Notes under the pieces: model-generated
Databases searched by the model: none
Told to the model about the DNA's origin: nothing
The model's input: the letters and a program-made list of their open reading frames with translations, nothing else
In this document: piece by piece, positions 1-64,000 of the stretch
Layout: every line of letters begins with the position of its first letter
How positions within the stretch are numbered: position 1 is the first letter of the stretch
DNA from: Octopus sinensis
Lineage: Eukaryota
DNA: 64,000 nucleotides
Assembly: GCF_006345805.1 (NCBI RefSeq)
Contig: NC_043004.1
Location: 107,012,001-107,076,000 of the forward strand
Direction of reading: 5' to 3'
Made by a program: the position numbers and the translations under genes

Positions 1-4
1 TTTT

Positions 5-180
5 TAATAGTTAGGAGGACTGGCCTTTTGCTAGCCCATCTGGGAAGAGATGATCTATATTAGTCTAGCCTCTCGCCTTTGACTTCTCAACCAAGAGCTT
101 AGCTTTTTGACTTGTCTACAGGCTTAGCTCTCTGGGTCATTGAGGCGCACAAGCTGCCACACCGCAACAGGGTGCAGGAC
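5..180 (-). mobile_element. RTE-clade LINE 5' leader
   Basis: ccctgttgcggtgtggcagcttgtgcgcctcaatgacccagagagctaag resembles the conserved RTE (BovB/Rex3) 5' motif; homologous to 6738-6900. Confidence 0.6.
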
Positions 181-242
181 AACTCACCACCGCCGACTCA
201 CCACCGCCAACTCACCACCGCCAACTCACCACCGCCGACTCA
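181..242. repeat. 14-bp minisatellite (actcaccaccgccR) x4
   Basis: Direct tandem copies visible. Confidence 0.9.
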
Positions 243-249
243 ACATAGC

Positions 250-500
250 TGACTCAAAACCATGACATCTGAACAACATTATTATCATGCAGGGCTTATA
301 TTCAATATCATCGTGCACTTCACGTCTAATATGGGTCTCCGCTGTATTGGGCTGCTTGAAGATGGTCCTCGTCAACCTACCACCGTTGTCATTGATGATG
401 TTCTGAACCTGCAGGACTAACTGGGCTGTTATTGCCTGACTGCTGAGAAAATTTTCTTTTGGTCTTGGATTATACTTCCATATCAATAGCATTCAATTCT
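250..500 (-). mobile_element. Degenerate Tc1/mariner transposase N-terminal (HTH) fragment
   Basis: VQNIINDNGGRLTRTIFKQPNTAETHIRREVHDDIEYK resembles the mariner/maT HTH pattern S.R.IA.ELNVSE.TIRR.VHEDL.YK. Confidence 0.45.
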
Positions 501-3309
501 TTCCAGACCATTTTTTTTCGGCAGTAGGAACTCCGAGTACGGTGTGTCTTTTACTTTCCCTGCGGGACTGAAACCTATGCAACTGATACGTCAGAAAGAG
601 AAATGAAAAAGTTACAATTTAGTGTATACTGTGTGACATTACTTTAGATCGTCTTCCATTTAAGACTCACAAAAATGTGTTCACAAACACTCGGCATAAC
701 CTGTATGTGGTGTAGCGATAATATCGCTGTAATTTAATATCAGAGCAGTGTTGTAATGGAGAATGGGGATCAATTAATAAGTCCTTTTATTCTAATGGCT
801 TCGTTCTTCGAATTGCTGCTCACTGGAACTCATTACTATCGTCTTGTTTTCATTTGGTCTCTGATATTCAGTCCTTTAACCTATCTGTCAACCGAGGAGG
901 AATTACAACCATGTTTCGTTGTCTGCTACCACAACAGCTCCTTTATAGGATCCAGTTAGCTCGAGACATCATCAGGAGGAACCACGTCCGGTTTCGACCC
1001 CTACTCCTCTACCGTTTTGACGTGGAGCGCGCCCCACCCCACCCTTTCGGAGGTGTCTTCAGCTCTGGTGTTGAGTGCATGTCTTCTTTCGCCTTCTTTC
1101 TTCTGTTCCCTGGCCTCTTCGATGTAGCGTCACCGAGTGTCGGCGGGCGACTGACTGTCTTGTCAAATTTCCCTTTAAATACCCGCTGCTGGGCGCCAGC
1201 TCTTTTTGCTGCTTTGTTGTCTCTTACGCTACCGTAGACTAAAACCTTGTTTGGGGCAACACCATTGTAGAAATATACTGTGCAGGCAGTTTCAAAATAA
1301 TATAATGCGAGGAGAGAGATGTGGCATTGTAGCATTGCCAGAATATAGTGTTGTGAAGGTTGTGGATGCAATGGTACGGTAATATAGAATGGAAGTAACG
1401 TTCTCGAAAAGTTTTAGAAATTTAGGAGCACAAAAATCTTGTTATACATATTTTTTTCTCATGACAAAAGTATTTTTTCTCATTTTATACTTACAGAAGG
1501 TGAGTAACCTTTTGTGCACTGTTTGCAAAATGTTATTGTGTGCGCACACACCAACAATTTGAACAGAACACTTCATGAAAAAAATAGTGTATTGTGATGG
1601 CAGTGTTGTAATTTTGTGAAGAAGATGCATTGTAAAAATGTAGGATAAAGTCAATGTAATAGTAATGTAGTAATAGTGAAAATTGTGGTCTGTAGTTTCA
1701 TAGTACAGAATGAGACCTCACACAGGCAACGTTTGTTTGCGAAAGCAACACTGTTTATCATATTGTTCTAGTTGCCTAATATCCGTAATATGTAATAATG
1801 TCAGAGCTGAGAATGTATTCACTGTATTTTTCTCAGATGCTGAAACCTACGTTATTTATGCCAACGTGAGGTCTTCTACCCTCAAATCATACACTACCAT
1901 CTTAAAAAGATGAGAACACTTTCGATAATGCTGTCGCATATAAATATGAAAAGGTTATTGGTGGAATGCTTTACATCGTGTGTCTGTTTCATCAGCGCTA
2001 AACATCAATGGCAGAAAGCCAAAGTCTATGGAGTCGCTCAACCAGCTTGATATAACAGACAACTCGCCTTAAAATCGATGGGAAAAAGATTGGGTGGTTA
2101 TGCTTGAGAGCGTATTTGATCACATGTTTACTCGAGCAAGGCTAACTTCTGATTAAACAAGTACAACAACGACAACTTTTCACTGTGGCCTGTGTTAATT
2201 AAACAGTATCAGCTTCTCTCCGGCGGTGTCTGGCCACAAAATGAAATAGATCCAATGATCGACTGAACTACCTATCCATGGTATTATAATGTAAAACAAC
2301 TGACTAGACTACGGACACACATCCTTCAAGCAGAATCCAACGCAACACAGCGTTTCACAAAGTTGGGTTCTCTGAGTTACATGTACAGTGTTTCAGACAG
2401 GCTTTCGAGCAGTTTCAGTCAAGCCAATATTTTATTTACAAAACTTGAGTCATCCTGAGATTTTGGTTCAAGACTCATTCCTCGAAGTATTGCACAGTAG
2501 TATAGAAATAGCAACCGAATCTCACCCAACAGGATTGGCCAATACAAGAGGTAATGGATAATGTAGATTTCTTTTTTTTTTTAACACGGCTTAGTCACAA
2601 GAAGAGCAGAGCCCCTGACTCTTTCAGGGTCTCTGATACGGGTAGATGGAAAGAGAAAGCAATCCTTAGATCGGATATCCAGCTCGAATCCTCGCACAGA
2701 AAGTGGACTTCGCTAAAGGGTCAGGAGGTGGTGTTAAACAGGGCAACAGATTAGAAGCACCAAAAATAAGAATTGTCCCACGATGAGCTTCCATACGATT
2801 TCAGTCTATCAAACTTCATTCAGAAGGTCTTGATCGCCCCTCATCTGTGACAGAAGGCACTGTAACAGAGATCCGAACCCTAATCGCTAGATAATCAGTC
2901 AGACACCACGAGTGAGCAACCAGTTTCATGCGATCGGTTTATAAATCAACCAATCAACGTGAAACTGTGACGTGATGTAGTTTCCTCAAATGTTCTAAAC
3001 TTTAACTGCTTGTCTCTTATAAAAGCCGTTTTTGGCGCTCAATCAATCGTAGAGAGTTGAAGGAGGCTGACTAACTCATGCGACTCCACTGTTACCAGAC
3101 AGACATCAAACGGACCGCTGACGCTACAAATCACCTCGGAGATTCGTACAGATGACTTCGTGTATTTTTTGACTGACCATATGATGTCACACAGATAGCT
3201 TTCTACATTTTCAGATCATTTTATCTCTCCTCCCACTCAGCAGTTATCAATATTGTTCATTGTAAATCGCCAACACCAAATATCATTATGTCAGCAATCA
3301 TATGTATAT

Positions 3310-3719
3310 AAAGGCAGACTTTATATCCAACTTAACGTGGATGTTTTTGTCGGAACGTTGAATACTGCGTTATTTACCTTAAGGGTACCTCTTATATGGA
3401 CGCATGGTGCATAAAAGTACGCATATTTATATTGCTGACAGACAAGAATCAGCTGCTATGGGAGTCGGAACAGCTAGGTTGCGTATTTCGACCTGCCTGG
3501 GCTCCTCAGGAACAGACGTCCGACAACCGCAAACCGGTTGAATCTCACTACCAACGATAAATAGGATTTCTGGCACTGGTGTCACAAATAGCCTGCGGGC
3601 TTATTAACAAACATATTAGGGGCCGAAGGCAATCTTTACCTCCAACTTACCAAAGGGTTCTTTATATCTAACTTAACGTGGTTATTTTGTCATCGTTAAG
3701 TTGGATAAAAATTACCTTT
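3310..3719. mobile_element. MITE-like element with terminal inverted repeats
   Basis: aaaggcagactttatatccaacttaacg at left vs cgttaagttggataaaaattaccttt at right; internal direct copy near 3661. Confidence 0.5.
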
Positions 3720-3742
3720 TTGTATTAATACTGCTTCTGTCG

Positions 3743-3777
<35 letters not shown>

Positions 3778-3819
3778 AGAGAGACAGACAGACAGACAGA
3801 CACATACATACATACATAC

Positions 3820-4590
3820 ATAAGTCAACGGTGTTGGAGAGCATAAATATTAAAGTTGAGAAAAAGTTAGCTGAACATTGGAATCCCTCTGAACATTGGA
3901 AAAGGGTTACATGTATCGTAATGATTCATGTCAATATCATGATTGTTGGTCAATGCTCTGTGAACGGTGTAAAAGCTGTAAGACGTGACATGGGCAGCAG
4001 CAACTGAGACTCGAAATCGTGACCAGAAGAAAGGGAAGCATCTACTGTTTTTACTGCGTCCGCACGCCGGAATTCATCCCCATATATTTGAACAGGGCCT
4101 TAAGCTCAATTCAGACAGCTAAGTGAAGTTACTGGAGACCGTGGTCAATCCTTGGCTAGAGAGGGTTGGTGCTGGGGGGAGGAGCCATATGTATGGCAGC
4201 AGGATTGCTTCCGGAAAAAGTCAGAAGAGGTTGTCAGAGAATTTCTACAACTTCACCGGCCCCAATTTCTGGCCTCATAATCACCGTAATTGTTATCCTA
4301 TGGTTTACTATGTGTGGGTTGAGAAAGATATCAGTCGCTCTACCTGCAGCGCCGAGGCCGAGTCGGTGGCCAAGATCAGGGTGTTCGAAGATCATCCCAG
4401 TAACACAATGAGGAAAGCATGCGCCAATTCCGGAACCGTCTTGGGACTGTAGCAGAAACTGAGTGCGAATACTCTGAGTAAATTGTTATTTACCAGTTGA
4501 TATTTTTATTTTCATTAAAATACTTTTATTTTTGATGGAATATTGCGTTTTCTTTCCTTTTAAGCCAACGGCCAAATTTAATCCGAACAC

Positions 4591-4594
<4 letters not shown>
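3820..4594 (+). mobile_element. Degenerate Tc1/mariner (maT-like) transposon, catalytic-domain remnant
   Basis: LLETVVNPWLERV...LSENFYNFTGPNFWPHNHRNCYPMVYYVW is a decayed FWPPNSPD.NPLDYYVW motif. Confidence 0.75.
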
Positions 4595-4632
<38 letters not shown>

Positions 4633-4709
4633 CGCGTGTGTGTGTGTGTATGTGTGTGTGTGTGTGCGTGTGTGTGCGTGTGTGTGTGTGCGTGTGTGAG
4701 TGTGAGTGT

Positions 4710-4747
<38 letters not shown>
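4593..4747. repeat. (TG)n microsatellite
   Basis: About 150 bp imperfect TG repeat. Confidence 0.95.
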
Positions 4748-4752
<5 letters not shown>

Positions 4753-5162
4753 CCAATTATAAAGAGTAATTTTTTTTATCTTTCTTAATAAACTGCAGCG
4801 GACCCAAACGCTTGCTTCCTGAATGGTAAAAAAATACCTTATCAAGGTACTTTCAATCGTGATTGCGCGGAATGTACTTGCCTGGGAAATAACAACTTAC
4901 TTTGCAACCCAACGCCCTGTTAAGGTAAGTAATTGCAGTATTTATTATGAAGCCAACAATGTGACGAATACTCACAAAACAAACCCTGCACGCACACACA
5001 TAATTATATAATTTATAATTCACGAAAACATTCAAGAAAACAACCAGTTAATAAACACTTTATAGTTGTAGAAGTGTCAGTATTTTTCTCAAATGCTGGA
5101 TAATGCTAACAATATAGCATGAACAGAATAAACTATCCATATTTTGCAGAAAATTCTGTCCG

Positions 5163-5236
5163 CGGCCAGGCATGAGACTCGAACTCACATGCATGTGATT
5201 ACGCGTCATGTGCTTTACCACTAAGCTAAACTGCCC
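5163..5236 (-). pseudogene. tRNA-like sequence (Thr-CGT-like), pseudogene or SINE head
   Basis: A box TAGCTTAGTGG and B box GTTCGAGTC with an intact T stem; anticodon and acceptor stems are mismatched and U33 is replaced. Confidence 0.6.
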
Positions 5237-6084
5237 GAACAGCAAATGCTTCTGCAAATTTAGGATATGCATTTTTTTATAAACTAGGAGATGGCTACTG
5301 ACATCAAGCTTAAGGATTATATAATGTACAAGTATAAAGAAAGAATTAAAGAAAAGAAGGACTCATTATATTGAATGTTATCGATAATATCGAGTGGAAA
5401 CAGGAGGTGCCGCAGCTCCGCAGGGCCTATACATGAGCCACCACTGCAATGTAATAAGGTTTCATTCATCGTTTTACCAAAGAAGCCCATCGTGTGTGTG
5501 TGTGTGTGTGTCCACCACCGCTTGACAATCTGTGTTGGTGTAGTTATGTCCCCCTAAGTTAGCGGTTCAACAAAAGACACCGATATAAGTAGCAGGCATT
5601 AAAATAAATAAGTACTCGGCTCGATTCATTCGACTAAAAATTCTTTAAGGCAGTGCCCCAGTGTGGCCGCAGATATAATCCACAAAAAATGATATTTTAT
5701 TTCTTTATTTACAGACGAACTAAACCCAATTGACCGGTGGCTGCAGAAATTGTTTGGCCGACCACTGGACGAGAATAAGAACTCAATACTTTCGTCAAGT
5801 TACTAATGATTATAACAAGATGTCGTTGTTGGTATCGAAAATAAAAACATGAACCCTATCCCTTCCCCACTCTGTTATAAATTTGTGACCCAACAGATGA
5901 GTCAGAAATGGTTATTAAAACACTGGAACACTTCTTTCTGACAATCTCATTTCTTTCCTTTCTTTTTTCTTCCTCTTTTTGCTGCGTTTTAAGTGTAATT
6001 AATCTTCGACGTTGGTCGAATGCCTAAAATCCAAACTTCCTCAGATGTCTCAGATTGAGACTTTATTATTATTGCTGATATTAA

Positions 6085-6330
6085 GGCAGTGAGTTGATAA
6101 GGCGGCGATCTGATAAGGTGGTCAACTGACAGAATCTTTAGCACGCCGGACAAAATGCTTAGCAGCATTTCGTCCGTTTTTACGGTCTGCGTTCAAATTC
6201 CACCAAGGTCGACTTTGTCTTTCATCTCTTTCGAGGTCAATAAAATAAGTACCATTTGAGCCCTAGGATCGATGTAATCGTCTTACCCCCTCCGCCGAAA
6301 TTGCTGACCCTTTGCTAAAATGTCAAACCA
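6085..6330 (+). mobile_element. SINE family B (MetaSINE-like central domain)
   Basis: gttcaaattc..aaggtcgactttg.ctttcatc...ggtcaataaaataagtacc core, repeated many times in the window. Confidence 0.75.
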
Positions 6331-6737
6331 TTATTACTGCTTAGCAGTATTTCTTCTTTAAGTTCTGGATTCAAATTCTACCGAGGTCGACTTTGCCTTT
6401 CATTGAGCATCGAGATCTTTGCAATCGACTCCCTCCACTCCTATTAAAATGCTGGCCCTAAAATTGCAAAAAATTTGAAACCATTATTGTTATTGATACT
6501 TGTTTTCAAAAGTTTGCCTGTGTGGTTATCAAAGTCTGAGGTACTGTTTTAAAGACTGGTTTTCATGTCTTTTCAACTGCTTTCATATTGAGAGAGATAG
6601 AAACTGGATCGCCGTAAAACAAAGCTCTAATGCTGCCATGCGAAATACATTATTTCAGCTTTATAGCTGCCATGAAAAATACAGAGATATCTTCAGCTAA
6701 AAACGGATATTGTTCGTTTACAATCTAACAACTCAAG

Positions 6738-7035
6738 GTCCAGTCCTTGTTGCGGTGTGGGAGCTTTTGTGCTTCAATGACCCTAAGAGTCATGCTAGAG
6801 GAACTCCAGGTGCTGAACAGGTCAAAGGATAGAGGTTACCCTAATATGAGCCATCTCTTCCCTAGGGTATGCTAAGGGCCAACATCCCTACCTAGAAAAA
6901 AATAGCAAGGTTAAAGAACCATCGATGACAATTCAAAACCAACAAGACTTAGGAGATGAAAGACAGCCCGGAATCGAAACCAGTGGAGGTAAGTCGCCGA
7001 TAGCTTATATTCCTTAGGGCGCGAATTAAGTAAGT
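6738..7035 (+). mobile_element. Short bipartite RTE derivative (5' leader joined to 3' end, TAAG tail)
   Basis: RTE-type leader ccttgttgcggtgtgggagc..tcaatgaccctaagag, then a RNRNQWR..LYS C-terminal remnant and taagtaagt. Confidence 0.55.
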
Positions 7036-8192
7036 TTGCGAAAATCTAACACAGTCTACTTTACACTATTTTAACTTCGCCAAAAAGTAAAGACTGCACT
7101 GGCTACCTTCCAACTCTTTTTCTGTCGTTATTTTACTAATCTCCGGAACAAGTGAATTGGTTACCACCTCTGCCTGAACACTCTCGATATATTCTCCAGA
7201 CTTGTTCTTGCCTTCTCTATCTATCGTAACAAAAAGCCCAATCCTTATACAAAATATTTCACCCAGACTTTTAGCTCGTAATTTCAATTCAATGCCCCTA
7301 TTACTTTCTCCCTGCTCACATCTTTCTCAGATATCATCTTCCTGAAACTTCAAATTGAACATCAGTTGCGTCATTCTCACAAGTCTGAGGCGACCCAAAT
7401 ACTGTGAGTAGAACTATTCTACTTCCTCTTAAATAAAATAGAAATATTTCCACCTATATGACCACCAAATACACTAAAACATCTCCGGTTGCAAGATATT
7501 AGTATTTAACGACTTGTGAGTCCACAAGATACATATGTAACGGGCCTAGATAGTAAAAAAATGTCTTCGTTGTTTCCTCTGTCGTTTTATTGTCAAAGCT
7601 TTCGTGGAAGCGAATAAATCAATTTGAGTGCTTTATTGCATGTTCACTTCAGATAAAGATGCAGATGAAAAGAAGATTAGAGTGAAACATTCTCAATTTA
7701 TAACTTATTCTACAAATCATTTTTATTGGGCTTAAAGCAAATATTCAAAAAATCCTATTTGAAAAAGATATCGAATATCAAATAATGGCACAAGCACACG
7801 CGCATACTCCGAAGTAAACTAAATTGTAATTCAAATCACAAAGCATAGGTTTAGAAACACCAGAATGATATTAAATAACAAAGAACGATAAGAAATAAGT
7901 AATTGTATTCGTACCCATGTACAAACACATAAACACACACATCCACAGAAAAACAATAAAAACCTTGCTGCTTATTGGAGTTTTTAACTGAAAGTATGAA
8001 TCGAAAGAAATATATTCATATAACCAATCCAATCACTATCAGAAAGCCTCATGCCAGAGTCGCAATGTAGTCGACATGACCTTCGATGTGAGGTTGCTTC
8101 AGAAGTTCAGGAAGCAAAATCAGGATCTTTTCTCTCTCTTCTATTTTCAGCTCAGAGCTGCGGCCATGCTGATGCACCGCCGTTAAATTAAG

Positions 8193-8302
8193 AAAATATG
8201 GAACGCTTCACGAATTTGCGTGTCATCCTTGTGCAGGGGCCATGCTAATCTTCTATCATGCTATCGTTCCAATTTTAGAATATGTACCGCCGTAGCTCGT
8301 AC
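8193..8302 (-). ncRNA. U6: U6 snRNA full-length copy, probably a retropseudogene
   Basis: GTAC..CATATTCTAAAATTGGAACGAT...GAAGATTAGCATGGCCCCTGCACAAGGATGACACGCAAATTCGTGAAGCGTTCCATATTTT; ACAGAGA box disrupted and no upstream TATA. Confidence 0.92.
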
Positions 8303-9010
8303 ATCGGTTCATCGCATTTGTGAATCTGTTAGAAGTCTTTGACAAATTCTGTCAACGGTTTCTGTTACCATATTCAGGATACTTTTATGGTTTGTTCGCA
8401 GAAAGTTTGGCTACTCGCCCAAATTTGTATATTTCCTCTGCCATTCCCCCACAAGAATGGTAGCAGCTAGATTTGTTGTTAGATGCGAAGATGTAGCTTA
8501 CACCATACAAGATGGGTTTCTTTTAGTTTCCGTCTACCAAATCCATTGACAATGCTTTGGTCAGCCCAGGGCTATAGCAGAAGACACTTCCCTAAGGTGC
8601 TGCGGATGGGACTGAACCTCAGACCACAATGATTGGGGAGCAAACTTCTCTTGCACACACACACACACACACTCATATTCACGTGGCTTAACAAGTGGTG
8701 GCAGTTATTACAAGGGAAATTATTTCTGCATAATACCAGGCAGGATAAGGACTATGAATGAGAAAGCAAGAAATTATAAGGGTGAAGATGCCCAAAATTT
8801 GCATATTTATTTATTTACATGCTTATTTACTATGAAATTCTTAAAATTTCTAGTCGGTGATGATGATGATGATGAGGTATAGACTATTTCAGTCTTTTTT
8901 AAAATCATCAGCATGATATAACCTATGGCTTATTAAATATGCAATATGTTACGAAGGAATACATTTCATGAAAGAATATAATTACAATCTGGAGGTAATC
9001 CTTGGAATTT

Positions 9011-9330
9011 CTTTTATTTGTTTCAGTCATTTGACTGCGGCCATGCTGGAGCACCGCCTTTAGTCGAGCAAATCGACCCCAGGACTTATTCTTTGTAAGC
9101 CTAGTACTTATTCTATCGGCCTCTCTTGCTGAACCGCTAAGTTACGGAGACGTAAACACACCAGCATCGGTTGTCAAGTGATGTTGGGGAGACAAACATA
9201 TATATACGACGGGCTTCTTTCAGTTTCTATCTACCAAATCCACTCACAAGGCTATAATAGAAGTCACTTGCCCAAGGTGCCATGCAGTGAGAGTGAACCC
9301 GGAACCATGTGATTGGGAAGCAAGCTTCTT
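9011..9330 (-). mobile_element. SINE family A copy split by the 9331-11354 insertion (remainder 11355-11380)
   Basis: Same family as 11461-11854; sequence resumes after the TSD. Confidence 0.85.
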
Positions 9331-11354
9331 TATTTCATTAAATTTGCCACAAGGGCAGCACACAGAGAGAAGCTTGAGGGCTAGACAGAGACATTAATGG
9401 GATGAATGATGATGATATATGGATGATAAGGATGGGAGAAGACGAAAAGCGCCCGCCGACTTTCGCTTCTCTAAAAAATTGTTCATTTTTTCTTTTAAAA
9501 AAAAAAAAACAATGAGGCAATAAACCTCTTACACAGTTCAAAATCAAAAATAAAACACAAACACGAGGCAATAATCCTCTCACTTTTTACATTTTTAGTC
9601 TCTTTTTGAAGTAATACACCTCTTCAATTTTCCGCCCGGCCAGGCTCCTCGCTTCATCGAAGCACCTGGTCCGTTCCGAACTTAAAGATTTCAACATAAA
9701 TCTGAAGGAGTCATACGGGAAGGAGTTCGTTATCCTGCACAGATCGTTCTCCCATATGACCTCCGCAGCCACCTGCGAAGGCCACTCAGGGTCCTCCGTG
9801 TAGGACAGAAGCCCCTCCCACCGGCACTTCCTTTCAATTTTTTTGATTTCATTTTGCAAGGTTCCTCCCTTGTGGAAGAGGACCAAAAATTCCTCCTCCA
9901 GCAGCACACCCGCCAAAGGAGAATCGGGACACGCTGGCAGCGTGTAACAACCCGCCGGCAATGTCCCGTTTTTCTTTTTCTTTTTTTTCCTTGGGCTGCG
10001 GGAGGGTGGTGTTCCCTTGCTGTGTCCAGCAGGTCCTCCTTTTCTCCTGCAGCTCTAGGTTTCTTCGGTGGGCAAGCATGTTGCCCACCTTTCGCTTTCG
10101 TTTTTCGAGGAGGTTCCCACCTCCTCGACATCCTCCTCCTTCTCTCCCTCCATTGAGGGAGAAGGGAGTGGTTCCTCTGTTAACTGCTCCAGGATCCTAT
10201 TTTGGTCCTTGGGGCAGTTTTTCTTGATGTGACCGGTCTCCAGGCACAGGTGACACTTGGGGGGGGGCGTCCCTCGAGCATCACCGGATACCTAGACCCG
10301 GCCATCCTCAAAGAATCTGGGAAAACCACAATTTCGGCTGATTGGGTCCATAGGGTCAACACAGCTTTTGACCCCTCCCAATCAGCCGCAGGCAAAATTT
10401 TTACGTTGAGCAGCTTGGTACTGCTACCACCCAGACCCCGGCGGATAGAGTCCTCTATCCACTCGGGCTCAATTCCGGGTGGCAAGCCGCAAACCCAAGC
10501 CCTCGTCAACCTCTTACCACAATGACTGGGAAGAAACATTATTTCCTTCCCCTCGAGGGGCCGGCTTGCAAAATCGCAAGCTTCTTTGGGGGAGTCAAAT
10601 AGCAACCAGACCGTTGCAAATTTGACTCCCGTGAAATAAATTTAATAGCTGGCATGTATTCTGCCAGCTCTTTCAAAATTGTGGCTTTCGGGAAGACGGT
10701 TATGGTATCGAGCGACTTTGAATAAGTCCTCAACAGCACCGTCTTCCTTTCGAGCTCTTTTAGCCATGATTTGGGAGGTGTTAATTCCCACACTAATATT
10801 TCCTTTGCCATTTTTTTTTTTAAATAATAAGTTCAAATATAATTCGTCAATACGTTTTCAAATAAAGAAAGATACACCGAAAAAGAAAGAAGACACAACA
10901 GAAGGGAAGAAAAAATAAAAATAACAGTTCAAATAAAGTTCTTTTTTTTTTAAATAAATGATAGCTGTGAAAAGAGAGTTCAAATCCAGGCAAAGAAATA
11001 AATTTTCGGCTGAAAGGTACTCCTGGCCAAATCTTTTAATCCACGTGGGCACAAACATTTTCAAATACAATTTCTCACAATTATGTGAGACAACACACAC
11101 GTCTCCATCGCAAGGCAGACAAAAAGCTTCGAATCCAGTAAGGACTCCCTGCCTGTTCAAAAAAGTTAAAACCATCAGACAACAAATCCTACCGGACTCA
11201 AAAAGCAAAAAGTCTTACCTTACAGCGTCTTTCAGTTCAACTTTCGTCAGCTGCATACCAGCGTGACGACTTCAACAGGTGCGTGAAGAACAGTTTTTGT
11301 TCTTTTTTTCTTTTGAGGACGGAGCTCAGAGCGAGGCGTCCTCTCAGTTCAACC
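9331..11354 (-). mobile_element. 2.0-kb ORF1-only non-LTR retroelement (HAL1-like) with CCHC zinc knuckle
   Basis: 15-bp TSD ggaagcaagcttctt at 9316-9330 and 11355-11369; frameshifted ORF from ATG 10811 to about 9587 with KCHLCLETGHIKKNCP; no EN/RT motifs. Confidence 0.8.
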
Positions 11355-11460
11355 GGAAGCAAGCTTCTTACCACACAGCAACACACACACGCACACACAC
11401 ATATATATAGGTTGTTGGTGCAAACAGGAAAAATAGAACTCAAAATGTGAGTATATTACT

Positions 11461-11651
11461 CTTTTACTTGTTTCAGTCATTTGACTGCGGCCATGCTGGA
11501 GCACCGCCTTTAGTCGAGTGAATCGACCCCGGGACTTATTCTTTGTAAGGCCAGTACTTATTCTATCGGTCTCTTTTGCCGAACCGCTAAGTGACGGGGA
11601 CGTAAACACACCAGCATCGGTTGTCAAGCAATGCTAGGGGGACAAACACAA

Positions 11652-11689
<38 letters not shown>

Positions 11690-11854
11690 ATATATACGAC
11701 AGGCTTCTTTCAGTTTCCGTCTACCAAATCCACTCACAAGGCATTGGTCGGCCCGGGGCTATAGCAGAAGACACTTGCCCAAGATGCCATGCAGTGGGAC
11801 TGAACCCGGAACCATGTGGTTGGTTAGCAAGCTACTTACCACACAGCCACTCCT
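11461..11854 (-). mobile_element. SINE family A, full-length young copy with internal (TA)n
   Basis: tRNA-like head aggagtggctgtgtggtaag..ggttcagtccc; tail aaggcggtgctccagcatggccgcagtcaaatgactgaaacaagtaaaag. Confidence 0.9.
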
Positions 11855-11860
11855 GATATT

Positions 11861-11989
11861 TTTTATTAATATTTAGCAGAAACAACAGAGTAACTCAAAG
11901 TGCGAAAGTTTCATGCGTTGGCATGTTTGGTAAGTACCAATGCATGAAACCTTGAGTCACTCTGCTGCTTCTGCTAAATATTAATAAAA
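11861..11989. repeat. Imperfect inverted repeat / hairpin
   Basis: ttttattaatatttagcagaa..gagt.actcaa pairs with ttgagtcactc..ttctgctaaatattaataaaa; inner gtttcatgcgttgg / ccaatgcatgaaac. Confidence 0.85.
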
Positions 11990-11992
11990 CAG

Positions 11993-12030
<38 letters not shown>

Positions 12031-12104
12031 CACACACAGACTTTAAGGTGGTGCTCCAGCATGGCTGCAGTCAAATGACTGAAACAAGTAAAAGAACAAT
12101 ACAT

Positions 12105-12135
<31 letters not shown>

Positions 12136-12231
12136 TCAATATAGGGAGGCAAAAAAAATTTTGTAGAATTCTTTTGCCCCCAGCGGCCTAGTGGGAAAAA
12201 ATTAAATAGTCATAAACCATTTTTAAGTTCA

Positions 12232-12485
12232 ATATCACAATCAAGGAACGGCCATAATAGGCCATTCACCCACTAGAAATAACAGCCAAAAAGCTTCAAC
12301 CGCAAAATAACATTAATTCCGTAAATCAGGAGAAAATTAAAAAACTTAAAAAACTAAAAAATTAAAAAAAAATTTTTTTATTTTCTCCTGATTTACGGAA
12401 TTAATGTTATTTTGCGGTTGAAGCTTTTTGGCTGTTATTTCTAGTGGGTGAATGGCCTATTATGGCCGTTCCTTGATTGTGATAT
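12232..12485. repeat. Perfect inverted repeat, 106-bp arms, 42-bp A/T-rich spacer
   Basis: 12232-12337 is the reverse complement of 12380-12485. Confidence 0.95.
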
Positions 12486-12949
12486 ATATATATATATATA
12501 TATATATAGATATATAGTTGAAATTTACAGAAAAATAAAAGATGAAGACAAGTGTATAAACAACAAGTAGACATAAAGGCGGTGCTCCAGCATGGCTGCA
12601 GTCAAATGACTGAAACAAGTAAAAAAGTATATTAGTTTAATGCTCGGGAAGGTGAGAAAGTCTTTTACGTTTCGAGCCTAGGCTCTTCAACAAAAAGAAA
12701 CACAAGAAAATAAACAGAGAGAATAAATATATAATACACACACACACACACACAATGAGTACCCACACAATTTCTGTTTTCCAAACTCACTCCCAAAGCA
12801 TTGGTCAGCCAGAGCTATAGTAGAAGACACTTGAGCAAGGTGTCACATAGTGGGACTGAACCTGAAACCACATGGTTAAAAAGTGAACTTCTTAACCACT
12901 TAACTGAAAAGTAAAAATGTCTTTATATTTCCATGCTTATAAAAATAAG

Positions 12950-13531
12950 AAAACAACCTTGCTAATTTTTATAATTTTCTTTTTATTTATATTAATATCA
13001 TCACCATCATTATCAACATCATCATTTAGATTCGTATTGTCACAATTATCGATATTGTTAATTAGTAAATTGTGTTGTTTTTTGTTTTGTTTTTGTTTTT
13101 GTTTTTTTTTTGTTTTTTAAAAAGAGGTTGGTGGAGAAGGGGGAATTTTTCTATGATGTTTGTGGTTGTTTTGAAGGGCTGTTTGTGTCGTGGTGGTGGT
13201 GGTGGTGGTGGCAGAGTTAGAGTGAATTAACGATGCGAGAGAGAGGAGAAAAAGAGAGAGAGAGAAAGAGGGAGGGAGAGAAAGACAGAGAGCAGTTATT
13301 GAGAAAAGCTTAAATATAGAGGCCGTTACAAGAAAGAGGGAAGAATGTGCTGGAATCTAGTGAAAATTATCATTATTATAGTAGTAGTAGTAGGAGTAAT
13401 AGTAGTAAAAATGGTTTATTGGTTTGTCTGGTAGCAGACATTATTGAGTAAGTGGACAGGGTGTCGGGAGGGGTGGGATTTAGTCCTCTTATTGATTTAT
13501 TCATAGAAGTCTTTTGTTTATATATGCACAT

Positions 13532-13562
<31 letters not shown>

Positions 13563-13774
13563 GCACATGTATGTATGTGTATGTATTTATGTATGCCCAT
13601 TTGAAATGATTGCCATGACAGAGAAAGAAGCTCAGAGCTCAGCTTCTACACACAAGAGAAAGAAGAGAGTGAGTATTAATGAAGATCAAGATGTAGAGGT
13701 GGCGGTTGTGGTGGTGGTGGTGGAGAGGGAGAGTCGTTTAGGAAGAGCTGAGGTTGGTGGGGACATGAAGTATT
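12950..13774 (-). other. Putative ROCK 3' UTR with AATAAA at 12982-12987
   Basis: Non-TE, microsatellite-containing sequence after the stop; AATAAA on minus strand just before SINE sequence resumes; 3' end is inferred. Confidence 0.5.
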
Positions 13775-13889
13775 TCAAGGACGAGTATTTGGTGGGAGTG
13801 TCGCTGATTTTCCAACTGAAGAATGACGAAGTAGTGGCCCATATGATGAATATTGTCTCAAGCTACGAGAAGGCACCACGCTGGAAGAA
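13775..13889 (-). CDS. ROCK: ROCK terminal coding exon ([15 protein letters not shown]...[11 protein letters not shown])
   Basis: Strong polypyrimidine tract plus gcag acceptor at 13890-13891; phase fits the 24109 donor; TGA at 13775-13777; Ser-rich tail as in invertebrate Rok proteins. Confidence 0.85.
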
Positions 13890-15427
13890 CTGCGAAAAAA
13901 AAAAGAGAAAAACAGCATAACTTTAGAATAGACTGTAGAGTTTGAGATGGAATGGTCAGTAGATAGAGAGTCATATTATATCTTATGTAGACCTGGTTTC
14001 AAATCCCAGTTGGAACAACTTCAAGAACATACCTAATGCCATTGAGAACTTACCATTTCCTACATGCTATGCCATGAGTCTTAGGCTTTATACATATGTA
14101 AGAATCGATAGTCCACCCAATGCCTCATTTGACAAAGATGAAACCCAGCTGAAACTGACTTTGTCTTTTAGTAATGCTGGAGTCATTAAAATAAAATAAA
14201 AACTACAGAGGAACAATTAGTCACTTGGTTAGAATAAATTCTACTTAGATAATCAAATATGGTGCTAATTGCCAGAGAGCTCAATAATAAAGTTATGTAT
14301 GTACTCTCTCCACTACTCCTTTATGTGATACAGTCTTTTCCAGAAGCAAGAACTGTGTTGCAGGATGTCATCTGAAGCCTCAGCTATTTAACAGAGCATA
14401 AAACAGAAATGCTTCAAATCTATCTGTATAAATAAAATCCTATTCAGGAATGACATCCTTAGTTATGTTTAAAACCTCAAAGTAATGAATGAATTTCCTA
14501 TCCATCTAATTGTAAATTCTCATCTTATTTTCAATTCTATGATTTTAGCATTTTACTCATTTCTAACATTTAAACATACTCCTCTTCTCATCCCTAATTA
14601 ACTGTACAAATTCACACTTTTACTGAATAAACCCCTCGTCTTATATCCTATGTAGGAGGAAAAAAGTACTTTACATAATCAGAAACAAAGAATCATATCT
14701 CTCACATATCTTCAGAACTATACATCAAATTTCATCTGAAAATGAAAACCATAAATTTCTCTCCACATCCAAATCTACCATTTCATCTTTGTTAAAGACT
14801 AGCATTTATCATACTAATGGTGTATTATGTATATATATTCATATAGGACATGCAATGTTCCTTCTAAGCTGTGCACTTGTGAATGCAATATTTTGTAGCC
14901 AGCATACACAAAATAACGAAAGTGCACTTGTTAAATTAATACATGCACAAAAAGTTAATTGTCAAAATTATGTAGTAATTAATAACTATATTTATTACAT
15001 GGTCAATGCACTCAAATTTTTGTCACAAGGGAAGAAAATTTGGTGCACACAGACCACTAAAACTTGGTGGGGACATTGGAGTATCAGCATGTTTTGCCTA
15101 AGGTTTAACATTCCAGCATTTTAAATCAGTAAACAACTAATTGATTTAGAACACTAATGGTGTAAGATATACTGATGCCATCAACATTATCGTCATTTAA
15201 CATCCACTTTTCTGTGCTTGCATTTATCAAAAAAGAATTTGCTAAGACAATATTCCAACAGCTGGATGATACCCTTCATGGTGGCCACCTCCACCTGTTT
15301 CCAAGCAAGGTGATATTTTCCCATATCCACACGCTTTCTACAGAAGATAGAAAACAAACAACCTTGCTTATATGATGGTGATGCTCATTTACAGCTATTA
15401 CAACTATTGCATCATGTCTAGACAAGG

Positions 15428-15458
<31 letters not shown>

Positions 15459-16352
15459 TAAATACATATGAATTTTTATCTTTTACTTGTTTTAGTCTTT
15501 GGACTGTGGCCATGCTGGGACATAGTCTTGAACAGTTTAGTCAAACAAGTCAACTGCAGTACTTATTTTTAAGCCTGATACCTATTTTATTAAATATTTT
15601 GCTGAACTACTAAGTTCCAGGGATATAAACAAACCAATTACTAAGTAGTGAAGGGTAGGGAGGACAAATACACACCTCCAGGCTTCTTTCAGTTTCCAGC
15701 AACTAAATCTACAAAGATTTGATCAACCCGAGGCTATAGTAAAAGACACTTGTGCTTAAGAAGCTGCACAGTGGAACTGAACCGTAGACCACATGGTTGG
15801 GAAGTAAGCTTCTCATTCACACAGCCACACCAAAACTGATAAAAGATCCTTTAAATATGAATATTACTTCATATAAGAGGTGGTGGTGGTGGTGGTGGTG
15901 GTGGAGGAATCTCTGCAACCAAAGACATGTCAATATGACTGAGTCTACAACAACCTTGTCTTTGTGGTGGTTGGATTGGACCAATTTAAATCCTACAAAA
16001 TGAACCACCACAGAATGACAAAAATGTCATTTCGAGTCTGGGTAAGTATCAGCTTTCCTCATAACTCTAAGTACGACGACCAAGATCTAAAAGCTTTGCC
16101 ATTTATTTACAAATTATGTATCAAAGTACAGATGTCAGAATGAGAAGTCATCATCTGGTTCAGCAGACACACAGACAGACAATAACAAGATGACAGGATA
16201 TAGCCTGAAAATTATTTTCTGCTGCAACATATGAAGAGGTCATATGAAGAGGTCAGTAGTTTTAAGAGGAAAACCTTTCTTATTTTGTTTAAAATCAAGG
16301 TTTCATATAACAGTGCAAACTAGTCCTACTCAAGTTTCATGTCATATACACA

Positions 16353-16397
<45 letters not shown>

Positions 16398-17302
16398 AGC
16401 CATTATCTAAAACAAAACAATGCACTATAAAGAACCCCAATTAGCATTTTTTAACCCTGTCACCTTAATATTCTGTAAAATAAACATTAAACAGCCTCCA
16501 TACTTGGCAAAAGTCAAAAGCTGGAGTTCAATTCCAGCCGACAGATTGTTGAATGTAGTTTCTTAATAAATGTGACCAAAGTTTCTTTCACATTTGACAG
16601 CAATGCTTACATTGGAAACATTACAAACTGAATGATTCCCAAGCTGTTGTCACTACTGCCAATGTCCTAGGTAGTGGTTCGAAACTTTTAGCATTTAAAT
16701 TGGCCATATCAAGCCTCTTACACCTACCCTACAACGCCATTCTAAAAATAAACAATGACATTATTGAAATCTTGAAGCTACAAGACATTGCATGATTAAT
16801 TGAAAACGATGGGAATAAATAAGCATTTCACTTGTTGGAGTAAACTGAGTGCTAAATGGTCGAGGAGAGGACAGAGCTACAGTTATTTAGCAGTGTTTCA
16901 TACATAAGCATCTAACTGCACCAAATTAGTATCATCATCATCATCATCATCATCATTTAACGTCCGCCTTCCATGCTGTGTCCTAATATATATGGCAAGG
17001 TTGGACAGGGTTTCGCTGAATATTACATTATACTTTACAGAAATGGTTTAGAACTCAAAAAGCAGGAATTAACTGAAAACAGATATTCATTTTACATTCA
17101 ATCAACACAAATGAACAACCTAAACTACAGAAAAAACAAATTTCAAAAATAACATACATACATACATATATATTGGAAGGCTTCAGTACAATAATCATGC
17201 TTATGCAAAAATATCAATATATTATCATTATATATCATGCTTATATAAGAAATTATCATTGCCATTATTATTATTACAATTATTGTTATAATCATTACTA
17301 TG

Positions 17303-17335
<33 letters not shown>

Positions 17336-20300
17336 TACTACTACAACTATTATCTTTATTGTTGTTATTAATGTCATCATCCCATTATTATTAACTTCCC
17401 TTAAATGAACAGTTTATGCCCAAGGAGTAAGGTTACACATTTAAGCTAGTTAATAGTCCTCTCCACATAAATGTCTTTACTGTAGATTCAGCAATGATAT
17501 GAACAGTTAAATAGAAGAACCTGACATCAATAAAGCTTGGAGAAAAATTTATAAATGACAACTTAATCATATGAAAAACAAAAAAAAGTTGCAGTACACT
17601 GATGGACAAAAATAAAAGAAACAAAATAATATTCAAAAATTATCAGTCGTTCCATGCTGATAGAAATTAACCAATGAGAAACAGTGTCAAGAACAATAAC
17701 AACAATAGAACTATACAATGTTGGTCTTTATTTATTATTTTCAAATCTCACCAATTTGAAGTGTTTTTTTGTTTTACAAAAAAAAACAAAACTAAGATTG
17801 TAGAAGAGAAAATAAACATGAAATTGTAGACAACAGTCACTGCTGGTAACATATTCATACAGAATGCACTGGTGGGGTTGAAATCAAAATGGAAATGTAT
17901 AAAATAAGAAAAGAGAACAAAATAAAACAGAAAAAAAAAGAAACATGAAGGTGGTGCCACAAACTGTAACAAAGCGTAAAATGAATTCAGAACCAGTGAT
18001 AGAATTGTGAAGAATCACAGAACAAAGCACAGAAACATTATCAGGAAAGAAAGAAAGAAAACACACACACACACACACATACATTGTGTAACAGGAATGA
18101 ACAGAATTTTTTTTCTTTCATTTCACCAAAAAAAAAGAAATAACTTTTAACACCAACATTGTGACACTCAGGTAAAGAATTGTAATTTACAAATTCAGGT
18201 ATTAACAGCTTCCAACATCATCACAACGCAACTTACATTGGTGAAACTTGTCTTGCTGCTATTAATGGTGCATTTGTAAAAATGGTGCACCTTACTCCGT
18301 TATTTCCTACAACATCAAGTTAGATTGAAAAAGAAAAGAATCATCAGACATTAGAAGTAAACATTCCTCAGTAAAGTGAGAAATAAAATATTAATAAATA
18401 AACTGCAGAAATGATCTCATCTTTTTGACAGAGAGTCTTCAACTAGACAGTTTTATACAGGGCCAAGGCACAACAAGGTACCGACACATCATCCAAGCCA
18501 TAAAAGCCATCCCCCCACAGAAAATATAAAAAAAAACTTATACATTCAACAATGTCTTAAGTAAAACATACTAAATGAGAAGGGTTACAATGAATTCTGG
18601 AGAAGCACTTAAGAGATGGCTTATCAATACTGATCAATAGTGCTATGTAGAAGGACACAAACAATAGAGAAAACTAACACACACAAAGCATCTGTTAAAT
18701 GCATTGTGACTAAAGATTATGTATTCATAAGTGATTGGTAAATTGGTGGATTATTTTGAAATACTATGCAGCACGTTTATCAAATGGTTTTATATATGAA
18801 TCTGTGCTGTTATATGGCAGTGAAAATATGGCGAGTGACAAAGCAAATATCAACGGGCTAAATGGATGCTACAAATGGCCCTAGGTGTGAAATGGCAGCA
18901 ACAGACAACAAATGAATGGCGACCTGCCAAAAGTTAGCAAGAAGATTAGGCAAAGACGGCTGCGATTATCCAGCCATTGTGTACAGTATCCTGAATTGGA
19001 AGCAACCAAATTAATCTTGTGGAACCCACTTCCCGGTGATGTAAGAAGAGGAAAACATCATTCACATTTTCATCAACAACTTGATTGCAGACACTGGCTT
19101 GGAATGTATCCAGGACCTTCAGGCATTTTGATGTTGGACCAAGAAATGTGGTGGGTGGACTTTGTTGTTGTGGCCTCGGCTAGAACCCGGCCACAATAAT
19201 AATAAAAATTGATATGTAAAAAAAAATTCAATGTTTAAGACATACCTTGTAAGTCACAAAGCAGTCATGTTGTATTCAGGAAAGCAAAGTTTTTCCAATA
19301 AGACTGACAATGCAACTATCAATTTTAGGACTAACTGATTACCATCTCAGGTTGATATTTAGTCCCACCACCATCATTTGCAACTGAAGAGACAACTGAA
19401 GGTGTAAGTTGGTAATCATGCTGAATAATATTGATTTCAAATTTTGGCACAATGCCAGCAATTTCAGGGGAGGGGGTAAGTTGATTATATTGGCCCCAAT
19501 TCTCAACTGGTACTTATTTTATCAACCCCAAGAGGATGGAAGGCAAAGTTGACCATGGCAGAATTTGAACTCAGAATATGCATACAGATGAAATGCCACT
19601 AAGCATTTCACCCAGTGTGCCAACGATTCTGCCAGCTTTCCACCTTCATACTGAAATAGTAACTTTATCACTTGTACAAGGTTGTTACAACTCATACCTG
19701 TCACTGTACATTACAGAATAATTACTAGCTGAGCCCCAGCACAACACTTAGCAAGTCAAGCCACACAGCCTGATGAAAGAAACAATAATCCTACAGGTAA
19801 CAACTGCTTTACTGGTCAGCTGATTTACTGAAAATATCAGGGGTTTATAATCCCAGTATAAACACAACTAAATATGTCTCATAATAATAGTAATAATAAT
19901 AATCTTTTCTACTATAGGTACAAGGCCTGAAATTTGGGGGAGGTGGAGATTACTTGATTACATCGACCCCAGTGTTTCCACTGTTATTTGTTTTATTGAC
20001 CCTGAAAAGATGAAAGACAAAGTTGACCTCAGTAGAATTTGAACTCAGAACATAAAGATGGACAAAATGTTGCTAAGCATTTAGCCTGACATGCTAACGA
20101 TTTGGCTATTTGCCACCTGCTCATAATAATAATGATGGTTTCAAATTTTGCCACAAGGGCAGCAATTTTGAGAGAGGGAGATAGTTGATTACATTGACCC
20201 CAGTACACAACTGGTACTTAATTTATCGACCCTAAAAGGATAAAAGGCAAAGTCGATCTCAGCCAAATTTGAACTCAGAACGTAGCGACAGGCAATATAC

Positions 20301-20601
20301 TGCTAAGCATTTCAAACAGTGTGTTACCAATTCTGCCAGCTCACCACCTTTCCCATAACAATAATAATATCAATAATAATAATAACAATAATAATAATCC
20401 TTTCTACTAGAGGCACAAGGCCTGAAATTTTGGGAGAGGGGGATAGTTGATTACTTTGACCTCCAATACAAAACTGGTATTTATTCTATAGACCCTGAAA
20501 GGCAAAGTTGACCTTGGCAGAATTGGAGCTTAGAACGTAATGACAGGCAAAATACCGCTAAGCATTTCACCTGGCATGCTAACGATTCTGACAATTCGCC
20601 A

Positions 20602-20643
<42 letters not shown>

Positions 20644-23600
20644 TTATAAACTCTGAAGCAGTTCTCTCTCATTAAAGGGAATCTTCCCCCCACCTCTTCT
20701 ATCTCTCAGTAAACTCTATCTTTCTTCCTCACTCCAGAAACAACTGTAGATGGGGTCAGAAACAACCCACATCAAATTTCCCACATAAATGTTTTAAACA
20801 TTATTCTTCTTTTATATATTTACTGCTGATGTGTTTATACTAAAAACATCATCAAACTAAGAAATCCATGCCCATCACATTGATTTGGTTAGGAGATTGT
20901 TTGCTACTAAAAGAAATATGTTAATAACACCTGGTCTGCTTGATATTAGCTAACAGCACTAACTTTAACAATGCCCGTTTCGGGAGCCAATTTGTGTGTT
21001 AAAGGAGTTAATGAGCTGAAATATATAAATTGTCAGGATTTCAAATCTTGCTAACAACTCTCTCGAACATGGCAAATTATTGCATACATTAAGCTAACAT
21101 TATTTTTATGATATTGTTGTTGTTTAGCCCAAGGCCAGCCTTGAGTAGACCAATGATCAAAGGTGCATCATTTCATACATCAAGGTCTACACCACCCAAT
21201 GTCTCCCTTTTTATTTAAGATGGATAGGTTTGACTTAAGAGACCTTTGGTTGCTATTTCTAGCAGACAGAGCAACTGTAGTTGCTCTCTCACTGGTTCAT
21301 GCTTTATAATGTGGCAGTCCATGGTAAGTGTCAAAAATAATAAATGAAAAAACTGATTCAATGATATGTTAAGTTGTTAATAGATTAATGTTAATGATAT
21401 GCTAATATATTAAAATTCACATTTACAAAATCATCCCATTTCTGTTACATAAGAATGCCAGTGTGTGTGTGTGTGTGTGTGTGTAGGAGTGAATGTGTTA
21501 ATAGATTCCTTTTACTTTAAGGTAAGACAATAAAACATGAACGTAATCTTAAAATAAGGAATGGATTAGATAAAACCCCACCTTAATCATCAGCTTCCTC
21601 TCTACCATCGTCACCATCATCATCATCGTCAGCACCAGCAGCAACAGCAATTCATTTGATGTATATTTTCCCCAACCCCAAGCTCACATCTTTAGCAACA
21701 GATGAAACGTAAGAGCTTACATAACCACAAGAGCTGTCAGTTGGAAAGAGGCTTTGAAACAACATTCTGAATCTAAAGTAATGATTTATTTCTTATATGG
21801 TGGGGCTACCTGACGAGATGATCAATTAGTCCTGAAATTTATAGTAAAAGCAATAGAGTCAATTTACTGGTACTTAATTTATCAACACTAATTTAATATG
21901 AATCTGGAATTTAAAAAGGGCCTAACTGGACACTGCAAAACATTTTAGCCTAGAGCTGCACTGATTCAACCACTCACCACCCTCATAAATGTAAGCAATT
22001 CTACTTTTGGCACAAGGCCAGCAATTTTGAGGGGAATGGGGTGGGGGAGTCGATTACATTGACACTTAGTACTCAATGGCTACTTATTTCAAAGGTAAAG
22101 TTGGCATAGGAATTCAGAGCATAAAGAGCCAGAAGAAATGCTACCAATCATTTTGTCCAGCATAATAACGATTCAGCCAGCACACTGCATTACATAAATG
22201 TAAATAATGACACAGCTATATAATTACAGTTAGTTCGGGAAGAGATTTTTAAAGGATTGTAAGTGTATATCAAAATATTGAAGCTCTGCTTCAGTGAGCA
22301 TGCTTATTATTATGTTTTTCCATAAGAGTGAAGCAGCAGCATGAGTGCTCTTGGATGCTGGTTGCTCACATTGTGGCTTTTTGCTTTTGACCACCCATTT
22401 TGGTTCACTACATGATGGTTGGAGCCATTTGGTCTTGCTTAGACTGCTCACATCTTTGGCATGATGAATTGGCCTAGCATCTGTTTATCAGTTATAAAAC
22501 ATGGGCAATCCAAGCAAAACCAAATAGATCCAACCATCATGTGGTGAATGAAATGGGTTGTCAAAAGCAAAAATCCATAATGTGGGCAGCCAAAGTCCAA
22601 GAGTGCTCATGCTGCTGCTACAAGAGTACATTAGCTCAGCTTGTGATGAGATTTTAAGGTAACCCTCTTGAATTTTCTTGCAAAATTAATCAGAGCATGC
22701 AATGTTTTAGGTGTTTAGCAGTTTATATAGTACAAAGGTGAGGTTAAATAAATTCTTGAGAAATAATTAAATAATAAATCACAGGGAATGGCAAAAACAA
22801 CTGTTTCTTAGACACACTCCCTATCTATACGTACACACTCATAAACAGTCTTCACAACATATTCAATTTAATTTACATAAATAATATTTACATAAATTAA
22901 TTTAAGTTACATAAATATTCATATAAACTGAAAAAAAGTTGAGTAGGGAATAAATACACCTATCCTCTACAACATGTGTACATAAGTACAAACTTGCATG
23001 CCTTCCAGTTTAACTTTCGGTACCTTCCAGGCTGACTTATGATATACCAACAACAGCTATATTCAACAAGAAGTCATTTGACATTTGTAAAACAAAACTC
23101 ACAAAGCCCCAACACATTTGAGTTGCGGGAAAGAGTGTCTAACTTTAAAAAGAGTACCAAAAGAGTACCACGTACTCATAAATGTCAGCCCAAGCAACAC
23201 CTCTTCCCATCTCTGGCATAGAATATAGTTATAATACAAAATAGGCAAACTGGAAAAGTTTGAAGGGAAATAGTTAAAACAGCGATATAGTTACATTAAA
23301 AATATAACTATTATTGGCTAGTTTTAGGCATTTTTAAAATATAGTTTTATAACATAACATAACAGAATATTTATAAGATACACACTGACTATACAACACA
23401 ACACAGAGTTTGATCAAAACACATAATCGATTGAGTAGAATTAATCATTAGAATAAAAAAAACAGATCAACCTTTTCCTGGCATCACATAAAACTACACT
23501 GGAAGGTTTTATGCAATTATTTTGTGTCGACTTTTCCATGCTTACTGGGTCTTCCGAAGCACTGCAACACTTGCTCTGGGTCCTTTGTCATCTCTCTGTG

Positions 23601-26600
23601 ATAATCAACTTTTTGAGATCAGCTTCCACCACTTCTTCTTGTACCATAGGTTCCTTCCATTTGGATATCTTGACAATTCTTTATCCAAATGTCTACTACC
23701 ATATGCATCATCGACATCACATGATTCTCCAAGAACAGCTTCTTTCTGGCACACGACACACTCAGTTTAGCTTCCAGCTCAATTGTCTTCTAGTGTTCAT
23801 GCAAACTAACATTACATACTCAGCAGAATATTCTCACCTCATTTCTTTCCAACCAGCTTTGAATCATCTTCCACATCCAACGCCTAAGCAACACCCAATT
23901 TCCTACACAAACATCATACAATCTGTATTTCCTGTAATTCAGCATTTAATTTTATTTCGAGTGACTGATCCACTCCAACAAATAACATCTGATAAATACC
24001 ATGGCTGACAACCTCAACAATCAGGGTGGATTAGAGAAATATCACAATGAAACAAAAACAAAAACAAAAATGAAATACTTAATAAAATCTACTGTTTTAT
24101 TTCCATACCTTGATCCTGCCGGAGTTATTCCTTTCTTAGGAATTTTCCTCCCCAAATGTTGCACCCAGGACTTTTGTTTCTCTGAGGATTCCGCCAACAG
24201 CAATAATTCCTTAGCTTGAATGTCGTAGTTAACTGAAAAATAATAGAGAAAGTGAATGAGATGCTACAAGGCATATATATTGCTATAAATGGGTGCATGG
24301 GTGCATATACAACATACTTTTTCCTTCCCAGAAAAATGTCTCAAAAAAAAAAAAGAAATCATTCTGGGTCCTTCCTAAGTGCAAAGTTGGGCCTCCCATA
24401 AGCTTTAATGCACTAAAAGAACCTTTTCTTGTATATGCGCTGTTGTAAAAGGGATGTGACTAATATGCCCATGCATCTTTTATACTACAAAATATAGTAA
24501 TTTGAGAATTTAGTGGTGGGATGTGTTGATGCCTGGACTGTTGTTGTACACATGCCTGGTATGGTGTTGTGAATGTTTTAAGTGGTTTTTGAGCCTATGT
24601 GTGATGTACAGATGTTTGTTTAGAGTACTTTTATGCATATGTTTTGAGCAGTGTCATACATGCGTTCAGCATGGTGTTAAGTACATGTTTAGCATGCTGT
24701 GGTGAACATGACTGCAGTAATGACATGAACCAGTTTCCACTAATGTGACATGCAAACATATGAACAGTGGTGAGGTGTTGAATATGTGTTGGATACTGTG
24801 GTGTGTATGTGTGATGAATAATATAAGGAGTACATGTAGTGTGGTGTATGCTGTGAAGGTGCGTGGCTTAATGGTTAGGGTATTCAGTTCATGATTGTAA
24901 GAACATGAGTTCGATTCCTGATAGACATTGAGTCCTTGAGCAAGATGCTTTATTTCACATTGCTCCAGTTCACTCATCTGGCAAAAATGAGTCATACTTG
25001 TAATTCAAAGGGTCAGCCAGGTCATATTCTGTGTCACTCTGAATCTCCCTGAGAACTGTGTTAAGGGTATGCATGTCTGTGGAGTCCTCAGCCACTTGCA
25101 CATTAATTTCACGAGCAGGCTGTTCTGTTCATCAGATCAGCTGGAACCTTCATCACTGTAACCAACGGAGTACCAATCGTGTATGCATGTATGCATACAT
25201 TGAGTAATATAGGGTGTGTGTATGTGTGTGTGTGTGTGTGTGAAGTAATGTGATATACACATAAGAGTGCTGAGTAGTGTACAGTGTACATATCTGACAG
25301 TGCTGAGTTGCCTGACGTGTACAAATATGTGAGCATTGAGTAGTGTGGTATGTGCATGAGCCTGTTCAATAGTATAAATGTGTACATGTATGTGTGCTGA
25401 GTACTGTGATGAGTGCATGTATGACACTGTTGAGTAGCATGTACATGGATCTATGTGCTGAGTAAAGATCAGTGTACAAGTACGTGTTGAGTAATGTGGT
25501 ATAGTGGTAAGTACATGAATGTGTATATGGAGAAGAGAAGTGTGTACACGTGCTGAGTAATGTGGTATAGCTTTTATGTGATGATTTACTAATCAGTATT
25601 TTCTTACAACTAAAATATAAACTGGTCACTAACAAAGAGACAAGAGTATGTTATTGGACTTCACATGGAACCAACTTAGCTACTCTTGAGTGAGAGTATA
25701 AAAACTGCCCCCCCCCCCCCACTGCCAAGCCATGTGACAAAGTAGGCTCATCAACCCAGTATGACCTCAAGCTCAAATTTACAGCCTGCACATCAGACCA
25801 TGGTTAGTGGAGAGAATATGCTGAGGCCTCCGTCCAGCAGTGGACGGAACATGGGCAATCCAATCCAACCACAAGCACTAAAAGAAGGTAAAGACCTCCT
25901 TTGCTCATGAATGACCATGGGATTGCACCTAGAAAGTTACCCTCTGAGGCACAAGTCCAGGGAGGGCTGTTTATAGAAGACCAACAGTTGGCCATATATA
26001 CCCGCTTCCCCTCTCCAAGCCACTGATGTTGCCCAAGGGAAAGGCAAAGGGCCAATACAGCTTGGCACCAGTGATGCTGCAACTCTTTTCTACAGATGAG
26101 TGAACTGGAACAACATGAAATAAAGTGTCTTGCTGAAGTATACAACTCACAGCCTGGTCCAGGAATTGAATTCACAACCTCGTAATTGTGAGCCCAATGC
26201 TCTAACCACTGGGTCAAGTACCTTCACAAGCACTTATTGTGAGTATTGCTGCTTGTTCTGACAAGTGTGCATATTCTTGTGCACACAAGCACAACTATAA
26301 GTTTGTGCATACATATAAGGATGGATGGATGGATAGATAGATAGATAGATATGAATATATATTTGCATACGTGTATATGTGACAGTGTAGTTGCAAAATA
26401 TGGCAGATCAAAACAGAAACCTGAACTGCCAGAAGAGGCCATAGAATCAGTTGAATAAATATACATTACCTTTACAATATCCTATAAATTCTTCTTCCTT
26501 TTCATGATGTTCTCGATGTACCTTTACATGACATCCTGGAAAAGATAACATTTAATCACATTTACTTAACATTGCTTTAATAATTTCTTTCCATATTTTG

Positions 26601-26799
26601 TTGGGCGTGGGAGTAGAGACATGATACAATCTCTCCTTTTTTCATACGATCAGTGGTTCTTAACCTCTAAAGTCCATTTTTACTACCTCATTAACATTTT
26701 CAGCCCATCTTAAATATGTAAATGCCCACATTATTACCATCTTTATTGTAATTCTTTAGGAAAGAGGAAAAGAGAGAGGGAGGAAGGAAACAGCGCAAA

Positions 26800-26856
<57 letters not shown>

Positions 26857-29800
26857 AACTTATCCTCAGCACAAATACATATTCTGGGTAACATCAGTTA
26901 ATACTCTGCCAGACTTGCCTTTAAAAGTAGTCAGACCTTATTGTCTAAACATTGAACTTGTTTGGTGTTTTTTGGTGGGAGTTTTTCTAGCATAGCTACG
27001 TACTTAAGAAGCTATGTGGTTTTGGGTTCAGCTCCACTGAAACAGTACCTTGGCTGTCTTCTACTATAGCCCCAGGCTGACAAATGAGAATTTGATAGAT
27101 GAAAACTGTGTGTGTGTTTCTTTTTTTTTTGCTTTTCCCCCCTTCCCCAGAGCCTGACAACCAGTGTTGCTTTGTTGACATCAATGTAAATAAGAAGTTC
27201 AACAAAAGAGATTGAAAGAATGAGTAGCAGCCTTAAAATAAAAACTGGTGTCAAACTGTTCAACTAAACCGTTCAAGGCAGTACCCCAGCATGGGCTCAG
27301 CACAATAACTGAAACAAGTAGAAGATAAAAGAAATCATTGCCAGACTCTGAAGATTTTGGGGAGTGATTGATGTTAATCTTCTCAAATAACAATTAGTCC
27401 ATCTCTATTATTACTCAATACTAATAAAGGTTGCAAGGTGGTGGATTAGCAGAATCATTAGTATGCCAGGCAAAATGCTTAGTGCCATTGTGAGTTCAAA
27501 TGCTAGTGAGGTCGATTTTGCCTCTCAGCCTTTCCAGGTCAATAGCATACGTTCCAGTTAGGGGTCAATAGCATAGGTTCCAGTTAGGGGTCAATAGCAT
27601 ACGTTCCAGTTAGGGGTCAATAGCATACGTTCCAGTTAGGGGTCAATAGAATCAAATACCTTCCTGCCCAAACTTGCTGGGCTTGTGCCAAAATTTGAAA
27701 CTGATAATAGCATGCCAGGTAAAACGTTTAGTGGCAGTTTGTCTGTCTTTACATTCTGAGTTCAAATTTCACTGGGGTAGACCTTGCCTTTCATCCTTTT
27801 GAGGTCGATAGAATAAGTAGCAGTTCAGGAGTGAGGTCCCCTGATATCGCTGGCTTTGTACCAAAAATTTGAAACCAATATATTATTAGAGGTGGTAGGG
27901 TGGTGAGCTAGCAGAATCGGTAACACGCCAGGCAAAATGTTTAGTGGCATTTTGTCAGTCTTTATGTTCTGAGTTCAAATTTCACTGGGGTTGACTTTGC
28001 CTTTCATCCTTTCAGGGTTAATAAAATAAATAGCAGTTCAGTACTGACAGCTTGTGATATTGCCGGCTTTGTACCAAAGATTTGAAACCAATGTTGATAG
28101 AGGCGTAGGAGTCGCTGTGTGGTAAGTAGCTTGCTTACCAACCACATGGTTCTGGGTTCAGTCCCACTGCATGGCACCTTGGGCCAACCAAAGCTTTGTG
28201 AGTGGATTTGGTAGACAGAAACTGAAAGAAGCCCGTCGTATATATGTATGTGTATGTATATGCCAACTGTGTGTCCCCCTTGGTGATAGAATAAGTACTA
28301 AGCTTCCAAAGAAATCCTGGGGTTGATTTGCTTGACTAAAGGCGGTGCTCCAACATGGCTGCAGTCAAATGACTGAAACTAGTAAAAGAGAGGTTGTCTG
28401 GGGAAGTTCTCCAGCTGAACCTAATCCGACTATTTTATTAATGGATTAGCAAACAATTGCTAAAAAAATGTTGAGAAAGCAAACTTATATGGCTTAAAAG
28501 GTAGATTATGAAGAGACAGTGGTAGCCTGACAAGGTGTACTTACGCTTGCATTCTAAAGCTGCGGGAGGGTGTATCACGTGCCAGACAGGCTTGTTACAA
28601 GAATCACAGGTCGCAGGGGTACGGTAATGAATTGGAATTAGGTCATGTCCTTTGTATGAGAAACCCGTTCGATCCTGCAAATGGAAAAAAAATTAATGAA
28701 ATTTAATTATATAAAGAACAATTATAAGTAATTAGTGGATTTGTAGAAATCATACAGTGATGAAATAATTATCTTCCAGTATTGATTTCTGCTAATGATC
28801 TGAGTTCAAACTCTGCCAATGTACACTTTGCTCTTTGTACCTCCAGATTTTTTAATTTTTTTTATTTATTAAGTATCAGTTATAAACAAGGATAGATTCA
28901 ATCAACAATACCCTTTCCCTATAAATTTGGGCCAACATAAGGAATCATGGTTTAAGAAGATCATTTTGCAACCACATGGTTTTAAAGCAGAGTTTCTCAA
29001 CCATTTTTTATCTATGATCCCCTTTGATTTTTATTTTGCTTGAGTGGACCCTCCGAGCCATTCAATGATTTTTAAAAATTCCTAATATTAATTAAATATT
29101 ATTAGGAATTGTATAAAAATAATTCTTTAAATATTCTGTGTATTGTAGATGCATATGTAATTTATTGGAGATAAATTTCAACAACAAAATCTTATATGGT
29201 CCGAAGGGCCATATGGACCCCAGTTGTGGACCACTGTTTTAGAGTAATAACATGTAAGATTCATAAGTTGTACAACACAGGCCATGAGACAAATCAGTTG
29301 CTCAATGCATGTTATGTGACACCAGAGAATATTGCAAAACATAAGTTATTGTATGCTGTGTACAATTACAACTCTAACATTATATGGTTCGGTAGAAACG
29401 TTAGCACGCCGGGCGAAATGCTTAATGTTATTCCGCCTGCTGCTACGTTCTGAGTTCAAATTCCGCCAAGGTCGACCTTGCCTTTCATCCTTTCGGGGTC
29501 GATTAAATAAGTACCAGTTATGCAATGGGGTCGATATAATCGACTTAATCCGTTTGTCTGTCCTTGTTTGTCCCCTCTGTGTGTAGCTCCTTGTGAGCAG
29601 TAAAGAAATAAGATGAAAGGGCTAGCAATTGCATAGCAGTCATACAACATTATGTACAAAGTCTGCTATCATATTTGATAGCATATAAAAAAGCTGCCTT
29701 TTCAAAAAATGTCTATAAAAAAAAAAAAAAACCACCTCAGGTCCTATATGCAAAGTTAAATCTTCCCTAAGATAATTTTGTCCCTGACACTCACTACTAG

Positions 29801-32800
29801 AGGCTTATTTTAAGCCAGACTGTCTCTTCTAACTTGCCTGACTCTACAATATGTGCAGCTGTACTGCTCACTTTTTATAAACTGCAAGTCTTTCTGATAT
29901 AGTTAGGGGACTCTTGTAATATACTGCAAAGTTACTTTAACCCCTTAACATTCAAACTTGCCATATCTGGCCAAAATATTCTACCTATTTTATGTTCAAA
30001 CCAGCCAGATCTGGACTCTCACACCTATCCTACAATGCCATTCTAAAAATAAGCAATCGCATTGTCAAAATCTCAAAGCTATGAGATAAAGCATGGGTTA
30101 TTGAGAACAATGTAAATTTGCATTTGACAGAATAATCTGAATGCTAAAGAGTCAAATATTGCAAGCCTTAATGCACTGGAAACATTTTCCCTGAATATGC
30201 AATGTTGAAATGAGAGTGCAGCCAATGTGCCTGTGTCTCTTTTATGCCATCGAATGTGGAGCACGGGATGCGCCGTGCAAATGGAACCAGCTGTTACACA
30301 GACTATAGGATATAAGGATAGTCGATAGTCACAATCCAGACATCATGAATGCTGGTATCATGATGTTGATGTTACATTAAGATGACTGTCTGACACCAAC
30401 TATTTAAGAGTAGGATGGTTACAAGATACAGTAAATCTGTAGTTATCTACAAGTGTTATGTAGTTTCAGCATAAGAAAACACGTCCTTTCTCATGCATAC
30501 AAAACGTCTGGTGCACTTGTCACACAGAAAACTCAACCTGAGGACAGTTATTTCTTCACAAAAAATTTCTTAGCCACCAAAATCTAACATAACTCAAACC
30601 AACAAAAAAAGTCTCTATGTGGTCGTTTGATCTGCAAGAAATAGCAGTCAAATCTCCATTTAACAATATCTTAATAATTAAAAAAAAAATAAGAGCACAG
30701 CCCTAGATATTCCTAAAAAAAACAGGAAGGTCATTCCTGAAACATCTTTGATCACAAGTCTACTTGATCAGCTCTGTCCTGGGGTTAAACAATAAAAAAA
30801 AAAAAGAAACAAACAAACAACAGCCACTGACCTGACTTTCTTGTGCAGTCTCGCCTGGTTTTCTGTTTTCTCCTTCTGTTGCATAGAGAATCTGTAATAA
30901 AAAAAAAAAATTAACTGATTAGTAAACATTAACAAAATAACAACTAGTCACGAAACACAATTAACTGGTCAATAAACATTTATTGGAAAAAATCAATTGG
31001 TCAATAGGAAATTGGAATGATTTTGGTCTTACCAAAGCATTTTTATTAGTTTTTTATTATTTTACTCAATATATTTCATTCTGCCACATGAAGATTTAGC
31101 ATGTATGTATGTAGGGGGGTGGGGGGTGAATGCACATATATCAAAATGAGTAGTTCTTAATGAGGAGAGAGAGAGAGAGCATGTATGTGTGCACATACAT
31201 ACGTGTGTGTGTGTGTGCATGAGTGTGAGTATGCATTCACACAAAAAAGATGCAAAATGGTTTTTCTCATAAGCTTTCTCAGGAATCTCTGAGATCGCTC
31301 CTACATCCCAACTCACATTGAGCAGAAGTGAGGATGTAGGTGGAGGGGCAGGGTTGGAGTTACCAGGGACATGAATCATCAAATTCACTGATGCAGAACA
31401 TTAGAATCACAGACACGATGCATTCCAATTCCTTTGGCCAGTGTCATTAGCTGTTTAACAAACATCGCATTATTACACAGTGTTAAAACATCACTTCTTT
31501 CTTCTTTAAAAAAGTCAGTGGAGGAAAGGCAACATCCAGACTTTTGTAGAACCTCTAAGATGGTAAGGAAATGGATAGAGTTTATAGTTGGGAAGTTAAT
31601 GAGCTGAATGGTGTTGTGTAAGCAAGCGGTTATGTCCTCAAGAAATTTAGTCTGTGGAGCTCAGTTTTTGTGATGTTATATGAAATTGTTATAGGAAATC
31701 ATCTGAGTTAGTATTTGTAGAAACTTTAAGTGCTTTAGCTGTGTTTTTATACACAATGGAAGGTGTAGTACAAGACTGTCTCCTTGATATTTATTTATTT
31801 ATTTTTTTGGTGCTGCTAAAGGAGACTAAGTTGCCACATCCCAATTAGGGAGTGTATTCTAGGTTGCAATTAATTCTAGGTTTGATGGATTAAATCAGGA
31901 AATGTATGGTATGTCATGGTTGCATGTGAATAACCAAAAGACAAAGAAGAGTGAAAGGCACCTTGAATCTGCAGAGATAGAAGTGTGAGTGATTAGAATG
32001 GTGAGAAGGAAGGGTAGAGGAGAGACATAGAAGTTAACAGAATTTGATTGCAGAGAATCACACATTGCTGGAACTTGCAAACCAAACTGGATCTCTCTCT
32101 CCCACCACTAATCACTCAACTATGAAAGCAGACACCTTTTGCCAGCCGGATACATTAAGGAAAGCAGAGTTTATTGGTCTCTGTCAATAAACAAACTGGA
32201 ACTGGCTGCAGTAATAAACACGGGACTCTAGAATGTGACCAGCTGGAGCAGAGCTATTTCTAATGTTTGGTTACTTATAGTTTGAAGCATGATAGAGTGT
32301 GATGTGTGAAGTGAAGTAAAGTGAGGTGGGATCCAGAGTAATGATGTGCTCAAGTGTAATTGCACTTCATGTAATTAGTGAAGTTCAGAATTATCTACAC
32401 CAGCATGGTGGCATGTGATATAGTGAATTGTACTGTCACAGAGCAGAATGTGGTGCAGTGTGTTATAGTACAGAGTGGTTTCGTATATGATATAGCTTCA
32501 TTTAGCATGAGGTGTATGAGGTACAGCGTGAGGTGTTTGTGGTACAGCATGAGGCGTCTGAGGTACAGCGTGAGGTGTATGAGGTACAGCGTGAGGGTGT
32601 TTGTGGTACAGCATGAGGCGTGTCTGAGGTACAGCATGAGGTGTATGAGTGGTCAGCGTGAGGGTGTTTGTGGTACAGCATGCAGAGGATCTAAGGTACA
32701 GCAGATGTGTGTATGAGGTACAGCGTGAGGTGTTTGTGGTACAGCATGAGGCGTCTGAGGTACAGCATGAGGTGTATGAGGTACAGCGTGAGGTGTTGTG

Positions 32801-35800
32801 GTACAGCATGAGGCATCTGAGGTACAGCATGAGGGTATGAGGTACAGCGTGAGGTGTTTGTGGTACAGCATGAGGGCGTCTGAGGTACAGCGTGAGGTGT
32901 ATGAGGTACAGCGTGAGGTGTTTGTGGTACAGCATGAGGCGTCTGAGGTACAGCATGAGGTGTATGAGGTACAGCGTGAGGTGTTTGTGGTACAGCATGA
33001 GGCATCTAAGGTACAGCATGAGGTGTATGAGGTACAGGTGAGCGTGAGGTTGTTGTGGTACAGCATGAGGCGTCTGAGGTACAGCATGAGGTGTATGAGG
33101 TACAGCGCGGAGTTGTTTGTGGTACAGCATGAGGCATCTGAGGTACAGCATGAGGTGTATGAGGTACAGCGTGAGGTGTTTGTGGTACAGCATGAGGCGT
33201 CTGAGGTACAGCGTGAGGGTATGAGGTACAGCGTGAGGTGTTTGTGGTACAGCATGAGGCGTCTGAGGTACAGCATGAGGTGTATGAGGTACAGCGTGAG
33301 GTGTTTGTGGTACAGCATGAGGCATCTAAGGTACAGCATGAGGTGTATGAGGTACAGCGTGAGGTGTTTGTGGTACAGCATGAGGCGTCTGAGGTACAGC
33401 ATGAGGTGTATGAGGTACAGCGTGAGGTGTTTGTGGTACAGCATGAGGCATCTGAGGTACAGCATGAGGTGTATGAGGTACAGCGTGAGGTGTTTGTGGT
33501 ACAGCATGAGGCGTCTGAGGTACAGCGTGAGGTGTATGAGGTACAGCGTGAGGTGTTTGTGGTACAGCATGAGGCGTCTGAGGTACAGCATGAGGTGTAT
33601 GAGGTACAGCGTGAGGTGTTTGTGGTACAGCATGAGGCATCTGAGGTACAGCATGAGGTGTATGAGGTACAGCGTGAGATGTTTGTGGTACAGCGTGGGG
33701 TGCTTGAGGTATAGCGTGAGGTGTGAAAGCATGTGACTAAATGGTTTGGGGTGTTTGGTTCATGATCGTAAGGTCATGAGTTCAATTCCTGGTGGCATAT
33801 TGTGTCCTTGAGTAAGACTCTTTGTTTCAAGTTGCTCCAGTCCACTCAGGTGGCAAAAGTTAGTTGTACCTGTAATACAAAAAGGACCAGCCTTGTAACA
33901 TTGTGTCACATTGGATCTCCCTGAGAACTACACGAAGGGTACATGTGTCTGTGGTGTACTCAGCCATTTGCTCATTAATTTCATGACCAGGCTGTTCAGC
34001 TGATCAGATCAGCTGGAACACTCACCATCATAACCAACAGAGCACCAGCTTTATAGCATGATGCAGAATGGTATGGTTTTGTTACAAAATAGTTGGCATG
34101 GGGGGGGGGGTGATATAGCATGACATTGTGTTTACAGCATAAAGTGGTGCGCTACCATATGATGTGGGGTAGTGAAGTTCAACATGGTTTGCTGTTGCAC
34201 AGTGTCAAGAAGGTTTGATAACAGGTTGTAACGGAGCTTTTAGAAAATGTGATAATAAATAATTACCTGAAATATTCTTGGAATATCTTTAGAATCAGCT
34301 CGATACACATCTCCTTGAGTAACTGGACGTACATGGAATAATTTACTAAAGGAAACAAAAAAAAAAAAATTAGAAAAATATCACTCAGACCAGATAAAGA
34401 TTATCATTGTCATGATTTCAACTCATTACATCCTGAGGTCAAATTCTGCTGAGATTAATTTTGCCTTCATCTCTCTGGGGTTGATAGAATAAAGTACCAG
34501 TCAAGTACTGGGGTCAATGTAATTGACTTGCCCCTCCCTTCAAATTTGTTGGTCTTGTACCCAAGGACACTTACAGTATGACAGTGATGCTCGTTTACAA
34601 CCATCACATGATATCAGGACAAGGAGACAGTAATGGATACACACAACGGGCTTCTTTCAGTTTCCACTTATTGGATCCACTCACAAGGCTTTGGTTGGCT
34701 CATAGCTACAGAAGCAGAAACTTACTCAAAGCGCCACCCAGTGGGACGGAACCTGAAACTATGTGGACGGCTATGTTGGATAGCTTATTTCTTGCAAGAT
34801 TAGCAATTTTGAGAGGAACGGTTAAATCAATTTCATGAACCCCAGTATTTGACTGGTACTTTAATGTATTGACTCTAAAAAGCATGAAAGACAAAAGGTG
34901 GCTTCAGTGGGATTTGAACTCAAAAAACAAAAAGAAATATTACAAAGCATTTATTCCTGAGCCAACTTACAGCTAAATAATAATGATGATAATAATAATA
35001 GATTCTTATTTTCACACAAGACCAGTAACTTTGAGCGGTGGGGTTAGTAGTCAATACTATTGATCTCAGTACTTGGAGTGGTTCTTTTATGAACCTTAGA
35101 GGAGTGAACAGCAAAACTGACTTTGATAGGATATGAACTCAGAGTATAAATAACCAGAAGAAATAGCCTTTCTACTCTAGGCACAAAGCCTGAAATTTTG
35201 GGGGTGGGGTCAGCTGATTACATCAACCCCAGTACTTGATTGGTAATTGTTTCATCAACCCATAAAGGATGAAAAGCAAAGTTGACCTCGGTGGAATTTG
35301 AACTAAAAAATGTAAAAATGAATGAAATGACGCTAAGCATTTTGTCTGGCATGCTAATGATACTGCCCGCTCATTGTCTTAATAATAATAATAATAATAA
35401 CAATAATAATAAAAGTAGTAGTAGTAGTTTTAAATTTTGCCACAAGGGAAGCAATTCTGGGGTAGAGGATGAGTCAATTACATCGACCCCAGTGTTTAAC
35501 TGGTATTTATTTTATCAACCCCAAAAGGATGCAAGGTAAGGTCAACCTCGGCAGAATTTGAACTCAGAACATAAAGAAAAATGAAATGCCATCATTCTCT
35601 GGCTCCACTCAATCACTCCTAACTCCTACCTTCTTTTCTAAAATGTGAGTTATCACGTAGCTCCTCTACAGCAAGAAACCTGTTCTGTCCCAGCCCTTTT
35701 TCTCACATCTTTACCCATCTTTCACTGCATCTTCTAGCATAAAATTGCTCAACCTGTGCTTTATAGTCTTACAAAACTGTGTAAGAGACTAGTAGCTTGA

Positions 35801-37677
35801 AACAAGCACCCAGTATATGTTGTAAAATGACAGGCATTAGGAAGGACATCCAACCATAGAAACCATACGGGAGCAGACACTGGAGCATGATGTAGCCCTT
35901 GGGCCCATCAAATCTCGTCAAACTCTCCAACTCATGCCAGCATGGAACATGGATGTTAAATTATGACAATTATTATTTTTAACTATGCCATTAGGAAACA
36001 TAAAAATGTTTCATCTTTTCACATTTCTTTACACAAAAACAACAGATTGTAAATTTAAAATATGGAGGTAGACATTTGAATTTATACGCTATTTCACACA
36101 CACATCATCATCATCGTTTAATGTCTGCCTTCTTTGCTACACTCCTAGCACCACTGATCATCCCACTGACACATTTTCATTAAATTCTATAAATAAATGT
36201 TATTAAACGCCACAGTAGACCAATACATAGGCTAATATATTGAAGCACAGTCCAAAGGTTATTTGGATCTAGTTTTTCTATCAAGCAAAAACAACAATGG
36301 AAACCAACTTATTGTTTAAATATCCAAATGGGCAAAGATGTAAAATTAACTGCTATTTTAGGTTAGGTGCTCACATTCTGTCATACATTTAACCATTTTA
36401 AGTGTGTTTTTTTTAATGGAGAGCCTATGATATGAGCTTCTTTATGGCAGGCTTTCTTTTTTAATTATGTTCTTAACTCTTTAGCTTGACTTTTGTCCAA
36501 TTGCTAGAAAGAAGGTGGTTGGCATAGCATCTTTTGAATTTGCCATCGCATAACAGCGAAATTCTTCTGTTCAGTTAGGTTATCATTTAGCATTGCTGTA
36601 ACTTCTGCCTCGTATATAATGGAGTTTATCATACACCACTGGTTGGGAGGACAAGCTCCAGGGTTTTAACAGTTACAACTTGGAGTGGGCTTTTGGTGGT
36701 GTTTATGGGCAAGGTGGTTGGCATAGCATCTTTTGAATTTGCCATCGCATAACAGCGAAATTCTTCTGTTCAGTTAGGTTATCATTTAGCATTGCTGTAA
36801 CTTGCCTGGTATATAATGGAGTTTTATTACACCATGGTTGGGAGGACAAGCTCCAGGTTTTTAAAAACGTTACAACTTGGAGTGGGCTTTTGGTGGTGTT
36901 TATGGGCAATGATGCTCTTCATATTGGGGCAGCAGCTATATGATAATTTAATTGCATGTCTGTTAAAAATCTTCCTGTATTTGTGATTTTGAGGAAAATG
37001 CTTATTTAGACATTTCTGGGAATTACTTATCCAGAAAATCACAAATACAGAAAGACTGTTTAACAGATATTCACTTAAATTATCTAGATGTTGCCCCGAT
37101 ATGAAGAAGATCATTACCTGTAAATATCACCAAGAGCCCACTCTCAGTTGTAACGTTTGAGACCCTGGACTTCTCCAACCAGCTAGGGACATATGGTAAG
37201 CTCTGTTATATATGAGGCAAAAGTTACAGCAATACTCTGTGATAACTTAACTGAAAAGAAGTATTACATCACATTAAGCAAAAGCAAGTTCAAATGTTGT
37301 CCTAACTGCCTGCCCTCTTCCAGGACATGGACAAAAGTAAAGCCACTAAGTTGGTCTTCAAACTCCATACAGGATTATCCAACTCCATACCACTTACAAT
37401 CAAGTGGTTAAATCATAGAATAATTCATGTCATATGTTGATGGATAAAAAAGTTGCAAGTGATGCATACTTTTTTACTTGTTTCAGTCATTTGACTGTGG
37501 CCATGCTGGAGCACCGCCTTTAGTCGACCAAATCGACCTCAGGTCTTATTCTTTGTAAGTCTAGAACTTATTCTATCGGTTCCTTTTGCCAAACTGCTAA
37601 GTTACTGGGATGTAAACACACTAACATTGGTTGTCAAGTGATGTTGGGGGGACAAACACAGACACACAACCATACAA

Positions 37678-37736
<59 letters not shown>

Positions 37737-38723
37737 TATATATACATATATACGACGGGCTTCTTTCAGTTTCCATCTATCAAATCCACTCTCAAGGCTT
37801 TGGTCGGCCCGAGGCTATAATAGAAGACACTTGCCCAAGCTGCCACATAGTAGGGCTGAACCCAAAACCATGTGGTTCATAAGCAAGCTACTTATCACAC
37901 AGCCACTCCTACGCCTCATAGTTGAAAAGTTGCATATCCCTTTTACATTTAAGAATTCGACCACACTGCTGAATTTCAGATCAGAAAGTTCCAGCAAATA
38001 CAAAATATGGAAAAGTTTCTTTTGGAGAATTGGAGATCACTACCTTCCCCTGATTCAACAGCTGCATTGCAGACTTTAGACTCTTTCTCTAACCTCATTA
38101 CTGCACACTCAAAGGGGAAATGACTAATTCTCTTCTTTTTTCCTTTCTTTTTCTATTTTTTTCCACCCTTCCACTTTTTTCAAGCACTTTTGTTTCAGTT
38201 TTGCTGTGATTTCTCTTTTTTCCTATTGTCCTGATTAGTAACTTGTACAGGCCATGTGCTCAATGCCTGAAGATTACTTGGAGACACTAAGCATGTTTTT
38301 AAAACCTGCCTAGATAACATCTTCAATGTATGAAACTATTTGTAGCTCATAACTGTAAATTGTCAACCACATGATTAGGGTTCAGTCCCTCTGCGTGACA
38401 CATTGGGCATTGGGCAAATATCTTCTACTATAGCCTTGTATCAACCAAAGCCTAGTGAGTGGATTTTGCAGGCAGAACCTGGAAAAGGCCTGTGTGTGTG
38501 CGTGTTACCACTGCTTGACAACTGGTGTCGATTTATGTTTCGGTAAGTTAGTGGTTCAGTAAGAGAGACCAATAGAATAAGTACCACACTTAAAAAAAAA
38601 AAAGCACGGGGATCAATTTTTTCAACTAAAATCTCAAGGTAGTGCAACAGCATGGCCACAGTCCCATGACTGAAACAAGAAAAAAGGTGTGTGTGTGTGT
38701 GTGTGTGTGTGTGAGTGTGTATG

Positions 38724-38762
<39 letters not shown>

Positions 38763-41700
38763 CTTAATTTCGAAACGTACGTCCGTAGGTGACTTAAAAT
38801 TGTATGCCGGTGACACGTAAAAGCACCATCCGTTCGTGGCCATTGTGCCAGCTCTGTCTGGCACCTGTGCAGGTGGCACGTAAAAAACACCCACTACACT
38901 CGCAGAGTGGTTGGCATTAGGAAGGGCATCCAGCCGTAGAAACACTGCCAAATCTGACTGGGCCTGATGAAGCCTTCCGGCTTCACAGACCCCAGTTAAA
39001 CCGTCCAACCCATGCTAGCATGGAAAACGGACGCTAAATGATGATGATGATGATGATATATATATATACTAGAATATAAGGATAAAATCATGTTAATGAC
39101 TTTTATCAAGTAGTTAGCATGCAATAAAAATTTATAGATAATTTACACATTAAGATAAGAATTATATATATATATATATATATAATATATATATATGTGT
39201 GTGTGTGTAAATAATTAAATTAAGGCAGGAAGGGCCAAAAGAAAAAAGCCTGTTTTTACAGCTTTAATCTAGAAATTGGACCCAATTCCCAATTAACATG
39301 AAGTCTTTTTAATGTCCTTTCACTCGCCTGACTACAATCCGTGTATATTTTGGGAGTTTTTTGGTAGCATCAGAGAGCCTCGGCATTTTCCACCAAGTCG
39401 GTTTCTTTTTTTTTTTTTGCCTTTGCTCCCTTAAAATAATTATATACACATATAATTATCATTTTAATGTATGTATGTATAATTACTTATACTCGTGTGC
39501 ACAGACACATGCACACTGCACTGATGTGAATATGCAAGATAGGAATGTCTGGAAACATTTCAAGAGAACTGTCAGCTAGAAACAGAAGTTCCCTCTTAAA
39601 TTGCTGACATCCTCAACTAAGACAAAGGTCAGACAAAGAAGTTCAAGGATATAAACTGCAGCATTCTAATTGAGATAGCTTTGACCTTTCAAAGATGCTG
39701 AAGACAAGAGTGAAGTAAGAATTCCAACCGTTTCCATATATTATCGTTTTTGTGTTTTTTTCCTTCTTTTTATTCATTTTCTTTTTAAACATAATTGCTG
39801 TATTTCGTATTCTGTTCGAATGGGTTGGAGAGTAAACTAAGCAGTTGTTGATTATTGATAAAATATCTGTGCTTAGTAATATTCCACTTTTCATAGTTGT
39901 TTGCTTCTGTAACCACAGCCTTGAACAACACAGAATTTCTAATCAAATGATATCATCTAAATCTATCGAAATGCAGCATATGCCATACACTGTGTTGAAA
40001 ATCTTTGACGAAACGTGATTGCCTACGCAAGTATTAAACAAAATCTCCTCCAAGATGAGCTAAAACTAAAATTGAAGAAACAAACAAGTAAGGGAGATAA
40101 CTCCAATGTGATCAGTTGATTAATTTTTCTGGTTATTACTCACAATATATTTTGAAGTGTCTCACCCATATTGATAACCCTGATCAATGTTACAACATTC
40201 TCTCTCTCCTCCTTTATACATATATATCTGTTTGTGTGTGTGTGTGTGTATATGTGAGTGCATGCACGTGTGAGTGCACAGACATGACAGAAGTAAATAG
40301 AGAACCATAAAACATCATTTTATGTTCATTCTCACTTGTAACGGTTTATATATTTTATTAATTGACATTTTTATGTTTCAGGTTCTATAAGTGAGTGTTT
40401 AATCATGGTATGTACAAAAGAAACCTTGGAACTGTCTCAATTTCAAAGAGGCCATATTGTGGATCATTCTGAAGGTGGACATAGCATGAAATTGCAGAAA
40501 ACCTTGGGATCCCACTTTCTACAGTTAATAAAGTGATTGTGCTATTCACATATAACAATTAACAAATAATTTCAATGTATAATTTCAGATTAATGATTAT
40601 AAGGGGTCTATTTACTTCTGTCATGTGTGTGTTTGTCTGTGTATGCACACATGTGCATACATGTATACATATATATGTGCATGTGTATTTTAGATAAGGA
40701 GCAGATTTTTACTCTGTAGAATTGAAGGTAAGCCTGTTATTCAATATAAGGGGAGGAAAATAGTTAAATTACATAATAACTAAGATTAATATTGATCTAA
40801 CTAACTAGTATCTGAGATTAATATTGGCTTAGTTACCCAGTATCCAGGATTCAGAATGGATTACTCGGAACCTTATACTAAAATAGGATTCTTTTATCTT
40901 TTACTTGTTTCAATCATTGGACTGCAGCCATGCTCAGGCACCACCTTGAAAGGTTTAGTCGAATAACTTGTCCTCAGTACTGAGATTTCTTACTTATTCT
41001 GTTGGCTCCTTTTTGCTGAACCGCTAAGTTGTAGTGTTGGCTAGAAAAACAAGCCAACACCAGTTGTTGAGTGATGGATAAGCAAAAACCCAAAGACATA
41101 CATATATGATAGGCTTCCACACAGTTTCCGTCAACCAAATTCAATAACAAGGCATTGGTCAGCCCGAGCTGTAGCAGAAGACACTGGTCCAAGGTGTCCC
41201 ACAGTGGGATTGAACTCAAAACCCTGGTTGCAAAGCAAGCTTCTCAATCAAAGAGCTATGCCTGCTCAATATCTATTTCTAGTTGGGATCAATACCGGTG
41301 TCACATAATTGCCACTGATGCTGGTGGTACATAAAGAAAAGTACCCTTTACATTCTTGGTGTAGTTGTTGTTATTAGGAAGAATGTCTAGCTTTGGAAAC
41401 CATGCCAAATCAGACTGGAACTTGGTGCAGCTTCCCAGCTTACCAGTTTCAGTCGAACCATCTAAACCTAGGCAGCATGGAAAGCATATGCTAAATGATG
41501 ATGATAGTGATAAAACTCTTTTCTACTCAAGGCACAAGGCCTGAAATTTTTGGGGAAGGAGCCAGTTGATTAGATCAACTCCAGTGCGCAACTAGTACTC
41601 AATTTATCAACCCTGAAAGGATGAAAGGCAAAGTCAACCTTGGCAGAAATTGAACTCAGAACATAAAGACAGACTAAATGCCGCTAAGCATTTTGCCTGG

Positions 41701-42113
41701 CATGCTAACGTTTCTGCAAGATGGCTGCATCTGTATTTGATGCTGAAAATGATAAAATTGCAAACTTAATGTCTGGGATGAAGGAAAAATTACTTACTCA
41801 ATATCTAAAACCATGACAGGATCAGAATTCTGTTTATCATTCGGTGTGTTATAGAAAAGAATTTTTCTGCTACTCGCAACCACAAACTGTTTTTTCCAAA
41901 TTAATTTCTTGGTATTAGGTTTGTGCGGGATTGCCAACCGACCTTCCATCACATTGTCTGAAAGTTGGGAAAGAGAAACAACCAATGAGACATTGCATTA
42001 TCTACTAAAACAGATATAAACATACTAAGTTATAGTTATATGCAAGAGTAAAAATAAGGAGAAACTGAGAGACAAGAATGAAAGATTTATGAAGTGTGGA
42101 TGTATGAGGGAGA

Positions 42114-42167
<54 letters not shown>

Positions 42168-42594
42168 TGTAGAAGAGACTGGTGACACAAGCTTTCATTC
42201 ATACTTTGAATTTGGTGATACTAGCTGTGGCTTCTAGCTCGCTCTGATACTGAGTTGAGTTGGTGCCTTCTAGTATCTCAAAATTCAATATTCAATCATT
42301 CATGATTGTTTGTATCCTGCGCTGATGAAAGAAGAAGTCTGGGTAAAGTAGAGTTATCTAATTCTTATGCTTTCCTAAGACTTGATCTCGAAACGTACGT
42401 CCGTAGGTGACTTAAAACTGTATGATAGATTGCCGTTAATTCATTCTCTCTTGCCTGTTTATGTTTGCCTTTCAAATGCTGTGTCTTTACTGTGATCTCC
42501 CTTTTAGTAGAAGAAATAGCTATAATCTCTTTGACTGCTATTTCTAAATTCGGTGTGTGGTAAGGCAATTCGTTGCTAAACCCTTAATTGCTTA

Positions 42595-42693
<99 letters not shown>

Positions 42694-45600
42694 TATATGT
42701 ATATAGTACCTCTCACTTTTATTTATACATATATATCATCCTCATGTGGGGAATGTTTGATCAGAGAAAACTGGGTGCAAGAGCAGAGCCCAGCATGTAC
42801 AAGTAAAACACAATGGTTTTAGGATCTCCCTGCTACCATGACAAATAGGTCGCTCATGTGTCTGGAAGAGCATTGTGGTTAACTGGTAAGAAGTTTGATT
42901 CCTGCCCACATGGTTCTAAATTCAGTACCACTGCATGGCACCTTCACCAAGTGTCTTCAACTATAGCCCCAGGTCAACCAAAGCCTAATGAGTGGATCTG
43001 ATAGAGAGAAACTGAAAGAAGTCAGTCATGTGCATGTGAGCATGTGTGTGTTTGAGAGAGAGAGAGAGAGAGAGAGACATATGCCAGTATCCTTTGCTTT
43101 CTAAAGACCCTAACTTTTGCTGAGCAATACACCAGCATTAGTGGCCTTGACATCAGAATTATCATGAATGCCAGAAAGTCAATTCTGGCCCACAATGATT
43201 CCTTCTGGGTGAAAAGAGAAGCAAGCCATTGTTCAATGTCTCAATGGGGAGCTTTGACAGGGCTGAAATCGCCTGACCTCGTCGGGTTATACAACTTGGA
43301 TACCTCCAAGAGACATAGGTCAGCCCTCTACAGGGATGACAGCCACACCATGGACAAGTTTAGGAAGGATTTGATAAAAATTAAAATATTTAAGGAGTTC
43401 GGCCAGTCCATAATGGTTACCACTAACCTGACTACAGTCAATTTCTTGGACGTAATCTTAGACCTCAGTACAGGAAATTACTACCTGTTCAGGAAGCCTA
43501 ACGAAGATACAGTATACATCTACAAGTACTCAAACCATCTCCCCACTGTAATTAGAAACTTAGTAAATGATTATCTAATCTCCTGGCCAACAGAGATCTT
43601 TAACAGGGCTGCCCCCCACAACAACAATGCTTTGGCCTGGGGCCGGTTTAATGAGTTCACATATGTGGACAACCCCCAAACACCCTTTCCTCACTCCAAA
43701 AGGATTAGGAGAAGAATAATATGGTATAACCCCCACTTTCAACCTAGAAGTTTCCACCAACGTAGCTAATGGCTTCCTGTCGTTAATTAAGAATCACTGC
43801 ACCAGAGGCTATAAGTATTACAAACTTTTGAATCCCCATAATGTCAAGATGAGCTACTCCTGCTTAGACAACATCACATGCATCAAGACATAAAAATGCA
43901 CCCACATCACCCCCAACCCCAACCTGAAACTTCTGAAACCCCACCATGTGTCCTGTAGATGGATCTTGTCTCTCAAGGGTCATAGTAAACAGAGCCAACC
44001 TTACATCATCCAATGGCATTAATAGGCACTATATGGGTATGACAGCTAATGACTTCAAAGGAAAATACTCCCAGCATATGCACTCACTCAGATTCAGAGA
44101 TAGAGAGAACTCTACTTTCCTGTCTCGTTTTCTCTGGAGACTCCATGATCTCCGAGATGAAATACCCAGCATCAAGTGAACTATTGTCGACAGAGCACCA
44201 CCATATTCACCCAGCACCCCTAACTACCAGCTCTGCCTCCACAAAAAGCTGCATATCCTCCAACAACCCACATTATCCATCAACAAGATATACAATTTAT
44301 CATGTCTTTGTGACACTGACCCTAAGGCCCTTCGAAGCTACCAGGGGCAACCTGTCTTGAATTCCTGTTATTGCCTGGAGGACTATGATGAATAAGAGGG
44401 GGCTGAGGGCTGATCCTTGGTGGACCCCAACTTCTACCCGGAATTCTTCACTATACTCATTGCCAATCCTAACCTAACTAATGGCATCTCTGTATAGGGC
44501 CTGTACAGCTCTTATTAACCATTTGTTAATCCCCAGTTTCCACATCGCTCACCAGATAAGGGATGGGGAGACCCTGTCAAAGGCTTTCTCCCAAGTCCAC
44601 AAAAGCCAAGTATAGGGTTTATCTTTGGCTAGGTAATTCTCCTGCAGTTGCCATACAAAGAATATAGCATCAGTGGTGCTTCTACCCAGCACAAAACCAA
44701 ACTGCATCTCATCTAAGTGGACTCTCCCTAATTAGTTTGGCTATGATCCTTTCCGTGACTTTCATCACCTGATCCAGCAGTTTGATACCCATGTAGTAAT
44801 TTCTATCTAAAGCATCACCTTTATCCTTGTAGCAGTTGACTATGGTGCTGCTATGCCAGTCATTGGGTAGACTCCATCATGAACTACCTGATTTACAATA
44901 CAGGTGAGCAGGCCATAGCCCACACCACCAGATGTTTTAAGCATCTTAGTAGTGATTCCTGATGGGCCAGGGGATTTTCCTGGCTTCATACCCTTAATTG
45001 CTTTATCTACCAGAGAGCTGTCTATTCGGAGAGCTGGTCCTTCTACTGGGTCAATATTTGGCAAGCTCTCCTCCTATTCATTCTCCATGTTCAGCAGTCC
45101 TTTCATAATGGCTTCTCCAAGCCTCTTTCTTTTCCAAATCATTAAAAGCAAGTGCACCATCATCCATGCGGACACATTTCTCTCCTGTGACATCACAATT
45201 TTCTCTCGCACACTGTCTTGCAATCCGAAATACTTCAGTTCTTTGGTCCTCACATCACTGGACATTGGCAAACTCCTTCTTTTCTGCTTTGCCCTTGGCT
45301 ACGTATGCCTGTCACCCAGCCTCCCTTCTGGCTATCTGGTACAGTTCCCTGCTACCCCCACCCTTCTAGGCTTTCCAGGCCTGTTTCTTTGCTCTAATGG
45401 TTTTGTCTACCATATTATTCCACCACCACTTTACTCTAGGTTGGAAGGGACTTTGCATCATTCGCAGACTTGGCCTGTGGCACTCAGTAAGCTGTCCTGT
45501 AAGAATTTCCAACTATTTTCTATGTCTGAGGTCTGTAGTTCCTCCTCCCTCTCATCAAATTTCTTGATGGGGGTGTCCCTAAATCTCTGACCATGTGAAG

Positions 45601-48600
45601 GGTTCTTTAGCTTCCAAATCCTTCTTTTCTGGATTGGTCTGCTTCTTGACATCTTTCTGGCCACAAGTCTAAAGTCACTAATGACTAGTCAATGCTGGGG
45701 GGGGGGGTACATTCTTCACCAGGGAGGGTCTTTGTATTTAAGAGCAACCCTGTGTCCTGCTGTCTGGTGAGGATGAAATCAATCTGGCTTGCAGAGTCAC
45801 CTGATTGATAGGTTATCAGGTGGCTGTCTGGCTTCCTGAAGTTAGTGTTGCAGATCTATATATATATAATCATCATCATATACACACACACATGCATGCA
45901 TGCAAGCATGCACACACACACACACATACAGATAGACAAACAGACAAAGGAAAAGAGAGATGTATACATGCAAAAGCAGGTATTTCAATGAGGACGCAAG
46001 CAACAGATATATCTCTGAGACTTATAAATACATAGGATCATAAATGTCAATATAACCAGTTAGACAATTACCGATCAGACAGATAAACACGAGATACTAA
46101 CCTGTGAGACCATCCTCAGCTCCAAACTCCTCAACACTACCGCTATTTACTGAAGTGTTGTCAGGGTTAGCGAGCTTCTGTTGTAACTGTTCAATCTCAC
46201 TGTCTTTGGCATCCAACTCCATCTGGAGCTTTGACTTGGCCTGAATCTCATCGTTCATCTGGGCAGTCATGTCAGAAATATCTCTCTGAAACTTCTCAAC
46301 CATTTTAGTGTATTTCTCTCGCTCCATCGTCAATTCCTGCTGAAGACGACGGCATTCTTTATCCCGTTTGCGAAGGGCTCCTGAATTAGAATTGGTTGGT
46401 TTCTTGCTTTTGTCAGCAAATTCCTTTCTATTCATCACCTCAGCCAGTTTATTCACAGCCTGACATAGAAAAACACAAAGATCGGTAGAGGAAACAATGA
46501 CAACTGTTAGCTTTCAAGACAATATCTGATATTGGAGATTAAAACTGAACAAGATTAGCTATTTCTTACAACTTTAATGCAGTGCTACATTAAACCACTA
46601 AACAAAATAAAAACATGCTTAGGGCATCAAGGGAAGTGGGGTGCACTACAGAAATGGTAAATGGTTTATGGCACCAAAGAAATCACTTGAATCTTGTTAA
46701 AATAATATTCAAAGTGGTTTATATGATTAGAAATATAATTTTGAAGTGTTCACGGTGTCATAATGAGGATCTGATCAAAGACTTTGCAATTAAAAAAAGT
46801 AGGAGAAAACATTTCAAATAAAAATTTAAGTAGAAGCATACAAAAATAAACATTATTTCCATCTCACTATTCATTCTGTTTCATTTTGAAAAATAAAAAT
46901 TTAATATTGTTTATAACTTGAATTACATATATAACGGGGCACCAAAATAGTGTAAGTACTTAGGGCCCCAATGGATTATAATCCAGCCTTGGTTTAACCC
47001 TTCAGCATTTAATCCAGCCTAAATATTCTGTTTTTTGTTCAAACTGGCCAGATCCGGCTTCTTGCACCGACTCAATTTTTGTCATACTAAACATAAATAG
47101 TAACTGAAATCTGAAAGCTACAAGATAATGCAGGATTAATTCAAAATAATGTGAATAGATAAGCATTAGATTTGACAGAATAATCTGAGTGCTAATGCAA
47201 TCAGTTCACCATTTTTGAAAGTAGGAAGAGAGTTAAATTAATCATGAGGGAAAATAATCAGAGCAGTGGTTAAAAGTTTGCCTTAATGATATTTTAACTG
47301 ATTAGATAGACTATACTATTCTCTTCTTCTGATTATATATCTTATACTTGTTTGAGTCACTGTGGAGGCGCAATGGCCCAGTGGTTAGGGCAGCGGACTC
47401 GAGGTCGGAGGATCGCAGCTTTGATTCCCAGACCGGGCGTTGTGTGTGTTTATTGAGCGAAAATACCTAAAAGCTCCACGAGGCTCCAGCAGAGGGTGGT
47501 GGCGACCCCTGTTGTACCCTTTCACCTTAACTTTCTCTCACTCTCTCTTCCTGTTTCTTGAGTAATGCTGCGATGGACTGGGGGGAACACATATGCTACA
47601 GAAACCGGGAAACTGGGCCCATGAGCCTGGCTAGGCTTGAAAAGGGTGCATAGATAAATAAAATTGTTTGAGTCACAGGACTGCAGCCATGCTGGGGCAC
47701 CACCTTGACAAGTTTAGCCTAATAAATCAACCCCAGAGACATGAGTCTTAGTGGTTAGAGTAATCAAACTCATGAGTTCAATTCCCAGTGACATGCTGTA
47801 TCCTTGAGTAAGACACTTTATTTCATGTGACTCCAGTCTACTTGACTGGCAAAAACAGGTAGTACCTGTAATTCAAAGGGCTGGCCTTGTCATATTTTGT
47901 GTCATGCTGACTCTCCCTGACAACTATATTAAGGGTACATGTTTGTGTGTGTGTGGCGGGGGGGGGGGGTGCTTAGCCACTGGCTTATTAATTTCCTGAG
48001 CAGACTGTTCCATTGATCGGATCAACTGGAACTCTCATTGTCGTAACCAACTGAATGCCAGTTTTACTTATACTATCAGTCTCTATGTTAACAAGGATGT
48101 AAACAAACCAACACAAACACAGACACATTCTCACATGTGTGTGTGTGTGTGTGTAAGATGGGCTTCCACATAGTTTCCATCAGCCAAATTCAATCACAAA
48201 GTATTGGTTGTCATAGAGCTATAGCAGAAAACATTTGCCCAAGGTATCACGCAGTGGGACTGAACCCAAGGGATTGTGGTTGCAATGCAAGCTTCTTAAC
48301 CACACAGCCAGTAAATAAGTAAATTCTTTCATTTTGAGCAATGAAATATAAAGAGAGTAGTGTATCTGAATTACAAGTTATTCTAGATCAGTTGACCCTG
48401 GAGACCAAAATTGGCCAAGCTAAATTTTTTTCCAGGATCTATAAAGAGATCAAATACAAGGCCAATAGTTATCTCTGGTTTCCATGGCATTAAGCAAATG
48501 AAATCTATTTCTCTGGATAGGATGCTTGTCAATTAACAGTTTTCTCCACTGATACAAATTCTTCTCTATCATTCAATACTGCATTGGTGACAAGGGTTAG

Positions 48601-49179
48601 TTACAAGAACAATGGTACCTACTAGAGCTCTGGCCCCAGACCTATAAGATGTAGGCACCTTCATTACAAATTGTATACAAACCCCTTAACCTTTTAGCTA
48701 CTTTTACAGGGCTCAACTGACTTCGGCCCACCCATCCTCTCATAAAGTGAAAAGATTGTTTAAAAACTGACCATAAAATTCTATCTTGTTTACATAAATT
48801 GTGCAAACAGTGGAGTGGATCATCCAATTATATGAAATTACTGAAGATGACAACACAAATAACTTTGATGCAAGGCTCTCCAGATAATTAAAATCATTGG
48901 CTTCTAATATCAGACAATGTTCAAGGTGGATGTCAGTTGTAATGTGGGAGCAAAGAACATGTAGAAAATTTTCTGATAGAAGGAATTAAAAAAAAGAAAA
49001 AAACTAAAACCCAAGTGGTATCACTAATGATGGTCAGTGTTAGTAAACATTAGTTGATAAGGTTTGTAAATAAGTGTGTGTTTGTCATAAGCGTTCAAAT
49101 AGGAAGTTAAAGTAATTCTAGCTAAAAGGAATGTAAAATGATATGAACACAGCAGTATTGACTAAACTGTCAAAAAGCT

Positions 49180-49220
<41 letters not shown>

Positions 49221-52200
49221 TACACACACACATACGCGTGCACAATATATATATATACCTACCTGTATCTTCTTCAGTCTCTCATCCTGCAACAACTTCC
49301 TCAACTGCTCGAGTTCACTGATATTATTCTCAGATTTCTCATTCTTCAAATCTAATCAAAATAGAAAAAGAAAATAAAAGTAAGAAAAAAAAAAGATAAA
49401 TATGCTCATCTCTCCCACCCACTTCCAGTATCCCCTCCCCCTTCTTTCATTCTGTCTCCTTCCTATCTGTTGCTCTTCCTCCATCATCAAACCAATCATG
49501 TTGCTTCTATCCAATCTCCTTATCAACAACTGTCATGTAGCTGTCTATCATTACTCCCTTACTTTCTCTTCTGTCAGGTAGAAGAGAGAGAGAGACAGAG
49601 AGAGAGCAGATCAGTGACCCAGTGAAGGAAAAGCCCTAGTGTTTGAATGCTTTAACTATCAAATCAAAGAATGGACAAAAGTAGTGCAATGCCTGCTATG
49701 ATGAAAAACAAAAGAAAATTAGTATAGAGGAGGACACTAACATACATAATGCAGTGAACCAGTCATTTTAACTAATTAAATTATACTCATAGAAAGACGA
49801 GCTAATTAACTTCATGGCTGACTCATCATCACCATCATTGTTTAACATCCGCTTTCCATACTGGCATAGGTAGGATGGTTTGACTGAGAACTGGCAAGAC
49901 CAGAGGCTGCACCAAGCTCCAATTTGGTAAGGTTTCTACAGCCGGCTGCCATTCCTAACACCAACCTCTCCGAGAGTGTAGTGGGTGATTTTATGTGCCA
50001 CTAGCACAGGAGCCAGTCATGTGGCACTGGCATCAGCCATGCTCGAATGGTGCTTTTTATGTGCGACCTACATGGATGCCAGTCAAATGCACTTGCATTG
50101 GCCATGCTTCAATGGTGCTTTTTACATGCCACATGCATGGATGCCAGTCAGGTGGCACTGGCATTGGCCACAATTACGATTTCACTCGGTTCAACCAGCC
50201 TTCACAAGCATAGCATATTGCCCAATGACTTTAGGGAGCTTTTAAGTGGGCCAGTTATGAGACACTGGCATCAGCCATGACTACGGTCTCCCTTGGCTTG
50301 CCTGGTCTTCTCAAGCACAGGATATCTCCAAAGGTCTCAGTTGCTTGTCATTATCTGTGTGAGGTCCAACATTTGAAGGTCGTGTTTCACTGCCTCATCC
50401 CATCTCTTTCTGGGTCTACCTCTTTCACAGGTTCCTTCTACTGTTAGGGTGTGACACTTCTTCGCACAGCTGCCCTCATCTATATGCAACACATGACCAC
50501 ACCAGCAGAGTCCTCTCTCTTGCACACCACAACTGATGCTTCTTAGGTCCAACTTTTCTCTCAGGGCGTTAACACTGTCATGTATGCACACTAACTTTAC
50601 ACAACCAGCGGAGCACACTAGCTTCATTTCTTTCAAACCTACGCATGTCCTCAGCTGTCACAGTCCATGTTTCACTGCCATGTAGCATGGCCGTTCGCAC
50701 ACATGCATCATACAGTCTACCTTTCACTCTGAGTGAGAGGGCCTTTGTTACCAGCAGATGTAAGAGCTCTTTGAACTCTGTCCAGGCTATTCTTATTCTA
50801 GCAGCTACGCATCTACCCCTGCTACTGACTTGGTCACCCAGGTAATGGAAGCTATCAACTACTTCTAGTTTTTCCCCATGACAGATAACCTTGTGCTTAA
50901 TTTTAGAAGTTATTATTTCACTAGAAAACTATTTCAGAATAATAAGTGAAGTAAATTTTCTTTTTTTTTTAATGATCTAAAACCCTATTGTATTTATGTT
51001 TCTTGGAGAAAAGACTTAGACATCAGGATTAGTGATGGAAGGATTTAGGCTGCAGGTTTAGTGATGGGAGGATTTAGGCTGCAGGTTTAGTGATGGAAGG
51101 ATTTAGGCTGCAGGTTTAGTGATGGAAGGATTTAGAGCAGAGGTCCTCAACCAGAGTCCATATGAGTGGGGTTCCGTACAAGATTCGTTGTTAAAAATTA
51201 TGTGCAATGAATTGGTTGTACTTCTAGAATACACAAAATACTTCGACAAATTTTTTATATTACGGAGATGACTTGCATAGCAAGTGACCTGATCTGAGAT
51301 CGTGTGCTGAAACAAAAACAATTGCAGCGTAGAAAGTGTTTATAAACCATTTAAAAACACAAAAAAACTGTTAGAGTCACGTCAACATTTAAATTTAATT
51401 TGCCAAAATATTTTCGTCGCTTTGAGACCGCGACTTGATTACTGACAAAATTCTGTACTGCATCATATAAAAATTTTGCATTCAATTCCTAATAATATTT
51501 AACTTTAAAACTATAATAGGAATGTTTTCAACAACAAATGGAGAGTCCATCCAAGTAAAATAGGAATCAAAGGGGTCTACAGGTAGAAAAAAAAAGGGTT
51601 GAGAGACACTGATTGAGACTGTAGAATGAGTGATAAAGGGATTTAGACTACAAGTTAGAGGAATTCAGACTGCAGGTTGGGAGATAGAGGGATTTAAACT
51701 ACAGGACATGTAGCTCAAAAAAGTCATCAACAGCAGATATGATGTTGCCATCATTGTGATACTGGTTGCTGGCCAAGTATTCTTTCATGTTGGGGAACAG
51801 GTGAAGAAAGAAAAGAATTTTAAACTTACCATCAGCCATTTTATTCATTCTATTTATTAATTCATCTTTCTCGTTTTGAAGTTGCTCGTTATTTTTTCCA
51901 TATTCACGTTTAGAATCTTCCAGCTGAAGAAAGCAAGATAAAATGTGCATTTGATTGACTGAGAAATTATCTTTGCATCATAGCAGCCTCACTCACACAC
52001 ACACACACACACACTCACACAGAGTTCACTTCTATTTAAGTCACAGGGATAAGAAATACATTTTAACTTAACACCAATAGAAGCATCACAGACCAGTTAA
52101 TCACAACTAAATAATCAAAAACAGCAAGAGACACCTAAAAAACACACGGTACTCTTACGAATACACTACGTAGTTTTGGTACTTTAGTTATTCTCTCAAT

Positions 52201-55200
52201 CAAATAACTTAAGCCACTCACCACTTCCTTCTTAGTATGGCAATACCATCTGGGTGATAGGGGGAAATAGTAAAAAATGAAGACAAAATAAATACTTCAA
52301 CAGGAACTGGTTTTTGATTTTTTTTTGTTTTTATCCATGAATGTACAACCAAGTTTGACAGACAGCCCAAACAGAATGATATATGAACAACACAAAATAA
52401 AATCTAAAATGTTATAAAACAGTGACGATAGACAAAATTATGATTACCATATTTCAAAGATCTTTGTACTCTGAGTTAAGATAATTCTGACAGATTTTAG
52501 ATAAAACAAGATTCACCTCTTGATCTCTTCCATTCTAAGTAGTTCTCATTTGTTTTCAAGAAGTTAAATACAAAAGTTACAATGACAAAAAACTGATCCA
52601 CTTAGCAGCACTCCTATTGGTGTTTTATAATTAAATCCAATTCATTAAATACTGAGTAATCAGATGTTCCTTGTATTAGATATGGTTTATTTTTAATTAT
52701 TGATAAACATCTCAGTATATCACTGATTAGAGCACTGCACTAGCACAGGTTAATTGCAAAACACTAGAAAACAGGAAGAAACAAGTTCAATTTGATCAAC
52801 AATGTTTAGAAGCAAATATTTTAGTCAACATTTTTTGTTAATGATTCCATTATTTAAAATTGTTGAGTGGTCAAGAAGCTGGCTTTGGTCTGGGACTCAG
52901 TCTCACTGCATGGACACCTTCAGCAAGTGTCTTCTACTAGAGCCCCAGGATAATCAATGCCTTGTAAGTGGATTTGATAGACAGAAACTGAGTAGAAGCC
53001 CATCATGTGCATGGGGGTGGTTTTCACCACCCAATCATTGCTTGACAACTGTTGGTTTGTTTACATCCCTGTAACTTAGCAGTTCAACAAAAGACACTAA
53101 CAGAAAAATTACCAGACTTTTAAAAACACTGTGAGTACCAAGGTAGATATGTTCAACCAAAATTCTTCAAGGTGGTGCCCCAGCTAGGCCACATTCTTAT
53201 AATTGGAACAAGTGAGAAATAAAAGATTCTGTTTAAAATCATTTCTCATTCCCATTCTTAACTCCTTGTAATACCAACCTGCCTGAGATTACTCTTGGTT
53301 CTCTGATACAAACTTCTTATTTTAAAGTGATCTAAACTGAAACCATGAAACCATGACAATTCCTTTCATACACCAGCTTAATTAATAACTAATTTATTTT
53401 ATTAAATTCTTCATTGTTTTATTGAAATAAAAACAGTATATTTCAAGAGAAATATATTAACAAAAGGGTTGATGTGATTCTGTGCTTTGGATATTTGCAG
53501 AAGGAATGATAGAATAAAGTCTTTTTATGGCTTCAGTTAATGAGGAGCTTCAGTGAAGTCAATCTGCTAGAAACAGCAACCAAATCTCACTCAGATCACA
53601 GATTACTGTCTCAAAAATAGGACACTCAATAATGTGGTCCAAGACATCCTTAAAAACACAAAATGGTCGTGAATGGAACTGGCTGTGTACCTCACAGCTC
53701 CAGAATCTTCCAAAGTACATCCCTGTCCACCAAGTCAAATGCCTTGTGGAGGTCAGTATAGGCTGCAACTAGCCCCTGCCAAAAGCTCCACTTGTGTTCA
53801 ATGAGTACAAGAAGTGTCAGGATCCTGTCAGTAGTTGACCTCTTTAGCAGGAACCCTGACAACTCCAGCCATTGAGATGCAACCAGATGATTTTGTACGC
53901 TGTTCAGGATGACCCTGACAAAGACGTTACCACACACTGAGAAGAGAAGCTGATGCAGTTGTGAACTCATTACACAAGAATGTTTGCCGCTGGAGGACAT
54001 CGAAGCAGGAGGACAAAGTTTCAAGTCTGTAGGTCAATGGTCTTTCCTGTCTTGCTATACAGTTGAGACTTGGACACTGTCCAGAGCCCTTAGAGCTTTT
54101 GGTACCAGCAAACTTTTGGTGTTAAGAAGGGCATTCACTGTAGAAACCATGCCAAATCAGACTGGCTTCTGGTGCAGTTCCTCAGTTTGCCAGCATTTTG
54201 CAGGATTGTGGGTCTCCATTGGTCGAATTTCATATTCAGCCAACAATTCTATTCAGGAACTGGGATGCATCCTCTTACTTGTACAATCCAGGAGCATCAG
54301 CTCAGACTGTTTGGCCATGTTGCTCGATTTTCTGAGCGAGAGTGAGCTTACTGTGCTCTCCTCACTGAGAATCTGACTGGAATGATGGTCTGCGTTAGTC
54401 AAGCACATGCCGCATGGTCATGGTAGCTGAGAAAGTATCTCATGGAAATGGGTACTGATTGAGACTGTGCTCAATGGGTTGCTCAGGACAACCCAAGAAT
54501 ATACCAACAAATGGTGAATGCAGCAATGTGCTGCAACAGTGCGTGACCCCAAACCTGACCTGATAGGGACTGGAGCTGAACTACAACAACAATACCCTTA
54601 TTAAATAATAGCTTCTAAAACAATGTTAATTGAAGGTTCAAAAGTCACAAGTCCCCAAGTTATACTCCATTAAGTATTGTATTTCATGTCATATAAGACA
54701 AACTAATTTCCCCAAAAAGTGTCCTATATACAAAGATGGACTAACTATAAGCTAATTTTGTTGTTGAATGTACTAAAACTGTTTTTCCCCTGAGTATGCA
54801 CAGCTGAAATTGGGGTGGATCTAATATGCTTGTCTGTCGTTTATGTTACCAAATACAATAGTTAATATTTAACTACTCGGTATTTTGAAATGATCATTAA
54901 AAAAAAAAAAAAGAAACAAAACATCCTATTTTAAAATGCCAACACTCTCTGAAATGTGACCTACACTACTTTTTTTTTTAAGCATTCTTCCAAACATTGT
55001 TCCAAGTAAGTAACAAGTTGAAGAGTTCTGTGAATCAGAATTCTTGGATATGAACTGTTGGAATAAAAGTTTCAACAGCCAGATAGCTTCCCTAATACTG
55101 GTTTCAAATTCTGGTATAAGGCCAGCAATTTCAGAGAAGTGGGTAGGGTGATTACTGGTACCTATTTTATCAACCCCAAAAGGATGAAAGGCTAAGTCGA

Positions 55201-58200
55201 CCTCAGCAGAATTTGAACTCAGAACATAAGGACAGACAGAATTCCACTAAGCATTTTGCCTAGCACGCTAACAACTGTACCAGCTCACCACCTTAACAGC
55301 TCCCCTCACATTAACTAGAAAAGGTACATCCACATAGACTAGGGATGTAGAAACAATAACCAAGAAGTAGCTCTGTGGGCTTTAAATTAATGAGATAACA
55401 GTTTGTAGTTCAGCTCTAATTCACAGACTTACCAGATTTTTTTAGCTTTTACTTTTTTTTTTAAAGGCTCGGAATTTCAATGGCTATCTTAAAATACCAT
55501 AACATACCTGTCTTAAAATACCATAACATACCTGTCTTAAAATATCATAACATACTTAAGACTAATTCTCACTCAATCTAAGTCTGGGTATTCTTTAGTA
55601 ATAGATAATGTTTTGCTTGGATTAATACTACCACACAACTTACCAATAAAATAGACAAAATGAATAAACAACTTGAAAATATGTGCTTGTTCCAATTAAA
55701 AAGTAAAATATAATGGGCAAAAAATAAAAGACATTAACTAAATGCAAAAAAATTAAAAGATTATATTCAAGGGAGCTAAGTCAAGTACACTATTTGACTA
55801 CACACTTTAAATTAAACTTGAGACTTTTACAAAGATGTACATAGAACTGCCCTTATAGGCATGATTCCAAGGCAGTAATAAAATTGTGCTTAGAACCACC
55901 TTTGGAGAGTTCTAAGCACATTCTTTTTCTGTGTTGGATTCATCCTGAAAAAACAGTGTCTAATTTAAGGTTTATTTTATAATTAAAAACCTTTGTTTAT
56001 GTTATCTATTACAAGAATATTAGACTTTACAAAAATAAATAAATGAACAGAATATTTTTGAAGTTAACAAAAGCATCTGCTCAAACAATCAACCTTAGAT
56101 TTAATTAACAGCAAAGTCTACAATTCAATCTATGCATATGAGGGTCTTGCAATCCCTCATATCAACCACATTATATAAATTTGACAAAAACTGCTTCACA
56201 TAAACCAGGACTTGTCATTAAAAAAAAAAAACACTACAATACTCATAGAAACGACTCAATGGAATACTCATCCCATTCAGAGAGTCCTACAGCTGCTTCG
56301 GCTACACTCACAGACAACCAAAATATGGCAATCAACTGGTTGATAAGGACTCAATCATCAACACACTTTGACTGGTTCACTAATTTACAAGAAGAAAACG
56401 TATGAACAGACATTTGCATGTGCAGGCACACAGCTTATTTTATTTATATTTCTTTAGAACTGACCACTCTTATAATGCTGGATGTCATTGGTGATATGTT
56501 GGAAATAACAAATGTCAGAGCTAGACAGACAAAAACTAATTGATAACACTCAAACATCTGTATATTATGCCAGACAAAGATGACATATACTACATAAATT
56601 TCTCTACTATTGATATGAATCAATAGCCTACTAGAAATAACAGCCAAAACTACTTGGTATCACATCCTACCTGCTTAAAAAAAGGAAGGACAAATTGGTT
56701 AATATAGTCCAAGTAATTTGTCATGTTTGGAAATTCTTTGACTGCTAGATCAGGGCTCTGTCAGGATTAAACAGGGACAATAGCACTGGCAGAATGAAGT
56801 AAAACAAGGGCCAATGAGGACACGTCTGCAAAGTCACTCGATCTGTTACAAACAGCAACTAAATCTTCAAATCACAATTTATTCACTAAAGGAAAAAAAG
56901 TCACATTGGACAATATAGTCTGAGATACAGAAAATGAGAGGATCAAGGTTGAGAATCTTTGAGTAGACATCTATCCACTTAGAATGACCTGGTGTTAAAT
57001 AACAACAAAAACAACAGACATCCTACATACTAAATGAAAAGTCCTCATGTTATTGCTGACATCACTCTTTATTCTACTTGGGTTTCATGTACCCCAGTCA
57101 GCTGGTGACCCCTTGACCCTCTATAAATTTCTATTGCATAATATCATTCCAGATGATGTGTTGGAGCAGCTGCAGTCTATTGAACTGGAGATAGTAAATA
57201 TTTCCTGCAGACCAACAACAGTAGGATCAAATACAACATAGAAGCTGACTGATAGGATTTCAACTCAGTCATTAACAATATTAATTAATTCTCAACTCGT
57301 TAACCTCTGTGCCACTCTCACAGACCTGATAATAATATCACAAACTGAATTAATAGTAATAATTTAACTATGAGATCTGTTTAATAAAGGAAGGTTATGG
57401 TCAATTGAATTCATACCAATATATTACTGGTACCTGTTTTATTTACTGTAGAGAAATGGAAGACAAAATCAATATCAGTCGGATTTGAACACAGAATATC
57501 AAGAGAGAAAAACTAAATGCTGCACAACATTTCAATAGGCACAATACCATTTCTGTCAATTTCAACCCCTTTAAAAATGTACTAAATATTCACACACAAA
57601 GAACATACATGGTTGCTCAGCCTGCAAGCAATAGCAGCCAAATCTACCTCAAACCACATATTACTGTCTTTAATAAAGGATATACTGAACAATGTAAACT
57701 AATACAAAAAAAAAAAGGAAAAGACAGGATGGTCTCAACTGGATCACATCTGATCGATGGTCTGTTTACCTGGGGCTCAACAACAACAACAGCAATAAAA
57801 CATTAACAGACTAAGTAAAGAGACTTACCACATTAATGACCGATTCTTTACGAGAAAGTTCTGCTTTATGTCGTGTTTTCAGTTCCTTAATTTCCAGTTG
57901 TAGCATGGTCTTTTCTTTCTCAAGATCTGAGAGATTCTCTTCAGCCACTGTACGTGCTATTTGTTCAGATTCAATCTTTGATGTGGCCATTTTCAAGTTT
58001 TTATTCAACCTTTCACTGGTGAATGCAATAAATACCATGTCATATATTTCTACAGATGAAGTCATTATAAGCATTCTTTCTCACATACATACACACACAC
58101 ACATATATACACATACATACATACACTCCCATTTGAAGGTACAGACAAAATAGTTTTCAGTTTCGTTGTTTGAACAGCTAGAATCTGAGTAGCCACAATG

Positions 58201-61200
58201 CAAATCACCAGCTTTTCAACACACACACACACACATAATCATCATCATCATTTAATGTTTGTTGTCGATGCTGGCATAGATTGGACAGTTTGATCAGGAC
58301 TGGAAATCTATAAGGCTACATCACACTCCAATCTGATTTAGTATGATTTTCTATGACTGGATGCCCTTCCTAATGCCAGGCGCTCTGAGAGTGTAATGGG
58401 TGCTTTTACGTGCCACTGGAATAGGTGCCATTTGCGTGACACCAGTATCTGCCATGACTGCAATTTTACTTGGCTTGATGGGTCTTCTTCTCAAGCATGA
58501 CAATGCCAAAGGTCTCTGTCATTGCCTCTGCAAGACCCAGCACTCAAAAGGAGCTTTTCATCATCATTTAACATCTGTTGTCCATACTGGTGCGGGTTGG
58601 ACAGTATGACCAGAGCCGGGGAGCTGCACCAGACTCTGATTTGGCATGGTTTCTACAGCTAGATGCCCTTCCTAACACCAACCACTTTACAGAGTGCACT
58701 GGGTGCTTTCACATAGCACCACCACTGGTGAGGTCACATGAATATATATATAAATAAGTATGTATCATCATCATCATCATCATCGTTTAACGTCTGCTTT
58801 CCATGCTAGCATGGGTTGGACGGTTCAACTGGGGTCTGGGAAGCCAGAAGGCTGCACCAGGCCAGTCAGATCTGGCAGTGTTTCTACAGCTGGATGCCCT
58901 TCCTAACGCCAACCACTCCGTGAGTGCAGTGGGTGCTTTTTACGTGCCACCGGCACAGGTGCCAAACGAGGCTGGCAAACGGCCATGGTCGGATGGTGCT
59001 TTTTACATGCCACCAGTATGTATGTATATATTTATTAGAAGAAATAAGGTACTCAGAAATCTGGATGGTTTTATAATCATCATTTAATGTTCCTTGCCTG
59101 CATAGGTTGGACAGTTCTACATGAAAAGACAAGCCAGAGGGCTGTGCTGAGTTTAAATTCTGACTTGGCATGGTTTCTACAGCTGGATACCCTTCCTAAA
59201 GCCAACCACTTCACAGAGAGCACTAACTACATTTTTGTGGCACCAACACTGGTGAGGTTACCAAAGTGAAAATGAATATATATAAGTTTATTCAAACTAC
59301 TTTTTATCAATGAATGAGGAGGAGCATACTAATTACAAGCTGTAGAGTATACAGTTAATTGAAACTGAGTTCCTTTCTCATACCTATTTCTATTTCTTTA
59401 CTACCTACAAGGGGCTAAGTTTCAAGTCACAGTAATTGTGAGACAAACATGGAAAAGTAGACGTTAAATGATGATGATGATGGTCGCTGGTAACTGGGTG
59501 TAAACATGGCTGTGTGATTAATAAGTTTTGCTTGGCATCCACATGATTCTAGATCAAGGCTCACTGCATGGTACCTTCAGAAAAGTGTCTCCTACTAAAG
59601 CTTCAAGCTGATCATACTTTGTGGGTGGAATTTGATAGACAGAGATTGTGTGGGGAGCCTGCCATGCGGGCAAGCATGTGTGTTTGTGTGTGTGCACATG
59701 TGCATGCATGTGGACGCATATGTACATATCGAGAACACCATAAAAATGGTCCTTTATTAAAGAAGACCTGAGGCTCTCACCATTAGAAATTCTGTGAATG
59801 GTGACCCATCCATTGAAAATCTGTGACTACTGTTACTCACATATCAAAAAATAACTACATACTTAGAGTAGTTGACTATGTACTTTTGAAGAAGTAACAG
59901 AATGTTTCACTTTGAAAACATGGATTTGAGTAAAATGAACTAAAGGTTAAACATAGCTAAGACTAACAACATACTATCCAAAAGCAAGACACAAAAACAC
60001 TAAACAGATGTGAGAGGACGTCTGCACCTATCTATTCTGATGATATGAGGTCAGATAGAAGAACAAACTTACTTTTCTTGCTCCATTGTAGAAATGTCCA
60101 CAGATAAGTCTTGGTGTTCCTTCTTATTATCTTTGATTTCTTCCTTTAATTCCTTCACTTGAGCTCGGTATAAAGACTGTAATACAAACACAGAGTTTCT
60201 CCCAGTGAGAATTAAACAACGAAATATGTGGAGGAGCAATTTAAAACTGAATGTGCTTTTTGCTCATTGCATCAACAGGCAAAAGAACTTTCGTGTTGTG
60301 TGTAAAAGTCATACACACTAAGTATGACAGGACAATAGTAAACACAAACTTGTTTATCTGGACTGCTACTCTTTAGCAGTTACTATATTTTTTCTATTGT
60401 TACAAGTGAATACAATTAACTTTTAATAGAGAAAGATCATAACACATCCTGCTTTAGTTTCACACACACAATAAAAGAATAGGATAGATTATTAAAAACT
60501 GAAGTCTCAGTGACACATAAAAAGCACTTGTGCTGCCATCACATAATAAGCACCCATGCTGGTCCTACATACAAAGCATCCATGCCACTGTCACATAAGA
60601 ATCTGTGCTAACACCATGTACAAAGGCACCACGTAAAAGGGCACCCATGCTGGTGCCATTTAAAAGGCCCTTCTGCCAGTTCAACATTAGAGGTACTCAT
60701 GCTGGCACCATTTAAACAACTCCCATGGAGCACCACGTAAAAGGTGCCCATGCCAGCACCATGTAAACAGCACCCGTGTTGGTGCTACATAGAATGCACC
60801 TAGTAAACTCAGAAAAGTGGTTGGCATTAGGAAGGGCATCCAGCCATAGAAACCAAGCCAAAACAGGTGATAAGATCCCAGTGCAGGCCTCTGGCTTGTC
60901 AGCTCCCGTCAGACATTCCACCCATGCCAGCATGGAAAGACAAATGTTAAATGATAATGATGACGATGATGACGACGTTTAATCCGGGTGCTGACAAGGC
61001 TAGTCATATAAACCATGGTAAAATGCATAAGCAAATGCTGCTGCCTGGAAAATTTATGCAATACTTACTGAGAAATAAGATTCTGCTTCAAACTGGTCTT
61101 GTAATTCTCGCATCTGAAGTTCTGCTAACGATGATTCTCTACAGAGATAAACAGAAAATATGACAAATATTTAGGATATTTACCATCAAGTGAAGAATTC

Positions 61201-61987
61201 AGAAAAATTACACATAACATTATGATGACATATATCATGGAGCTTAGTGTAAAGAGACACATTTTTTATACAATGTAATATATAGTGTGTGTGTGTGTGT
61301 GTGTGTGTGCGCAAACATATATAAAACATTCATATGAGGGTGTGAAAGTTGGTGTATAATGTAAAGAAAATAAACATGAAAAATGAATAATTCAGAAAGA
61401 ACGAAATTTGACGTGTGTATGTGTGTCGAGAGAGAGAGAGCTGGAAGGGTGTAGGGACATGCACACACTCCCACACAGACTAATACAACTCACACAAGCT
61501 ATCACTGCATTTAAATCTCACACTAGAAGATACATCCAACTTTGATATAAATTCCAAAGAGAAAATTAAAGTAGTGGCTTCATGCACAGAATAAAAAGAT
61601 TTTAAAAAATTTGCAAAGAGAACTTCAGTAGGAAGAACGTGTAATGTGAGGGGACAGAAGAAGGAGAAGGATTATCAGAGCATAGACATAAAATTGTGAG
61701 ACAAAGAGAGAGAGAGAGACACACACACACACACAAAGAGAGACAGAGAGATAGTTAATTATTGCATTAAATTAACCATCACCTACTCTGTGTCATCATT
61801 CATCTGCTTACCTACCAATAAGTGCATGTGTGTGTGTGTTGTTGTTGTTGTTGATGACGATGATGATGATGCACAAGAAAGACAACAAAAAGCAGGGCAT
61901 GAAAAGCACAGAAAAGGTAACTTACTCCTTTAATTTTCTCAGTTCTTCTTCAGCCTTTTGCTTCTCGTCTCGCAGTTCTTTGAGATC
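13775..61987 (-). CDS. ROCK: Rho-associated protein kinase (ROCK1/2 co-ortholog), 3' part of gene; 14 coding exons, 5' exons outside window
   Basis: Exons join in frame with GT-AG borders: 61926-61987, 61069-61138, 60073-60176, 57829-58015, 51830-51923, 49263-49351, 46102-46459, 41798-41957, 34267-34345, 30832-30891, 28545-28674, 26470-26535, 24109-24232, 13775-13889 (1698 nt incl. stop). Hallmark ROCK motifs: [55 protein letters not shown]. Confidence 0.96.
15478..15828 (-). mobile_element. SINE family A, diverged copy
   Basis: Same head and tail as 11461-11854. Confidence 0.75.
18237..18306 (-). other. ROCK: Candidate alternative ROCK exon with immediate stop (R-K-stop)
   Basis: ttcttttctttttcaatctaacttgatgttgtag/GAAATAA acceptor and /gtaagt donor at 18236. 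Confidence 0.4.
18780..19200 (+). mobile_element. RTE LINE 3' fragment
   Basis: ESVLLYGSE...[29 protein letters not shown], a typical RTE C-terminus. Confidence 0.7.
19430..20645 (-). mobile_element. Cluster of four SINE family B copies, the last three separated by (AAT)n
   Basis: Copies at about 19430-19645, 19903-20120, 20137-20350 and 20398-20602. Confidence 0.8.
22333..22618. repeat. Diverged foldback / MITE-like palindrome with about 120-bp arms
   Basis: gcagcagcatgagtgctcttgga... vs ...tccaagagtgctcatgctgctgc; arms align throughout. Confidence 0.85.
23515..24000 (-). mobile_element. Degenerate RTE LINE 3' end
   Basis: [15 protein letters not shown] remnant followed by an agcatggaaaagt tail shared with other RTE tails in the window. 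Confidence 0.5.
24109..24232 (-). CDS. ROCK: ROCK exon, C-terminal PH half ([34 protein letters not shown])
   Basis: Matches ROCK LLLLA.S..EQ.KWV..L.KKIPK; cag/ and /gtatgg borders. Confidence 0.96.
24855..25180 (+). mobile_element. tRNA-headed CORE-like SINE (family C)
   Basis: gcgtggcttaatggttaggg..gagttcgattcc head, ccttgagcaag..tttatttcac core; sister copies at 33730-34050 and 47735-48060. Confidence 0.75.
25880..26225 (-). mobile_element. tRNA-headed CORE-like SINE with a different 3' tail
   Basis: gacccagtggttagagc..gaattcaattcc head, cagcaagacactttatttcat core. Confidence 0.65.
26470..26535 (-). CDS. ROCK: ROCK exon, C1 domain part 2 ([22 protein letters not shown])
   Basis: Matches ROCK RCHVKCHRDH..KKE..I.PCK; cag/ and /gtaat borders. 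Confidence 0.95.
27430..28090 (+). mobile_element. Three tandem SINE family B copies, the first carrying a 27-bp x4 minisatellite (27537-27648)
   Basis: Repeated family B cores; unit ggtcaatagcatacgttccagttaggg. Confidence 0.8.
28103..28388 (+). mobile_element. SINE family A
   Basis: Head and tail as at 11461-11854, internally deleted. Confidence 0.8.
28545..28674 (-). CDS. ROCK: ROCK exon, C1 cysteine-rich domain part 1
   Basis: [36 protein letters not shown]; cag/ and /gtaagt borders. Confidence 0.97.
28988..29236 (+). mobile_element. hAT-type MITE
   Basis: TIRs cagagtttctcaac / gttgtggaccactg; 8-bp TSD ttttaaag / ttttagag. Confidence 0.75.
29390..29610 (+). mobile_element. SINE family B, young copy
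   Basis: CpG-rich core gttagcacgccgggcgaaatgc...cctttcatcctttcggggtcga. Confidence 0.85.
29938..30153 (+). mobile_element. piggyBac-type MITE (TTAA-CCC end); sister copies near 16680-16860 and 46994-47195
   Basis: ttaacccc..cattcaaac start and tgctaaagag end; shared interior. Confidence 0.55.
30832..30891 (-). CDS. ROCK: ROCK exon ([20 protein letters not shown])
   Basis: Matches ILYANEGE; cag/ and /gtcagt borders; 60 nt, phase 0-0. Confidence 0.94.
32504..33725. repeat. Satellite, 21-bp monomer in a 63-bp higher-order repeat
   Basis: [gtacagcatgaggtgtatgag][gtacagcgtgaggtgtttgtg][gtacagcatgaggcgtctgag] repeated over about 1.2 kb. Confidence 0.95.
33730..34050 (+). mobile_element. CORE-like SINE (family C)
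   Basis: Homologous to 24855-25180. Confidence 0.75.
34267..34345 (-). CDS. ROCK: ROCK exon ([26 protein letters not shown])
   Basis: Near-identical to vertebrate ROCK PH segment; tag/ and /gtaatt borders; not in the supplied ORF track. Confidence 0.97.
34790..35590 (-). mobile_element. Cluster of four SINE family B copies
   Basis: Repeated gaatttgaactca / aaaggatgaaa cores with (AAT)n spacers. Confidence 0.7.
36481..37345. repeat. Large diverged foldback with a tandem duplication (36512-36710 / 36711-36907) of its left arm
   Basis: 37028-37345 aligns as reverse complement to the left arm up to a short central loop near 36999-37027. Confidence 0.85.
37470..37912 (-). mobile_element. SINE family A, full length
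   Basis: Same organisation as 11461-11854. Confidence 0.88.
37913..38350 (+). mobile_element. Penelope-like element 3' end with degenerate hammerhead
   Basis: EKLHI...[11 protein letters not shown] resembles the PLE GIY-YIG C-terminus EK..I..LLNKRSEL.SKC; CTGAAGA 38267-38273 and GAAAC 38332-38336 flank a long stem. Confidence 0.55.
38807..39056 (+). mobile_element. RTE-tail non-autonomous repeat ending in (GAT)n
   Basis: ccaacccatgctagcatggaaaacggacgctaaatgatgatg tail; same tail at 49825, 58240, 58765, 60975 and 41500. Confidence 0.8.
40895..41262 (-). mobile_element. SINE family A, diverged
   Basis: Head and tail homology to 11461-11854. Confidence 0.7.
41798..41957 (-). CDS. ROCK: ROCK exon, N-terminal PH half
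   Basis: [16 protein letters not shown]...PVMVLDI; cag/ and /gtaagt borders. Confidence 0.96.
42165..42595 (+). mobile_element. About 430-bp Penelope-type pLTR / retrozyme-like unit inserted in (TA)n
   Basis: Bounded by (TA)n on both sides; carries a hammerhead; partial sister copy at 38770-38806. Confidence 0.6.
42316..42407 (+). ncRNA. Type I minimal hammerhead ribozyme
   Basis: Stem I CCTGCG/CGTAGG, CTGATGA 42322-42328, long stem II, GAAA 42390-42393, stem III C-GTAC-G, GUC cleavage triplet ending 42401. Confidence 0.8.
43085..44290 (+). mobile_element. Penelope-like element (Naiad-type) RT C-terminus plus GIY-YIG endonuclease, disrupted
   Basis: LYRDD; [32 protein letters not shown]; RRRIIWYNP; CPVDGSCL; HYMGMT..FK; LSRFLW; [11 protein letters not shown]. 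Confidence 0.85.
44340..45860 (-). mobile_element. RTE LINE fragment (EN end to RT), disrupted
   Basis: [52 protein letters not shown]. Confidence 0.9.
46102..46459 (-). CDS. ROCK: ROCK exon, Rho-binding domain and distal coiled coil
   Basis: [13 protein letters not shown]...[15 protein letters not shown]...[15 protein letters not shown]; 358 nt; cag/ and /gttagt borders. Confidence 0.97.
47361..47663 (+). mobile_element. tRNA-derived SINE (family D) with 13-bp TSD
   Basis: ggaggcgcaatggcccagtggttaggg head, A-rich tail; TSD ttgtttgagtcac at 47348-47360 and 47664-47676. Confidence 0.9.
49263..49351 (-). CDS. ROCK: ROCK exon, start of Rho-binding domain ([17 protein letters not shown])
   Basis: Matches ROCK ERTLKTQAVNKL junction; tag/ and /gtagg borders. 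Confidence 0.92.
49825..50880 (-). mobile_element. RTE LINE 3' end with long 3' UTR and (GAT)n tail
   Basis: [14 protein letters not shown]...LCWCGHVL...RGRPRKRW, contiguous with the shared RTE tail. Confidence 0.88.
51029..51137. repeat. 29-bp minisatellite, interrupted by a MITE; degenerate copies resume at 51630-51705
   Basis: Unit tagtgatggaaggatttaggctgcaggtt. Confidence 0.85.
51138..51611 (-). mobile_element. hAT-type MITE (family of 28988-29236) with a nested insertion at about 51265-51465
   Basis: TIRs cagaggtcctcaac / gttgagagacactg; interior homologous to 28988-29236 in reverse. Confidence 0.65.
51830..51923 (-). CDS. ROCK: ROCK exon ([31 protein letters not shown])
   Basis: Heptad-rich; cag/ and /gtaagt borders; phase 0 to 1 fits neighbours. 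Confidence 0.9.
53560..54565. mobile_element. RTE LINE with inverted 5' segment
   Basis: Minus strand 53560-53940 is RT ([27 protein letters not shown]); plus strand 53960-54565 is the C-terminus ([20 protein letters not shown]) with an acctgacctga tail. Confidence 0.7.
55098..55295 (-). mobile_element. SINE family B
   Basis: Family B core in reverse. Confidence 0.75.
55488..55556. repeat. 24-bp minisatellite x3
   Basis: Unit cttaaaataccataacatacctgt. Confidence 0.85.
57829..58015 (-). CDS. ROCK: ROCK exon ([30 protein letters not shown])
   Basis: Matches ROCK SEQLARSIAEEQYSDLEKEK; cag/ and /gtaagt borders. Confidence 0.95.
58238..59270 (-). mobile_element. Four successive RTE-tail repeats
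   Basis: Each begins (cat)n-(c/t)ttaa and contains ggtttctacagctggatgcccttcctaa. Confidence 0.8.
60073..60176 (-). CDS. ROCK: ROCK exon ([19 protein letters not shown]...MEQE)
   Basis: Matches ROCK TLYKTQV(K/R)ELKEE; cag/ and /gtaag borders; 104 nt. Confidence 0.94.
60510..60978 (+). mobile_element. RTE-tail repeat with degenerate internal tandem units
   Basis: Repeated gcacccatgctgg..ccac(g)taaaag units, then the shared tail and (GAT)n. Confidence 0.75.
61069..61138 (-). CDS. ROCK: ROCK exon ([23 protein letters not shown])
   Basis: Matches vertebrate ROCK QM(K/R)ELQDQLEAEQYFS; ag/..gtaagt borders. Confidence 0.95.
61926..61987 (-). CDS. ROCK: ROCK exon, coiled coil ([20 protein letters not shown])
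   Basis: tag/GATCTC acceptor, GA/gtaag donor; 62 nt, phase matches next exon. Confidence 0.88.
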
Positions 61988-62884
61988 CTACAAACAGAGC
62001 AGAATCATGAGACATTATTACACCCTAAAAGAGTTCCGTTAAACAGGAAGAAGGTGAGGTGGACTAAGGGTCAGTCAGACAAGCAGCAGCAGAGGGGTTC
62101 CCTCCACAACTGTTATCTATTCCAATGATGCTCTAAGACTACTGTGAGAATGGTCGCCTGTAAAGTTGATATTATCCCAAACACACCCAGATCATTAATA
62201 AATAACATGCAAAATATCAAAGTATTTAATTGAGAACTGGGTGTGCTGACATTTTTAACTGAATTATAAGATGGTAGTACTGGTTAGTGCTCTGACACTG
62301 ACAGTAAAAGTAACAGTGATGTTATTGGGTGTTGGAGACCGTAATAAAAAATGGTGTTCATTGTGAAAGCATCGGTATTAGTAATAGTATCACTGGGAGG
62401 GTTGTTGATGTTGATGTTTAGCCATGGGTCAACCATGATTGAGCAGGCCTATGATCAAATCTGTCTCCAGTTGTGACCATCTCATCTTGCTTACAAAGAT
62501 GGTATACGATAGTATATCTAAGACTATGTTGTGTTTCTGTTTATTTTTAAAATTACAAGCTGCCATCTGAGGCAAATTTGGTTGCTATTTCTAATGGGTC
62601 AAGCAACCACATTGAGCAGGCATGGGATACTCCTTGTTTAATTGTCCTAATTTGAAACTGCTTGCTGATGAAATTTCTAAAAACCCATATAAAAAATAAA
62701 AAAAAAAAGAAAGAAAAAAACAGTCTAAAACTTAAGATAAAATCAGTAATTAAATACTGATTATATATCTATAAATTTGTAAATTGGAGAATTAAATATT
62801 TTTTTCGTGTTATATACATTCTTGCAGGTTCTTTATGAACATATAATTCACCCTGGTACTAAAGAAGTTCCCTTCCTCTCATTG

Positions 62885-63330
62885 GTTCATGGTTAGTAGT
62901 AATAAGTTATATTGGTAGTAGTGGTTGATGTGGTGGTGGTGGTGGTGTGAAGGGATAGTGAAAAAGAGAACAGCTGTGGTGGTGCTTGCAACAGGACTGT
63001 GACAGTGGTGGTGGTGGTAGTAATGGTAGTAGTAATGTTGATGCAGTGATACTAGTGATGGTGCTTTCAGTAAGACGGTGGTGGTGGGGGTCATGATATT
63101 GGAGGTAGTGTTAATAATGGTGATGATGGTGCTATCATCACCAATGGTGGAGGTATTAAATGCAAATAGTAATATTAAAATGTTAGTGGTAACAGTAGTA
63201 ATACAATGGTTAATGTCAGATGTGGTGGGAGTAGGGTTGAAGGCAATGACAGAAGATATGATGGAAGCACTGGTGGAGGTGGGGTAGCGACTGAGGTGGT
63301 GGTGGTGGTGGTGGTAATGATATTACTGGT
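62885..63330. repeat. Degenerate (GGT/GAT/AGT)n low-complexity tract
   Basis: Trinucleotide-like composition; explains spurious poly-H/T/V ORFs. Confidence 0.85.
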
Positions 63331-64000
63331 GACAGTGTTGATAGGAATAATGGTATTTGTGGTAAACATGATAAAAAGTGTGTTTCCAATCTTGACACTA
63401 TAAACCCACAAATCTCCATATCATTTTTCTGATAGTTCAGTTTCCTGCTCCCATCAGTTTAACCCCTTACCCACAGAACAGAGATAATGGAGCACTGATA
63501 AATGTACAATAGGCTTTTGAACAGGGGTTCCCAAACTTTTTCGGGTTGTCACCCACTAGGCACCTAGGTCACATTTTTAGGGTCCTCCTCATCCCTTATC
63601 ACCACAAACATAGACCAATTTCTGCAGCAAATTCAAAACTATTGTATTTCACATATAAAACTTAACCCACTTAACTCATTATTTTATCATTCTTACATTC
63701 ATTGCCCGTTTTGGCCACCCTATTATCGCCCCCACTTTTCTTCAGCAGATATTCCCACCACCCCCAGAGAGACAGCACCACTCACTTTGGTGGAAACCAC
63801 TGCTTTCATTGTTGCACACACACACTAACACAGAGGCTTCAACACAGTTTTCATTTACCATGTTCACTCAAGATTTTGACTGACCTGAAGCCATAGTAGA
63901 AGATGCTGAACCAAAGTACTGCACAGTGAGATCGAACTCAAACCGCTGCAGTTACAAAGCAAGTTTCTGGTCACCTCAGTGCCTATCATGTGCAAAACCC

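What the first reader, a model, noticed from the sequence alone, without database searches (positions are those of the whole stretch)
9331..11354. Young ORF1-only (HAL1-like) retrotransposon with perfect 15-bp TSD
Seen: a 2024-bp insert splits a SINE with exact TSDs. It has an about 540-nt leader and a single frameshifted ORF (ATG 10811; RAWVCGLPPGIEPEWI; CX2CX4HX4C knuckle CHLCLETGHIKKNC; acidic then basic linker; a further about 85-aa globular-looking segment ending near 9587), then a short 3' UTR. There is no endonuclease or RT. At least some frameshifts sit in homopolymers (e.g. G-run 10259-10268), so they may be sequencing errors. Established: HAL1 elements encode only ORF1p and are mobilised in trans by L1/Tx1-type partners. 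Inference: a recently active cephalopod ORF1-only family with an unrecognised C-terminal domain.
Basis: partly seen in the sequence, partly recalled or inferred. Interest (0 to 1): 0.7.

Follow-up and report, generated by a model that had tools for sequence, protein, structure and literature searches.

The report
Half-LINE that homes into SINE heads
This 2-kb insert is a decayed copy of a jumping-gene family that encodes only the first of the two usual LINE proteins and sits at one exact base inside a very common short repeat, the same base used by full enzyme-bearing LINEs whose cutting and copying enzyme it likely borrows.

Summary
Confirmed and extended. 9331-11354 (minus strand) is a frameshifted copy of an ORF1-only non-LTR retrotransposon family with no endonuclease or RT and no poly(A) tail. 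The main point is site specificity. Of 30 fetched copies, all 28 with an intact 3' end sit at the same base of a tRNA-like SINE head. Ten differently truncated copies do too, and the host SINEs are three to four times more diverged than the inserts, so the insertions are independent. Two-ORF L1/Tx1-type LINEs use the same base (30 of 30), share the last ~20-36 nt and stack in tandem with ORF1-only copies: the likely donors in trans. 'Young' is overstated (3.1% from the family majority), and the perfect 15-mer is no age marker. The ~90-aa C-terminal domain belongs to ORF1, not ORF2, and has no known relative. A short antisense copy of the target in the 3' UTR tracks the target variant in most lineages, but one subfamily breaks the rule. 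The scan found this system before in other windows; ten paper searches found no description. It is a new variant of known kinds (HAL1/HeT-A plus transposon-targeting Tx1).

The parts
9331..11354 (-). ORF1-only non-LTR retrotransposon copy, full length, no poly(A) tail
9316..9330 (-). 3' copy of the 15-nt target AAGAAGCTTGCTTCC (SINE head)
   Evidence: genomic in truncated copies that share private changes on both sides (L047, L065)
11355..11369 (-). 5' copy of the 15-nt target; distal half likely supplied by the element, as seen in related families
10812..11354 (-). 5' leader of about 540 nt; presumed internal promoter (inferred)
   Evidence: 5' hairpin not above shuffles (z -1.26)
9626..10811 (-). 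ORF1, about 397 aa in open-frame relatives; broken here by several small indels
10256..10811 (-). N-terminal region homologous to ORF1 of the two-ORF partner; likely two RNA-binding domains
   Evidence: HHalign P 98.8, 187 columns, 27%; ZCCHC3-like RNA-binding/CCHC clusters at 0.91-0.93, a lead only
10214..10255 (-). CX2CX4HX4C zinc knuckle
   Evidence: PF00098 E 6.7e-4
9626..9889 (-). C-terminal ~88-aa alpha/beta domain of the ORF1-only lineage, no known relative
   Evidence: AF2 best model pLDDT 82.5; no hit to partner ORF1/ORF2
9368..9376 (-). antisense copy of the target start (CAAGCTTCT), complementary to 9321-9329; predicted to pair with it in a read-through RNA
9345..9360 (-). small 3' stem-loop; a GCC-N-GGC core recurs in ORF1-only and two-ORF families
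9329..9334 (-). AATAAA formed across the junction (last 4 nt of the element plus first 2 nt of the target)
   Evidence: read from the sequence; function inferred
9001..9330 (-). host SINE, part 3' of the insertion (AAGAAG variant); left end approximate
   Evidence: repeat families D1, D3, D6
11370..11380 (-). remnant of the host SINE head 5' of the insertion
   Evidence: D8
11455..11856 (-). neighbouring empty SINE copy with the other target variant (AAGTAGCTTGCTAAC); ends approximate

Best explanation
The insert is a decayed member of a multi-subfamily ORF1-only non-LTR retrotransposon lineage whose copies sit at one exact base in a tRNA-like SINE head, and it likely moves by target-primed reverse transcription using the sequence-specific ORF2 of L1/Tx1-type LINEs found at the same base. 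Shown: family structure, site specificity, independent insertions, two-ORF elements at the same site with a similar last 20-36 nt, mixed tandem stacks, and purifying selection on ORF1. Inferred steps: (1) transcription from the leader runs past the element end, where AATAAA is completed by the target, so the RNA would carry a copy of the target at its 3' end; (2) the partner ORF2 binds the terminal stem-loop and nicks the bottom strand at CTT/AC; (3) the target-like RNA tail anneals to the nicked strand, which would explain base-exact 3' junctions without poly(A); (4) a target copy at the RNA 5' end joins the second strand and renews the site, so later elements stack; (5) the element's own ORF1p packages its RNA in cis.
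For: Family: at least 23 near-full-length ~2-kb copies. In 19 of 20 diverged relatives fetched with 7 kb downstream, the target junction follows about 270-550 nt after ORF1 with no ORF2. Site: 28 of 28 copies with an intact 3' end and 25 of 25 with an intact 5' end, among 30 fetched; 31 of 34 unique ends fetched by an element-only 21-mer (45 exact matches genome-wide). Independence: 10 of 15 on-target 5'-truncated copies, each broken at a different place, have the SINE head's 5' part directly upstream. Insert pairwise distance is 0.064 against 0.29 for the SINE flank (0.21-0.28 where well aligned), Mantel rho 0.02, p 0.44. Stringency: the 15-mer is exact in 17 of 22 5' copies and 12 of 22 3' copies, against 2 of 17 empty SINE heads of the same variant. 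Partner: L091 holds SINE head / ORF1-only / two-ORF LINE / ORF1-only / SINE rest. L141 has a 1137-aa EN-RT-zf-RVT frame (best PDB hit human L1 ORF2, E 3e-65). 30 of 30 such LINEs end at the target. A second two-ORF subfamily uses the window's AAGAAG variant (9 of 10 tails matching its pattern) and is 83-86% identical to the window element over the last 36 nt. Selection: dN/dS 0.16-0.27 over ORF1 residues 1-205 in 9 non-independent pairs. Precedent for target annealing: SART1Bm and R1Bm (PMC7265360 discussion).
Against: No mobilisation, nicking or RNA end was observed. The AAGAAG-using two-ORF copies found look older (terminal branches 0.05-0.11) than the window subfamily (0.015-0.053), so the actual donor was not identified. 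Similarity to the intact partner L141 is limited to about 19 terminal nt plus 27% ORF1 identity, so no parent for an internal deletion is in hand. 3 of 34 ends were off target; two of these match only the last 30-36 nt. The empty-site control is small (n=17). Placement in Tx1 rather than L1 could not be tested by phylogeny.
Confidence: 0.85

Rival explanations
1. Hitch-hiking: one insertion into a SINE master was amplified afterwards as a SINE-plus-insert composite or by duplication, so the shared site is inherited, not targeted.
For: All full-length copies have the same junction and orientation; L026/L027 are a plain duplicate pair.
Against: SINE flanks are three to four times more diverged than the inserts and uncorrelated with them. 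Ten truncated copies with ten break points lie in SINE heads. ORF1-only subfamilies down to about 50% protein identity and two-ORF LINEs use the same base.
Confidence: 0.03
2. RNA-assisted target choice: the antisense motif in the 3' UTR, the read-through tail and the 5' target copy pair with both target strands and decide which SINE variant is hit, on top of or instead of endonuclease read-out.
For: Of 150 unique junctions, 112 had a readable motif: 54 AAGAAG targets with AGCTTC, 56 AAGTAG targets with AGCTA[AC], 2 discordant; 38 had none. The motif lies about 45 nt from the end in ORF1-only and about 75 nt in two-ORF elements. The target label changes 5 times on the ORF1-only coding tree (3 forced) and once on the ORF2 tree, and the motif follows. 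Families keep to one variant although exact empty sites number 49,049 against 3,160.
Against: One ORF1-only subfamily fetched without regard to target carries the AAGTAG-type motif but sits in AAGAAG sites: 18 of 21 readable and discordant, none in AAGTAG. Private target changes were not mirrored in the motif in the 17 listed AAGAAG-type ends. AGCT is palindromic, which eases pairing. Folding z-scores are modest (-1.2 and -2.0). Target variant is confounded with age, and 3' UTR exchange lowers the number of independent switches (4 changes, 2 forced).
Confidence: 0.2
3. The original target is a true tRNA gene, or the site is only a relaxed L1-type nick site made frequent by the SINE's abundance.
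For: The head is tRNA-like by eye, and the inferred nick (CTT/AC) resembles the L1 consensus TTTT/AA (recalled). An earlier scan note called the preference loose (e1-9513582).
Against: Base-exact use of one site in 28 of 28, 30 of 30 and 31 of 34 ends; low divergence from -7 to about +15/+20 around the nick. Where the downstream flank was read it was SINE or another stacked element. ARAGORN and Rfam do not call the head a tRNA. True tRNA genes were not surveyed.
Confidence: 0.07
4. The copy is an intact, recently active element whose frameshifts are long-read assembly errors.
For: The window-private indels are small losses, mostly in homopolymers; short-read contigs at 98% give no cover over 10081-10107.
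Against: 62 substitutions from the family majority (3.1%), nearest copy 4.5%. Only 1 of 30 copies has a full open frame, and the C-run varies from 7 to 12 nt with internal interruptions across copies.
Confidence: 0.1

Closest known systems
HAL1 (half-L1), HeT-A and Ag-Sponge: ORF1-present non-autonomous LINEs (PMC5786205, PMC5753468, PMC3627910; passages read)
   Same: One ORF1-like protein, no EN or RT, coding capacity kept under selection, 3' end resembling an autonomous LINE, presumed mobilisation in trans.
   Different: Those derive from the L1, Jockey and CR1 clades; no Tx1-derived case is named in the passages read. This one has a CCHC knuckle and an extra C-terminal domain, no poly(A), and is base-exact in a SINE head. 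HeT-A goes to chromosome ends.
Tx1-Mar LINEs with SINEU-3 in crocodilians; Tx1 of Xenopus in Tx1D (Kojima 2015, PMC4494074; passages and sections 3, 14, 15 read)
   Same: LINEs that target another transposon, a non-autonomous passenger sharing the target, tandem insertions around a ~16-nt TSD, and the same hitch-hiking test passed by truncated copies.
   Different: Targets named there are DNA transposons, LTR elements, snRNA/5S genes, satellites and microsatellites, not a SINE head; the passenger is non-coding, here it encodes ORF1.
SART1Bm and R1Bm (PMC7265360; passages and discussion read; the R1Bm paper itself was not held)
   Same: Site-specific APE-type LINEs in which target-like RNA at the 3' end is proposed to anneal to the nicked strand for accurate priming.
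   Different: Their target-like bits are in the sense that pairs with the nicked bottom strand; the internal motif here is complementary to the top strand. Their targets are telomeric repeats and 28S rDNA.

Membership tests
ORF1-present non-autonomous LINE (HAL1/HeT-A/Ag-Sponge kind) | encodes ORF1p only, no EN/RT | tested here: met
ORF1-present non-autonomous LINE (HAL1/HeT-A/Ag-Sponge kind) | amplified as a family with its own ends, including 5'-truncated copies | tested here: met
ORF1-present non-autonomous LINE (HAL1/HeT-A/Ag-Sponge kind) | ORF1 kept under purifying selection | tested here: met
   dN/dS 0.16-0.27 N-terminal, 0.35-0.94 C-terminal, 9 pairs
ORF1-present non-autonomous LINE (HAL1/HeT-A/Ag-Sponge kind) | 5' and 3' parts traceable to an autonomous LINE by internal deletion | tested here: inconclusive
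   ORF1 homologous and last 19-36 nt similar, but no close parent among the two-ORF copies examined
ORF1-present non-autonomous LINE (HAL1/HeT-A/Ag-Sponge kind) | mobilised in trans by the partner ORF2 | not testable with these tools
   inferred from shared site, tail and mixed stacks
HAL1 in the strict sense (derived from mammalian-type L1) | L1-type ORF1p and poly(A) tail (features recalled) | tested here: not met
   no L1 ORF1 family hit in Pfam or PDB, a CCHC knuckle instead; no poly(A) in 28 ends
Tx1 clade (partner LINE) | two ORFs; ORF2 with APE endonuclease, RT and C-terminal zinc motif, closest to L1-group ORF2 | tested here: met
Tx1 clade (partner LINE) | target-sequence preference (common in the clade) | tested here: met
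   30 of 30
Tx1 clade (partner LINE) | RT phylogeny groups with Tx1/Keno/Kibi rather than L1 | not testable with these tools
   none of the 120 listed homologues or 8 clusters checked carried a clade name
Ferredoxin-like/RRM fold (C-terminal domain) | structural match to a solved domain | tested here: inconclusive
   Foldseek best E 0.099; VIA best Z 4.2, rmsd 4.1, 73 aligned; none at Z 5 or more of 48,161 chains
LTR retrotransposon or provirus (gag-only element) | long terminal repeats | tested here: not met
   no long direct repeat at the insert ends; 5' truncations as in target-primed insertion

The most novel reading that the evidence does not exclude
A guild of LINEs and ORF1-only hitch-hikers tracks an evolving SINE by carrying three RNA copies of its landing site (5' end, read-through tail, and an antisense motif in the 3' UTR) that pair with both DNA strands and are retuned when the SINE subfamily changes: RNA-assisted site selection in an APE-type LINE, reprogrammable by editing about 10-15 nt.
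Probability: 0.15. Interest if true: 0.85.

Novelty: new variant of a known kind. Interest (0 to 1): 0.5.

Why it matters
It joins two known strategies that the papers read list separately: an ORF1-only passenger and a transposon-targeting LINE. The target is a SINE head present in at least 52,000 exact empty copies, an abundant landing site that these elements share and can stack in. Because families keep to one of two SINE variants that differ at 2-3 bases, the system is a natural experiment on an open point: how far site choice by APE-type LINEs is set by the endonuclease and how far by RNA-DNA pairing. It also warns that a perfect TSD is not an age marker for site-specific elements.

Tried and rejected
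Hitch-hiking as a SINE composite: rejected. C-terminal segment as an ORF2 remnant: a profile of it scored -0.5 bits on the partner ORF2 and nothing on its ORF1. Homologues of that domain: Pfam on 40 members gave nothing under E 0.08; 1.84 billion representatives gave two repeat proteins that I judge artefacts; Atlas blank; fold searches gave no clear match, which does not show a new fold. The full-length AF2 model was poor (pLDDT 42; only residues 307-397 confident), so its fold search was uninformative. The protein database search gave one hit, an uncharacterised Octopus sinensis protein, 66% identical, 281 aa; only lengths 218-695 were searched. The strict rule 'antisense motif decides the target variant' was rejected by one subfamily, and so was per-insertion overwriting of the motif by the target. 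Polishing: only contigs were available and none spans the stretch; inconclusive. Expression: no RNA holder listed on record. Runs under four organism labels hold 28-43% of the words, which was not followed up per locus. tRNA and Rfam scans found nothing at threshold. Ten paper searches listed no paper describing SINE-targeting Tx1 or ORF1-only elements in cephalopods. Repbase, Dfam, subscription journals and the supplement of PMC13282606 were not seen and may hold these families. Bao and Jurka 2010 and Anzai 2005 were not held and are cited second-hand.

Full report
Observation. The insert runs 9331-11354 on the minus strand between two identical 15-mers (9316-9330, 11355-11369) and splits a SINE head. 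There are no terminal repeats. The window lies in a 2.7-Gb genome, G000.

Family. A DNA search of G000 scored 40 of 2617 candidates and gave at least 23 near-full-length copies of about 2.0 kb at 87-94% identity. One of 30 fetched copies has a 412-aa open frame. A protein search scored 150 of 11,510 candidates, down to 63% identity. In 19 of 20 such relatives fetched with 7 kb downstream, an ORF of about 400 aa is followed within about 270-550 nt by the element end, with no ORF2. dN/dS is 0.16-0.27 over residues 1-205 and 0.35-0.94 over the C-terminal domain in 9 non-independent pairs.

Site specificity. Among the 30 copies, all 28 with an intact 3' end and all 25 with an intact 5' end abut the same base of the SINE head, in the same orientation, without poly(A). 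An element-only 21-mer has 45 exact matches; of 34 unique ends examined, 31 are followed by the target. The insertions are independent. Ten of 15 on-target truncated copies, each with its own break point, have the 5' part of the SINE head directly upstream. Inserts differ by 6.4% pairwise while their SINE flanks differ by about 21-29%, with no correlation. The 15-mer is exact in 17 of 22 5' copies and 12 of 22 3' copies, but in only 2 of 17 empty heads from 464 kb of arbitrarily chosen DNA. Low divergence extends from about -7 to +15/+20. Exact empty 32-mer targets number 3,160 (AAGAAG variant) and 49,049 (AAGTAG variants).

Partner. Locus L091 reads SINE head, ORF1-only, two-ORF LINE, ORF1-only, rest of SINE, with a target copy at each joint. 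L141 holds a 1137-aa frame with endonuclease, RT and C-terminal zinc region, closest in the PDB to human L1 ORF2. All 30 top copies of this LINE end at the AAGTAG variant. A second two-ORF subfamily uses the window's AAGAAG variant and resembles the window element over the last 36 nt, but the copies found look older than the window subfamily, so the donor is not identified. The two ORF1 types are homologous over 187 columns at 27%. I call the partner L1/Tx1-type; clade placement was not testable.

Age and the 'perfect TSD'. The copy is 3.1% from the column majority, nearest copy 4.5%: above the 2% limit for recent activity in PMC13282606 (first third read) and about 8-9 million years on that paper's scale, a rough transfer. 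Some related families are younger (terminal branches under 0.01). In AAGTAG-type elements the 5' copy of the target carries family-specific variants at several loci (one in L080, L081, L084, L089; another in L073, L093, L099, L100, L105). In L104, L106, L107 and L148 it reads TAAC while the 3' copy is of the TTAC type. Its distal half is therefore element-borne there, an idea I first met in note e1-9827266. Truncated copies with private changes on both sides (L047, L065) show that a true duplication also occurs.

Antisense motif. Folding the junction showed that 9368-9376 is the reverse complement of 9321-9329 and would pair with it in a read-through RNA. Across 150 unique junctions the motif matches the target variant in 110 of 112 readable cases; 38 have none (loci L161-L190 were fetched by a pattern that includes the target, and without them the count is 101 of 102). 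It sits at different distances in ORF1-only and two-ORF elements and follows several switches of target on the trees (21 near-identical rows dropped from the 3' UTR tree). Against a guiding role: a subfamily with the AAGTAG-type motif lies in AAGAAG sites in 18 of 21 copies and in AAGTAG sites in none, private target changes are not mirrored, and age is a confounder. I read the motif as a conserved hairpin partner of the read-through tail, not as the determinant. A word search of earlier scan notes for this motif returned nothing.

C-terminal domain. Forty natural copies align over 88 residues with a conserved P-x-W-P-x-Q-x-A core. The best AF2 model is a compact alpha/beta domain (pLDDT 82.5; the other four models 55-70). 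Only weak ferredoxin-like resemblances were found and no credible sequence relative. By position and by analogy to HeT-A Gag (PMC5786205 passage) I guess a protein-interaction or RNA-binding role that helps recruit the partner's ORF2; this is untested.

Mechanism and comparison. Shown steps are family structure, site, independence, partner presence and selection. Inferred steps are trans mobilisation, the nick at CTT/AC, tail annealing (precedent in PMC7265360, discussion read) and 5' joining through an element-borne target copy. ORF1-only LINEs are known from the L1, Jockey and CR1 clades (passages). Tx1 families that target other transposons and carry a non-coding passenger are known from crocodilians (PMC4494074, sections 3, 14, 15). 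The combination with a SINE head as target was not listed in ten paper searches, but Repbase, Dfam and supplements were not seen. The scan had already noted the system in other windows of this genome; those notes are leads, not support. Verdict: real, new variant of a known kind, interest 0.5.

Noticed in passing
L091 (G000:C19:26906500-26916484), L070, L074/L079, L141, L268: Head-to-tail stacks of ORF1-only and two-ORF elements inside a single SINE head, each joint a target copy.
   Followed up: partly
L073, L093, L099, L100, L105 (5' ends): The same 5' leader start and variant target copy occurs on ORF1s from different clades, suggesting 5'-end exchange between subfamilies.
   Followed up: no
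L014 second end, L170, L173, L179, L187, L190: Further families with different 3' UTRs, some with an ORF closer to the two-ORF partner's ORF1, end at the same SINE base: possibly a second, separate ORF1-only lineage.
   Followed up: no
L219: Tandem units of another SINE-like repeat ending in a tail that resembles the LINE 3' end.
   Followed up: no
L288-L308: An ORF1-only subfamily whose antisense motif fits the younger SINE variant while its copies sit in the older one; on the 3' UTR tree it groups with a family that uses the younger variant.
   Followed up: partly
L110/L150 (G000:C8:73.01 Mb): A different L1/Tx1-type LINE (about 50% ORF2 identity to the partner) with no target copy detected at its end.
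   Followed up: no
window 32504-33724: Tandem array of a 63-nt unit (three 21-nt subunits), 19 copies, 92% matches; could be coding.
   Followed up: no
window 11856-11994: 46-nt inverted repeat, 87% complementary, 47 nt apart, next to the second SINE: MITE-like.
   Followed up: no

What the first reader, a model, noticed from the sequence alone, without database searches (positions are those of the whole stretch)
42316..42407. Near-intact minimal hammerhead ribozyme with unusually long stem II in a (TA)n-targeted unit
Seen: all core nucleotides (CUGAUGA, GAAA, GUC), a 6-bp stem I (CCUGCG/CGUAGG), a tiny palindromic stem III (C-GUAC-G) and a 61-nt stem II region (AAGUCU/AGACUU, AAAGUA/UGCUUU). 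The one clear core-proximal defect is A-C instead of G-C at pair 10.1-11.1. It sits in a roughly 430-bp non-coding unit flanked on both sides by (TA)n, 0.5 kb from a PLE body. Established: this architecture is typical of Penelope pLTR and metazoan retrozyme hammerheads. Inference: a microsatellite-targeting, ribozyme-bearing mobile RNA family in this genome.
Basis: partly seen in the sequence, partly recalled or inferred. Interest (0 to 1): 0.75.

Follow-up and report, generated by a model that had tools for sequence, protein, structure and literature searches.

The report
Retrozyme spreading with mismatched hammerhead ribozyme
This is one cut-short copy of a protein-free, roughly 585-base jumping repeat that carries a hammerhead self-cutting RNA motif and is likely pasted into (TA)n runs by a borrowed Penelope-type enzyme; its newest branch has spread despite losing a base pair that its older relatives keep, which offers a natural test of whether cutting is needed.

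Summary
The hammerhead motif is real and as described (42316-42407, predicted cut after 42401). It belongs to a dispersed family of ~585-bp head-to-tail, ORF-less units (784 exact hits to an 18-mer). The window holds a 5'-truncated 424-bp piece inside one (TA)n run, not a complete 430-bp unit. Insertions show a Penelope-type footprint: two fixed 3' ends (100 and 53 of 171 arms), mostly followed by (TA)n, variable 5' truncation and inverted arms. Copying reads through the cut site (0 of 100 sampled copies start there), so the template is a circle or an uncut multimer. The A-C pair at 10.1-11.1 is not decay of this copy: it arose once at the tip of the family tree and spread (65 A versus 638 G hits). 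The nearby Penelope body is an old, broken element and shows no link. No autonomous partner was found. Cleavage, expression and circles are untested. Verdict: a new member of the known metazoan non-LTR retrozymes, longer than the 170-400 nt first described, with a long helix II. The scan has already noted similar families on other DNA of this genome.

The parts
42172..42595 (+). 5'-truncated copy of the retrozyme (positions 163-585 of the 585-bp monomer)
   Evidence: blastn 97.6% to the monomer taken from L029; 97-99% identical copies on many contigs
42316..42407 (+). type I hammerhead motif; predicted cut after 42401
   Evidence: sequence; pairs and shuffle control; pair counts across subfamilies
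42329..42389 (+). extended helix II (61 nt); A42329-C42389 mismatch at 10.1-11.1
   Evidence: fold; double-sided changes at 10.2-11.2 and 10.3-11.3; A state in one clade
42393..42400 (+). 8-nt palindrome forming helix III; predicted to pair between two units (double hammerhead)
   Evidence: monomer helix III pair probability <=0.01, self-duplex -9.8 kcal/mol
42499..42595 (+). conserved terminal motif ending at the main fixed 3' end; shared with sister families
   Evidence: nhmmer profile of 59 junctions hits 42499-42606, E 1.6e-33, the family's own copies being in the profile; alignment across families; end counts
42117..42164 (.). (TA)24, left part of the target microsatellite (42165-42171 is a 7-nt filler not matching the monomer)
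42596..42705 (.). (TA)55, right part of the target microsatellite
   Evidence: 96 of 100 arms with this end are followed by (TA)5 within 35 nt
38758..38806 (+). 49-bp fragment of an older subfamily (3' half of the hammerhead only), after a (TA)n run
   Evidence: 91.8% identity, monomer 367-415
43080..44311 (+). old, frameshifted Penelope-like RT + GIY-YIG fragment; neighbour, not part of the element
   Evidence: tblastn in three frames, 29-43% to intact PLE proteins; relatives broken

Best explanation
The motif is the hammerhead of a non-coding, 585-bp tandem repeat family with hundreds of dispersed copies, which is likely a non-LTR retrozyme copied in trans by a Penelope-type reverse transcriptase and endonuclease into (TA)n runs. 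Shown: family, monomer, tandem arrays, two fixed 3' ends, variable 5' ends, inverted arms, read-through of the cut site, a single origin of the A-C pair. Inferred: multimeric transcripts are cut by two hammerheads pairing through the palindromic helix III; monomers are ligated to circles; the enzyme primes at two internal sites (193 and about 298 nt downstream of the cut), one for each arm, and runs round a circle or along an uncut multimer for up to about 5 laps. The A10.1-C11.1 lineage most likely keeps a slower but working ribozyme, since mismatches at this pair occur in other natural hammerheads.
For: Family: 49 matches from 40 scored of 2789 candidates; 784 exact 18-mer hits, control 0. 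Monomer 585 bp, arrays to about 5 units. Ends of 171 arms in 115 loci: 100 at ~585 (96 followed by TA), 53 at ~105 (48 followed by TA), 18 other (7); of 48 inverted pairs 32 are 585/105 and 1 is 585/585. PMC8557442 describes the same inverted copy plus one-sided tail for PLEs, and a young Neptune-like PLE here ends the same way in (TA)n with a ~40-nt tail. Read-through: 0 of the first 100 of 720 hits to a motif starting 3 nt after the cut begin at the cut; 1 of 78 young units does. RNA-level structure: circular monomer -159.8 kcal/mol, z -4.6 on 40 shuffles, reverse strand -118.8; 91% of cells paired against 29-49% for slid partners, 3 helix II pairs with double changes; stem I end pair changed on both sides in a 600-bp subfamily; a sister family has a different but paired stem I and a different palindrome. 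Young PLE families with long open frames exist in the genome. A U-U mismatch at the base of helix II still cleaves in axolotl (PMC7229834).
Against: No cleavage, expression or circle is shown. No autonomous element sharing the termini was found among four young PLE families. Units within an insertion are not uniform: median 0.83% within versus 0.71% to the nearest other locus, within lower in only 17 of 38; L031 and L033 show blocks of different haplotypes, which one circle copied once would not give. Covariation does not clearly beat the shuffle control (7/500, 151/500, 8/500, 500/500 and 56/500 for the five measures), and the 12 sequences were pre-selected on stem I, core and helix III. Rfam found no hammerhead. 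The active fold lies about 4 kcal/mol above the predicted minimum for both A and G copies. Only 1 of 9 Xenopus retrozyme dimers cleaved in vitro in Li et al. 2026.
Confidence: 0.8

Rival explanations
1. Same family and same borrowed enzyme, but the ribozyme of the youngest lineage is effectively dead: the A-C lineage spreads from uncut multimeric transcripts, or its RNA is cut in trans by G-type sister RNAs through the shared palindrome.
For: G at 10.1 in 31 of 31 complete hammerheads in a sample not selected on that base (27 G, 1 A, 1 gap by blast rows); A arose once (1 change, support 78/84) at the tip of a ladder-like tree and then split into several supported sub-branches; all 65 A hits lie on the young CCTGCG background. 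Mixed haplotype blocks in arrays fit a linear multimer template. PMC8557442 says hammerhead function in these PLEs is unclear and that lineages without canonical motifs spread well.
Against: A and G insertions do not differ in length (median 820 versus 717 bp, 40 versus 27 loci, p 0.47). The rest of the core and helix III stay intact in the A lineage, though it is only about 1% diverged. In 12 of 38 multi-unit loci all units share variants seen in no other sampled locus, which points to a single-unit bottleneck such as a circle. I found no measured rate for an A10.1-C11.1 pair.
Confidence: 0.3
2. The monomer is the pseudo-LTR of an autonomous Penelope-like element that was not found, and the arrays are solo or tandem pLTRs shed from it.
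For: Insertion footprint is that of PLEs; Li et al. 2026 found 24 of 57 Xenopus retrozyme families similar to known elements, mostly PLE termini. Only four young PLE families were examined, and the Neptune search scored 138 of 19493 candidates.
Against: No PLE reading frame abuts a copy in pLTR arrangement in 116 loci (10 loci had a hit within 1 kb, of which I read L001, L044, L107, L154 and L156 in sequence); subfamilies 72-99% identical keep the 585-600-bp head-to-tail unit; no protein remnant in the monomer (best tblastn E 0.38).
Confidence: 0.1
3. A DNA-level satellite that spreads by recombination between (TA)n runs, with a vestigial ribozyme.
For: Adjacent units share variants in blocks in some arrays, as local duplication would give.
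Against: Polar structure with fixed 3' ends, scattered 5' ends and 585/105 inverted arms; short arrays at many separate sites; strand-specific fold.
Confidence: 0.04

Closest known systems
Metazoan non-LTR retrozymes (Cervera and de la Pena 2020, PMC7229834, passages plus sections 14 and 17 read; Li, Clavereau and Pollet 2026, bioRxiv 10.64898/2026.07.22.740005, parts 1-3 of 5 read)
   Same: ORF-less tandem repeat, one type I hammerhead per unit, GC 38%, monomers to multimers at dispersed sites, short palindromic helix III, PLEs in the same genome.
   Different: 585 bp, above the 170-400 nt of the 2020 paper but inside the 51-972 bp range of the 2026 preprint; 61-nt helix II in place of a short capped stem; strict (TA)n targeting with two fixed ends and inverted arms (the word microsatellite does not occur in the 2020 main text); expression and circles not shown here; no matching PLE terminus found.
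Hammerheads in pLTRs of Penelope-like elements (min-HHR; Cervera and De la Pena 2014, PMC4209133, parts 1-2 of 4 read) and EN+ PLE insertion structure (Craig et al. 2021, PMC8557442, passages read)
   Same: Type I topology, palindromic helix III region, predicted dimer activity; insertions with 5' truncation, an inverted arm, a tail at one end only and (TA)n targets.
   Different: No ORF; helix I is 6 bp and there is no extra base between 9 and 10.1; the tail is ~105 nt instead of 30-40; the highly conserved G10.1-C11.1 pair is lost in the youngest lineage.
Axolotl HHR_Amex2 retrozyme (PMC7229834, passage read)
   Same: An abundant retrozyme family with a mismatch at the base of helix II that cleaves weakly as a monomer and better as a dimer.
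   Different: U-U there, A-C here; here the paired ancestor and the mismatched descendant coexist at about 1% divergence.

Membership tests
Type I hammerhead ribozyme | Core CUGANGA, GAAA, UH in type I order with three helices | tested here: met
   1 descriptor hit in the window, 0 in 30 shuffles
Type I hammerhead ribozyme | G10.1-C11.1 (paired) base of helix II | tested here: not met
   A-C in this copy and its lineage (65 hits); met in the rest of the family (638 hits). Described as highly conserved, not invariant (PMC4209133, PMC2837043, PMC7229834)
Type I hammerhead ribozyme | Helices kept by compensatory change | tested here: inconclusive
   3 pairs with double changes, far above slid controls but not clearly above shuffles; further double changes read by eye
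Type I hammerhead ribozyme | Match to an Rfam hammerhead model | tested here: not met
   none at E<=1; the long helix II is a likely reason (inference)
Type I hammerhead ribozyme | Self-cleavage after H17; loop 1-loop 2 tertiary contact | not testable with these tools
   needs in vitro assay and probing
Non-LTR retrozyme | Tandem repeat with at least two consecutive units each bearing a complete type I hammerhead | tested here: met
   27 of 171 arms cross the cut site two or more times; L031 has four full direct units. The window copy itself is a lone partial unit
Non-LTR retrozyme | No protein-coding capacity; GC below 50% | tested here: met
   no frame of 100 aa or more lies within 42172-42595; no PLE protein remnant; GC 38%
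Non-LTR retrozyme | Dispersed, recently mobile copies | tested here: met
   median 1.1-1.2% from the class majority in young lineages
Non-LTR retrozyme | Expressed as unit-length linear and circular RNA | tested here: inconclusive
   only assembled contigs of runs not on record as RNA were available
Penelope-like element (autonomous, EN+) | RT + GIY-YIG ORF between pLTRs | tested here: not met
   no ORF in or joined to the unit in 116 loci
Penelope-like element (autonomous, EN+) | Insertion footprint: 5' truncation, inverted arm, tail on one end, microsatellite target | tested here: met
   so it works like a PLE substrate without being an autonomous PLE
PLE minimal hammerhead (min-HHR) | Extra base between 9 and 10.1, helix I 4-5 bp, helix III absent or small | tested here: not met
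   no extra base in G-type copies, helix I 6 bp; a small palindromic helix III is shared with some PLE variants

The most novel reading that the evidence does not exclude
The newest, still radiating branch of this retrozyme spreads with a disabled ribozyme, either without cutting at all or as a cheater cut in trans by its intact sister RNAs through the palindromic helix III; this would show in one genome that self-cleavage is dispensable for Penelope-driven spread, and that the enzyme primes from two fixed internal sites on an RNA it can lap several times.
Probability: 0.25. Interest if true: 0.7.

Novelty: new member of a known kind. Interest (0 to 1): 0.44.

Why it matters
Two points are open in the papers read: which enzyme mobilises animal retrozymes (PLEs are called a strong candidate in PMC7229834 and supported by sequence kinship in the 2026 preprint), and what the hammerhead does for PLE-type elements (called unclear in PMC8557442). 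This family gives an insertion footprint that fits PLE machinery, and a natural pair of near-identical lineages that differ at a core-adjacent base pair, so the role of cleavage can be tested by comparing two natural RNAs. The class itself is known, the autonomous partner is missing and no RNA-level step is shown, so the interest is moderate.

Tried and rejected
Window PLE body as partner: rejected, it is an old broken lineage; Pfam gave no useful hit on three of its frames. Autonomous partner: four young PLE families (Neptune-like A, 811 aa, weak RVT_1 hit; and B, C, D) share no terminal sequence with the monomer, except an inverted sister-family insert in the 3' microsatellite of family C at 3 loci. 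A Neptune fragment upstream of L154 and L156 looked like a parent, but the two loci are one duplicated region and a (TA)n run separates the parts; these two loci were therefore counted twice. Pile-up of 5' ends at the cut site: 4 of 171 arms start at 386-400 (a sample mostly selected on upstream motifs); in unselected samples 1 of 78 starts exactly at the cut with two more about 2 nt after it and 0 of 100 (the comparison of the lists was made by eye and 18 sites were inspected), so no enrichment is claimed. Expression: no RNA holder listed; contigs of runs guessed to be RNA cover the unit and mostly carry G at 42329, which is no evidence either way. Long-range pairing across the fixed end appears in the single-sequence fold but not in the consensus fold of 16 junctions, which gave only two weak hairpins; not claimed. 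Literature searches for a measured effect of A10.1-C11.1 or U4C found nothing usable; that changes at 10.1-11.1 slow cleavage and that U4C is tolerated are recalled, not from a call. A search for hammerhead + Penelope + octopus listed 4 papers; by title and abstract none describes such a family, and only PMC8557442 was opened. No supplements were read; they may list such families. Rows dropped before counts: 11 loci re-fetched in longer form and 3 apparent haplotype duplicates; arms touching a locus edge.

Full report
Observation. The motif is in the sequence as written: stem I CCTGCG/CGTAGG, core CTGATGA and GAAA, helix III inside the palindrome ACGTACGT, C17 at 42401, and a 61-nt helix II region. 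A42329-C42389 is the only unpaired position among the 32 pairs I specified. A relaxed descriptor finds this site once in the window and never in 30 shuffles. Rfam gives no hammerhead at E<=1. By the definitions in PMC4209133 (parts 1-2 read) the plan is the canonical metazoan type I one (helix I 6 bp, basal helix II 4 bp, 2-bp helix III with palindromic loop), with helix II extended, and not the PLE minimal motif.

The element. A genome search with the 431-bp stretch gave 49 matches from 40 scored of 2789 candidates, the full-length ones 97-99% identical. Their flanks show a 585-bp head-to-tail monomer. I number it from the base after the main fixed end, which puts the predicted cut after position 392. 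The window copy is positions 163-585 (42172-42595), set between (TA)24 and (TA)55. An 18-mer spanning the 3' half of the ribozyme has 784 exact hits, control 0. A sample of 40 such sites, nearly all on one contig, shows subfamilies 71-96% identical with the same unit length, and a 600-bp subfamily also exists. A sister family of about 570 bp shares the terminal motif and tail and has its own hammerhead.

Insertion footprint (171 arms in 115 loci, chosen by family motifs and so not a random sample). 3' ends fall at ~585 in 100 arms, at ~105 in 53 and elsewhere in 18; (TA)5 follows within 35 nt in 96, 48 and 7 of these. 5' ends are spread over the whole monomer. Of 48 tail-to-tail inverted pairs, 32 have one end at 585 and the other at ~105, 1 has both at 585 and 15 have one irregular end. 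PMC8557442 (passages) describes this pattern for EN+ PLEs: an inverted truncated copy, a tail on one end only and (TA)n targets. A young Neptune-like PLE in this genome ends in the same way. I infer that a PLE enzyme primes at two internal sites of the RNA.

Template. 134 of 171 arms cross the cut site and 27 cross it two to five times. Of the first 100 of 720 hits to a motif that starts 3 nt after the cut, none begins at the cut; 1 of 78 young units does. A cut linear monomer is therefore not the usual template; it is a circle or an uncut multimer. The data do not decide between these. In 12 of 38 multi-unit loci all units share variants absent from the other sampled loci, which fits a single-unit bottleneck; but within-insertion divergence (0.83%) is no lower than the distance to the nearest other locus (0.71%), and L031 and L033 carry haplotype blocks. 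Assembly error and later duplication may contribute.

Ribozyme conservation. On 12 non-redundant copies, 91% of cells pair against 29-49% for slid partners, and three helix II pairs change on both sides, but shuffles are not clearly beaten and the set was pre-selected on stem I, core and helix III. In 29 loci not selected on the 5' half, stem I, core and 10.1 vary about half as much as the monomer overall (0.032 versus 0.062); the changes are mainly an A-U to G-U wobble and U4C in 5 of 29. The 600-bp subfamily changes the outer stem I pair on both sides. The circular monomer folds at z -4.6 on this strand, much better than on the other. Helix III is not predicted to form in a monomer, while the palindrome self-pairs at -9.8 kcal/mol, so a double hammerhead is the likely active form (mechanism as in PMC4209133 and PMC7229834).

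The A-C pair. It is not decay of this copy. Degenerate patterns give 65 A and 638 G hits genome-wide (the G pattern allows one more degenerate base), and all 65 A hits are on the young background. Exact 31-mers of the young lineage give 60 A and 26 G. In a tree of 64 young and 10 older units, A needs one change (support 78/84, 79% of bootstrap trees), sits at the tip of a ladder and splits into several supported sub-branches, so A-type RNA likely served as template repeatedly. None of 67 loci mixes A and G, and insertion lengths do not differ (p 0.47). A mismatch at the base of helix II is compatible with slow cleavage in axolotl (PMC7229834), and the sister family has A opposite A there. I found no measured rate for A-C. 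The likeliest reading is a slower but working ribozyme; a dead one that relies on uncut multimers or on trans cleavage is the main rival.

The neighbouring PLE and the partner. The body at 43080-44311 is frameshifted and its closest relatives are broken. Ten of 116 family loci have a PLE protein hit within 1 kb; in the five I read, a (TA)n run or other sequence separates the two. Four young PLE families with long open frames share no termini with the monomer, apart from an old inverted sister-family insert carried in one family's 3' microsatellite. The search was not exhaustive.

Expression. No listed holder is on record as RNA, and contigs cannot show strand, ends or circles. Nothing is concluded.

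Verdict. A real type I hammerhead motif in a new member of the metazoan non-LTR retrozymes (PMC7229834; bioRxiv 10.64898/2026.07.22.740005). It meets the sequence-level criteria, is untested at RNA level, and works like a PLE substrate without being an autonomous PLE. Earlier notes of this scan report similar families and a similar two-ended footprint on other pieces of this genome (8 of 221 shown), while a look-up by this sequence found none. My end counts came before I saw those notes. What stands out here is the long helix II and a young lineage that spread after losing G10.1-C11.1. Interest 0.44.

Noticed in passing
L161:4588-7020 (+) and 3' ends in L111-L140: Young Neptune-like PLE with an 811-aa open RT-EN frame in several copies; its 3' UTR holds a very small hammerhead-like motif with the U3-A8 core variant (read by eye).
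   Followed up: partly
L232-L237, L247-L249: Second young PLE family (open frame to 717 aa) with a clear pLTR, a ~70-nt tail and a hammerhead-like motif with U4C (read by eye).
   Followed up: partly
L238-L242, L246: Third PLE family with a hammerhead-like motif having U opposite U at the base of helix II; three copies carry an old inverted sister-retrozyme insert in the 3' microsatellite.
   Followed up: partly
L172-L201: Older sister non-coding family, about 570-bp unit, same terminal motif and tail; its hammerhead mostly has the U3-A8 variant, A opposite A at the base of helix II and a 6-nt palindrome.
   Followed up: partly
L073, L084, L092, L099, L102, L110: Subfamilies of the main family with U4C in the core have also amplified (6 of 31 loci with a complete motif).
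   Followed up: partly
L086, L260, L263: Small deletions between short repeats at or next to the cut site in otherwise continuous copies.
   Followed up: no
window 8192-8302 (-): U6 snRNA copy, 90.5 bits, with a 4-nt insertion; probably a pseudogene.
   Followed up: no
window 32504-33724: G-rich 21/63-bp tandem array, 19 copies of 63 bp, open in several frames.
   Followed up: no
window 36555-37015 (-): Another decayed Penelope-like fragment.
   Followed up: no
window 12232-12485: Inverted repeat with 116-bp arms, 98% complementary, 22 bp apart, next to (TA)n runs.
   Followed up: no
window 42262-42417, run X18: One low-depth contig from a run with a different organism label matches with 1 difference in 156 nt and has A at 42329; too little to date the lineage.
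   Followed up: no
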